Source of the DNA: Octopus vulgaris | Lineage: Eukaryota | Direction of reading: 5' to 3' | Assembly (NCBI GenBank): GCA_951406725.2 | Contig: OX597833.1 | Location: forward strand, 19,840,001-19,904,000 | Length of the DNA stretch: 64,000 bases | Shown: positions 1-64,000 of the stretch, piece by piece | Position numbering within the stretch: position 1 is the stretch's first letter | Layout of the letters: every line of letters starts with the position of its first letter | Made by a program: the position numbers and the translations under genes | The notes under the pieces: generated by a model | What the model was told of the DNA's origin: nothing | The model's database searches: none | The model's input: the letters and a program-made list of their open reading frames with translations, nothing else

Positions 1-508
1 TAATGAAGATGGAAATCTTCTTGATAATGTGAAAACAAGAAAAATTTAGTGACTTTTGTATAATTCAGGCACAAAGGTCCATCATCAAAAGTGAACAGAG
101 TGAAGAAGAAGAGGACAAAGAAGAAGAAGAAGAACAACAACAACAACAATAACAACAAAAGGAAGAAAGAAAGAAGGCAAAGAAGGGGAAGGAGAATAAG
201 AGAAAAAGTGAATGAGATAAAGAAAAATAAGTATATAAATAAAAAATTAAATAAAAAGTAAAATAATAAGATTAATAGTAATGGAGAACAGTGGGGAAAA
301 TTTATGTAGATGTGGCAAGGTCACCTATTCAGTTCTATATATACACACAGACTTATAGGTCTCTTGACTTTTATAGCTTTGCATGTTTTCAACTACTTAT
401 TTATCTATCTTATTTATTAGATTTTTATTTAAAAATTTATTTTTTCTTGCTTCCGTTTACTTTCTTCTTTCCTTTTGTTATTGTATTGCTTCTTCTTCTT
501 CACACATG

Positions 509-544
<36 letters not shown>

Positions 545-546
<2 letters not shown>

Positions 547-832
547 ACCGACCAGGCTATCAGATGTTACTACACATCGCTGGTCACAATGCGCTTCGCA
601 TTGTTTTTTTTTTTTAGCCTTCAAATGACGCCACCCTACTGGCTAAGCGAGCAGGCCAACAGAAAAAAGAGTGAGAGAAAGTTGTGGCGAAAGAGTACAG
701 CAGGGATCGCCACCACCCACTGCCAGAGCCTCGTGGAGCTTTAGGTGTTTTCGCTCAATAAACACTCACAACGCCCGGTCTGGGAATCAAAACTGCGAGT
801 CCGCTGCCCTAACCACTGGGCCATTGCACCTC

Positions 833-835
<3 letters not shown>
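545..835 (-). mobile_element. tRNA-derived SINE (head GGAGGTGCAATGGCCCAGTGGTTAGGGCAGCGGAC)
   Basis: tRNA-like A-box head shared with 53363-53745; tail shared with 51043-51155; embedded in (TA)n. Confidence 0.8.
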
Positions 836-874
<39 letters not shown>

Positions 875-875
<1 letters not shown>

Positions 876-1238
876 TAGCACTATGACCCGGCGTTGCCAG
901 GTCATACTGCTAGTGCATGCATATACAGCTGCATGCATGCACACATACACGCGAGTACTGTCCAAATTTCCAACCAATCACATACAGCTAGCTGGCACTC
1001 AACTAGCATATCAAGTTTCGGGCATTTTGATTGGGTTTTGGATGGAAAATTCACAAAAACGTCACTTCTATTGATTTTTTAATGGCTTTGCAGAGTGACT
1101 TGGGAAATATAATGATGTGCATGACCACCCTTGGATGGTTTTGAATGACCATAGAAAGTGCGAACCCTCTAACTGAAAAATCGTGGATTTGTATAAAGGA
1201 CACGCACGCAGATATTTTGACGTTTATATATATAGAGA
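875..1238 (-). mobile_element. Non-autonomous Helitron
   Basis: On the minus strand: 5' TC(TC)TATATATA start, 3' GC-rich hairpin (GACCCTGGCAACGCCGGGTC) followed by CTAG|T. Confidence 0.7.
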
Positions 1239-1254
1239 TGTATATATTGGGAGA

Positions 1255-1436
1255 ATTTACAAAAAAACAAAAGGCAAAGACAGGTGGTGTAGACATCAAA
1301 CAGATGTATTAGTATAACGCTTGGGAAGTAAAAAAGTCTTTAATGTTTTGATGCTCTTCCACAGAAACAAACACAGAAAGAAACAAGGAGAGAAAATAAG
1401 GAATGAGTAGTAACTAGTGATCTATCATGGCGAATG
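1255..1436 (-). mobile_element. Short Penelope-type relic with decayed hammerhead-like motif
   Basis: Colinear with 15840-16030; decayed CTGTGGA-AGAGC..AAAACATT motif on the minus strand. Confidence 0.5.
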
Positions 1437-1445
1437 ATATATATA

Positions 1446-4400
1446 TCTATATATATAAAACTGAGAATGTGTGTCTGTCTGTCTGTGTGTTTCCCTAAAA
1501 CGCGAGAACTACACAGCCAATTTCGTTTAAATTTTACACATGCCTTACTTAGGGTCCAGGGAGTGTCATCAGCAAAAAAATTTTAACTTTTTCCCTAGGG
1601 CAACCCCATAGCAATATCATATCTTCTCCACTATTTCAGTATTATGTGTTAAAAGTGAAACAAAAACATCTCTCTATTGTAAAGCAGACACTTTCATTTT
1701 AATACTGAAACTATTAAACTGAAAGTATTATATAACAGGGATGAGCCATTAAAAGTGGTCATCCTTTTTGCTAGAAGATCAGCTATGGTCTTATATGCTA
1801 CACCACTGGTTTTCAATTCATATTAATCAACTTAATATTCAATTTTTCACCCTTATTATGTGTGTGTGTGTGTATTAGCAATTCATATAAAATTGCATCA
1901 ATGACTTGAACTTGAATAAGTGGTTTCACATAAATGGGGATAAATTAAAAAGGTTTGTTGTTATTATTATTACTGTTTGACTATTGTAATCACGTTTGTT
2001 GGTTCCTCGTAAGGGAAACATTGTTGTGTTGCATTTGTTAAATAATTGTAAACCATAACCCTCCCCCTTTCGGAGAAGGGGCTTTGATTATTGTTTAAAA
2101 ATTGAATTGTGTCCCTGTTTGGGGAAATTGACAATATTTTCACCGTCTTTACGAAAGCATTTTTGTTAAAATGCCTTCGATAGAAGAAAGTCCAACAATG
2201 AATTTCGCTGCAGCCGTACACTTCTATACAAGAGGAAGGACAAGATCCAATTGATCGAAATTACAAGAGACAGGCCTACAATTCCAGTCTGTTATATATT
2301 TTGAGTATTGTTATCACTAGCAATATCAAGATATAACTTTGTATTTTGTATTTTATGTGTAGATGTATATATATATAGATGTACATGTAATATGTACACA
2401 TATATATACACATATATACATGCATAATATATCTACACATACACACATACATAGGGGCAGGTGTGGCTGTGTAGTAACAAACTACATTCCAAACACATGT
2501 TCCAGGGTTCAGTCCCACTGTGTGGTGACTTGACATGTCTTCTGCTGTGGCCTCAGGCCAACAAAAGCCGGATCCATTCGCTCAAACCTTGCTGTATCCA
2601 CAGATTCCATTGTACTACACTTGGAATGGAAAAAAATGGGCCCCACGGAAAGCAGGTCAAAATGTTCATGGATACCCTGGCATTAAGTTTCACACTTGCC
2701 TTGGGCGAGTATACACAGTGCATCCCACTCAACAAGAGCGCTTCTACCTTCATCTACTACTGCATGAAGTCAGAGGGCCAACGTCTTTCCAGGCCCTAAA
2801 AACCATTCATGGACATGTCTGCACAACATACAGAGAAGCCTGCTATCGATAAGGTCTGTTAGAAGATGGTGCACAATGGGATGCAACTTTAGGAGAGGCT
2901 GCTTTATCACAATCACCTAAAAGTCTCAGGGCACTAGTTGCAGTATTACTACAGGCATGCGAACTGTGTGATCCAGCCACTCTATGGCTCAAATATAGAG
3001 ACAACCTGGCTGAAGACTTTCAGCGCCAAGCTCAACTGCTCTATCCTGACATGAAATCTATAACAGCAATGAAATCTATAACAAAACACTCATTGACATT
3101 GAAGACAGAATTGCTAAACTGGGTGGAAATGAATTGTCGATGTATGGCCTGTCACAAGCATTCAGATCAGGGTCAAATAGCCATCCCACTGCTGTCATTC
3201 ATGAAACAACCTACGACACTCAAGCGCTTTCAAAGTACATTATTGAAAATGAGCCTAATTTACTTCCGGACCAGCTGCAGGCCTACAGAACTATTCTTAA
3301 CAGTGTACGCCAATGCAAGGGACGAATCTTCTTCCTCGATGCTCTTGGAGGGACAGGAAAAACATTTATTACAAAGCTTCTCCTTGCAGAAGTTGGGTAG
3401 CATCAGGACATTGCAGTAGCTGTAGCCTCCTCTGGCATTGCAGCTACTTTGTTACCCGGTGGCAGGACAGCACACTCAACTTTTAAACTCCCTCTCAATT
3501 TAGCAGCATCCGAAATGCCTTCATGCAACATCAACAAAAGCTCAGATCAGGGACAAGTACTTAAAATGTGTCATCTAATTATCTGGGATTAGTGCACTAT
3601 GGCTCACAAGGGAGCTTTGGAAGCATTAGATAGAGCCCAGAAAGACATCCGAGACTGTCAGGCTCCAATGGGAGGTGTAACGTTTCTGTTGTCAGGTGAT
3701 TTCAGGCAAACTCTTCCTGTCATTCCGAAAGGCACTCAAGCAGATGAAGTCCAAGCATGCCTAAAGTCCTCAACCCTGTGGCATCATGTTACAATCCTCA
3801 GTCTCACCACTAACATGAGAGCTCAGCTACACGGTGACAAAATGTCCACAAAGTTTGCACAGGACATTTTGACACTTGGTGAAGGCAAGATGCCTCTCGA
3901 TGCTGCAGGACAAATGGAAGTGTGGTCATTTTCCTCTGTTGTTAATTCTGTAGATGACCTCAAAAACAAAGTCTTTCCCAACTTCACACAAAACTACCAA
4001 AATCACAATTGGCTGTGTGAAAGAGCAATATTAGCTCCAAAAAACGTCACTGTTAACAAAATTAATCAACAGCTAATGCATTCTCCTCCCGGCACTATAC
4101 ACACTTACAAGTCTTTTGATACAATTCCAGATATAAATGAAGTTGTGAACTATCTTCCTGAATTTCTCAATTCACTGGAGCCTCCTTGACTACCTCCACA
4201 CATATTAGCACTTAAAGTTGGAACTCCTGTAATACTACTCCCAATCTGGAACCACCAAGACTTTGCAACGGAACACGACTGGTGATAAAGAAAATGATGT
4301 CACAAGTTATCGAGGCAATCATTCTTTCTGGATGCGGAAAAGGGGATGACGTCTTTATTCCAAGAATTCCTCTTACTCCATCAGGAGCAGAAATTCCATT

Positions 4401-4701
4401 TACATTCAGAAGACTGCAATTCCCCCTTCATGTCAGCTTTGCCATGTCCATTAACAAATCTCAGGGTCAAACCCTCTCTGTAGCTGGTCTTCTCTTGGAA
4501 GAGCCCTGCTTCTCGCATGGGCAACTGTATGTTGGCTGCTCAAGAGTAGGAACCAAAAGAAACCTTTTTGTATATGCTCCACAAGGAAAAATAAGGAACA
4601 TTGTTTACGAGGTGTTATAATCTCAACAGCCAGAAGGTATATACATGACCCCCTTTTTTTTAACAAACTTCATGTACTTTCATGTATTTATATTAATATA
4701 C

Positions 4702-4759
<58 letters not shown>

Positions 4760-4831
4760 CCTTATATATATAACAGAAAAATCTAATTCTTCAATTGAAT
4801 GTAACCGGGCAACGCCGGGTATCTCTGCTAA
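1446..4831 (+). mobile_element. Decayed Helitron with Rep/PIF1-helicase remnant
   Basis: 5' TCTATATATATAAAA; 3' hairpin CCGGGCAACGCCGG then CTAA|T; internal helicase fragments. Confidence 0.9.
2550..4620 (+). pseudogene. Helitron RepHel (PIF1-like SF1 helicase) pseudogene
   Basis: Motifs ERFYLHLLLHEVRGPTSF, FFLDALGGTGKTF (Walker A), GDFRQTLPV, LTTNMR, RLQFPL, FAMSINKSQGQTL, FSHGQLYVGCSRV; broken by stops and frameshifts. Confidence 0.93.
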
Positions 4832-6140
4832 TATATATATATAAAAAATATATAAAAAAATACAAAATGGGACAAGAACGCAAAACACTCAAATAGACGA
4901 CACAAAAAACGGACAGGTCATTCGAAGCCTCTAATCTTCAGTCAAGAACCAGATAGAGGCTTTGAATGACACGTCCGTGCCGCACAACTTCATCCCAATT
5001 TTAGAATCTTTCCCCTCTACAAATTTAATGACAATGCCACTCATACCCAGTGAATAACCATGGAATCCCACCTTATTAATAAATACAGACCACTTCTAAA
5101 CACATCCCCCAAACACGAACCCACAACAAACACACTTACACCTGCACACACCCTACACACACTTTTACCCAGATATTAACACCATGACACACGCAAACAT
5201 ATGGTTCCACACATACACATAATTTGATACAGGTGCAAAACATCCAACACTATTTTTTGGAAATGACTGTAAATATTGACTTCACACAAACACGTTGCTT
5301 CTTGATACAGGCACAAGGCCAGCAGAACTATAAATATTGAAAAATTGTACCCACACACGCACGCCCCAACATACATATAAACACACACACACGCACACAC
5401 ATACGCGCACACACATACATACATATAGCCTACACCAACATTCATTCTAAACATTCAAGTGACCTCTCTATTATGACCACATTCACGTGACCTCTTTATT
5501 ATGACCAATAAGAAATTTTAGGCGCGATACCAGCCAAATTTTAACATCTCTGGAGCCTATTTTCTTACCCCAACACCAACTTCCATTCAAACATTCACTT
5601 CCATTCAAACATGACCCCTTTATAATGACCAATCAAAATTGTATTGACCATTGTCCACAAGAAATTTTAGGCGCGAAACCACTCTGGAGCCTCTTTTTTC
5701 ACATATAAGAGACAGCAAACCCAACATAAAGTCAGATAAGAGAAAAAAATCAATCAGAAAGGAACTCTATCTCACTCAAAATATCTTTTGATAAGCATAA
5801 CAAATGCGCAACCGGTAAATTCTTACTTTTTTTATTCTACACTGAAATCTGACATTGAACTTTTCCACAAAAATCTGTATATTACACGCTTTTACTAAAT
5901 ATCTTATTCTGAAACAGAACACTGTAAAAGACTCTTACTTTTTTTCTTATACACTGAAATCATTCACAAAAAATGAACATTGTATTCTAACCCAATTTTT
6001 CTCTTTTTTTTGTTTAAAAAAGAACTTTCACCTAATTAAATACACTCTCCCTTACTTAAATTATTTTGTCAGCATTTTCTTCATTTCTTTTTTTATATAT
6101 CACAACTCGTGTTCCACATCTCCTTTTTAAATATATTTTT

Positions 6141-6199
<59 letters not shown>

Positions 6200-6469
6200 G
6201 TATATATATATATATATTTTATGTGTTTATGAAGTTTTGAATGGAAAGAGGTTGCTCTTTCACAAGGATGCATGGCCACAGTCAACTGACTGAAACAAGT
6301 AAAATTATTACATATATCGGGAATAGCTTTCCTTTTAAACATGTTTTTTTAAAAGAAGATTTATGTTCCACTTCTTTTTATTTATGAAATAGGTTTTATC
6401 ATATATAAAACCAAAAGTCTATTGTTATATAAATATAAGCAAGAATTGTTGGAAAATATTGATTCTTAC

Positions 6470-6600
6470 GAGGAAGGCGGTCAAGTCTTGTCCATTTTCA
6501 AATGTGATCTTATTGTAACTGAGGTCTAATGTCGTCAGGAAAAAGTTGCTTTGGAGGCTTTTAATCAGAGGAGCCACATCTCGGTTTGTTAATGAGTTCT
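6470..6600 (-). CDS. LRRC74: LRR gene exon, 131 nt, phase 1->0: (E)NSLTNRDVAPLIKSLQSNFFLTTLDLSYNKITFENGQDLTAFL
   Basis: ttcttag acceptor, gtaag donor, LxxLDLSYN RI-type LRR; joins in frame with exon 11047-11140. Family assignment is from recalled similarity and needs a database search. Confidence 0.85.
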
Positions 6601-6774
6601 CTAAGAAACAAAAAAAAAAAATTTTGGTTGAAATATGAAAAATATTCAAAATAATTATAAATAAAATCAATCTTTAAAATAGAAAGAAGTAAGGAGAAAC
6701 AAAACAAAAAATAATGATGTATATTCATGTTTTTATTTAGATATGGGATTCTCTAGGTATTCTGTTTAGCATAT

Positions 6775-7286
<512 letters not shown>

Positions 7287-7302
7287 TTTATTTATATATT
7301 TA

Positions 7303-8113
7303 CTAGCAGTATTGCCCGGCTCGTGCGCTTGTGCGTTCTATGCACGTGCGAATTAAGCTAAACTTGGATGAAGTTCAATCAAAATTCAATTATTTTGGTT
7401 TTAAAATCAAGCATTTAATGCCCTCTATTTTTGCGCCTATGTGTTCCATTTCCTCAATAGGAAGTACGTAGAAGCGTTTTATAAATTTTTGTCGATCAAA
7501 TAATTGCATTGTTGAATTATTCTTTTAGATCAGTATTTCTCAACGGGGATTTCAGGGGAAAGTTTCAGGGAGTTGCTGGCGATGTATCGTGATGATCAAA
7601 AATCCAGCCTGCTAAAATTTGGTTAAAGTGATTCAAACTGCAGACTCAACGCAAAATGGTCACATTTAATTCAAAGCGTTAAAAATGTTATGAAAACAAT
7701 TGGTATGTGTTCACAAAGTCCAAACGATTAATACGAAAAATCCCTCGATGCTACATCCTGAAAATTAATTTCTTTGCCGAATTTCTACAATGTTTACGGC
7801 GATTCGTTTTTATATCTTGATTTTTTATTTTTCATGCAATTTACGCATGCTTGCACGCGTGGTGAACACAGTTCACGTCAAACAGCTGACTGAGTAAAGT
7901 TCACTATTCAATGCATGGGATAAGGCCTAAACAAACACGTTATACGATTTTTGCACTTGCGAGATGAATTTTGGAACAGAAATAGTGCAGTTCAATTTTC
8001 ATTCGCCTAAACTTTAAGTGACCCATTTTTGGTGGTTCTACGATTTGTTGGCTAGGAGGAGATGTGCCGGGAAGTTAAACACACAGACACATGTTGAGTT
8101 TTATATATATAGA
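7303..8113 (-). mobile_element. Non-autonomous Helitron
   Basis: Minus strand starts TCTATATATATAAAA and ends CCGGGCAATACTGCTAG|T. Confidence 0.7.
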
Positions 8114-8134
8114 TATATATGCATAAATCCTCCT

Positions 8135-8500
8135 CATCATCGTTTAATGTCTGTTTTCCATGCTGGCATGGGTTGGGCGGTTTGACTGGGAACTGGCAAG
8201 CTTGGAGGCTGCACTAAGCTCCAATCTGATCTGGCAAAGTTTCTACAGCTGGATGCCCTTCCTAATGCCAACCACTCTGAGAGTGTAGTGGGTACCTTTT
8301 ACATGCCACCGGCACAGGAACCAGTTAGGCGGCACTGGCATCGGCCACATTCGGATGGTGCTTTTTACATGCTGCCAGCAGAAGAGCCGGTCGTGTCTAG
8401 GGTGAGGGGAGCTGGCACCAACCATGTTCAGATGGTGCTTTTTATGTGTCACTGGCATGGGGAGCCAGTCAGGTGGCACTGGCATCAACCACAACTAAAA
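8135..8500 (-). mobile_element. RTE 3'UTR-derived retroposon with (GAT)n tail
   Basis: Same sequence as the 3' UTR that follows the RTE ORF end at 34196-34695. Confidence 0.75.
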
Positions 8501-9765
8501 TTTCCATTTTCATTTCGATTTGATTGAGATTCTGTTGGGATCAATTTCAGCTCAAAGCTGCAAACATGCAGAAAAATGTCCTGAGGTTGATTTGTTTGAC
8601 TAAAACCCTTTAAGGTGGTGCCCCAGCTTCATAAAAGATTAAAAATCAAATGATGCTGAAGATGATGAGACAGAAACAACTTGTAACATTTTTGGTCAGT
8701 TGCATTGAAGTGTATGGGGAGAAACTGAAACGACAATGCCAACATTCTGGGGGGGTGGGGCAGGGTTGAAGTGGGGTTGGGTTCAACAAAACATTTTGAG
8801 TTAATGACGGTGCTGAAAACACTAAGTAACACGATTATTGTTCTTGGGTAGTGTGGGATGAAGTCAGCAGCTGAGGAGCTGACCAGAACTTGGGGCTGAC
8901 CAAAAGAGGAAGGGGCAGGAGTGATGCGCGCGCAGGCAGGGGAGCATTGGGCCTTTTTGTTGATCAGGGTAGCCAACAGAGTTGGATGTGTGAGCGCTTT
9001 GTCAAGGTAGGGGAAAAGCAGCTGCTATTTCTAGCGTTTGGGTCGGGCCACATGGAAGGGTGCATTACCGCTGGAGACATCTGTGTCGACGAAGAGAAGG
9101 TAGGTGTCCTTATTTCAAATCTCCCGCATGCACCACAGGTAGCAACTGTTAATTCCTATTTACTTACTCTTAAAAAGCAAGAAAAATGACCCCAAAGAGT
9201 CCCTCTCAACACATGGCTATGATACTCTACCACTACACCTGCTCATGATCAGTGAGGCACATATGTATTGCCAGCCACTAAAGAACAAACTCAAGTGATT
9301 AAGGTCAAATAACTAACAAGTGACCTTGCTGTGAAATGCTAAACCTGTTTGAAATTTATGCAAAATAGGTCAGTTTTAAAACATTGATGTCTGGGATATG
9401 AAAGTAAAGTTTGAAGGGAATGGTAGTAATTTCCTTGCATTTCTAGATAGAAGCGAATAAGAAATAACACTTAACTGACCGAAAACAAAAAAATAGATAA
9501 ATAAAAATTTTGCTACACAGTTTAATTTAACAAACCAATATATAAATATATAAAATAATATAAAGAAGTAAAATAAAATGAACAGACATACAAATAAACA
9601 GAGAGGTAAATAGGTCGACGTTATAGAGTTTCATCATCATCATCATGAATAAACAAATTAAAATAGTTCCATTTTCAATTACAGTTGACTGATCATAAGA
9701 TTTAAAAACAAAGGTCACCAGTTTCAAACACAATTTCAACATTTCTAGATGTGTTTAATAAAATC

Positions 9766-9766
<1 letters not shown>

Positions 9767-9798
<32 letters not shown>

Positions 9799-10175
9799 TT
9801 AGCATCCGTTTTCCATGCTAGCATGGGTTGGACGGTTTAACTGGGGTCTGTGAAGCCAGAAGGCTTCATCAGGCCCAGTCAGATTTGGCAGTGTTTCTAC
9901 GGCTGGATGCCCTTCCTAACGCCAACCACTCCGTGAGTGTAGTGGGTGTTTTTTACGTGCCACCTGCACAGGTGCCAGACAGAGCTGGCAAACGGCCACG
10001 AACGGACGGTGCTTTTACGTGTCACCGGCACGGGGGCCAGCCGAGGCTGGCAACGAACACGAACGGATGGTGCTTTTACGTGCCACCGACACGGGGCCAG
10101 ACAGAGCTGGCAAACGGCCACAAACGGACGGTGCTTTTACGTGTCACCAGCACGGGGGCAAGCCGAGGCTGGCAA
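9767..10175 (-). mobile_element. RTE 3'UTR-derived retroposon with internal ~61-bp tandem repeats
   Basis: (CAT)n tail on the + strand; repeated GGTGCTTTTACGTG units; same family as 16069-16519. Confidence 0.8.
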
Positions 10176-10761
10176 AAAAAAAAATAGATAAAATAAATAA
10201 TTTAACCCTTTCAAGATTATATTTCTAATAAAATGCACTGTTGTGCTCAAATTAATTTTGAAAGTGTTGTGTCGAGACCCCCAGACGATGAAGTAGGCTA
10301 GCCCAATACGTAGATATAGAGGGAGATGTTTAGACGTCGAGGAGTTGAGTAGAGGTCATCCGAACATGCGATATAACAGTGGTGATGAGGATCTCATAGG
10401 TCACACAGCCACTGTGTAGTCTTGCAATATAACAGAAAGTGATCATGAAACTAGCAGGGATTTATTATCATTGTTTTAACGTTCGCTCTTTCATGCTTGC
10501 ATGGGTCAGACAGTCTTTATTTAGGCAGATTTACTATGACCAGATGCCCTTCCTGTCACCAACCATTGCCAGCTTCCAAGCAAAGTAATATACCACACAG
10601 CCACACCTGTCAGTGTTTGGAAGATAACTTAAAAACAAAAAGACTCTTAAAGAAAATTATGATGGGAGGTTTCACTTTAAATATGAACATTTTTAAAACA
10701 AGAAGATATTTTTGTATTATACAGCCAGAGGTACCTGCAGGTTGATTTGACATCAAAAGGA

Positions 10762-10991
10762 TTAACCCTTTTGATACCAACCCAGCTGAAACCGCCTCTG
10801 GCTCTATAGCACAAATGTCTTGTTTTCATAAGTTTTGAATTAAAATCTTCCACCAAACCTTAGTCACAATTTATGTTCCTAACACTTGCTGAATGATAAC
10901 TAAGATATTTTACTAAATTCTTTGTTATATTTAAAATAATTTGAATGAAACACAGAGCATCTCAAAATAAATACGGTAACGAAAGAATTAA
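10762..10991. mobile_element. piggyBac-like MITE
   Basis: TTAA-CCCTTTTGATACC ... GGTAACGAAAGAA-TTAA; imperfect TIRs with TTAA at both ends. Confidence 0.5.
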
Positions 10992-11046
10992 ACAAATCAA
11001 ATCTCTCTATGAATCTCAGTTCTAAAAGTCATATTATATTACTTAC

Positions 11047-11140
11047 CTGATAGATATAGACATGTCACAGAGTATGAAGCATCCAGAACGTCTGAAAGAG
11101 CTGAGATCCCTTCCATACCAATACAGTTTCTTGATAAGTC
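11047..11140 (-). CDS. LRRC74: LRR gene exon, 94 nt, phase 0->1: DLSRNCIGMEGISALSDVLDASYSVTCLYLS
   Basis: ttcaaag acceptor, gtaagt donor, DLSxNxIGxEG RI-type LRR motif; not in the ORF track. Confidence 0.88.
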
Positions 11141-11740
11141 CTTTGAAATTAAAAAAAAAAAAACCCATACAGCTTGTATGAAGATATCGTAAAGGAAAGT
11201 ATCTATATATATCTAATATAAAATTTGCATAAGGTTTAAATGTAAACTATAGCATTTTATGATGTAATCTGTATGTTTTCCAGTCCATGTCTCTTTCTGT
11301 TTCTCTCTTTGGTCAGTATGGGATTATAACAGAAGATGCTTGCTCAAGGTGCTATGCAACAGGACTGAACCCAAAACCATGTGGTTGGGAAGCAAGCTTT
11401 TTAACCACATAGCCATAATTGCACCTATTATACAAGGTGAATTTAATAAGTCCAGGCTCATTAACCTATTAACTTGTTTCAATTTATCACCTTTCAAAAA
11501 TGTGATTTCAAATTTTGACACAAGGTCAGCAATTTCGGAGGAGGGTCTAAGTCAATTACATCAACCCCAGTGTTCAACTGGTATTGATTTTATTGACCCC
11601 AAAAGAATGAAAGGCAAAGTTGACCTTGGTGGAATCTGAACATGGACAAATACCGCTAAGAATTTTACCCAACGTAATAATGATTCTGCTAGCTTGCTGC
11701 CTTTCTCTTATGTATACATTAACTAATATTTTATTTAAAA

Positions 11741-12129
11741 CTAGCAGTATCACCCGGCGTTGCTCGGGTTTGTAAGGGAAATAACTACATAAGCATTTTT
11801 AGTGAGTTATAGCCAAAAAATAGCAAAAAAATGCATTAAAAATGGAAAAAAATTATGGTAAATTTTTTAAAAATCGTTGACTCATCGTAGACATTTTTAG
11901 AGAGTTACTTCCCTTAGCGAAAAAAATGCATTAAAATGGAAAAAATGATGGTAAATTATTTTTAAAATCGTAGACTCATCGTAGATGTGCGCTAATACCC
12001 AGAAGGGCTCGATATGAATCACGACTATAAGATACCCGGTTTTGGTTAAACTGCACCGCAAAATGTGGGAGTAGTTAGGAATCTAAATCGTAGGAGACAG
12101 ACACACAACTTCACTTTTATATATAAAGA
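11741..12129 (-). mobile_element. Non-autonomous Helitron
   Basis: Minus strand 5' TCTTTATATATAAAA and 3' CCCGAGCAACGCCGGG...CTAG; homologous to 56114-56496 and the start of 28826. Confidence 0.85.
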
Positions 12130-12134
12130 TATTG

Positions 12135-12480
12135 GCATAGGCATGACTGTGTGGTAAGAAGTTTGCTTCCCAATTACATGGTCCTGGGTTCAGTCCCACT
12201 GCACGGCACCTTGGCAAGCATCTTCTACTATAGCCTTGAGCCAACCAAAATCTTGTGAGTGGATTTGATAAACTGAAAGTTCATTGTGTGTGTGTGTCTT
12301 TGTTTGTCCCCTCCACATTGCTTACATCTGTGTAACTTAGTGGTTTGGCAAAAGAGACCATTCAAATAAGTACCAGGCTTAAAAAGAAAACCAAGTACTG
12401 AGGTTGATTAGTTCAACTAAAATTCCTCAAGGTAGTGCCCCAGCATGGCCACAGGTCTAATGACAGAAACAAGACAAAAG
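12135..12480 (+). mobile_element. SINE family A, diverged copy
   Basis: Colinear with the other family A copies. Confidence 0.75.
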
Positions 12481-12653
12481 ATATGTTTGAATAGTAAGCA
12501 AAATATTTTGACACTGGTAAAAGAGTAAGGAGCAAGGGTGTAATGAAAAGTGCTGAGAACTACTGTTGCTTTTGTGGTTATTGTGATTAGGGTTAGGGTT
12601 AGGGTTAAAAATAAGGTTAGGGTTGAGAAATAAACAATTTAAATGGAACAGAC

Positions 12654-12761
12654 CAGACTGAAAATACTAATATTCCTCTGTAACATATTGGCAATGAGAA
12701 TCGCTCTTTCATTATCGATTTGGTTTTCAATCAGCTCCAAAACTTCGACTCTCCGGTTATT
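12654..12761 (-). CDS. LRRC74: LRR gene exon, 108 nt, phase 0->0: NNRRVEVLELIENQIDNERAILIANMLQRNISIFSL
   Basis: ttttcttag acceptor, weak gtctgt donor; LxLxxNxIxxxxAxxIAxML LRR continues directly into DLSRN of the next exon. Confidence 0.85.
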
Positions 12762-12999
12762 CTAAGAAAAATAATACAAATATAATTTTAATGTAAATAA
12801 AAATAAAGACAATTTATAAATACAGTAGTTTGTAAATTAATCTGGACAGGATCAAATTTTGTGATTTTTTTTCAGAATATGTTATAATCTCTGACTAAAT
12901 TAATGGAGTTTTTGTTGTTTTTCGCTCAAAATAATGAAGTTGTGACATCTGGCATCTAATCAGTTGTGGCTTCACTCCAGCACTCCTTTCCCTCAGTGC

Positions 13000-13845
13000 T
13001 ACACAAGAGCACGTTCTATATTGTTGTTCTTGCATGTGCTCATTATTGACCTTGGAATTCATGATGGATATCACACCCAGGAAGTATGCAAGAAATGTGA
13101 GCTCTAAGAAAAAAGGTTGGTTTTAATATCAGACAGATTGCTGAAAAAAATGAATGTTGGTGAAATTGTGAAGAGAGCTGAAGGCACTGGAATACAAGCA
13201 ACACTGCATCAAGGAAGATGTGGAAGATGACACAAGACAACACCTTACAATGATAAGGTTTCAATAAGAAATAGAATGAAAGATCCAAAGAAAACCAGCA
13301 AAGATCTTCAGAGAGATTTGGCTTTCAACTGGTGTAAATGCATCAACTTCAACTGCCTGATGAAGGACCCTTGAAGTTGGCAGACCTGCCAGAAAGCCAA
13401 TTGACTGTTGTTATGAAGAGAAAACATCTGCGCTTGGCATGAGATCATGTTGGATGGAAGGCAGAAGATTGGAGAAAGGTAATATATTTGGATGAATCAC
13501 ATTTTGAAGTGCATGGGTACAGATCAGTGTTAATGAGACAGAGCAAAGATGAGTCTCATCAACCAGGGCACATTGAACAAGCACCAAAACATGTACCTAA
13601 GATACTGCTTTGGGGTTTACTGCTGAAGGTCCAGGGTGCCTTATTAATGTTGAGGGAATTATGAATAGCCATCGTTTAGGCTCACTTGCTTCCCATCATC
13701 TAATGGAGATGATATTTTCCAGCAAGATCCCACTCTGTATCATGCTTCCAGGGAAATGGACGCGTTCTTCAGAGAAAGTGAACTAAGCATCCTTGACTGG
13801 CCTGGAAATTCTCTTGACATCAACCCCATTGAAAACCTATGTCAG
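13000..13845 (+). mobile_element. Decayed Tc1 transposase
   Basis: Remnant motifs DWRKVIYLDESHF, IFFQQD, LDWPGNSLDINPIENL. Confidence 0.75.
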
Positions 13846-13989
13846 AATTAAGAGTTTGCTGAATTGCTATTTTAGATTAAGAATTGCTATTGTTGTTGCT
13901 GTTGCTGTAATTGCCTTTTCTACAAGTCGAGCAGGGCCATCTCTCTGAAGGGATTTGTGATTTGTTTGCCTTCCTACTTATTAAGACTT

Positions 13990-14350
13990 TGGTTTTTGCT
14001 AGACTGACCCTGAGGCCCTTTGATTCTAGACCTTGCTTCCACACCTGAAACTTCTCCTCTAGTTCTGATAGTGACTCAGCTATTAGAGCAAGGTCATCAG
14101 CATAGAGAAGCTCCCAGGAGAATCCTTTCTTGAATTCCTCTGTTATTGCCTGGAGGACTATGATGAATAAGAGGGGGCTGAGGACTGATCTTTAGTGGAC
14201 CCCCACCTGGAATTCTTCACCATACTTGTTACCAACCATCACCTTACTGACAGCATACCTGTACATGGCTTGTACAGCTCTCACTAACCACTCATCTATT
14301 GCTAGTTTCTGCATTGACCACCAGGTAAGGGATCAAGGGACCCTGTCAAA
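13990..14350 (-). mobile_element. RTE LINE RT fragment
   Basis: Minus-strand remnants EWLVRAVQAMYR and VLSPLLFIIVLQAITEEF. Confidence 0.65.
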
Positions 14351-15512
14351 GGCTCTCTCTCCAAGTTAAAGAAAGCATCCAAGGAGCTGCACCCAATTGG
14401 CCCATTATGAGGTTTTTTCAGGCTCTTCTCAAGCAGTGGTGAATGCATGGAGAGAAAAACAACAACAACAGCAACAACAACATTACTGCTTATTCTAAAT
14501 AGTTTCACCTTTGTCTTGGATAAATAACAATCAATGATTCAGAAATAGGCAAAGTCTATTTCACTCCACTTATACAGTTATCATTTGTAATAGGGGGTCA
14601 GTAACCAGGTTGTAGTTTCAGTGACAAGAATTTTGTCACCATATAACAATTAACAAGTGTTTAACCCTTTTGTTACCATATTGAAATACTCTGTTGAGAT
14701 ATTCTGTCTTTACTTCAATTAATTCATAAAATAATGAAGAATTGAGTAACATAACGTTGTCATTACACTGTGTAACAAAATTTTTACTATTTATTGTCTT
14801 TGGTCAGTAAGTGTCATTTCTTATTTGCGTCTATCTAGAAATCAAAAGCAAATGTCTACTATCCCCTTCAAACTTTGCTTTTGTGACCTGACATTGTTTT
14901 GAAACTGACCTATTTTCCATTACATTTCAGATACATTCAGTGCTGTGTTGCTGAAGCAGAAATATTGTTATAGTAAATATTCTGCTCAGTACCAGATTTG
15001 TTTGTCAGTTGTTTGACCATAATCATTTGAGTATGTCCCTCAGTGGCTGACAATATGTGTGTCTCTGATCATGAGCAGGAGTAGTGGGGGAGCATCATAA
15101 CCATGTGTTAGAGGGATTCTTTGGGATTTCAATAAATATCATAACAAAAGCAAAGTTTGAAAGAAATATTAGCCATTTTTCATACTTCCTAGAGGTAAGC
15201 AAATACGAAATAACAGTTGCTGCCCAAGGACAAAAATTGTGTTACACAGTGTTATTTATTAATTGGTGTTTGGATCATAAATTAACATTAAGTTCTGATA
15301 GAAGATTTTAATTCAGGACCCTTGCAAACAAGATGTTTGTACCACAGTGTCTTGGGCAGGTTGGTGTCAAAAGTGTTAAGTATGTTTTTGAAAGGTTGAC
15401 ATGTATCTTCCCTGCAGTTGTCATTTTAGTTTCAAGACATGGGCTCAGATCAAAACTCTTACCTAACAAAAATCTAATAAAATACATCACACCTGCTTGG
15501 TACCTTACCTAC

Positions 15513-15622
15513 CTTCAAAGCTTCCATAAAGATTTCAAACATTCTTATATATATAGAATACTGGTGTAGTTCAAATTTTTTTTTTTCTAAATTGTTGAGT
15601 ATAACTGGGAGAGGACGAATAT
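15513..15622 (-). CDS. LRRC74: LRR gene exon, 110 nt, phase 1->0: (N)IRPLPVILNNLEKKKFELHQYSIYIRMFEIFMEALK
   Basis: cttccag acceptor, gtaggt donor, open frame, phase-compatible on both sides; resembles the N-cap and first LRR of LRRC74-type proteins. Confidence 0.78.
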
Positions 15623-15839
15623 CTGGAAGCAGAAGACTATTACATTTGACTTACATCTGTCACATTTGACTGAACACTGCTTCATTTTACTGAGATACAT
15701 CATATCTTACTAAGATTTGTCACATCTAAAATGTGCCCGTGTAGACTAAAATCATATATACATCTTAACAGGTATACACATATACATGAATATGCCCATG
15801 TAGCCAGACAACATACCAATGACTATATATATATACGGA

Positions 15840-16030
15840 GAATTCATGAAAGAAAACAAAAGACGAAGACAGGTAGTGTAGAAAGACAAACAGATGTATT
15901 AGTATAACGCTCGGGAATTGAAAAAGTCTTTAATGTTTCGAGCCTATGCTCTTCTACAGAAAGGGACACAGAAAGAAACAAGGAGAGAAAAAAAATGTGT
16001 GTAGTGGCTACTGATCTATCATGGCGAATG
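15840..16030 (-). mobile_element. Short Penelope-type relic with hammerhead-like motif (15928-15963)
   Basis: Minus strand reads CTTT-CTGTAGA-A-GAGC ATAG GCTC-GAAA-CA-TT-AAAG. Confidence 0.55.
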
Positions 16031-16068
16031 CTGGACAGAAAGGTCACACAGGAGAGCAAAGAAATATC

Positions 16069-16519
16069 TGTCTGGCCCCGTGTCGGTGGCACGTAAAAGC
16101 ACCATCCGTTCGCGTCCGTTGCCAGCCTCGGCTGGCCCCCGTGCCGGTGACACGTAAAAGCACCGTCCGTTCGTGGCCGGTTGCCAGCTCTGTCTGGCCC
16201 CGTGTCGGTGGCACGTAAAAGCACCATCTGTTCGTGTCCGTTGCCAGCATCGCCTGGCCCCGTGCCGGTGACACGTAAAAGCACCATCCGTTCGTGGCCG
16301 TTCGCCAGCTCTGTCTGGCACCTGTGCAGGTGGCACGTAAAAAACACCCACTACACTCGCGGAGTGGTTGGCGTTAGGAAGGGCATCCAGCCGTAGAAAC
16401 ACTGCCAGATCTGACTGGGCCTGACGAAGCCTTCCAGCTTCACAGACCCCAGTTGACCCGTCCAACCCATGCTAGCATGGAAAGCGGACGCTAAACGATG
16501 ATGATGATGATGATGATGA
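16069..16519 (+). mobile_element. RTE 3'UTR-derived retroposon with ~61-bp tandem repeats and (GAT)n tail
   Basis: Reverse-complement match to 9767-10175. Confidence 0.8.
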
Positions 16520-16730
16520 TACACACACACACATCTTACATTTAATAAAACGCAATTGGTATCATGTAGGTTAACTGGTAGAGGAAAAATAAAACAAGAA
16601 ACGGAGTGGGAATAAGTGATAGTCACAGATGTTAAATGAAGCCGAACTGTAGTGAGAGGTTCTGCTTTGAAGTTGCTGGTATTGTAATCAAAATGATATT
16701 GCAGATTTATATTGTATATATGTATATATA

Positions 16731-17177
16731 CTAGCATACTCGTGTTGTCAAGAAAATGATGCATCAAAACTATAGGAGAAATTATTGATAGATGTCAGCA
16801 TATATTTATTAATTCATTGATAAAATATACTACATGCCCATGCAAGCAGCAATCTTTATTTCTTATCAACTTAATCATGTCTGGGCATGATAACATATTG
16901 CTTTCTTTGGAATAGGAAGGACTTAGTGGTATGAATAGCAGCTAGCCGTACAAAATCCATCCGATCCATATAAAAGTAGATGTTTCATCTTTGTGCGTGT
17001 GTGGTGCATGTGTGCATGTGTGCATATATGTGGAGGCTGATATTTTCAATTAAGATATTACAACTATATCTATATTTCAAGTGCTTTCGTTCTGTTTATA
17101 CATTTGATTGCTGATATTTATCAATAATTTTCCCTATAGTTTTGATGCATCATTTTCTATCATCGGTAAAATGCTAG
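16731..17177. mobile_element. MITE with ~70-bp imperfect TIRs in (TA)n
   Basis: CTAGCAT...AGAAAATGATGCATCAAAACTATAGG versus CCTATAGTTTTGATGCATCATTTTCT...ATGCTAG. Confidence 0.7.
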
Positions 17178-17589
17178 TATATATATATACATATATTTAT
17201 GTACACATATACATCACAATCCAACCTGTGTTAGCACGGAAAACGGATGTTAAACGATGATGATGATGACATATACATTATATATGTTTACACACATACA
17301 CTTACATATATGTATGTATATATTGTCCAATACATAAGAGTATGGTAAAAGGACATGAAATGATGATGCTAATGATATATCATCGTCATTTAGAGTCAAC
17401 TTTCCTGACTGGAGCAGCTAAACCGGAGAGCTGTACCAGGTCCCAGTCTGATTTAGCTTGGTTTCTATGGCTGGATGCCCTTCCTAATGCCAACCATTCC
17501 AAGAACCGAGGGCCATTGCCAATTGTCTTCTTGTATCAGATTTAATGATTAGACATGTGGTGCATAAAGACATCAAGTACAAATTCTCT

Positions 17590-18210
17590 GTTATGAGAAG
17601 AGGGCACTTCATGTCCAATTATTATTATTACGGCTGGATTCCAACCTGGTCGACAGCAACAAAGTCCACCTGCCACACTTCTCGGCCCATCATCACTGCC
17701 ATGAGGTTCTGAATCCATTCCAGGCTGTCAATTTCAAGTTGTCAATGTAAGTTTTACATTCTCCTCTTCTTTCATCACCATGAAGTGGGTTCCACAAGAC
17801 TAATTTAGATGCTGGGAGTTCAGGGTGGCACACACAGTGACCAGATAGTCAGAGCTGTTTTTGCCTGATCTTCTCACTAGCCTTTGGCAGGTCTCCATAA
17901 AGGCAAATCTTTGACATGTATTGCTGCTACGTCACATTTAGTGCCATTTGTAGCATCCTTGTGTGGCATCCATTTAGCCCATTTGATAGCATGTCAGTAT
18001 CGATGTTTCATTGCCATATAATAGCACTGATTCAACAGTTGCAGCTAACCGCTTGATTTCGGTTTGCCCGGGCAATTTAGAGTTCCATGACTTCTTTATT
18101 TTGTGACAGGCTGTCCATGCTTGTGCCTTCCTGATCTTGATGTTTGTTTCTGAACTGCTCGTCCAAGATCACATCAAGATCAGGAAAGCACAAGCTCGGA
18201 CAGCCTGTCA
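17590..18210 (-). mobile_element. Decayed non-LTR retrotransposon 3' fragment with 5' fold-back
   Basis: Minus-strand remnants DIKIRKAQAWTACHKIKKSWNS and ATVESVLLYG; 40-bp inverted copy at the 5' break. Confidence 0.55.
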
Positions 18211-18239
18211 TGTCCAATTAGACCTAGGAGAACCATGTG

Positions 18240-18730
18240 ATTTGGTTGGAGTGTTTGTTTGCTGAACAAACTCAAGCACCAGAGGAGCCCGACATGCTCT
18301 GGTTCTTCTCAGATCAAAAAGTGAGCAGCAGAAATGGTAGATGGCGCTGTGCCAACTCACAACCCCCCCCCCCCACTGCTATGCACACCAAGTTCCTATC
18401 ATTTGAAATTGTCTTGCAGGTTGTAAGCAATGAGGGCCATGTCATGCCTCCTCACTTTTTCCTTGGAAGATGTTAGGGTCAATGTGGCAGCTTACATTGA
18501 GACAATGGAAATGGGATCAGAGGAGGCCTTTTGTGTTCCAGCAAGACTCTGCTCCCTCTCAGCCTGCATGACAACGGGGTGGATGGTCAAAAATTTTCAG
18601 GACCATGTTATCACTAACATCTGACCGCCTTGCTGTACTGACTTAAACGCCCTGGACTACTATGCCTGGGGGAGTTGTTGAGGGGGAGACCAACAAGCAT
18701 ATCCACAATATCCAAGGAATCGTTAATGGC
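18240..18730 (+). mobile_element. Decayed Tc1/mariner-superfamily transposase
   Basis: Remnants WFFSDQK, VVSNEGHVMPPHFF, *PPCCTDLNALDYYAWG. Confidence 0.6.
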
Positions 18731-19609
18731 AGGTTTATTAAATAGCTTTCTCCTATATGTATATAAACATAAATGCACCAAATTCGTTAAAACTACATTA
18801 GTTTTTCTAACATATTTTTATTTCTATATTTTAGGATGGTCGTTTTATTTATTTATTTTTTTGCTAAATAAACACACACACAACATTTTTTGCCAAATAT
18901 ACCCATGCACTTCTTCACTTCAGCTTTATTATTCTTCTTATTTTTGTATCCTTTGTCTTAAATATTTCGTCACACATCCTGTGACCTCTTCAGTGACTCT
19001 CCATACCACGTGTCTTCTCCTGTTCTATTTAGTCCATTCTGTCTTTCTATAGTGTGTATCCTTCTCTGTGCATGCATTTGCCTCTGTATCTCTGTGTGTG
19101 TGTGTGTGCATGCACGCATGTGTGTGTGTGTATGTGTGTGCATATCTATGTGTTTTGTATGTCTGTTTAGTGTATGCGTATATGGGTTTGCTTACTATAG
19201 TGTTTGTACCTGTGTCCTTTCTTTAGTTTTTTCTTCTTTCTCATTTTTTTTTTCACTTATCTACTTATCTGTTTCTTTATTTTCTTTCTTCATTTCATCT
19301 TAGGAATATGTGTATATGTGTCTTTCGTGTGTGTATAAGGGTTTATGTATTATACTGTTTGTATCTGCGTCTTTTTCTTTTTTTCTCATGAAGTAACTGC
19401 CAAACTGAGAAAAATAGGTCCGATATGATTTACTAAACCCTTAAATATATTGTCTCAGCATGGCCATAGCCCAATTATCGAAAATGAAACCAACAAAGAA
19501 ATAAAATGAAGAGTGTCTGTTTGGTCATGTCTGACCTAGGGCTAAATGATATACACCGCAGCATGAATGACAACACAATGTAGAGGAATGAAACTGAAAC
19601 ATAACATAC

Positions 19610-19681
19610 TGTCACGGATACACATGAGATGGTAAAATTTCTTGGCAAGAGGGTCTGTCGATGCAACATAAGCTGTCTTCT
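19610..19681 (-). CDS. LRRC74: LRR gene exon, 72 nt, phase 1->1: (E)KTAYVASTDPLAKKFYHLMCIRD
   Basis: tatttccag acceptor, gtatgt donor; YxxxC followed by IxP in the next exon, as in LRRC74-type N-caps. Confidence 0.75.
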
Positions 19682-19859
19682 CTGGAAATAACAAAAGAGA
19701 TCATTTATTAGTCTTTGAGTTGCAGGAATTTTTCTATACTCTTTTACTTGTTTCAGTCATTTGACTGTGGCCATGCTGGAGCACCGCATTTTAGTCAAGC
19801 AAATTGACCCCAGAATTTATTCTTTGGAAGCCTAGTACTTATTCTATCGGTGTCTTTTG

Positions 19860-20142
19860 CCCTTTTTCCTCTCTCTCCCTTTCTCTCTCCTTCTCATTCT
19901 CCTCTTTTTCTTTTCCTCTCTCTCTCTTTCTCTCTCCTTCCTTTTTCTGTTTCCTCTCTCTCCCTCTTGCTCTCCCCTTTTTCTTCTCTTTCCCTTTCTC
20001 TCTCCTTCTCGTTTTCTTCTCACTCACTTTCTCTCTCCTCTCTTTTTCCCTCTTTCTCCCTCTTTCGTCTCTTTCTTTTTCCTCTCTCCTTCTTGTTCTC
20101 CTCTTTTTCTTTTTCCTCTCTCTCCCTCTCCTTTTCTCCTCC
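19860..20142. repeat. ~280-bp nearly pure polypyrimidine (CT-rich) tract
   Basis: Composition visible directly; follows a truncated SINE A tail (19735-19862). Confidence 0.9.
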
Positions 20143-20279
20143 TGAGGTAGCCATGTATCTCCTTTACTACAAGACATTTGTTTCTGTCCCCTTTATTTAT
20201 TCTCCCCATCTGGCATAGAACCATGTCCCTTAGTCCTACTTGTCCTGCAAGTTACTCAGTACCCTCACTGCTGTTGAAC

Positions 20280-20608
20280 TCAGAGCATGAAGACAGAAAA
20301 ATGCTGCTAAGCATTTTATCCACCCATGCTAATGAGTCTACTAGTTCACTGCATTTATAATAATAATTATAACAATCATTTCTACACTAGGCACAAGGCC
20401 TGATATTTTGGGGCAGGAGGTCAGTTGATTACATCGACCCTAGTACTCAACTGGTACTTATTTTATCGACCCTGAAAGGCTGAAAGGCAAAGTTGACCTC
20501 AGCGGAATTTGAACTCAGAACATAAAGGTGGATGAAATGCTTCTAAGCATTTTGCCTGGTGTGCTAGTGATTCTGCCAGCTTGCTGCCTTAAAAAAAAAA
20601 TGATGATG

Positions 20609-20654
<46 letters not shown>

Positions 20655-20885
20655 TTATAATAATAATTATAATCCTTTCTACTGGAGGCACAAGGCCTGA
20701 CATTGCTGAGGAGGGGACCAGTCGATTACATCGACCCCAGTATGTAACTGGTCCTTAATTTATCAAACCCAAAAGGATGAAAGGCAAAGTTGGCCTCAGT
20801 GGAATTTGAACTCAGAACGTAAAAGTGGATGAAATGCCTCTAAGCATTTTACCTGGTGTGCTAGCAATTCTGCCAATTTGCTGAC
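20280..20885 (-). mobile_element. Cluster of three diverged SINE family B copies separated by (AAT)n
   Basis: Repeated GAAAGGCAAAGTTGACCTC..GAATTTGAACTCAGAAC blocks. Confidence 0.75.
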
Positions 20886-21186
20886 TTAAACTATACTATA
20901 TATATTACCATATAGATGTGCTGTTGGTTAAAATAAATTTTTATTGACATGACTAAATTATTGATCATAGGTGTATACCTAACCTGTCTTTGATAATTTA
21001 GACTGTCCGCATATCTTTTGCCTAGATATCTTACCCATGGCCTTACAGTGTATTAAAATGTGTTGTTGTATTAAAATGTGTTCAAAGCGGTGTTCCAGCA
21101 TGGCCACAGTCAATGACTGAAACAAGTAAAATATCAAAGGCAAGATAAATACCAATGAAAAATATTTTATTTTAGAAAATACATAC

Positions 21187-21390
21187 CAGGTGTGAACGAC
21201 TCTGACAAACTGACATCAAAATTTCTGGAATCGGTCAGGAAATCTAAGATGTCTTGAGGCTCATATTCAGATGAATGTTCAGTGATATCACTAGTAAACA
21301 TTACGGTTTTTTCTTTCTCACAGACCATTTTTAGAAGAGGAAATGACTCGGACAGCTTATGTGGTAACGCTCTACCTTTTCCTATAGTTA
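21187..21390 (-). CDS. LRR gene exon, 204 nt, phase 1->1: TIGKGRALPHKLSESFPLLKMVCEKEKTVMFTSDITEHSSEYEPQDILDFLTDSRNFDVSLSESFTP
   Basis: Long polypyrimidine tract plus atcag acceptor, gtatgt donor, 67 open codons, phase-compatible with 19610-19681. Confidence 0.72.
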
Positions 21391-21519
21391 CTGATTTAAG
21401 GACAAAAGAAAAGAAGTAAGAAAAAAAAGAAACTAAGATTATAATTTTCCCAATTATTAATCAAAAAATGAAAAAATCAAAAAAATCAAAAATTAAAATT
21501 GATCAACATGAATGGAAAT

Positions 21520-21888
21520 TGTTGCTGTGATATCAGTGCTGGTGGCACATAAGAGAACCATCCGAACGTGGACGTTGCCAGTGCCGCCCTGACTGGCTTC
21601 CGTGCTGGTGGCATGTAAAAAGCACCATCCGAGTGCGGCCATTTGCCAGCCTCGCCTGGCCTCCGTGCCCGTTTGCCAGACTTGTCTGGCACCTGTGCAG
21701 GTGGCATGTAAAAAGCACCCACTACACTCATGGAGTGGTTGGCGTTAGGAAGGGCATCCAGCTGTAGAAACATTGCCAGATCAGACTGGGCCTGGTGCAG
21801 CCTTCTGGCTTCCCAGACCCCAGTTGAACCGTCCAACCCATGCCAGCATGGAAAGCGGACGCTAAACGATGATGATGATGATGATGAT
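21520..21888 (+). mobile_element. RTE 3'UTR-derived retroposon
   Basis: Family match; (GAT)n tail. Confidence 0.8.
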
Positions 21889-22144
21889 TAACCTCTTTTG
21901 ACAACACTACATTTCAATCCATTTCATCAATGATTGTCATCAGTTATCTTATTCTTATTCTTATATACTCTTGGTTTAGAAATAAAAGTTCGTAGTTCAA
22001 ATCCAGTCAGATATGTACACATTCAGAAGTAGCACATCTCATGACAATCAGAGATCAAACTCATATAAATGTAGTGTGTGTGTATTATATATTTATCTGG
22101 ATGAATTTATCTTTGTCCTTTAATAGGAATTTCCTCATACGTCA

Positions 22145-22927
22145 TTACATGGAAAAATGCAAGCAAGAGAAATAACATTCTTAAGATTATAAACCTGGAA
22201 AATTACAGGACAACTTATTATATTTGGTAAAGTACAGAACAAGAAAAATTTTTACTGAAAATATTTAGATTTAGAATTAGCTTTTATTAAAACCAAAAAT
22301 TTTATTACAAGTTATTACTTCTATTTGTTATAACTTGTTACTTCTATTAAAAATAAAAAAAATAACTCAAAATATTTTTTGCTCTTTAAAAAAAATTAAT
22401 TTTTAAAATTATTTATTAATAATTAGAAATTTGAAAATAGATTATAAAAAATAATAGTAGTACATAATTAGTTAGTACAATAAGTAGAATAATACAAAAA
22501 TTAGTTATATATTACAGTAAAATCTACCTATACCAACAAATTCACAGTAAAATTTACTTGAGTTATTGCCTGAGTTATTGCCAAGTCTTCACATTTTTAG
22601 CTTTGACCCAATGCCTATTTACATAATGAATTTGCCTACCGTATATACTGTTCTATTTTGCATAAAACTTTAGCTATATTGGTACTTCTGGCTCTCATTT
22701 TTAAGTATTCTAGTGTGTCAATATTTTAACAAAATGATGGTACCTTTTTTAATTATAATGTTAATTTGTAAATTAAAATCAAATAATTTTTAATATACAA
22801 ACTTTATCCTTAGCTGTAATATTTTAAGTAAAAATTTTATTGTTCTGTACTTTACCAGATGTAATAACTTGTCCTGTAATTATATCCCTAAGAATATTAT
22901 TTCTCTTGCTCACATTTTTCCATGTAA
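22145..22927. mobile_element. AT-rich MITE with ~120-bp imperfect TIRs
   Basis: TTACATGGAAAAATG..GCAAGAGAAATAA..TGGTAAAGTACAGAACAA versus TTGTTCTGTACTTTACCA..TTATTTCTCTTGC..CATTTTTCCATGTAA. Confidence 0.7.
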
Positions 22928-23499
22928 TCCATGTGTTTTCCAGGCTATACTATTATGCTAATTAATAATGTATCAAATGTGTCAGTTAGCATTGTTGCTT
23001 ATAATTTTTTATCACAATGATGCTGGTAATGTACATTAAAAGTCCTCTCAGAGAACTATATTCATAAAAAAGGATAAAAGTATATTATCACCCTCAAATT
23101 TGAGAAACAAACACTCATAACTTTTTTTTTTCTTTTAAAACTTCATTGCATAAGATTGATACCATGAAATTCCTTGAATTGAGCTCTATCATTTAAGCTT
23201 AATTAAAATATAGTTTGTTTTTAAAATAAAAAAAGTTAATTATACTTAAAATCGAATTTTTTGCTTTACTTATATTTTTTCATGATATTTTACCTGACAA
23301 CTTTTTTATACAAATTTTTGTTGCATGAGACCAAAACTATGAAATGCTTCATTCTTTCTTCTATCATTGAAGCTAAGATAAATATATTTTGCTTTTAAAA
23401 TAAAAATGTAATTTAGATATAAACTTGGTTGGTGGTGTTACTTACTCTCCTATAACATTGCCTCAAATTTTGATGTAAACTTTTTTCTACTGGATCAAA

Positions 23500-24580
23500 T
23501 CTCATTTTGTTTATGCCAAAATGTAGCTAGGTACCAGTCCTCTTCAAAAATGTTAACAGTGCTCAAGTTGGTTAAGAACTGAATGCAAATAGAGATGTGT
23601 TTATGGATTTGGTTATACTTTTAGGATGATTACTGTTCAAGTTGACACATTTGAGGTTGTTATTAGGTTTATGGTATGGTTGGAATACTCTCATACTTAA
23701 ATCTAAATTAATATCCAAGATACTAACTATGGTATGCTCTTCCTCTACTGAGATGGATAATCCTAACCCTTTGAAAATTTAAATACTTTTTTCCTATACT
23801 ATTCTATTTTAACATGGTAGATTTATGAAAGTGAACAAAACATCATCCCTGTATAAACCCCCTCCCCCCATTAATGGAAATTCTCTGCTGATACAGAATG
23901 GGATGTATATCTCTACTAGGTCAGTTACCTGGGCAGAGTCACTAGACCCCGTGGTGATATCAAACATATCTTGTCTGTCCTCTCTAAACCAGTACTGTCC
24001 CTCAAATTCTATAACAAAGTTTCTAGCAACTAATATAGCATCTACTTCATCCTCAGAAAGATTAGGATTTTTCATAATGCAAAGTAGAACCTTGTTGATG
24101 AGGATAGGATTAATAGAAGCATAATAGTTAGAGATATCTAGTTGAATGAAATTTGTTCACTTTTGATTGCTAATTTTGTTGAACCAATCAAATTACTTTA
24201 TATGAGCTAGACCACAGGTTAAGTTCCATAGTATTCTTATGTGTGGGTATGTATTTATCAATTATGTGTTTACTAATCTTGCCTAAATCTAATTTTGAGG
24301 AGCATATCAATCTTATGGAAGGGTTAGTAGTGAAGTTAGGCTTATGGTCTTTCAGGTTGGTTCTACAGGTTCTCGGCAAGTATAGTTCAGTCCTGCTCTC
24401 TAACTTTGATCTTTCAACTATTTTTGTAGCCTGTTTAGGTTAGTTAAGTTATTAACAAGTTATTTTGTAGTTTTTTTGGTACTTCTTTTTTAAGCAGAGA
24501 GTGGTGTAAATTCTAAGTCTTACAAGTTACCAGTTTTGTCTGCATAAACAAGAGACTGGGTTATCTTTTTGAGTCCCTTC
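23500..24580 (-). mobile_element. Decayed Penelope-like element RT fragment
   Basis: LKDHKPNFTTNPSIRLI, FDITTGSSDSAQVTDLV and GLYRDD motifs; many stops. Confidence 0.8.
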
Positions 24581-25007
24581 ACTAGTATCTTTTATCTGTG
24601 ACTTATTCAGTTATTAGACTGCAGCCATGCTGGGGTGCTATCTTGAAGAATTTTTAGTCAAATTAATCAATCCCTGGACATATCTTTTTAAAGTCTGGTA
24701 CTTATTCTATTTGTCTCCTTGGCCAAACAGCTAAGTTCTGAAACTGAAACAAGTAAAAAAAAAAAAAGATAAAAGATACATGTGAGTGTGTACACACACA
24801 CACACCATCATCATCCTTTAATGTCTGTTTTCCTTGCTGTCATGGTTTGGATGGTTTGACCAGAGCTGGCAAAGCTGGAGAGCTGTACAAGGTTCCAGTT
24901 TGATTTGGCATGGCTTCTATGGCAGGATGCTCTTCCTGATACCAACCACTTTACAGTGTATGCTGGGTACTTTTAACATGGCACTGGCATGTTAAAGGCA
25001 TATATAG

Positions 25008-26225
25008 TAGGGTGTTCAGAAAGTAATTGTGTTTTACCAGAAAAGATATAAAAACAAATGTAAACTATGTTTATCTGAATAGTCTATGACTGCAAACTAA
25101 CAGGGAAGTAACTATTTATGCCATGTTCAAAGAAACCTATTTCTTTTTCTAAAAAAAAAAAGGCTGCAAGGCTGTTTTCAATTTCCTCTGTTTCTGAATG
25201 TTTTGCCTCTTACAAAATGTTCTAGTGATTGGAACATGGAAATCCATAGGTGCTAAGTCAGGTGAGTGTGGAGGTTGTGGAAGAACTTCTCATCCTAATG
25301 ATCTTAATTTTTCTTGGGTTTGTTTTGAAGAGTGTGGCCATGTATTGTCATGCTAGAGAATAACACCATTTCTGTTTACCAAAAGTGGCCACTTTCAATG
25401 TAATTGATGTAAATATAAATGTTCAAGTTGTTGGCAACAGACATCTGCATTGATGGAGCTTCCATGTTCCCATAGGTTGTAATGGATGACACCTTTCATG
25501 TTCCACCAAACATAGAGCAAAGACTTTTGTGGATGGAGTCCTGGTTTTTGTGTTGGCACTGGCCTCTCATTACATGATAACCATTGTCTTTTTTGTTTTC
25601 TGCTGTGATGCAAAACTCATTATTCATCACTGCAGAAATGACAGGCTATTATTTCTGGTTAGAAGACTGCTTCAGATGATGGAATGTTTTACTCGGTTCT
25701 CAAGTGTAAGCTTATGTGTAAATCAAATTTCCTCTTTGCATGTTTTTCCAATTTGCTTGAGATGTCTGTGGATAGTTGGACATGACATATTAAATTTTTG
25801 TGCTACATGGTGCTTTGATGGATCCAACACAATAGTCTCATTCAAAAGGTTATCATTCAGAGTGGGTCATCTTCCAGAGTGAGGCTTGTCAGATATGTCA
25901 CAATCACCATCTTCAAACCTTTTAAACCACAGCTGACATGTACGATCTTTCACTTCATCCGGATACACTTCACAGATGTTTTCATTGCTTTTGTAGTGGT
26001 ACTTTACTTTCGCAATTCATACAATGACCAATGGAAAATATGTTGTTTCGTAAATTTTTTATCCTCCACGAGGTTAATTACCAAAATAGCTATGCAAATT
26101 GCCAGATAGGAGAGATGATATGCTATTTCTAGACAGTTCCCACGCATTCGTCCTTGGCTCTGACATGATTGATAGATTGACATTACATAGGGGTGAAAAA
26201 ACACAATTACTTTCAAAACAACCTA
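25008..26225 (-). mobile_element. Full-length but decayed mariner (~1.2 kb)
   Basis: TIRs TAGGGTGTTCAGAAAGTAATTGTGTTTT / AAAACACAATTACTTTCAAAACAACCTA; transposase remnants QWL..PGLHPQKSLLYVWWNMKGVIHY and PPHSPDLAP.DFH. Confidence 0.85.
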
Positions 26226-26324
26226 ATATATAAGTCAAATATATATATATATATATATGGTTGATGATTGATTGATTTAAGTATGTTTCTCCATTTTCTC
26301 ATTTTGTATATATATATATATATA

Positions 26325-26620
26325 TAGTTAATCCAAACAAGAAAACAAAAAGACAACAACGCAAGGACGTGGAACAAATAAAGTATTATTGGACGCTCAG
26401 GAAAGAAGGGAAGAAGGAGGTTTGACGTTTTGAGCGGAGTTCTTCGTCAGAAACATAGGAGAAGGAAAGATCCCGAGAAGGGAAGACAGAGGGAAAGAAA
26501 ATCGCTAGTGATACAGACGAGGTCACATACTAAAAGACGGAAGTGGTAAAAGTGGAAGAAAATGTTTTTAAAAACCAGGAGAGCTATATCAAAGACGGAA
26601 TGGTAAAGAAGGTGTGCGAT
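26325..26620 (-). mobile_element. Penelope-type relic with minimal hammerhead motif (26420-26454)
   Basis: Reverse-complement homology to 59440-59630; minus strand GTTT-CTGACGA-A-GAAC TCC GCTC-AAAA-CG-TC-AAAC. Confidence 0.6.
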
Positions 26621-27509
26621 GATGACAAGTGTGTGTGTGAGTATGTGCGTGTGTGTGTGTGTGTATGGCGAACAACACGGTAGCAGGCTAGTAGTAGAAT
26701 TAAGGAGTGGTGTGTGGGTACACTAGCAGGTCAAAAACAGGGAGGTATGTGTGTGTGCGTGTATGTATATGTATCGTGTGTGTGTATGTGTGCGTTTTTT
26801 TGTGTGTATGCATGGAGTTTGGGTGTGTGGCGAGTAACTATGCTTAACTTAGTGTATGTGTGCGTGTGTGCTTGTACGTGCGTGTGTGTATATATATGTA
26901 TGTATAATTGTGTGCGTGAATGTATGTGTGTGCGTGTAAGTATGGTTGTGTGCAGTGTGTATGGGATGTATGTGTGGGTTCATTTGTGTGTGTATGTGTG
27001 TGTGTGTATGTATGTGCGTGTAGTTGTGTGTGCGTTTGTATGTGTGTGTGTGTAAGCGTAAATGGATGTATATGCGTGTATCCGTGGGGTTGTGAGTTTT
27101 TTCGCGCGTAAGCGTGCGTATGTGTGCGTATGTTTTGGTGTGCGTATGTATGTGTGTACGTATGTGTATGTGTGCGTGCGCGTGTAGGTATATGTTGTGT
27201 GTATGTGAATTAGTGTGTGTTTGTACGTGTGTATGTGTGTGTGCGTGTATTGTATATATATGTAAATGTGTGTGTGTGTGTGTGTGTGTACGTGCGTGGG
27301 AGTGAATGTATGTATGTATGTGCGTGTGTGTACAAATGTAGGGGTTTATATGTGTGTTTATATGTTTATATGTGTGTATATATATGCATGCAAGGACACA
27401 CTTCCCAACTGAAAGATTGATGGAAAAAAAACTCTTCCGGTGCGGGCACATGCGAATCAACAGGCACACACACACGCGCACCGACGTACGCCCGAAACAA
27501 AGCCAACCC

Positions 27510-27550
<41 letters not shown>

Positions 27551-27552
27551 CT

Positions 27553-27815
27553 ATATGAAAAAACAAGTCAAGATAGAAAATGCTAAAATAATTTTATAAA
27601 AAACATTTCAGTACCGGTTTCGGTCATTTTGAGACCTTTTCAACTGTAACGATTAAATAATTAAATTTAGAAAAATTAAAAGAAAAGTTTTTTTAAAAGA
27701 ATATTTGTATAGTGTTCAAATATAAGTGTCATTTTCCTTGTTTCTGCCTTTCTCTTCTCTCTTGTTTACACTTGTGGGTTCGAGGTCGTTGTGAATGACT
27801 TGTTTTTTCATATAT
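27553..27815. mobile_element. Short element with inverted termini (ATATGAAAAAACAAGTCA / TGACTTGTTTTTTCATAT) carrying a hammerhead motif; probably Penelope-derived
   Basis: 18-bp inverted termini, microsatellite flanks, ribozyme motif inside. Confidence 0.55.
27606..27649 (-). ncRNA. Minimal type I hammerhead ribozyme, U3-A8 core variant
   Basis: Minus strand: CAG-TTGAAAA-GGTC TCAAAAT GACC-GAAA-CCGG-TA-CTG; stems I and II pair, and stem III is the palindrome ACCGGT. Confidence 0.6.
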
Positions 27816-27852
27816 ATCAACTCGTGTGTTCTTTTTCATCCTTATATATATA

Positions 27853-29672
27853 TCTCTTATTATAAAATCTCTTATTATAAAAGGCAGATTTTATCTGCCT
27901 CCCTTTGTATCTTATAGAAATCTACAATATAGGATTTCTTCAATTACAATTTACCTAGCATTTTTAAGAGTAGAATGCATCGGGTCGTGCCAGGTCCAGT
28001 TTTAAAATTTCAACCCCAATTAAGCAAAATTTAGAGAAAACTCACATTGTGGTGTATAAGTCAAATGCTTTTCTTAGTGTGGCTTACACCACACGCACAC
28101 GCACACACACAGTGTGCAACGAATAAAGTGAAAGTAATTCACTTTTTGTACTGAGTGACTCTTTCACTCTGCCACTTCCTCTTTACACACATAGACACGC
28201 AAATATATAAATGAAATTGTAAGCTAACGTGTGTGTGTGCGTGTGTGCGAGTGTGTGTGTGCGTGTGTGTGTGTGTGAGGGTGCGTGTGTGCATGTGTGT
28301 GAGTGTGTGACAGGAAAGTTTTTTAGGACGAATATAAGACCTATATCCAAGTAGCAGAAAGATCGCACAAAAGTGTATATAGATATTTAAATGTATTTAT
28401 ATATTCATCTATACACAGATGTATGTATAATGTGTGTGTATATATTTCCATACACGTAACCATTCACTCCGCACAAAGTTTTTTAGGACGAAAATAAGAT
28501 CTAAAGTTATCTCTAAGTAGCACAAAGATCGCCCAAAAGTGTATATAGATATATAAATGTATTTATATATTCATCTATGCACACATGTATGTATAACGTG
28601 TGAGTATATATTTCCATAGAGGTAACCATTCACTCCATACAAAGTTTTTAGCACGAAAATAAGATCTAAAGTTATCTCTAAGAAACAGAAAGATCGCCCA
28701 AAAGTGTATATAGATATTTAAATGTATTTATATATTCATCTATACACACATGTATGTATAATGTGCGTGTATATATTTCCATAGAGGTAACCATTCAATC
28801 CATACAAAGTTTTTTAGGACGAAAATCTTTATATATAAAAGAAAGGTTGTGTGTCTGTCTACTCCGATTTAGATTCCTAACTACTCCCACATTTTGCGAT
28901 GCAGTTTAACCAAAACCGGGTATCTTATAGTCGTGATTCATATCGAGCCCTTCTGGGTATTAGCGCGCGTCTACAATGAGTCTATGATTTTACAAATAAT
29001 TTACCATCATTTTTTTCCATTTTAATGCATATTTTTTTTAATAAAGGGAAGTAACTCTCAAACTTCACACCAATATGCGTGCTCATATCCGACGTAATAT
29101 CACATCAGCAGCATTTCTTCACACCCTCCTTGCACTTGGCGAAGGCAAAATACCAGGGGATGAAAATAGTAATATTGCCATCGATTCCATTTGTACCATT
29201 GTTAAGACGCCTTCTGATCTCAGAGATGCAGTGTTCCCAGATCTACAAGCTAATTATCAGAATATGGATTGGATTGGCAAAAAGGCTATACTGGGCCCGA
29301 GGAATAAAACTGTTCACCATATTAATGATGAAATGCTAAAACTCATTCCTGGGGAAGTCTATGTATATCAGTCTATCGATACAACTCCTGACCCAGAGGA
29401 CGTCATCAACTATCCAATAGAGGTACTCAATTCCTTTGAGCACCCCGGACTACCACCACACTTTCTCAAACTTAAAGTTGGTGCCCCTATAATGCTCATC
29501 AGAAATTTGGTTCCCCCAAAACAATGCAATGGCACATGTTTGATCGTTAAGTCCTTATCTCCCACCGTAAGCTTATATCAATATTTGCCTGAATAATCAT
29601 CATAATTCAGTGCAATCATTAACAGTACTTTCAAGCAATTCAGCCCCGAGCAACGCCGGGCAATTCTGCTAG
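27853..29672 (+). mobile_element. Composite non-autonomous Helitron with helicase remnant (~29060-29570)
   Basis: 5' TCTCTTATTATAAAA (duplicated); second Helitron 5' end at 28826; remnants AILGPRN and GLPPHFLKLKVGAPIMLIRNL..QCNGT; 3' hairpin CCCGAGCAACGCCGGG then CTAG|T. Confidence 0.85.
28315..28825 (+). repeat. Three tandem ~165-bp repeats inside the Helitron
   Basis: AAAGTTTTT(T)AG(G/C)ACGAA recurs at 28315, 28475, 28641 and 28806. Confidence 0.85.
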
Positions 29673-29741
29673 TATATATATATATATAAAAGATAAAACT
29701 TACTTGGAAAAGGATGCGTGGCGTTCAATCATATATTAATA

Positions 29742-30148
29742 CTCTTACTCTTACTTGTTTCAGTCATTTGACTGCGGCCATGCTGGAGCACCGCCTTTAG
29801 TCGAGCAAATTGACTCCGGGACTTATTCTTTGTAAGCCTAGTACTTATTCTATCAGTCTCTTTTGCCGAACCGCTAAGTTACGGGGACGTTAACACACCA
29901 GCATCGGTTGTCAAGCGATGCTGGGGGACAAACACAAACATACAAACATATACACACACATGCACATATATATATATACATATATACGACAGGCTTCTTT
30001 CAGTTTCCGTCCACCAAATCCACTCACAAGGCTTTGGTCGGCCCGGGGCTATAGCAGAAGACACTTGCCCAACATGCTACGCAGTGGGACTGAACCCGGA
30101 ACCATGTGGCTGGTTAGCAAGCTACTCACCACACAGCCACTCCTGCGC
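29742..30148 (-). mobile_element. SINE family A with ~54-bp flanking direct repeat
   Basis: Full-length copy; 29688-29741 matches 30175-30228. Confidence 0.9.
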
Positions 30149-30149
30149 G

Positions 30150-30182
<33 letters not shown>

Positions 30183-30246
30183 AAACTTACTTGGAAAAGG
30201 ATGTGTGGTGTTCGATCATATGTTAATATAAATAATATATAAATAT

Positions 30247-31610
30247 ATGTCTGGAGTATAGTGTCCACATCTCCAGAGGCATAAAATTCGCGCCAGTTTG
30301 GGCGTTGCAGCTCAGTACAATAAGAGCTCCAGTTTGCTTTATTCCAGTCAAAGCGGGCAGTCTGAAGATGGTTGTGTTTTTTGTTACAACCAATCAGAGA
30401 CAAGTCGGCCATGATCATGGAATGATCAGAGTCACCCAAAGGTTCTTCGGTAGCGACACTAATGATTGTTTCAGGAGAAGCAGTAAGTAGCAGATCCAAA
30501 GTGTTGTTACCCCTTGTGGGGGAGGTAACAACTTGGGACCAATTTGAATTCCGCACCAGTTCAAGGAAATCGTCTGCACTTTGATGGCCAACGGAAGGCC
30601 TCCCAGTCAATCTCAGGGAAATTGAAGTCCCCCGCAATATACACATATGTGGCTGTTTTCATGGCAGCCGCCCTGAGGATATCAAAAAGCTGTGCATCTT
30701 GGCGATAATTTGGAGGACGGTAAACGACTCCGAGCAGAAGTGTTGACATGGTCATGTGTATATTGCAGAAAAATACCTCCTGCTGAGATTGGTTCAAATC
30801 ATCACAGGGGATTGCCGATAGACTTGATTGAACATAAATCATCACACCCCCTCCACGGCGATTAATGCAGTCTTTGCGGAACAGGTTGTAGCCGGCTATG
30901 CTGAAAACTCCATCACAGAGTGCAGAGTGTGCCCACGTTTCCGTGACTGTGATGAAATCTGGGTTGATACTTTTGATGTAGGAGACAAAAAGATGCACCT
31001 TGTTGCATAAACTACGGGCATTCAAGGACAGCAGTTTATATCTGGATTTCAGATGATGATATACAGGGGATGGCTGATTGTTCTTGGTTAGTTTCCCAAG
31101 ATTTTTGCATTGCCAGTTGTTGCTGTGGGTGTAGTCTGCTCAGTCCAACTGGCATCCCTTATCCACGACTCACCAGACTTGACGAATTTCCAGATCTGCC
31201 CATCATCGCGGAGGCTAAAACTCTCCCGTGGCACAGAGTTGCAATTTAGGGAAGCCACGGATCTTAGCTTTGGGCGTACATCGGGTGGTAGGCCAGGACG
31301 TGTTCCAAAGTTGATAATGTTGTCACGCCGAGCTCTGTCAGCAGCCAGATGGAATGTCCGCGCCTCAGTAAAGCCCGTAAACAACAGCCTGATCAGCCTG
31401 GGTTTGGATCCCGGTCGGCCAAGGCGGGAAGCACTTTTTGGAGGGACACAGCTGAGATCCCTAGCTGTGTTTCCAATGAATGCCTGCAGATCTGCTACAT
31501 CTTCCGGCACTCCGATGGCTATTAATTCATGAGTGGCCGGTTCAGCAACTCCCTCGATGCGCTGAGGTTCTGTACGAGCTACAGGTAAGTTGCTGAGCAG
31601 GGCACTTCTA
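30247..31610 (-). mobile_element. CR1/L2-group LINE fragment: ORF1 C-terminus plus ORF2 APE endonuclease
   Basis: RLGR..KPRLI in ORF1; LNARSL, TVTETW, RRGGGV, GVVYRPP, IAGDFN, TLDLLLT, SDHSMI in the endonuclease; one frameshift near 30600. Confidence 0.9.
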
Positions 31611-31708
31611 TATGACCCTTCAATACAATATATACAATATGACCCTTCAATACAATATATACAATATATGACCCTTCAATACAATATATACAATATATTG
31701 TATTGAAG
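31611..31708. repeat. Three tandem 27-29-bp repeats ending in an inverted copy
   Basis: TATGACCCTTCAATACAATATATACAA x3, then ATATTGTATTGAAG. Confidence 0.85.
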
Positions 31709-33470
31709 TTCGTTTTGGGATTCTTGTGTTGTTTTTATGTATGTACGAACACAAACAAATAAATATATACATATGCATGCAGTATGTGCATGTAACAATC
31801 ATAAACTAATGCACATATATATGCATATAATGTATTTGTGCATAAAGCATGCTAATTAATTAGTGAAAGAAAGTAAGGCAGTGCCCATAGCCTACACGAT
31901 GCCTCAAAACCTGAGAAAGAGAATTAGATGAGATAAACAGGAACAGTATATTATTGCAACTTAATATTTTCAACAAGTGGTGGGATAGTGTGAAAAGTTA
32001 ATCCAAAGAGTATGTCATGGGTGGAGTGTCTTTGATTCTAGGTTTGAAGGACCTGGGCTAAATTGTGGCTAAACAGCTACAACTACTCCAAAACTGACCT
32101 TTCCTTGTAAAAAGGACCACCACTATCACCATGACCCCAACCACCATCACTTCTGCAACCTATACCATCACCACCACCACCACCTGCATCATTAACACTA
32201 CCACTACCACAACCACAACCACACCCAACCTACACATTTCTGCTCAGACCAACTCTGTGATTTATTCAAATGCCTTGTGTTGGGCCCTTAATGGGGTCAG
32301 TGCAATTCCCAGGTGAGGTAGCTATATCTAGTAGTTTATCTATTGACCCTGAAAGAATTTGACTTCAGCTGGATTTGATCTCAGAACATAGAGAACCGCA
32401 ACAATTACTGCAAAGCTGTCAATTGGCTATCGTGAAGACCCGATAGAAAAAGCAGCTAAACCTCACTCAGCTCACACCTTACTGTTATAAGAAAGAAAGG
32501 CTATTGTAGATAATGTAATTTCAACATTACTCATAGCCAAAAGACAGGATGGTCATGGCTAGAACGTCTTTAAGCAAATGATTTCTAGATTAGAGATGAT
32601 CTGGGAGCTGGACAACAACATCTAAAATTAGAACTCACTAGAATTAAATGTTCACTAAAGATAGCACAAGAGGTAGACGTGGCCGCATTTCCCACGACAC
32701 ACATCGAACCCATGCTCTATGGTGTCAGCTTGATGCAGTCATATGTATATCAGGGACAATATATGTGTGGCTGCAATTCAGCCATTTGATCAGATAACTG
32801 GAAGAGAGGGCAACAACAATAACAATGCCAACAATATCAAATACACACACACACACACAAAACACCACCACCGCTAGCAACAAGATAATGATCGTTAATT
32901 TTAGAGAGGATCACTTTCCTTAAATTATCGAGATTAATGGGCACACCTGACGTATATTGATATCGTCAACCAATACTGCCACACCTTAGATGTTAGTCAA
33001 GTTGTGATTGAGAAATCGGTCAACATAAATATTACTTTACACACTCTGCTATCATATTTTGTTATGCAACGTTCAATTTCTAACCTCTTTCTTTATTTTG
33101 AGTTCGTTTCAAATATTTTAAGAATGTTTATCCTGATTTCAAATGTTACAGAACACTGAATCGGAAAACTGATATGTCTAAAACTGGTGGTGCATATGTT
33201 TGTGTGTATATATGTGTATGTATGTGTGTTTGCATGCATGTATGAATCTGCATGTATGTGCAGATGTATTTATGCATGCATGTATATATGTATGTGTGTG
33301 TGTATGTTTGTATGTTTGTATGTATGTGTGTAGGTATGTGTTTGTAAGCATGCAAATATATATGTATGTATGTCTGTATCTTTGTGTGCATGCATGCATG
33401 CATGTATGCATGCATGTATGCATGCATGCATGCATATAAATATGTATGTATGTATGTATGTGCATATGTA

Positions 33471-33847
33471 CACTTGCGTCAGAAATTAATTAGCACTTCT
33501 CAAATTTCTACATTAAATAGGTTAAATCAATTAACCTATGAGCTGTTCAAAACGTCTTACGCGATGAGAAAACTTAGTATGGTGTGATTTCGGTCCTTGC
33601 GAGGCGCTACCTATATCTATTAAACAAAGGAAGATTTGTCTGCATCCGCACTCCAAGTTGTTGCACTGCTATGTCAACATCATAAGGCTGTAGACTCTCA
33701 AACTGCTCTGCAAACAAAGTTACGTCATCGTTCTGCGCAACAGTGAACTCGCAACAAAGCAATAGTTCGAGATATGGCCACTAGGTGACAGCACATACCT
33801 TGAGTGAAGAGCAAATCAAGGGTGCTAATTAATTTCTGACGGTAGTG
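33471..33847. mobile_element. Tc1-type non-autonomous element
   Basis: TA|CACT..CGTCAGAAATTAATTAGCAC versus GTGCTAATTAATTTCTGACG..AGTG|TA; TA target duplication. Confidence 0.75.
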
Positions 33848-33995
33848 TATGTATGCATGTATGTATGTATGCATCCATGTATGTGTGTATGCATGTATGT
33901 ATGTATGTATGCATGTATATATGTATGTATGTCTGTATGTATGCATGTATGTATGTCTATATGTATGTATTTGTAAGTATGCAAATATATATGTG

Positions 33996-34695
33996 GCGAT
34001 AATGGATGAAGATAGGTGTGTGAGAAAGTGCCAATCCCTAGCAGTTGAGGGAACCCGTGGAAGAGGTAGACCCAGGAAAACCTGGGACGAGGTGGTGAAG
34101 CACGACCTTCGAACTTTAGGCCTCATTGAGGAAATGACCAGCGACCGAGACCTTTGGAAATATGCTGTACGTGAGAAGACCAGGCAGGACAAGTGAGCCC
34201 AGCCCACTTATGAATGCCTTTCCTCCCTTGGACACAAAGACCTGTTGAGGCAAGCGAAGTCGATATAGAACCTCATCCGACGACAGGCACCCATGCCAAC
34301 CCCCTTTGCTTGCAAAGACATGTTGGGGCAAGCGAAAGCGAAATCGAAATCGAATTGAACCAGCCAGGATCCCTGGTCTGGTGGTATGTAAAAAGCACTA
34401 TCCGACTCGTGGCCGATGCCAGCGCCGCCTCGACTGGCTTCCGTGCCGGTGGCACGTAAAATACACCAATCCGACCGTGGCCGTTGCCAGCCTCGCCTGG
34501 CACCTGTGCAGGTGGCACGTAAAAAGCACCCACTACACTCACGGAGTGGTTGGCGTTAGGAAGGGCATCCAGCTGTAGAAACATTGCCAGATAAGACTGG
34601 AGCCTGGTGCAGCCTTCTGGCTTCTCAGATCCCCGGTCGAACCGTCCAACCCATGCTAGCATGGAGAACGGACGTTAAACGATGATGATGATGAT
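33996..34695 (+). mobile_element. 5'-truncated RTE LINE (ORF end, 3'UTR, (GAT)n tail)
   Basis: VEGTRGRGRPRKTWDEVVKHDL..DRDLWK is a typical RTE C-terminus. Confidence 0.88.
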
Positions 34696-34719
34696 ATATA
34701 TATATATATATATATATAT

Positions 34720-35051
34720 GAGACAAGGCAAAAATAATAGTCATTACCTATTTTCCTTTATTGTAGCAAATTTGACTTACTGCTGTTTCCAGTAGTCATT
34801 ATAGGTTCGTTATTGATAGGTTTACTCAATTGGCCCATTGATCAGTTGAGAAAAATTGAATAACCAGGAAAATTAATGCTATTTTCATCATAGTTATTTT
34901 AGGTATCCAGAAATAACTACGATGAAAGTAGCATGAATTTTGTAGATCCTTCAAGTTTAAATCTATCAATAATGAATTTACAATGGCTGGCCACTGGAAA
35001 CAACTGAAAGTCAGATATACTGCAATGAAGAAAAATAGGTAATTGTCTTGT
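34720..35051. mobile_element. Old near-palindromic MITE
   Basis: ATTACCTATTTT..TGTTTCCAGT..TTATTGATAG versus CTATCAATAA..ACTGGAAACA..AAAATAGGTAAT. Confidence 0.55.
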
Positions 35052-35169
35052 ACATCAATCTATGTAAAAAAAAACCGGTATGACTGGAGCATAACCATGG
35101 ATTTACAATATAGAATGAGTGTGTATGTGTTTGACAGTGTGTACGTATGCATGTGATTTAAGAAAGATA

Positions 35170-35500
35170 TCATCATCATCATCGTTTAACGTCTGTTTAC
35201 CGCGCTAGCACGGGTTGGACGGTTCGACCGGGGTCTGGGAAGCCAGGAGGCTGCACCAGGCTCCGGTCTGATCTGGCAGTGTTTCTACAGCTGGGTGCCC
35301 TTCCTAACGCCAACCACTCCGTGAGTGTAGTGGGTGCTTTTTACGTGCCACCGGCACAGGTGCCAAGGGAGTCTGGCATCGGCCACGTTCAAATGGTGCT
35401 TTTTACGTGCCACCGGCACAGAAGCCAGTCAATGCGGCGCTGGCATCGGCCACGTTCGGATGGTGCTTTTTACGTGCCACCGGCACAGGTATCACAACTA
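35170..35500 (-). mobile_element. RTE 3'UTR-derived retroposon
   Basis: Family match; (CAT)n on the + strand. Confidence 0.8.
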
Positions 35501-35519
35501 AACGTAAAAGATAATTTTT

Positions 35520-36370
35520 GTTGATTTTTGTGATGGCTGAAACAAAGGAACAGTGTGCTTCTGTGAAATTCTATTTTCTTATTTCTTTACTGCCCACAAG
35601 GGGCTACACACAGAGGGGACAAACAAGGACAGACAAACGGATTAAATCGATTATATCGACCCCAGTGCGTAACTGGTACTTATTTAATCGACCCCCAAAA
35701 GGATGAAAGGCAAAGTTAACCTCGGTGGAATTTGAACTCAGTTCATAGTGGCAGACGAAATACCGCTAAGCATTTCGCCCGGCGTGCTAACGTTTCTGCC
35801 AGCTCGCCACCTTTACTTTTCAAAAGTAAAATTCTATTTTCTGCTGGGAAAAATGGCAGGCGAAACAGTTGCCATGCTTCAAACTGCTTACAAGGCCATT
35901 GCCATGAGCAAAACACAAGCTTACAAGTGGTTTTCATGCTTTAGGAATGGTCACTTGTCAACTGAAGACCAATCTTGTTCGGAGTGACCGTTGACCTCCG
36001 AAATGAATGAAAACATTATGAAAATTCATGAACTGATCTCGGAGGACTGCCATTGAACAATTGGTGAACTTGTTAATATGACTGGTGTGTCCTGAAGCTC
36101 CTGCCAACGAATTTTGAGCAAGCAACTGCAAACAAAAAGAGTTGCAGTAAAATGTGTCTCTCACTTGTGTATGCGAGATCAAAAGTAGTCACAACTGAAT
36201 ACATGACATGAACTGAAAAGACAGTTGATCTGAATCTTTTTCTGAAGGTCATCAAATGTGATGAAAGCTGGTGCTATGGCTATAACCCAGAAATGAAGCA
36301 GCAATCAAGTCAACAGAAATACTCAATGTCACCACACCCACAAAAAGCACATCAAATGAAGTCCAATGTC
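35520..36370 (+). mobile_element. Decayed mariner transposase interrupted by a SINE B (~35580-35810, minus)
   Basis: EQCASVKFYF|LLGK..MSKTQAYKWFSCFRNG..ED and DESWCYGYNPEMKQQS; direct repeat AAATTCTATTTTCT on both sides of the SINE. Confidence 0.8.
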
Positions 36371-36371
36371 A

Positions 36372-37520
36372 TGAAAGGTATAAATACCTTTCAAACGGCA
36401 TACAATACGGTTATAAAGAAATTTGTGGGTAAAATCTTTTTCGAGGGGGTAGGGAGAGGACTCTGAAAAATTCACAAGATCCAAGGTTTTCGTCCATAAC
36501 TATGAGGAAAATAAATATCTTTTAATGAAGAGTGGGGAGAGGATTTGGGGATAATTCACGCGATTTGATTTTTTCGCTCATAACTTTCAGGAAAATGGGT
36601 ATCTTTGGTTAATGTTTACAATATTACCTGGAAACGAAATAAAAAAAAAAAAAAAAAAAAAAACTAGTGCAACGGGTGTAAAAAGATGTGTAGGAAAACG
36701 AATATGAAAACAAAATGTGCGGAAAGCAATGGGGTGGTCGGAAAATTCACAAGATCTGAGTTTTTCCCTCATAACTTTTAAGAAAATGGGTTTTTTTTAA
36801 TGAAATTAAAAAAATAAAAATTTTTTCAAATGGCATAGTTTACGATTATAAAGAAATTTGTGGTAAAATTTTTTCTGAAAGGGTGGGGAGAGGACTTCAC
36901 AAGATCCGATTTTTTCCCACGTAACTTTAAGGAAAATGGGGGGGGGGGCTAATGCAGTGTCACACCTCTCCTTGAAAAATGTATTTTTTAAAAAATATTT
37001 TTGGGGATTCCTACGTTTTAGGGGGCTAATTGCAGTCTTGCACCTCACCTTCAAAAATGCATTTTTTGGGGTCCTCCGCCGTTTTTTTTTTTGTCTGAAC
37101 AAAAATAAGGGGTTTACGACACATAAGGTATGCATAATACATGTTGTTTGAAAGGTATTTATATACAATTTCATTAAAAGATATTTATTTTCCTTGGATC
37201 TTGTGAATTTTTCAGAGTTCTCTCCCTACCTCTCAAAAAAGATTTTACCCACAAATTTCTTTATAACCATAATGTATGCCGTTTGAAAGGTATTTATATA
37301 AAATTTCATTTAAAAAAAAAACATTTTCCTAAAAGTTATGTAGGAAAGACTCAGATCTTGTGAATTTTCCGAAGTTCTTTCCCCAACCCACCATTGCTTT
37401 CCGCGCATTTTTGTTTCATATTCGTTTCCTACACAGTTTTTTTTATTTTGCACCTGTTGCAGTTTTTTTTTTTCGTTCCAGGATAATATCGTAAACATTA
37501 ACCATATCTTTTAATGAAAG
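36372..37520. mobile_element. Fold-back type element with multiple internal inverted repeats
   Basis: ATAAATACCTTTCAAACGGCATAC..GAAATTTGTGGGTAAAATC (36380-36500) is inverted at 37190-37300; 36600-36780 is inverted at 37330-37505. Confidence 0.65.
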
Positions 37521-37552
37521 TTTATACCAATGATGGCGATCCAAATACCTTA

Positions 37553-37813
37553 GGTACTATTTAAGAAGAGTGGTCCCGGTGCGCGCACTCGCGCAAGCTA
37601 GTCGTGACTAGTCGATCCTACAACGACTACCTAGCAAAGTGAATAAAACACAAAAACACAAAACAAAAAATTATTTTACACAAAGTAAATAATTTTTTTT
37701 AAACAGTAAATAAAACCAAAACACAAAGTAAGGATCGACTAGTCACGACTAGCTAGCGCGGATGCAAGAGTACGCGAGTGTGCGCACCGGGACCACTCTT
37801 CTTAAATAGTACC
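37553..37813. mobile_element. Mutator-like MITE with 9-bp target-site duplication
   Basis: TIR GGTACTATTTAAGAAGAGTGGTCCCGGTGCGC; TSD AATACCTTA at 37544-37552 and 37814-37822. Confidence 0.88.
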
Positions 37814-37830
37814 AATACCTTATATAGAAA

Positions 37831-38619
37831 TGTGGCGCTCCTTTAGAAACGCACCTCTCCAAGAAAATGACGTCTAATTTTTTAAAAAAAGTTATGAAAA
37901 CGGAAAATATATACAAAATAAATGAAGTCAGCAAAACACACCCAGGAACAAGCACGCACCTATATATTTCTTTACTTCCCACAAGGGGCTAAACACAGAG
38001 AGGACAAACAAGGACAAACGGATTAAGTCGATTATATCGACCCCAGTGCGCAACTGGTACTTATTTAATCGACCCCGAAAGGATGAAAGGCAAAGTCGAC
38101 CTCGGCGGAATTTGAACTCAGAACGTAGCGGCAAGCGAAATACGGCTACGCATTTCGCCCGGCGCGATAACGTTTCTGCCAGCTCGCAAGCACGTACAAC
38201 CCATTAGCTTCCTCTTCCTATTTTGTCAGCTGACGGTTGACAAAACAAAAATTGTCCACTGAAATTACTGAGTTCTTTTGTTGACAAAATTCGAGCCATA
38301 TCGAAATTATGTCTATTTCTTTACCCTAACGAGTGTGCACAGTAGAAATATCCGATTAAAAACAATCAAGAATTTGCAAACGATATTGTCGGGCTCCCTG
38401 TATCATTAATAATACCTGACTGATGAAAGTAAATTACCGCTCCCTGTATCATACATGTCCGTTCCCCGTTTCTTGTATAAAATATTTAAAAAATGGATGA
38501 ATCTTTCTAATTTATTTTTTGCATACATCATTTATTTTGTATATATTTTCCATTTTCATAACTTTTTTTTAATTAGGCGTCATTTTCTTGCAGAGGTGCG
38601 TTTTTAAAGAATCACCACA
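37831..38619. mobile_element. MITE with ~95-bp TIRs containing a SINE B insertion (~37965-38190)
   Basis: TGTGGCGCTCCTTTAGAAACGCACCTCT..AAGAAAATGACG versus CGTCATTTTCTT..AGAGGTGCG..CACCACA; a further TIR start at ~38654. Confidence 0.75.
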
Positions 38620-38620
38620 A

Positions 38621-38652
<32 letters not shown>

Positions 38653-38763
38653 TTGTGGTGCTTCTTTAGAAACGCACCATCGGACAGACGAACGGGAACG
38701 TGAAACTCCGAGTAACAGCTTTTGTTAAATTTCTGCTGCTTTTAAATAAAGCATATATACACA

Positions 38764-38803
<40 letters not shown>

Positions 38804-39066
38804 TACATATATATATATATATGCATACATATATATATATATGCATACATATATATATATATGCATACATATATATATACATACATATATACATACATAT
38901 ATATGCATACATATATACATACATATATATGCATCCATATATACATACATACATATATACATACATATATATATATATAAACATATATATATATATACAT
39001 ATAAACATATATACATATAAACATATATACATATAAACATATATACATATATATATATATATACAT

Positions 39067-39470
39067 ATACTAAGTAATTAAGGGTTTAGCAACGAATTGC
39101 CTCACCAACACACCGAATTTAGAAATAGCAGTCAAAGAGATATAGCTATTCCTTCTACTAAAAGGGGGATCTCAGTAAAAACACAGCACTTAAAAGGCAA
39201 ACACAGACAGGTAAGAAAGAAAGAATGAAATGACGGCAATCCATCATGCAATTTTAAGTTACCTACGGACGTACGTTTCGAAAAATTGCATGATGGATTG
39301 CCGTCATTTCATTCTTTCTTTCTTACCTGTCTGTGTTTGCCTTTTAAGTGCTGTGTTTTTACTGAGATCCCCCTTTTAGTAGAAGGAATAGCTATATCTC
39401 TTTGACTGCTATTTCTAAATTCGGTGTGTTGGTGAGGCAATTCGTTGCTAAACCCTTAATTACTTAGTAT
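39067..39470. repeat. 189-bp inverted repeat with 26-nt spacer (Penelope-type inverted terminal repeat relic)
   Basis: 39067-39255 is the reverse complement of 39282-39470 with no mismatch seen by eye; (TA)n flanks. Confidence 0.92.
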
Positions 39471-39571
39471 TACTTAAATTTTCCTAGAATGGGGCTTTTA
39501 CATACCGAAATCTACTTGGTGTAATTGATAATTATCCCTAATTAATTAATTTCACCCTTTTATTATTACTG

Positions 39572-39604
<33 letters not shown>

Positions 39605-39807
39605 CATATATACCTATATATACATACATACATATATATATATATACATATTTAGTATTTTTAGATTTAGTGTTTGAAGTGTTTTGAGTAGAGCACTGGC
39701 ACAGTCTGGACTCCTGGTGTATCAACAGGAGCTGGAGAAATGTTTCCGGTGCAACTAGTCTAGATAATACAACCATTAGAAACGCAGAAATGCTTTAAAA
39801 CGAAAAC

Positions 39808-39819
39808 TGCGCATGCGCA
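39808..39819. promoter_or_regulatory. NRF1/Ewg consensus site TGCGCATGCGCA in a CpG-retaining patch; candidate promoter of the caspase-like gene
   Basis: Exact palindromic consensus; unique CpG-rich sequence; strong donor GAA|GTGAGT about 180 nt downstream. Confidence 0.6.
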
Positions 39820-39829
39820 TACGAACATC

Positions 39830-40001
39830 TCTCGTCGTCCATAATACATACATAATCGGGAGTGGCCCGCGCATTTGTTTCTTTGTGAAATTACTTCTCC
39901 GAATCAAACGACAGCTTGTTCAAAATACCAGAGGAATTACCGTAAAACGTATTTCAGCTTATACTTTCTTAATTTACACCTTTGGGGACTACCGAAACGA
40001 A
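39830..40001 (+). other. Candidate non-coding first exon of the caspase-like gene (start approximate)
   Basis: Donor gtgagt at 40002; matching acceptor ttttttcttttgtag at 46556; linkage is inferred. Confidence 0.45.
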
Positions 40002-40280
40002 GTGAGTATTCAAAAATTGGCAATATTTTGTCATAAAAAGTAACTGTAATTGAAAAGAAAAGGCTTCCGCCCAGCAAAGTGAAATTTTACAAATTAATCT
40101 CTGTACGGCGATCTGTACTTTACTACGCATTTAATTAACCTAAAAACATCTCTGGAAAAACTTAAGAGATGGTGGTGGTGGTGGTGGTGGGGAATTAGAA
40201 TTCCGAAATTGCGATTTTTGCATTTTTTCTTTAGAGTGGAGGAGGGGTCGGGATACGCCTCCGCTCCGTTCAAGGTTTGG

Positions 40281-40706
40281 CGATCTTTCGTCTCTAGTAG
40301 ACCTTTCCGTCGATTTCCGTAAAAAAAATTTTCTTTTTTACATATGGGCTTGCGGGAACTTTTGAAGTAATATACATACATATACACATACACCGAGTAA
40401 AAAATTTCACTTATCTCTTTCTTTCACACATTACTCTGTCTCTTCACACACACTAACAGAAGCACTTCACTTACACAACATACTGTCTGTCACCCACACC
40501 CTATCAAACACACACACACACACACACACACATGTACATCAATGCTTGCCATGCACGGTAACTTCAAAAGAACTTCCCTCGTTATACAATTGCTTTCTCT
40601 TAGTCTCTTTCGCTCTCATTACTACAAAAGTTCCCCGCAAGCCCATATGTAAAAAAAAAAAAATTTACGGAAATCGACGGAAAGGTCTACTAGAGACGAA
40701 AGATTG
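40281..40706. repeat. ~80-bp inverted repeat pair, with a third partial copy at ~40870-40900
   Basis: ATCTTTCGTCTCTAGTAGACCTTTCCGTCGATTTCCGT..CATATGGGCTTGCGGG versus its reverse complement at 40625-40706. Confidence 0.8.
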
Positions 40707-42232
40707 TCCAAGGTTTTTTGGATCTTTCGTTTTGATCATTTTATTTTTTCTGGATAATAATTGTATGCATGTACGTATACATGACAACACACCCCTTCAC
40801 TCACGCTCAGCTGGAAAGATGATAAACCTTGTGTAGAATTAGCACTTCTTACAGTTGTTTTTCTTGTTTGGCAATCTTTCGTCTCTAGTAGACCTTTCCG
40901 TATCGCCCTTAACTTTGTCTTGCGACTGGCTCGATAAAAATAAAATAGAATTACAGATTTTTTTTTTCGGAATCGGAATCTCCATAGCGGGAAACATGGG
41001 TTTCCATAAAAAAAAAAAATTCAAGTGGAAGTGGGGTCGAGTTACGTCTCCGCTATGTGCATAGAAAAAATTATTTACTACTGAAATACTAAATTTAGTT
41101 TAACCTAATTATTTTCTAAGCAATGTCCGACTTTCTATTTGCTGTCAGGCAATGTTTATTCAGTCGCATTTTGTGATGTCGGGGGCGAAAATACCTTAAG
41201 CTAAGCCTGAAAGCAATGAAGTCATAAAAGAATCATCCATAACTTGCAGTAAGCAACATTTATTAAACGTTATTACGGTTATTTCTTTATTTTCTGCAAA
41301 CAAAATGCACAAAAATGCTACACGTTTGCATTATGCTATAGATACAATAATAATAAAGGACGTTACCGTATACATTTTTACAAGCCAAGGACGTTATATA
41401 GACCTCCTTGACTCAAGTTCGAGAAGGGGTGCGTATTATACACAATGTTTAGGTTTTTCAGAGTTACAGCCCCCTAATAATCCCCTGCGTATTATATACT
41501 CAAAGGCGGACTATACTCGAGGATTTACGGTAAATAGATGACCTGGAAGTTCTTGCTCTTCGATTAGAGCAATAGCTTTCTTCGGCTGAATACACGTCGT
41601 TGATTAGTTAAAATTACCCAAATACAACTTCAACACGAAACAACTTCTAAAATATGAAATTTTATCAACAATGTTGAAAGTAAATCGTGTTCAGAATGAG
41701 AAATTACACCAGTATACGAAGTTTCAAACTGTTTAGTTAAAAAACTTTTTTAATCTGTGAGTGAAACTAAAGAGATCCTTTGTTTACCCCCAACCCCATA
41801 TTCTTAATCTCCGTATTTTCCCACGTAGTTTGAAAAAAAAATTCGTAAAAAGTTTAAAATAAAAAATTTGGCGTATTTCGAATCTCCGTCATTGAACATA
41901 GGAATCCAGTGAAAAAAAAAATCATTTTGGCGACCGAGTGCTAAACTAGATCCTGAAAGTTACGAGGAGCTAAAAACGGATCGTGCAAACTTTCCGGCAG
42001 TCTTCTCCTCACCACTTCAGAAAACAATTCGGTCAAACTAAAGAGTTTGACCAGGTCATAAAAATAAAAAACAAAAAATAGTGTAATAGGTATAAAACAA
42101 CTTCCTCTAAACGAATATGACAAAAAAAAATGCGCGCTCGCGAAAGGGGGGTGGGGGAGAGGCCATCGGAAAATTCACTTCCTCAGTCCATGTCCTTTAA
42201 ACAATAGTGCTTGACTCGGGCCGGAACAAAAG

Positions 42233-43156
42233 AAAAATTCCTGGGAGAGAGGTGGATTCTCTTGGAATTCATTCCCACTACATTGTATATTGGGCAACTG
42301 TCTTCTGTTGTCAGCATAGTTAATTTCGTGATTGATTTGTATACACAATTTAAATAAAGCATTTAACGTATTCATTTAACGAAAATATAATCGATATCTG
42401 CGTTGTACGAAATAGTTGTGTGAAATAAATTGGATGACATAAAACGAAAGACTGGGAAAATAATCAGAAAAATATTCTCAGTATTCTGTTCTGTTACAGT
42501 TTAAATTTTTTCAAATACCAACCGAAGTATTAACTCTTTGTAATGGACAATATACTCAAAATGTTTTCTGCGGTGTAATTCCGTCCATCAAAAGGAAAAG
42601 AACCATATATATATACATATGACCCACCGGCGATCCCCACCGAAAGATCGCCCTTCAGCAACTGTTACGGAAATCCCTGAAATCGAATCTTGATCGGAAA
42701 TTTCTCCGCCCCCACAGGTAAAAAGAAGGTGGGTCATATATATATATATATATATATGGTTCTTTTCCTTTTGATGGACGGAATTACACCGCAGAAAACA
42801 TTTTGAGTATATTGTCCATTACAAAGAGTTAATACTTCGGTTGGTATTTGAAAAAATTTAAACTGTGTCTGAACAGAATACTGAGAATATTTTTGATTAA
42901 AAATTTAGGGTAAATATTTTTCTGATTATTTTCCCAGTCTTTCGTTTTATGTCATCCAATTTATTTCACACAACTATTTCGTACAACGCAGATATCGATT
43001 ATATTTTCGTTAAATGAATACGTTAAATGCTTTATTTAAATTGTGTATACAAATCAATCACGAAATTAACTATGCTGACAACAGAAGACAGTTGCCCAAT
43101 ATACAATGTAGTGGGAATGAATTCCAAGAGAATCCACCTCTCTCCCAGGAATTTTT
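42233..43156. repeat. ~400-bp near-perfect inverted repeat with 99-nt spacer
   Basis: 42233-42628 is the reverse complement of 42728-43156, apart from a ~27-bp indel, a few substitutions and TA-length variation. Confidence 0.92.
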
Positions 43157-43609
43157 AATTTTTGAAGACGTTTTACAGTTGTAGTATACTTTGAGCCAAC
43201 TAACCAGTAATTACAAAGGCAATGTTTATGAATATGTACATATTAAATATTGATGTTTTTCTTCTGCCGAAGAGATCAAGGACATTCAATATGTACTTGT
43301 ATACATTCGACGTTAATAAATGGAGATGTCGAACAGGCGAACACCTGCCCCATCTCCGCCCTTTTCTCTCCTCATCCTAACATTTTCGGTAATAGAAATT
43401 CCGAATCTGTTGGCGGAATTTCGGATCAGGATGCTCACCTAAGTTGGATTTTCTCCGATTTGACGAGGATTTTTCCCATCTTTTTATGGAAAAAAAAAAA
43501 AAAAATGAAATGATGGATTTTCCGATTAGTCTGTTTTATTATTATTATTATTTATGAAAGCAAATTGGCGGAGGTTCGGAACTGGACAGCTCATTTAAGT
43601 TGGATTTTC

Positions 43610-43691
43610 GGCACTGTCATGCTTTTAGCTGTCAGCCAGCTCGACGTAAATACACGAAGTTGACAACTTTCACTTCTGACAGCTAAAAGCA
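43610..43691. mobile_element. Tiny MITE whose right TIR was split by an inversion
   Basis: GGCACTGTCATGCTTTTAGCTGTCAG ... CTGACAGCTAAAAGCA; the missing outer TIR part lies at 45016-45025. Confidence 0.6.
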
Positions 43692-44370
43692 AGGCTTTTT
43701 CACTCAAAAGAAAATATTTAGTATCAATCAACGGTTTTATCTTGTCAGAGAATTTGGGAATCCATTCAGAATAATACGCAAATAGACCAACAATTCGACT
43801 CAATGCTTTGTGTGTACTAGGAATAGGTAGTTCTAGTAAGGGTTTTACTTGGTCAGGGTCAGGTTTCAGCCAAGCAATCGAATCCGTGTAGTGCTGTAAA
43901 TGCATTTGGTATCATTAAAAGTTAAATTACAGTCCTTAGCAACTTGAAGAAAATGCTTTAAATTTCGATCATGTTCTTCCTTCGATTTACCACACACAGT
44001 TATGTTGTCGATATATGCAAAAGTAGCTCTACAATTATGGCTTTCGATTATATTATCGATCACTACATTTGTAAGTCCGAAAGCAATACGTTTGCTTTGA
44101 TATAATTTTCCCTGCGCTTCGAAAGCCGTGTAAGGTCGATCTTTCAACTGGAACCTCAACTTGATGATGAGCACTTTTGAGATCTAGTGTGCTAAAATAA
44201 TTAAACTGAGCTATTTTTGTGACCATGTCATGCATATTTGGCAGTGGATATCCATCTAATTGCGTAAACTATGGGTTTACAGTCAGAGCTTAAATTTTCA
44301 AACAACCTCGGTGTAATGTCACTTAGAGCTCCCAAATGTAACGGGGGCTTATCGCCGTCAAAGGTAATTT
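43692..44370 (-). mobile_element. Ty3/Gypsy reverse transcriptase relic
   Basis: YPLPNM..FSTLDLKSAHHQV, TAFEAQGKLY..FGLTN, YIDNITV.GK..EHDRNL, GLFAYYSEWIPKFSDKIKPL; frameshifted. Confidence 0.9.
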
Positions 44371-44410
44371 GTACATGTTGATTTTCTGTTTTGATGGGGA
44401 TTTATCCAAT

Positions 44411-45014
44411 TTTTTTTCACCTCACACTCCAGACCGATTTTGGGGGCACTTAAAAACCACGTGAGAAGCCTTTTCAGTAAAAAAAAAATTTGTAAATATT
44501 TTCAAACGAAAAGTTGTGTGATTTAAGGGAGATTTGGCTATTGTTTCTAGCACATCTCACGACCACCTTCCTCGTTTCTTTGTCACCCTCACATGTATTG
44601 ATGTTTTTTCAATATTTTTCTCCCATGAACACATTTGTGATATTATAAAAAAAGATTTTTAATTTATGATTTTTTTAATCCTCACCATTTTATAATTTCA
44701 AAATACTGGATAATCTGAGACGGTCATTGATCCAGCAATTTAAATAAGAGATATGTAAAAGATAATTTATTTTAACTAAGAAATATTGAAAAACATCAAT
44801 ATATGTGACAATGACAAAGAAACGATCAAGGTGGTTACAGGATGTGCTAGAAACAACAGTCAAATAAATCTCCCTTAAATCACACCGTTTCGTCTGAAAA
44901 TAATCGTTTTTTTGGGGGGGCTTTTTTTTTTACTCAAAGATTTCTCACATGGTTTTTAGGGGTGTAGTACCAAAACAATTGGCCAAAATCGGTCCGAAGG
45001 GCTAAGTGAAAAAA
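44411..45014. mobile_element. MITE with long imperfect TIRs
   Basis: GACCGATTTT..ATTTAAGGGAGATTT..TGTTTCTAGCACATC versus GATGTGCTAGAAACA..AAATCTCCCTTAAAT..AAAATCGGTC. Confidence 0.7.
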
Positions 45015-45040
45015 GGGCACTGTCATGCTTTTAGCTGTCA

Positions 45041-45590
45041 AGCCTTCCTTTCTCAATAGAAACAGACACATCGGAGGTAGCTATATCTGGCATTTTACAC
45101 CAAAACGGGAAGCCAGCTGCATTTTTCTTTTCAAGAACCCTCAACCCATATGAGCGTCGTTATTCTTGTATTGAAAAAGAGGCGACAGCGATTGTGGAAT
45201 CTGAGAAAATGGTATCATTTTCTTCTTGGACGTAACTTCACACTAATAACTGATCAAAACAGTGTGGCTTTTATGTTTAATTTTCAGAAGCGCAGTAAAT
45301 CTAAAAACGGAAAGATAATGCGTTGGCGAATCGAACTAGCCCAGTATAAATTTGATATCATTTACCGCCAAGGCAAGTTTAATGTTGTATCTGATGCTTT
45401 ATTGTGCAGCTACGACTGATAATGAACTGTATCGTATTCATGCAGCGCTGTGTCATCCTGGGATCACACGACCTTACTCTGTAGATGATGTAAAGCGTAT
45501 AACTAACAATTGTGTAATATGTTGTGAGGTAACCTCTGTTTCGTCAGTAATTAAATCTACTCAAGCTTTTGAAAGATTCAGTGACCATTT
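45041..45590 (+). mobile_element. Ty3/Gypsy RNase H and integrase zinc-binding relic
   Basis: IETDTSEVAISGIL.QNGKP, SRTL..ERRYSCIEKEATAI, FTLITDQ, KIMRWRIEL..YKFDIIYR.GK.NVVSDAL, H..LCHPG..C..C. Confidence 0.88.
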
Positions 45591-45964
45591 TTTCCTAAGT
45601 TTTGTAGTGGTCCTATATAGTTGAATGATCTCCCTTGCAAGAAAGTGTATAGAGTAACCCCCCTTTACTAAGTTTCTTGAGACATGAGTCATGAGATGTG
45701 ATTCTTAATTATTCAAGAAGCTTCGCGTTTCTCTTGGAAGTTTCCAGAATGTCTAGCGTACCAGTTATAAAAACAGCTTGCTAACCCTGCTCTACGCCAC
45801 ATGACTGAAAGCCATCACTGAGTTGCTATTTCTATATTTCCTATCTCTGAACTTTCTTGCATAGATTACTTCATTCAACTAGATTCTGCTGCCACAACTA
45901 CATCAAGAACGATAACATTCAAGAGTCTTTTAATGTCTTGTCATTTGTAGTAACAACGATATCT

Positions 45965-46185
45965 AGCTGGCAGAAACGTTAGCACGCCGGGCGAAATGCG
46001 TAGCCGTATTTCGTCTGCCGTTACGTTCTGAGTTCAAATTCCACCGAGGTCCACTTTGCCTTTCATCCTTTCGGGGTCGATAAATTAAGTACCAGTTACG
46101 CACTGGAGTCGATGTAATCGACTTGATCTGTTTGTCTGTTCTTGTTTGTCCTCTCTGTGTTTAGCCCCTTGTGGGTTATAAAGAA
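45965..46185 (+). mobile_element. SINE family B (head GCTGGCAGAAACGTTAGCACGCCGGGCG)
   Basis: B-box GAGTTCAAATTCC; other copies at 35580, 37965, 53745, 54935. Confidence 0.85.
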
Positions 46186-46641
46186 ACAGATATCTGTGTT
46201 TGTGTACAAAAAGAATAAAATTTTGTTCAATCAAAAATCACAACCAACTCCATTGTTCTTCATACACAAAGAAAAAACTTTTAACAGAATGAAACAATGT
46301 TATGAAGATGTATATAAAATCAAAATAATATGAATCTTATAGAACCTAATATTTCCATAGGTCTTGTAAGTTATTATAATAATGTGTCTATCCCACTGAA
46401 AGTATTGTCTTCAAGGATGAAGAGCACTATAAGGAATCAGTGCTAAGTAGCATATTACTGGAAACTGAAATATTTGATTTATACAAATGATTAAATGTTA
46501 ATTTTCAAATTTTGTAACTCATTTTTAAAATGTTTCTCACTTTTTTTCTTTTGTAGCTGCTTGAATCTGCAGCCATCTCAAAATACAAAAAATATCTGAA
46601 TTTATTTACATATATTTATAACAGCAAACAGAAAAACAACC

Positions 46642-47433
46642 ATGTCATCTGCCAGTATTCAAAGAACCGAAAAAGTATATACAGACAGTGTACCTGTTGA
46701 CCACAGTCTAGATGATATTAGTTTAAATGGACATGATATATCTTACTCACCAGAGCATTTAGTATATGATATGGAATATCCTACAAAAGGTTATGCTCTA
46801 GTCATTAACAATGAAGTATTGTCATTTGGTAATGCTCGCGAAATCTCGAGAGAAGAGGTACATTCTATGTCGGATACACTTAAGATGTATGGATTTAAAG
46901 TTATCACTCGGAACAACTTGAAGGCTTGTGACTTCAGACAGATATTTAACGACGTCAGCAAACTGGACCATTCAAAATGTGCTTCTTTTGCTTGTATTAT
47001 TCTAACCCAAGGATTACAGTCTAGTACTATTCAATGCTCTGATGAAACTATCTCACTAACAGAGTTATTACCAATGTTTTCCCCCAACAAATGCCCAACT
47101 CTCGTTGGTAAACCTAAATTATTTTTCATTCAAAATGCAGACACATTAGCAAATAGTGCACACAATTCACAACTTTATAGTGATTACAAAGTTCCAATGA
47201 TTTCTTTATATGAAGATATCCTTATTTCCTCTTGTACTGTAAGCTCTGAGAGGAGAGTTGGAGGCTTTATTGAGATATTAAGTAACAGCCTGAAGAACTG
47301 TAGAAAGGTGGAACTGCTTTCTATTTTAATGGGAGTCAATTACGCCATTGTTTCTAAGTCCAAGAACAATGGTTCAAGAACTAATGCCCCTTCTATACTT
47401 TCAACTTTAACAAAACAAATGACATTCTCATAA
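46642..47433 (+). CDS. Caspase-3/7-like (peptidase C14A fold) protein, 263 aa, predicted catalytically inactive; intronless CDS
   Basis: YDM...GYALVINN, GFKV...NNL, DHSKCASFACIIL, CPTLVGKPKLFFIQ, DIL..., FIE.L...L, P...STLTK; dyad positions are Q123 and A166; good Kozak context (AACAACCATG); in-frame upstream TGA at 46597; acceptor at 46556. Confidence 0.92.
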   Translation: MSSASIQRTEKVYTDSVPVDHSLDDISLNGHDISYSPEHLVYDMEYPTKGYALVINNEVLSFGNAREISREEVHSMSDTLKMYGFKVITRNNLKACDFRQIFNDVSKLDHSKCASFACIILTQGLQSSTIQCSDETISLTELLPMFSPNKCPTLVGKPKLFFIQNADTLANSAHNSQLYSDYKVPMISLYEDILISSCTVSSERRVGGFIEILSNSLKNCRKVELLSILMGVNYAIVSKSKNNGSRTNAPSILSTLTKQMTFS

Positions 47434-47569
47434 CCTCATTGGTATCCCTCATTTTCAATCTTCTGTGGTAATGGGGGAATGGGGACTCCAAAAGAGATCT
47501 CAGGGAGTAGAATCTCTGCATTCCTGAGTTAGTTTTCCACTACAATTCTGCAAACAAAGAGACTTGGAG

Positions 47570-48075
47570 AAGCCATTATGAAAGACTGCTGAATGTGGAG
47601 AATGAATGAGAAGAGGAGAGTCTGCCAAATGTTGACCCAGTAGAGGGACCAGCTATCCCAATAGACAGCTCTTTAGTAGATAAAGCAATTAAGGATATGA
47701 AGACAGGGAAAGAACCTGGCCCATCAGGAATCGCTGCTGGGATGCTTAAAGTATCTGGTGGTGTGGGCTATGGTCTAGTCACCCGCATTGTAAACCAGGT
47801 AGTTCATGATGGAGCCATACCCAATGACTGGCATAGCAGCACCATAGTCATCTGCTACAAGGGTAAAGGTGATGCTCTAGATAGAAATAACTACAAGGGT
47901 ATTAAACTGCTGGATCAGGTGATGAAGGTCACAGTGAGGGTCATAGTCCATCTCATTAGGGAGAGTCTGCTTAGATGAGATGCAGTTTGGTTTTATGCCA
48001 GGCAGAAGCACCACCGTACTTGGCTTTTGTTGAGTTGGAGAAAGCCTTTGACAGAGGAATTCGATGATGACGATG
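47570..48075 (+). mobile_element. RTE LINE ORF fragment
   Basis: KAIKDMKTGKEPGPSGI, IPNDWHSSTIV.CYKGKGDALDRNNYKGIKLL, QFGFMPGRST. Confidence 0.85.
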
Positions 48076-48279
48076 ATGAAGCAGGTAAGAACATATATGC
48101 AAGTTTAAAATGCAACATTGTTTTTGTTTTATCTACATTCTACACATACACATAAGAACAAGCACGCAGTTGACAAGACAACACACAGCTGATAAGACAG
48201 CATGTCCTCACGGAAATTAGTGAAGCAGTCTGTTTATAAATTGTCGACTCAAAACAAAAGATAGCCTTCATTTTTTTTT

Positions 48280-48645
48280 GATAAGTAGCTTGTTTACGAA
48301 CCACATGGTTCCGGGTTCAGTCCCACTGCGTGGCATCTTGGGCAAGTGTCTTCTGCTATAGCCCTGGGCCGACCAATGCCTTGTGAGTGGATTTGGTAGA
48401 CGGAAACTGAAAGAAGCCTGTCGTATGTATGTGTGTGTGTTTGTGTGTCTGCGTTTGTCCCCCTAGCATTGCTTGACAACCGATGCTGGTGTATTTACGT
48501 CCCCGTCACTTAGCGGTTCGGCAAAAAGAGACTGATAGAATAAGTACTGGGCTTACAAAGAATAAGTCCCGGGGTCAATTTGCTCGACTAAAGGCGGTGC
48601 TCCAGCATGGCCGCAGTCAAATGACTGAAACAAGTAAAAGAAAAA
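48280..48645 (+). mobile_element. SINE family A
   Basis: Family match. Confidence 0.88.
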
Positions 48646-48829
48646 TAAAAAAAAGAAAAGAAAATAATTATAAAGATGTAATTATAGTTAAGGGCTACTG
48701 GTAATGACCATCACCAATGCTAGTAATAGGTGTCAAATACCTACAGTCCACTCTACAGTTTGTTTTCTCTCTCTCCCTCTTGTACTTATTGTATCATATT
48801 ACTCATTGATGTGCAGTTTTGTTTTGTAT

Positions 48830-49105
48830 TATTGTGTTTGATCTTGATGTTCATATGTAGTTGGTTAATAAATTATGTGAATGGGTATTATCTGGTAGTT
48901 GATTATTGATTTAGATGTATTTCTCCATTTCCTTATTTTGTATTATTAATTTGTGGTAAAACATTTTACCTTCGCCCATATAATACAATAAATGAATTAA
49001 TTGCATCGCAATTCTTAACATTTATGTATTAACTTTGTTGGGTGCTTTACTGGCAGTATATTGGATGGTGGGTTGCACTCACAACCCCTATCTCAATTTG
49101 TATAT
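48830..49105 (+). mobile_element. AT-rich relic of the same family as 58500-59320
   Basis: Shared TTTCTCCATTT, AATACAATAAATGA, CAGTATATTGGATG and AACCCCTATCT blocks. Confidence 0.6.
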
Positions 49106-51626
49106 ATATATACATAAACATACATATAAGTCTTTGTATAATAATTATTTCTAATTTCAGATATTTATTATAAAGTTTGAAAGTGAACCAAGAAGGAATG
49201 AAAATGGATCAAGAAGTACTGGTAAACAAAGAATGCAGAAATAGCAAGTCAGAAAATATTGAATATCAGAAACCAGTCCTACAAAGATAAACTATTATTT
49301 ACAGTACATAATAAATTTGAGCAAATTGGATCCATCTGCTATGCACAAAGGGCTCAAACATTTACCCAGACTCCAGAAATTAATAAATAGAACTTACAAT
49401 GAACTAGTCACTAAAAACTTTTCACTCATATTAAGCAACTATAAAACACAAATACACAAAAAAAAATATATATCACTCATATTACCTACTTTTGCCTTTC
49501 CTTTCCATGCTGGCATGGGTTTGATAGGAGCTGGCCAGGCAGGAGCATCCAGCAGTGGACAAATAGGAAAATGAAAACATTCTGCTCATATTGAGCAATC
49601 GTAAAAAAGAAATCGCGAAATGAAAATCTTACTCATTTTAAGCAACAGTATACCTATTTTGTCCACCCTTGTGTATTACATATTGTAAAGTAAAACAAAT
49701 AAACAGAAAATTCACATAGAAACAACCTGTTTTGTTTTGTTTATTAATTATTTAAACATAATTTGTTATAATGAAAGAATTGTTGTACATTTAATGGTGT
49801 AAAAATCGGCAAGTACCACGTGTGACATGCTATGCAGCTGAAGGGTTGAACTGTTTGGTTAGCCTGGTTGCTGGAAGCAATTCTGGCTTCAGAGTAATTG
49901 TGGTACGACCAGATTTCTTTAACAGGTAAGTATTTTTTGCTAATCCCTCCCTTTCCAGAATTGATCATTCATGCAAACCAGTGTTTCTCAACCAAGTTCC
50001 ATATGAGATTGGGGTGGTGTAGTGGTGGTCCATGCTACAAAATAATAAACTGGGCATCCACAAAAGAATTGTAAGGGGCCCTGAGAAAACTTTGCTTTAG
50101 ACGTATGTATTAGTACATATTGCAAAGCTGCTAGGTTTCTTTCTCTAACATTTTACATAGTTCAACCTACACAAATTAATATCATCATCATCGATTAATG
50201 TCTGCCTTCCATGGTTGGATGGGTTGACAGGAGATTGCACTTAACTTTTGTGTCTGTTTTGGCATGGATTTTGCAGCAGAATGGACAGTGCTTTTTATGT
50301 GGTAAAAGCACAGGAAAAGCCAGTTTTGGCATGGTTTTTACAGCTGCATGCCTTTCTAAATGCCAACGACTTTACAGTGTGGACTGGATGCTTTTTATGT
50401 GGCACCAACACTAGCAGAGTCACTAAATAATTTGCAAAGCAAAGATGTTTTAAGAGGAGAGGAGGTGATCTTGTGTCAGATGATGAAAGGTTAGTTTGAC
50501 AGAAACAGGTGTCTTGTAGAGGAGGTGCATGGTTACCCAGCCAGAAAGAGAAAGTGATCAAGAATGAGGACAGAAACAGGTGTGCTGTTGTACCTGGTTA
50601 TCCAGCCTGAGGGAAGAGAGATGATAGCAAAGTGCTGGGGCATACTCAAGGAACAGGAATCAAAATGTAAACGGGATGGTAAAGGAAGAGAGAGGTAGAT
50701 GGCGGCAGGTGTCAGGGCATACCCTCAAGGAACAGAGGTCATAATATAAGTGGCAGGGTATTGCCAAAGAAGTATAAGGCCAAGAGTAATGCAGTGACTG
50801 GTAGAAACTTGAGTATATAGAGGGTGAGGGACTACGAGATAGCAATGAAACAATGGGCAGTGCCGTGAGGACAGAATTGGAGAGTGAGAGATAAGCACAG
50901 TGCAGGAAAAGAAATGTGAGGAAGAGATATAGTTTAGTTTGTTAGTGAAGGGATTTTGAAAAAAGTTTCTATAAAACTATTTTTTAAACATCAAATGGCT
51001 AGAAGAGTGCAACAGAATAAAATAGCAATCAAATATATAGATTGGCCTGCTCGCGTAGCCAGCGGGGTGGCATCATTTGAAGGCTAAAACAATGCGAAGT
51101 GCATTGTGGCCAGCGAGGTGTAGCAACATCTGATAGCCTGGTCACTCACGGTGATATAGATAGATAGATACATAGATAGATACACAAACCAAACCCAAAA
51201 TGCCATGCACTAAATCTGGCACCAAAATATGTGAAATTCCATAACACACACACATACATAACCATGTGTACATATGTGCAAATATGAACAATTGAGTGCA
51301 CATGGTTGTGTGTGTGTGTGTGCACATATGTGTGGATGTGCATATATGTGTGTATATTTTTATAAATTTGAATTAATGCAATGGAAATATATAATTGGGA
51401 GTGGTGTATGTTGTGTGTGTGTGTGTGTGTGTATGTATAAAAAAAGGTTAAACAAAAGTACTCAAACACTAGAAATAAAACTTAGATAAAAAAGAAAATG
51501 GTTGAGAGCTCTAAACAATATTATAAGAGCGTATGAGATTTATTAATTTCTCTGGTTTTATTCATTGAGGAAAGTGGAAAATATTTACTACTTGAAATAT
51601 ACTTGGACAAAATTTTATTTTTTTAC

Positions 51627-51725
51627 CAAATGACGGAATCTTTAACATCACACATTCCGTAAAAATTTGGCATGTTGGATGAAATAAGACCACAGGCCGT
51701 TTTACGTAGCCTTCATTCATTCTAT
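51627..51725 (-). CDS. Candidate 99-nt phase 1->1 exon of the LRR gene: (D)RMNEGYVKRPVVLFHPTCQIFTECVMLKIPSF
   Basis: Open frame with G|gtaaaa donor; weak acceptor (gccgcag) supplied by antisense CR1; phase-compatible with the 54044 and 21390 junctions. Confidence 0.3.
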
Positions 51726-52330
51726 CTGCGGCTTTATATAGATATGGTAAGACCTCACCTGGAATTTGCATCACCGGTCTGGAACCCCTATCTTGCCCAG
51801 GACATCAATTGTGTGGAAGCTGTTCAGTGACGTGCAACCAAAAGAATACCCTCCATCAGGCATTTGCCATATCCTGAACGCCTTACTTCCCTGGGCATGG
51901 ACACATTGAAACTCCAACGTCTGGCAGCTGACTTGGCAGACACCCATAAAATTATCAACCATCGCACAAACAATAACTCTGAGCACCTCTTCAAAATCCA
52001 CCCATCTAACACCCGTGGACATATTTACAAAGTAAGAAAACAGCACAGCTCCCATGACTTCAGGAAACATTTTTTCACGCTGAGAGTTGCTGAAGCGTGG
52101 AACAAACTGCCGGCATCGGTTGTTAGTTGTCGGAGCACTGCATCCTTCAAAACTTCCATGTTTCCTGAGATTCGCCAACACTACACTTGATTTTCTCCCT
52201 CCATACACACACAAGCATGTTCACTTTCCAGACATTTCTACATTACTGCATGTACTTTATATGCACTTTCTGACAAGTTGTGGTGCACCTGAGCACTGTA
52301 TACAATAATTTCATTATTATTTTATTATTT
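51722..52330 (+). mobile_element. 5'-truncated CR1-group LINE (RT C-terminus, 3'UTR, (ATT)n tail)
   Basis: YLRLY.MVRPHLEFASPVWNPY..VQ*RATKRIP..YPERL..TRGH..FFTLRVAEAWNKLP. Confidence 0.92.
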
Positions 52331-52589
52331 TAAGGCTAAACAATAAATTTGTAAATGTTCAATACAAGGGAGACAATTGCTATTTTAATAAATTTTGAGA
52401 ACATCTCTTTGGAAAAAATTGATATCAACAAGTTGAGGCCAGTCTCTTTGCGACACTGTCAATGATACAAAGAGTTAATCATCTAAAGGAAACATCTGAA
52501 AGAATGTTTCCTATTAAGCTGTGTAAATCACAAGCATTCATTAAAATTATTTAAGAAAGATTAATAAACTAAAAGCTTTGTACATGTAA

Positions 52590-52916
52590 AATATTTACAA
52601 AGTCAGAAAACAGCACAGCTCCCATGATATTCGGAAACATTTTTCCACGCTAAGAGTTACTGAAGAATGGAACAAGCTGCCGACATCAGTTGTTATTTGT
52701 CGGAGCACTGCATCCTTCAAAACTTCCATGCTTCCTGAGATTCGCCAACACTACAACTGATTTTTTCCCCTCCATACACACGCAAGCATGTCTCTGACTC
52801 ATACACTGTTCACTTCCCAGACATTTGTACATTACTGCATATGCTTTATACGCACTTTTGACAAGTTGTGGTGCACCTGAGCACTGTATACAATAATTTC
52901 ATTATTGTTATTATTT
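52590..52916 (+). mobile_element. CR1 3' fragment
   Basis: Near-identical to 52020-52330. Confidence 0.88.
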
Positions 52917-53362
52917 TAAATGATTTCTTGTATTATAGGCACAAGACCACACATCTACAAAATAGTTTGCTTGAAATTATCTCGGTATATTACTGGTACT
53001 TATTTTATTTATACCCTCAAAAAGAGATTTTAAGCTCAGATCATAAAGTAACTGAATATCAGTGGGTATGAAAGCTGTATTGCAACCAGTTCTATCTTCT
53101 GCTGCCCTAATATAATACAAATAATGATTCCAAACACAAACACAACTTTTAGGGAGGGAAATAATAAAAAGATTGACATCGACCAATCTCTTTAGCCCAC
53201 TGTGCTTGATTGGCCCTTAATTTTTGACATTGCAATGAGAAAAAGCAAGAACTGAATTGGTTCAGCAAGATTTGAACTCAGAAGACAAAATAAATATAAC
53301 CAAGTACTGGAAAGTATTTTGATTTGATATGCCATTCTACCACTTGTTATTTCTTTATTAGT

Positions 53363-53745
53363 GGAGGCGCAATGGCCCAGTGGTTAGGGCAGCGGACTCA
53401 CGGTCGTAGGATCGCGGTTTCGATTCCCAGACCGGGCGTTGTGAGTGTTTATTGAGCGAAAACACCTAAAGCTCCACAAGGCTCCCGGCAGGGATGGTGG
53501 TGATCCCTGCTGTACTCTTTCACCACAACTTTCTCTCACTCTTTCTTCCTGTTTCTGTTGTACCTGTATTTCAAAGGGCCGGCCTTGTCACTCTCTGTAT
53601 CACGCTGAATATCCCCGAGTACTACGTTAAGGGTACACGTGTCTGTGGAGTGCTCAGCCACTTACACGTTAATTTCACGAGCAGGCTGTTCCATTGGTCG
53701 GATCAACCGGAACCCTCATCGTTGTAACCGACGGAGTGCTTCCAT
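53363..53745 (+). mobile_element. tRNA-derived SINE, followed by a minus-strand SINE B (~53745-53965)
   Basis: Head GGAGGCGCAATGGCCCAGTGGTTAGGGCAGCGGACTC..GGTTTCGATTCC with A and B boxes. Confidence 0.85.
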
Positions 53746-54043
53746 TTCTTTATTGCCCACAAGGGGCTAAACACAGAGGGGACAAACAAACGGATTAAGT
53801 CGATTACATCGACCCCAGCGCATAACTGGTACTTAATTTATCGACCCCAAAAGGATGAAAGGCAAAGTGGACCTCGGCGGAATTTGAACTCAGAACGTAA
53901 CGGCAGACAAAATGGGGCTACGCATTTTGCCCGGCGTACTAACGTTTCTGCCAGCTCGCCGCCTTAATACCATTCTACCACTTGTGTTACTCTTATCACC
54001 CTGAATGGTGCAAATCATAAATAATTGTACTTAAATATCTTAC

Positions 54044-54434
54044 CTTGCTTCTCCAAGACGTGTTCAGGACCCTCCTTGAATTTTACTTTTGACATTCTGT
54101 ATGCTAAATTGATGGGTTCTTCTGAATTTTCAATTATAAAAAATTCTGGTTGACTATAATTTTGTTGTAAGCTTATCATTGATTGTTCATTTTTAAAATT
54201 TTCTATCATTACATCATCTGGTTCAGATACACTGCTTGTTGCATCATCCTCAGTACTAGCTAATTGCGTGATTGCATCTGTTAGTTGCATATTTGTTTGT
54301 TTTCTTTGAATGTCAGCTTCAGATTTGCTTGAATACCGATTTAATGACTTTAAAGTGGATTGATGGGTAATAATTCCAAATCCTCTATTTTTTGAGGATT
54401 TTTTCTTTTGCATTATTTTATTTTTCTGCTCCAT
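54044..54434 (-). CDS. Probable N-terminal coding exon of the LRR gene (exon 54044-54439): MEQKNKIMQKKK...PEHVLEKQ
   Basis: ttttcacag acceptor at 54440, G|gtaag phase-1 donor, 130 open codons of non-repetitive polar protein; phase-compatible with the 21390 acceptor, but linkage across ~32.6 kb is inferred. Confidence 0.65.
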
Positions 54435-54489
54435 TTTATCTGTGAAAACAAAATAAAAAATACGTACAACTTGCTTGTTAGCAGGAGAT

Positions 54490-54882
54490 TACTCTCTTTT
54501 ACTTGTTTCAGTCATTTGACTGTGGCCATGCTGGAGCACCGCCTTTAGTCGAGCAAATCGACCCCGGGACTTATTCTTTGTAAGCCCAGTACTTATTCTA
54601 TCGGTCTCTTTTGCTGAACCACTAAGTGACAGGGACGTAAACACACCAGCATTTGTTGTCAAGCAATGCTAGGGAGACAAACACAGACACACAAACACAT
54701 ACACACACATACATATATACGACAGGCTTCTTTCAGTTTCCGTCTACCAAATCCACTCACAAGGCATTGGTCGGCCTGGGGCTATAGCAGAAGACACTTG
54801 CTCAAGGTGCCACGCAGTGGGACTGAACCCGGAACCATGTGGTTGGTTAGCAAGCTACTTACCACACAGCCACTCCTGCGCC
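54490..54882 (-). mobile_element. SINE family A
   Basis: Family match. Confidence 0.9.
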
Positions 54883-55207
54883 TATTGTTTCTCTTTTGAA
54901 AATATCTCTCCAGGCATTTGAAACATTAAATATTGGGTTCAAATTTTGGTAGAAGGCCAACAATCACAGGGTAGGAATAAGTTAGTTACATCAACCCCTG
55001 TGCTCAACTGATACTTATTTTATCGACACCAAAAGGACGAAAGGCGGAGCTGACCACAACAGAGTTTCAACTCAGAACATAAAGACTGACAGAATTGCAC
55101 TAGGTACTTTGCCCAGCATGTTAATGATTCTGCCAGCTCACCACCTTTGAAACAACAAATATTAATTTTAGTTGGAATGACTTAGTAAAACCAATAAGTT
55201 ACAGACT

Positions 55208-55645
55208 TATGGACACATTGAAACTCCGACGTCTGGCAGCTGACTTGGCAGACACCCATAAAATTATCAACCATCGTACAAACAATAACTCTGAGCACCT
55301 TTTCAAACTCCACCCATCTAACACCCGTGGACATATTTACAAAGTAAGAAAACAGCACAGCTCCCATGACTTCAGGAAATATTTTTTTCACGCTGAGAGT
55401 TGCTGAAGCATGGAACAAACTGCCGGCATCAGTTGTTAGTTGTCGGAGCACTGCATCCTTCAAAACTTCCATGCTTTCTGAGATTCGCCAACACTACACC
55501 TGATTTTCTCCCCTCCATATACACACAAGCATGTATCTAACTCATGCATTGTTCGCTTTCCAGACATTTGTACATTACTGCATATACTCTGACAAGTTGT
55601 GGTGTACCTGAGCACTGTATACAATAATTTCATTATTATTATTAT
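55208..55645 (+). mobile_element. CR1 3' fragment
   Basis: Near-identical to 51897-52330; (ATT)n tail. Confidence 0.9.
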
Positions 55646-56113
55646 AGATATACTTTATCCAGGAATCTGAGAGGATTATAACTCAGTACAATACAGTCAT
55701 TAATTTTATAATACTGCTCCTTCTTACAGTGGTAAATTGCACAGTACCATAATTTCAGCTAAGGTTGATACAGTAAAATGCCAAAGATGGGATTTAAATT
55801 GTAATCCAATACACTGTTTAGTAGACCAACTGTAGATCCTTAGTCTAAGTCAATCAAAACTTAATATGAATAGCAAGTAGTTTGGTGATTCACAATTCAG
55901 AGTTCAACCTTTATTTTAGTTCACTTAGCTCTTGTGCTTGCTTTTATTCTTGTGTATGTATAATGTATGTGTGTATATATATATATATATAAATTAGAGA
56001 AAAACCACTATTATGCAATTCAAACAATGATAGACATAAATAAAAAAATAAAATATATTTTTTAAAAACATATAACTAGATCACAAAAAGTACAAAAATG
56101 AATAATCAATGTA

Positions 56114-56496
56114 TCTTTATATATAAAAGAGAGGTTGTGTGCTGTCTGTCTCCTACGATTTTGATTCCTAACTACTCCCATATTTTGCGGTGCAGTTTAA
56201 CCAAAACCGGGTATCTTATAGTCGTGATTCATATCGAGCCCTTCTGGGTATTAGCACGCATCTATGATGAGTCTACGATTTAAAAAAAAATTTACCATCA
56301 ATTTTTCCCATTTTTGGCATATATAAGGGAAGTAACTCTAAAAATTTATTATTAAATCTCAGAACGTAAAAAACTACAGTAACACCCCCCCTTTGTGGTT
56401 AGCCATATTGAGATGGCTATTATACTTTACATCTCTAAAAATGCTTATATAGTTATTTCCCTTACAAACCCGAGCAACGCCGGGCGATACTGCTAG
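56114..56496 (+). mobile_element. Non-autonomous Helitron
   Basis: A|TCTTTATATATAAAA ... CCCGAGCAACGCCGGGCGATACTGCTAG|T. Confidence 0.88.
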
Positions 56497-56989
56497 TAAT
56501 AAGTAAAAAAAAAACTATGCAGGCCAATCTATATATATTCCGCTGAGATCAACTTTGCCTTTCATCCTTTCGGTGTCGATAAATTAAGTACCAGTTACGC
56601 ACTGGGGTCGATGTAAGTAGCATATTAGGAGGTTAGGGTACCTGATTTCAAGCAAAATAAAAAATCTGATTTTTATTTTTTACCTTAGTGAACATCGTAT
56701 GGGTGAAAAGTTATAAATGATTGCTTTTTGTAAATATCTATCCATGCCTTAACATACAAATGAATGGACTTTTGTATAACCCCTTATTTAGTTTATTGTC
56801 TATAAGTTAATTTAAGATATACATTGTTATTACGATAAACTAATATGATTTATTTAACTAATAATCTGACCTCTTATTGTTTACAACAGATCAAGCGGAT
56901 AAGTTCAAATGAATTAACCAATTAGAAATAGCTTTTGATCTAAAATAACTGCTCCCTAACCCCCAATAATTTTGAAAATCTTTAATATA

Positions 56990-57380
56990 GGCGCAGGAGT
57001 GGCTGTGTGATAAGTAGCTTGTTTACTAACCACATGGTTCCGGATTCAGTCCCACTGCATGGCACCTTGGGCAAGTGTCTTCTACTATAGCCTCGGGCCG
57101 ACCAAAGCCTTGTGAGTGGATTTGGTAGACGGAAACTGAAAGAAGCCTGTCGTATATATGTATGTGTGTGTATGTGTTTGTGTGTCTGTGTTTGTCACCC
57201 TAGCATTGCTTGACAACCAATGCTGGTGTGTTTATGTCCCCGTCACTTAGCGGTTCGGCAAAAGAGACCGATAGAATAAGTACTGGGCTTACAAAGAATA
57301 AGTCCCGGGATCGAGTTGCTCGATTAAAGGCGGTGCTCCAGCATGGCCGCAGTCAAATGACTGAAACAAGTAAAAGAGTA
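56990..57380 (+). mobile_element. SINE family A
   Basis: Full-length family match. Confidence 0.9.
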
Positions 57381-57562
57381 TACATATAACATAAGCATAA
57401 ATATTGTGGATGAAATTCAGCTTTCACAAAAAGTTAGGAATTTCTCTTTTGGATTTTACAATTGAATTTGTTTGCTTTACGTGGATGTATAAAATGATAA
57501 TTATATTCTGATTGTCAGGTCTATATGCTTATACACATGTATTTTTGTATGCATATATATAT

Positions 57563-57962
57563 CTTTACTCTCTTTTACTCTTTTACTTGTTTCAGTCATT
57601 TGACTGCGGCCATGCTGGAGCACCGCCTTTAGTTGGGCAAATCGACCCTGAGACTTATTCTTTGTAAGCCCAGTACTTATTCTATCGGTCTCTTTTGCCG
57701 AACCGCTAAGTGACGGGGACGTAAACACACCAGCATTTGTTGTCAAGCAATGCTAGGGAGACAAACACAGACACACAAACACATACACACACATACATAT
57801 ATACGACAGGCTTCTTTCAGTTTCCATCTACCAAATCCACTCACAAGGCATTGGTCGGCCCGGGGCTATAGTAGAAGACACTTGCCCAAGATGCCACGCA
57901 GTGGGACTGAACCCGGAACCATGTGGTTGGTTAGCAAGCTACTTTCCACACAGCCACTCCTG
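57563..57962 (-). mobile_element. SINE family A, inverted relative to 56990-57380
   Basis: Full-length family match. Confidence 0.9.
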
Positions 57963-58445
57963 TATAAATATATATATATATATTGAATCTTGTATCGTGA
58001 ATTTTCGATATGTTAGAAGACATTATTATAGTATGTAAGATCTGTTGAAGATTACTGTTAATACAATAATATTGTTGTTACTGATAAGCATAGGCACGTT
58101 TATATGTTCTAATGTATATATAACGTATATGACGTATGGTATATCCTCTCTCTCTCTTTCGGAGAGGCACTGAGCAGCTATACGCACACATACACACACG
58201 GCAGTAACTTCCACCTAGCGAATTCAATCACAAAGCTCCGGTCGGCTCGGGGCAATAGTGGAAGACACCTACCCAAAGTGCCATGCACAGGGACTGAACC
58301 CGAAACCATGTAGCTAGGAAGCAAGCTCCCTAACCACACAGCCATGTCCGGAATATATTGTTTAATTGTGTTCATTAATGTATTTTGTGCATGTGAATAG
58401 TATATACGCTTTGCTTATGTATGTATATGTGTATATATATGTATT

Positions 58446-58506
<61 letters not shown>

Positions 58507-58823
58507 AATATTAGGGAATAAATCCAAACTTACAGGGAAAAATCAGATTTAGGATTGAATCCAATTTTATAGTAAAATATTATATTATATTAAATTAGAG
58601 ACAAAACCACTATTAGGCAAATCAAACAATGAAAGACTTAAGCCAATACATATGATTAATTTATATTATTTAAATATGTAACAAAATTATTAAAAAATAT
58701 AATTAATATATATATATGTGTGTGTATGTATATTTGGATATTTGTTTATTGTTTATTTTTTATATATTAAGTAATACGTGTATCATGTTCAGTATATTAA
58801 TATTAATATTTTTAAAATTCATA

Positions 58824-58968
58824 ATAACCTCTGATGAGGCCTATGGTTTTTTAATATATATAAGTATAATATTTTTTGAATGCCTACAACCTTAGTATGT
58901 TGACATCTATATGCGATGAAAATTAAATTTACTTTTGACCATAGGCTGAAACAGCTGTAAGAAGTAAT
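58824..58968 (+). ncRNA. Type I hammerhead ribozyme-like motif with long stem II loop, in an AT-rich Penelope-type relic (~58500-59320)
   Basis: CTGATGA (58831); stem II GGCCTATGGT / ACCATAGGCT; GAAA; palindromic CAGCTG; TA cleavage site (after 58959); stem I imperfect. Confidence 0.6.
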
Positions 58969-59317
58969 TTTTAGGATTTCATTAATTTATACTATGACTT
59001 TTAAAATCTATATTTGTATTATGATCTTATCTATTGATTTATATATTTTTGTATGCTTTTGATGTTCTCATTTGTAAAATGAATAAATAATCCAACATTA
59101 TATTATCTGTAAGTTGATGAACAAACTAAATTTGTTTCTCCATTTTCTTATTTATATTATAAATTTATGGTAAAAATATTTCTTTACCTTCACCTGTTTA
59201 ATACAATAAATGACTAAATTGTATTGCAATTAAAACCATTTATGTATTAAAAATTTACCAACAGTATATTGGATGATATCCCATAGTGGGTTACACCCAT
59301 AACCCCTATCTTACTTT

Positions 59318-59371
<54 letters not shown>

Positions 59372-59439
59372 TACATACATACATATATATAGATATACAT
59401 ATATATATACATTCAATATGTGACCGTGTGTGTATCGTT

Positions 59440-59630
59440 GGCAATTTTTTTCCTCCAACTTCCCTTCATTGGACCTTTCCTTTTTTTATGTTTCTGCCGA
59501 AGAGCTCCGCTCGAAACGTTAAATCCTCCTTCTTTCTTTCCTTTCCTGAGTGTCCAATAACACTATACTTGCTCCACGTCCTCGCGTTGTATTTTCTCTT
59601 TGTGTTTTCATGTTTGGATTAACTTTAACT
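59440..59630 (+). mobile_element. Penelope-type relic with minimal hammerhead motif (59490-59524)
   Basis: GTTT-CTGCCGA-A-GAGC TCC GCTC-GAAA-CG-TT-AAAT; same family as 26325-26620. Confidence 0.6.
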
Positions 59631-59802
59631 ATATATATATATATACAAATATATATATATACATATATACATACATACATATATATATATATACACACAT
59701 ACACACAAATATATATATACACCCACACACACATATATATATATATATACATATATATACATGTATATTTACATATATACATACACATATATGTACATAA
59801 AT

Positions 59803-59872
<70 letters not shown>

Positions 59873-60012
59873 ATATATATATATATAAATGGCGGTGCCC
59901 CAGCATGGCCACAGCTCATAAGCTGAAACTAGAATCAATCAATCAATCATATATATATATACATACATACATACATATATATACATACATACATATATAT
60001 ATATATACATAC

Positions 60013-60081
<69 letters not shown>

Positions 60082-60278
60082 AATGCATATACATATATAT
60101 ATATACATACATATTTACATATATTTATATTCAAACAAATACATACATTACATACATATATATATATATAAATATGTATATATATAAATATGTATGCATA
60201 TATATATATATGTATATGTACTTGTATATGTATATATATGTGCGTGTATATATATATATGTTTATATATATATGTCTA

Positions 60279-60341
<63 letters not shown>

Positions 60342-60473
60342 ATATTGGTAGGGCTTACTGCTAGGGTATATACACATATATTAGAATTTTCTCTGATTTC
60401 TCAGATTTTTGTATGCTGGACTACTGGTTTTAAATTGATATTAAAATTAATATTAATTTATCTCCCTCATTAT

Positions 60474-60526
<53 letters not shown>

Positions 60527-60598
60527 CTATGTCTATATATATATATATATTGTGTGTGTGTCTATGTCTATATATATATATATATATGTGTGTGTCTA

Positions 60599-60634
<36 letters not shown>

Positions 60635-60879
60635 GGTTTGGAGATGGTGTACAAGTATTTCATATTAGAAGAAATGAGGTACTCAGAAAGTCGGATGGTT
60701 TTATATTTACAGATATTTATTTGTATATTACATGTTTTTATACATCATATATCATATTTTAGCGCTTTCGTCCATTCTAGTAGAGTTTTCAAATTGAACT
60801 AAGTTCTTGGGGAAAACTTGACTATTTTTATAGTGTTATTGCATGTGTAGTGGTGGGGAGGGATATAAGATAGTACAAC

Positions 60880-61780
60880 AGGGTGATGAATGGGAAGAAA
60901 GTGAGAGAGAGCATGTGTGTGTGTGCGTGTGTGATTTTGTATCTGAAAGAAATGTTAAAGAAAAAGAAGGAAAGGAAGAAAAGGGAGAGAAAGAAGAAAA
61001 TATTGTTTTGTTGGTCTCTTTGTAGCTGGTCAGGATGTTTACTCCAAGGGGGGTAAAATGTCCCTTTTCAAAAAATTGTCTGGATTTCTTTTTTATCATT
61101 GTCTAGTGAGAGTGTGTGTGTGTGTTTGTATCTGAAAGAAATGTTAAAGAAAAAGAAGGAAAGGAAGAAAAGGGGAGAAATTTTGTTGATATCCTTGCAG
61201 TTGGTAGGTTTGTCAAAAATAATTCTTGGATTACAGTGATTGTAAATCCAGCTGTCTTCTCCAAGGGGGCAAAATGTCACTTTTCAATAAATTGTATTTC
61301 CTTTTTATCATTGTCTTGTGAGAGAGTGTGTGTGTTTGTGTTTTTGTATCTGAAAGAAGTGTTAAGGAGGAATGGTCAAGTTGTTAAAAATATCCAGTAA
61401 TTGGCTTTTAGCAATGGTCAAGTCAGCTGGGGATCAAAATGTCACTTTTCAAAAAATTGTCTGGATTTCCTTTTTATCATTGTCATGTGAGAGAGTGTGT
61501 ATGTATGTGCATGGGTGTCTGCATGTCTGAAAGGAGTGTTAAAAAAGTGTTTATATTTTTGCAACTGTAAATGATTTTTGGTTTTTAGAAATTGGCCACT
61601 TCAAAGGGGTGTAAAATGTCACTTCTCAAAAAATTGTCAGGATTTCTTTTTATTATTGTTTTGTGAGTGTGTGTGTGTATGTGTGTGTGTGCATGTGTGT
61701 GTGGGTGCCTGTGAATCTGGAAGGGAAAAAAGAAGAAAAGGAAGAAATAATTGTGTTGATATTTATACCACTATTCAGTT
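60880..61780 (+). repeat. Diverged tandem ~170-215-bp repeats
   Basis: AAAATGTCACTTTTCAAAAAATTGTC..TTTTATCATTGTC..(GT)n recurs at ~61055, 61270, 61436 and 61612. Confidence 0.75.
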
Positions 61781-61872
61781 CTTTCAATCCAATGTTTGAT
61801 TCCTGTGCTTACATGGGATGGAGAATCTGGATTAGAGATTGTTTTTATTTATGTATATGTACATATGTGTAG

Positions 61873-61908
<36 letters not shown>

Positions 61909-61968
61909 AATACAATTTACTTTACAAATTTGCTCCTTCATCTAGTACAACTTATTATAGAAATATTT

Positions 61969-64000
61969 TCAGCCATTCAATTTGGGGGAGGACTTAGTTA
62001 TGATGTATTTTTCCGTATTCCTCCTGAAGGAAGTGTCATTTTTTGGACATTTGTAGAAGGGAAAGATCTTAAATTTTCCTTCTCCACATGTATCTAGGTG
62101 TTTACTCAGTGGTATCTTGCGCAGTTCCTCCTGTTGGACATGTTGTCGGTGAATTCTGGCTCGTTGGCATAAAGAATTTCCAGTTTCACCTATATAATCC
62201 TCCTTGCATGTGGGGTAGGTTATGTAGTATATTACGTTCTGCATCTTGCAGTTCATATCTGCATTTACTTTGAATATGTGACCACTTTTAAATTTCATTT
62301 CTTTGTCTCCCTCTATGTATTTGTAGGTGGGGTTACTGCAGATCCCATATCTACCATCTCCGCACTCTTTTACAAAGAATTCAGTTTTAGTTTCTTATGA
62401 GAATTTTCACTCTTGTTAGGTGTTTCTTCAGGTTTTTGTCTTGTCGTCTACTGTTTTTTATGCAATATTTGTTTAGTATGTTTTCCATTTTGTGGCTTTG
62501 TAGGACTTTGTAGGTTTGAATGTATGATTTGAAACATATTGGTAACTCCAGGGTTGTGTGTTTATGAAAGGGATAATGTTTTCTTTGTTTTTTGTTTTGG
62601 GTGTCCTAAGTTGTGTGATGTCCAGTTTCATTGCTCTTGAGATTCCATTTTTTATTAGTTTAAGGGGGTATTTTTGTTCTAGTAGGAAGTTTTTAAGTTC
62701 ATCTAGTCTTATTAGGTGTGTTTGTGAGTCAGTTACTATGCTGCATATGCATCTTGCCATACTATATGGGATGTTTCTTTTTATGTGGGATGGGTAGCAG
62801 GAGTAGAAAATTAAATATTGGTGTGTGTCGTTTTTTTTGTAGTGGATGTCTGTTGTGATGATGGAGTTGTGTATCTTGATGTTGATGTCTAGGAAGGGAA
62901 GTTCGTTGTGGCTGGTATCTATTGTGAAGTTGATAGATGGGTGCAGTGTGTTGAGGATGTTGTGGAATGTTCGTAGGTCTTCTTCTGATCTGTTCCAAAA
63001 GATGAAGCAGTCATCGAGGTAGCATTTCCATTTTTTCTTGATGTATTCTCTGAAGTCATATTTGAAGACTTTCCCTATTTCATCATATAGTTTGTTCTCA
63101 AGGAAACCCATCACCAGGTTGGCATATGGAGGTGCGAATTTTGTACCCATAGCCGTGCCCTTTATCTGTCGGTATGTCTTGTTGTTGAATGAGAATGTAT
63201 TTTCTTCGAGTATTAATTGGGTGGCTTGGGTGATAAAGTCTGTCTTGAAACATTTATCTATGAGTTCCCTGTATTTTTCTACCGATTGTTCTATTGCTTC
63301 CAGACCTAGGGTGTGTGGTATGTTCGTGTATAAGTTTGTGACATTGAAGCTTGCAAGTGTGGTGTTTTTCGGAACTGTATTTGGAATGTGTGTGAGGAAG
63401 TCTATGTCATCCCTTATGTAGCTTGGTATCTGTGGGCATAAAGGTTTGAGGAGTACATCTATGAAGTGGCTTAGTTGTTGTGTTGGCACCTGGGGCCCGC
63501 CACTATTGGTCTCATCGTGAGGTCTGCTGGCCTTTGTATTCTTATATAATGGTTCCTCTGTTCCTTTATGGCTCTCTGTATTTCAGAGCTTTTATGAACT
63601 TTAGGTAATCCATAAAAGTTGCTATCTTTGGTTCTTGAGTTGCATAGATAGTCTTTCTCCTTATCTGTAAAGGAGTCCTGGTATTCATTGACAAAAGTTC
63701 TAATTTTTTTTTCATTGTTGCTTTCTCCGGTGGTGTTGGTTCCTCTTTATAGTATGTCTGGTTGTTCAGCAACTCCAGTATCTTTTCTTTGTAGTAATCT
63801 GTATCCATAATTACTATTGCTCCACCTTTGTCAGCTTCTTTTATAATGATCAACTTGTCATTTTTCAGTTTTTGTAAGGCTTGTTTTTCTCCTCTGGGGA
63901 GATTCTGTTTGCATTTGTGTGTGTTGAGAGGGAATTTAAATATTGTCTCTATGTATGCGTCAAGGTGTTTGTCACTTCCCTTGTGAAATGGGATTTTTTT
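61969..64000 (-). mobile_element. Penelope-like element, RT plus GIY-YIG endonuclease, frameshifted; continues beyond the window
   Basis: IIIKEADKGGAIVIMD, FNVTNLYTNIPH, QIKGTAMGTKFAPPYANL.MG, YLDDCFIFW, LPFLDI; NVIYYITYPTCKEDYIGET..QRARIH. Confidence 0.93.

Follow-up and report, generated by a model that had tools for sequence, protein, structure and literature searches.

A conserved octopod pseudo-caspase with a putative latent IAP-binding motif in its prodomain, a candidate caspase-activated IAP decoy

Background

Dead caspases are already known in molluscs, insects and nematodes, and the known pseudo-caspases act, to our knowledge, by binding other caspases. c-FLIP (CFLAR) has a dead caspase domain and a regulatory role, and CSP-3 of C. 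elegans resembles the small subunit only. CSP-2 and CSP-3, the latter without an active site, are caspase homologues reported to inhibit apoptosis (PMC3591282). In Aedes aegypti, CASPS18 is a short-prodomain effector-type caspase, dead after a lineage-specific duplication; this paralogue of Decay has been described as a caspase-like decoy and is regarded as enhancing CASPS19, its active paralogue (PMC4840389). Expanded caspase families, some members of which have lost His or Cys, are found in Mytilus and Crassostrea, and mutated caspases have been called ubiquitous in bivalves (PMC10967218). A squid caspase with a QANSV pentapeptide has been listed (PMC9389742), and three further papers mention octopus caspases and, in the portions available, describe no dead ones (PMC11543851, PMC10959488 and the skin-mucus proteome of PMC11431876).

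Smac/DIABLO and AK2 carry a four-residue N-terminal motif that is exposed by proteolysis, and the sequences SVPI and SVPA bind BIR domains. Smac is reported to bind as a dimer, and the structure of SVPI bound to XIAP BIR2 has been solved by crystallography, with Ki values of 4.62 for XIAP BIR3 and 12.02 for BIR2 (micromolar according to the prose of that paper) against 0.71 and 5.24 for AVPI; Ser at position 1 binds ~2-6 times more weakly than Ala (PMC3760131). The neo-N-terminus of human AK2, SVPA, pulls down BIRC2, BIRC3, BIRC6 and XIAP and serves as a degradation signal, leading to IAP-dependent ubiquitination and degradation (PMC12152192). In fly effector caspases such motifs are exposed when the prodomain is removed, in drICE and Dcp-1 on the p20 subunit (PMC2373516, PMC13679926), and in active drICE the exposed IAP-binding motif (IBM) is required for binding to DIAP2 BIR3 (PMC2373516). 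In the literature covered, which included few subscription papers, we found no description of the pseudo-caspase clade presented below, nor any of an inactive caspase that works by way of an IBM.

Here we present an octopod pseudo-caspase, P0001, encoded in a window of 64,000 nucleotides from Octopus vulgaris (GenBank assembly GCA_951406725.2, contig OX597833.1, positions 19,840,001 to 19,904,000 of the forward strand; coordinates below count from the first letter of the window). Its origin is independent of that of CASPS18, and both of its catalytic residues, His and Cys, are changed, as are the S1 Arg and the L3 loop; its clade spans Octopus and Argonauta and conserves a putative latent IAP-binding motif. 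CSP-2 and CSP-3 act on the long-prodomain CED-3 zymogen, and P0001 differs from CSP-3 in having a full p20 and p10. An identity with c-FLIP was rejected, since the tandem N-terminal death effector domains (DEDs) of c-FLIP are absent; P0001 has instead a prodomain of 41 residues behind an upstream in-frame stop, and Peptidase_C14 is its sole Pfam domain. drICE and Dcp-1 are active caspases whose motif lets IAPs restrain them, whereas the octopus motif sits on a dead enzyme, where its binding would be limited to titrating IAPs or bringing about degradation of the carrier. The folds of Smac/DIABLO and AK2 are unrelated, and it is not a caspase but mitochondrial import peptidases or DPP8/9 that expose their motifs.

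Results and discussion

A caspase fold with a dead active site

A first-pass annotation, made from the letters of the window, had described an uninterrupted 263-codon frame with the p20 and p10 motifs of an effector caspase, Q123 and A166 at the His and Cys sites, and an altered and shortened SWR loop in p10. The frame, the two codons and the remodelled loop were all found in place.

46642..47433, + strand: coding sequence (CDS) of the 263-aa pseudo-caspase P0001, comprising short prodomain, p20, linker and p10
46837..46839, + strand: R66, S1-pocket arginine column, unconserved in the clade (R,R,C,G,A,E)
47008..47010, + strand: Q123 (CAA) replacing the catalytic His; Q,Q,R,R,V,V in the clade
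47131..47145, + strand: QNADT replacing QACxG, with A166 (GCA, 47137) replacing the catalytic Cys; A,A,A,A,A,T in the clade
47227..47259, + strand: L3 substrate-binding loop, residues 196-206, remodelled and shortened in the alignment, with the clade-specific invariant C198
47386..47424, + strand: C-terminal strand, residues 249-261, 12/13 invariant in the three Octopus-type sequences and 6/13 with both Argonauta sequences

The profile search that the annotation had called for matched residues 49-260 to Pfam Peptidase_C14 (PF00656) over the full model (E 7e-27), and the protein also matched solved caspase-3 chains of the PDB (best E 7e-19). AlphaFold2 with a 100-row alignment returned a mean pLDDT of 80 and a pTM of 0.78, residues 1-31 falling below 50; this model was used, and an earlier one built on 5 aligned sequences (pLDDT 36) was discarded. 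Foldseek placed caspase-7 and caspase-3 at the top of its matches, with probability 1.00, and the ESM Atlas yielded generic caspase clusters only. By homology, then, the protein is a caspase (Peptidase_C14A).

Its active site is another matter. In at least 90% of the rows of the 100-row alignment the columns of Q123 and A166 are occupied by His and Cys, and the two residues fall in the same columns in a 75-row alignment, so that the His-Cys dyad is absent. The S1 pocket of active caspases, formed by two Arg and one Gln, keeps its Gln in 6/6 clade sequences and its L1 Arg in 2/6. A YSWR-type L3 loop is likewise missing: the loop of P0001 is ~5-6 residues shorter, and the Arg is gone from the position after the Cys site. 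P0001, a duplicate-derived caspase homologue that has lost its catalytic residues and kept its frame, is, judged from its sequence, a true pseudo-caspase.

Activity could in principle have been kept through a nucleophile relocated to C132 or C198. Both cysteines are invariant across the clade (6/6) and seldom occur in active caspases, and C198 lies on the strand before L3; against this, the only conserved His is the structural H110, common to active caspases, the S1 Arg column is unconserved and the L3 loop is shortened. We regard an active enzyme of this kind as extremely unlikely.

A single-copy gene with introns in both untranslated regions

Contigs from 4 public runs (23 listed), none of them on record as RNA, were placed on positions 39700-51100 and, together with signals in the sequence, give the following gene structure.

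39780..40330, + strand: CpG-rich putative promoter / first-exon region, CpG observed/expected 1.45 vs 0.58 for the whole window
39905..40001, + strand: non-coding exon 1, 5' end approximate; joint 40001->46557 with 97 letters on its short side, run X19 only
40002..46556, + strand: intron 1, in the 5' UTR, 6555 nt; GT..AG joint in 1/4 runs, polypyrimidine tract and TAG end
46557..48084, + strand: exon 2, from contigs and sequence; 85-nt leader with in-frame stop, entire CDS and ~650 nt of 3' UTR
48085..49160, + strand: intron 2, in the 3' UTR, 1076 nt; GT..AG joint in 4/4 runs, GTAAG donor and CAG acceptor
49161..49719, + strand: non-coding exon 3, AATAAA at 49698; contigs of 3/4 runs end at 49706-49719, the true RNA end not being visible in contigs

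The donor of exon 1 reads GTGAGT, and neither this exon nor the exon 2 leader contains an ATG. A GC palindromic motif at 39808-39819, which we take to be NRF1-like, has its single exact match in the window there. In the other 3/4 runs the contigs run unspliced over 46557, so the 5' end is variable or intron 1 is retained in them. The joint of intron 2 was listed as 48081->49158, and moving the cut by +3 gives 48084->49161; one contig of run X9 spans the 3' half of the CDS together with exon 3. The genome holds no second close copy able to yield the joined form, the next match scoring 115 bits at 36% identity. The joints in 4/4 runs point to spliced RNA, and the pseudo-caspase gene appears to be spliced and single-copy, with introns in both UTRs. 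The annotation had called it intronless, which stands for the CDS, contained within one exon, and fails for the gene as a whole. Because exon 2 has an in-frame stop after its acceptor and ahead of the ATG, no upstream domain is fused to P0001; a longer form fused to a DED or CARD at this locus was accordingly excluded, and a protein search over all lengths found none close.

Several further features of the region were seen. Joints lacking GT..AG occur at 47644-47766 and 47850-47991 in 3/4 runs, in the 3' UTR and within a LINE-like fragment; they are probably deletion alleles. At 47300 the window has G (C220) and 3/4 runs have T (F220), with Phe also in P0002-P0004, which is likely a polymorphism. 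Decayed mobile elements lie at 3593-4186, 29045-29593 and 45081-45416 on the + strand and at 30561-31136 and 62473-63579 on the - strand, and include PIF1-type helicase fragments, presumably Helitron-like, endonuclease, reverse transcriptase and RT RNase H fragments; that at 45081-45416, an RT_RNaseH fragment, is among the retroelement fragments held by intron 1.

The caspase family of the octopus genome and the origin of the copy

A search of the genome with P0001 gave 45 matches, and 44 loci were examined. They include 34 further full-length single-ORF caspases (at least 240 aa), clustered mainly on contigs C5, C19 and C28; 28/34 retain both His and Cys and 6/34 do not, so that the genome holds at least 35 full-length single-ORF caspases, 7 of them without His or Cys. 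Two loci, L036 and L040, resemble single exons of intron-containing genes.

The largest group is a tandem cluster of 23 matches at C5 54.15-54.52 Mb (L002-L021, L023, L044), comprising 16 full-length single-ORF caspase-3/7 genes with His and Cys intact, the others being broken copies. A second, divergent clade of single-ORF caspases occupies C19 7.04-7.13 Mb and C28 3.0 and 6.29-6.38 Mb (L024, L025, L027-L029, L031-L034, L037-L039, L041-L043); in it L025, L027, L041 and L042 lack His and/or Cys, and several members have Glu or Thr for the Gln of the pentapeptide. A third dead caspase, strongly divergent, lies on C7 at ~8.76 Mb (L035:1527-2273, + strand; P0279), with Y in the His column and T in the Cys column, relatives in O. 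sinensis at 90% identity or more and no IBM-like motif seen. Also noted were L026:1471-2322 (- strand) on C5 at ~76.01 Mb and L030:997-2217 (+ strand) on C20 at ~59.54 Mb, the latter a 406-aa single-ORF caspase with a very short linker and a long N-terminal region that appears CARD-like by eye.

The annotation had suggested a retrogene. Since the 34 paralogues are also single-ORF, an uninterrupted CDS is the norm of the family, and together with the UTR introns this makes a retrogene origin nothing specific to the P0001 copy. With two UTR introns, closest paralogues that are single-ORF too, and a grouping with the bivalve caspase-3/7 clade that was rejected (below), the suggestion was abandoned: we infer that duplication at the DNA level accounts for the copy more simply than an independent retroposition event does, while an older retroposition may lie at the root of the family. 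An acceptor-like site near the ATG was flagged in only 4/34 paralogues, too few to show a shared 5' UTR intron.

Relatives, phylogeny and constraint

Five close relatives, regarded as orthologues, were found: three Octopus-like ones, namely one from O. sinensis (99% identity), one from O. bimaculoides (83-84%) and a Logan protein (72%), and two from Argonauta hians, P0008 and P0009 (45-47%). With P0001 they form a clade of six sequences, of which the 5 non-redundant ones entered the tree. The catalytic His and Cys are absent in 6/6, the frame is open in 6/6 at identities down to 45%, and in a 38-row tree the clade has support of 100/100, its stem measuring 1.63 changes per column. An old catalytic loss followed by retention of the frame, as first proposed, therefore fits the clade well, as does the proposal of a conserved, catalytically dead short-prodomain caspase; disrupted orthologues, which had been named as a possible refutation, are absent among the five relatives.

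In the 38-row tree, from which 37 rows were left out (the long branches L026, L030, L035 and L042 among them), the pseudo-caspase clade stands beside the octopod single-ORF caspases with support 63/65; in a 75-row tree whose careful search was unfinished, two long branches joined. AU tests rejected neither a grouping with C5 (p 0.097) nor one with caspase-8 (p 0.31). What the tests did reject was a union with the four-row clade to which the bivalve caspase-3/7 rows belong (p-AU 0.018), and orthology between the octopod clade and the mutated caspases of bivalves is not shown. The best scores of P0001 within its own genome are to C5 proteins. On prodomain similarity alone, C5 supplies 11/13 of the best rows, two non-C5 rows being equally good, and the prodomain aligns to those of C5 as QRxE...DSxPxD. 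By these likenesses the parent lineage appears to lean toward C5.

Among 1.84 billion representative sequences no orthologue from squid, cuttlefish or Nautilus was found, only P0003, P0008 and P0009 exceeding 43% identity, and a profile search gave none among the best 120 of 403 matches; within the limits of this sampling, the clade may be restricted to octopods.

The intact frames bear on whether the gene might be a relic that is transcribed but barely, or not at all, constrained. Several observations point that way. Identity between Octopus sequences is 84% for P0001 vs 95% for a single-copy active caspase, and identity to Argonauta 45-46% vs 71%; on these sequence comparisons the protein seems to be diverging about threefold faster than active paralogues. 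All 3 CDS differences in run X19 change an amino acid, three SNVs being too few to estimate selection. The intron of the 3' UTR begins ~650 nt past the stop, and an intron far past the stop can trigger nonsense-mediated decay in some animals. Against a relic, a neutral simulation of one lineage without indels left the frame open in 85, 10 and 0 of 1000 replicates at 84, 72 and 47% identity, and with 5% indels in 3, 0 and 0 of 1000; because the real frames are intact beyond this limit, we conclude that P0001 is under selection. In addition, 78 domain positions are invariant over the 5 non-redundant sequences. A relic is very unlikely.

A conserved motif in the prodomain

Outside the caspase domain, conservation is concentrated in one short stretch of the prodomain, where the annotation had placed a possible processing site, YTD|S, correctly assigned to D15.

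46675..46698, + strand: residues 12-19, VYTD|SVPV, a conserved putative caspase cleavage site at D15 and, directly behind it, S16-V19 as a putative latent IAP-binding motif

We take the aliphatic P4, the Asp at P1 and the small P1' of this site to suit caspase cleavage. The Val-Pro-Val that follows is, as a sequence, unneeded for cleavage and matches IAP-binding motifs, for which the expected pattern is (A/S)-x-P-hydrophobic behind a protease site (specificity tables in PMC3760131); D|SVPV or D|SVPI occurs in 5/6 clade sequences. TD|SVP(V/I) is kept in these 5/6, the full form being (V/I)(Y/F)TD|SVP(V/I), and P0004 has SVPI exactly. Over residues 13-19, 5/7 positions are invariant among P0001, P0003, P0004 and P0009, against 1/11 before and 1/22 after. 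In Argonauta P0009 the prodomain carries the motif twice without change, and a variant, D|SAPD, lies in a duplicated insert in the L3 region, although that insert may be an artefact of annotation or assembly; in the other Argonauta protein, P0008, a motif of the D|SVP(V/I) type is absent. The longest exact octopus-Argonauta match in the prodomain is 6 residues, a length reached by 1/5000 shuffles. A strict D-then-IBM pattern, defined after the motif had been seen, is present in 8/140 caspase prodomains, 5 of them from the pseudo-caspase clade, and in 0.3% of shuffles. The low model confidence of residues 1-31 is consistent with an exposed tail. Related arrangements exist on contig C5, where 13/16 full-length paralogues have DxxD|A near the N-terminus, two of them as D|AKPI, and where a second dead caspase has the N-terminus DYSD|AKPT.

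Because the four residues after YTD form a Smac-like motif, a pro-death decoy is favoured over an inhibitor. In the explanation that we prefer, to which we give a probability of roughly 0.4, P0001 is a caspase-activated IAP decoy, with a caspase-3/7 fold, a dead site and a conserved D|SVPV. Once translated, the protein would be inert until an active caspase cut it at D15; the cut would expose a Smac-like N-terminus, SVPV, predicted to occupy the BIR grooves of IAPs, and the restraint of IAPs on the active caspase paralogues would be lowered, making P0001 a feed-forward sensitiser to death with a net pro-caspase effect. The caspase fold would hold the bait in a folded, probably dimeric state, so that two motifs could be displayed as in Smac. 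This reading is supported by the retention of the motif amid unconserved prodomain flanks and by its repetition in P0009; it is weakened by the absence of the motif from P0008, by the weaker binding of Ser1 than of Ala, by the faster evolution of the protein relative to active paralogues, and by the AK2 precedent, in which a motif of this type is a degradation signal.

The last point leads to a related possibility: the cut at D15 might do no more than hand P0001 to IAP ubiquitin ligases, switching off a non-catalytic scaffold once caspases fire. AK2, whose SVPA drives its IAP-dependent ubiquitination and degradation, is a precedent (PMC12152192). The octopus IAPs found carry RING domains, and 12 clade-invariant positions that are rare in active caspases, e.g. 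T129, Q131, C132, M186 and C198, suggest a new surface. The two to three tandem copies of the motif in P0009 would, however, better suit a titrating bait, and we consider a role solely as a degron improbable.

Octopus IAPs and a model of the complex

Candidate partners for the decoy are encoded in the same genome, in which 26 BIR matches were found, including BIR3-type domains of RING-bearing IAPs. In a cluster of three-BIR, RING-bearing IAPs the third BIR resembles a vertebrate cIAP BIR3. A search of the genome for the Smac_DIABLO family gave 0 matches, as did its controls, and so carries no weight as to absence. This cluster, at C2 40.77-41.03 Mb (L045, L046, L048, L049, L052-L064), contains about five three-BIR IAP genes, with the third BIR split by an intron; P0274 has an altered groove.

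Residues 16-46 of P0001 were modelled with an octopus BIR3 (P0264 residues 311-395) and zinc, without use of their own alignment. The complex scored 0.38, in the range of weak support, vs 0.09 for the best of 3 controls, on a scale whose mark is reached by 51/78 solved complexes and 2/108 mismatched pairs and for which peptides lie outside the calibration; passes at scores of 0.60 or less comprise only 5/78 solved complexes and all 4 of the mismatches that passed (of 180). Runs agreed in at least 68% of contacts, with a partner pLDDT of at least 45. Since solved Smac-BIR3 complexes exist, the pass may stem from the memory of the model, and what it indicates is likeness, not binding.

Why keep the whole fold?

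A lone peptide could serve as bait, and the decoy reading does not by itself explain retention of the fold. A possible answer, which follows the model of the annotation, accounts best for that retention and would be compatible with a decoy role, is that P0001 regulates active paralogues by forming heterodimers with them, inhibiting or enhancing their activity, with D|SVPV either inherited or secondary. Precedents are CSP-2/CSP-3 (PMC3591282) and CASPS18 (PMC4840389, PMC3141678). The entire fold is kept, with its pLDDT of 80 and its matches to caspase-3/7, and 42 of the clade-invariant positions are shared with at least 60% of active caspases. Residues 249-261, which we take to be the dimer-interface strand of caspases, are nearly unchanged among the Octopus-type sequences (12/13), and the 28/34 full-length paralogues with His and Cys are potential partners. 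Once Argonauta is included, however, the strand, with 6/13 invariant, does no better than p20 (53/124), and it is also part of the fold core; a helix motif beside the interface has diverged from the NRxVAYE of the paralogues; and the island of conservation at residues 14-19 and its repetition in P0009 are left unaccounted for. As an account of the protein, heterodimer regulation seems to us somewhat unlikely.

Conclusions

The decoy reading can be carried further. The octopod dead effector caspase would then be a caspase-switched, Smac/Reaper-like IAP antagonist and feed-forward amplifier that co-evolved with the expanded caspase and IAP clusters, with the motif repeated in Argonauta, and that was perhaps invented twice, since the second dead caspase, the one on C5, begins DYSD|AKPT. 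We hold this wider proposal to be doubtful. Were the motif inert, P0001 would still be an ordinary new pseudo-caspase.

If true, control of IAPs by a dead caspase, exerted via a motif that cleavage uncovers, would follow a different regulatory logic from that of the pseudo-caspases known to us, and would turn the enzyme's own inhibitor-docking site into a self-amplifying switch. The dead octopod proteins carry database names such as 'caspase-3-like' and 'caspase-7', and could be mistaken for executioners in expression studies. The expansion of single-ORF caspases in the octopus is relevant to regeneration, immunity and post-reproductive senescence in these animals.
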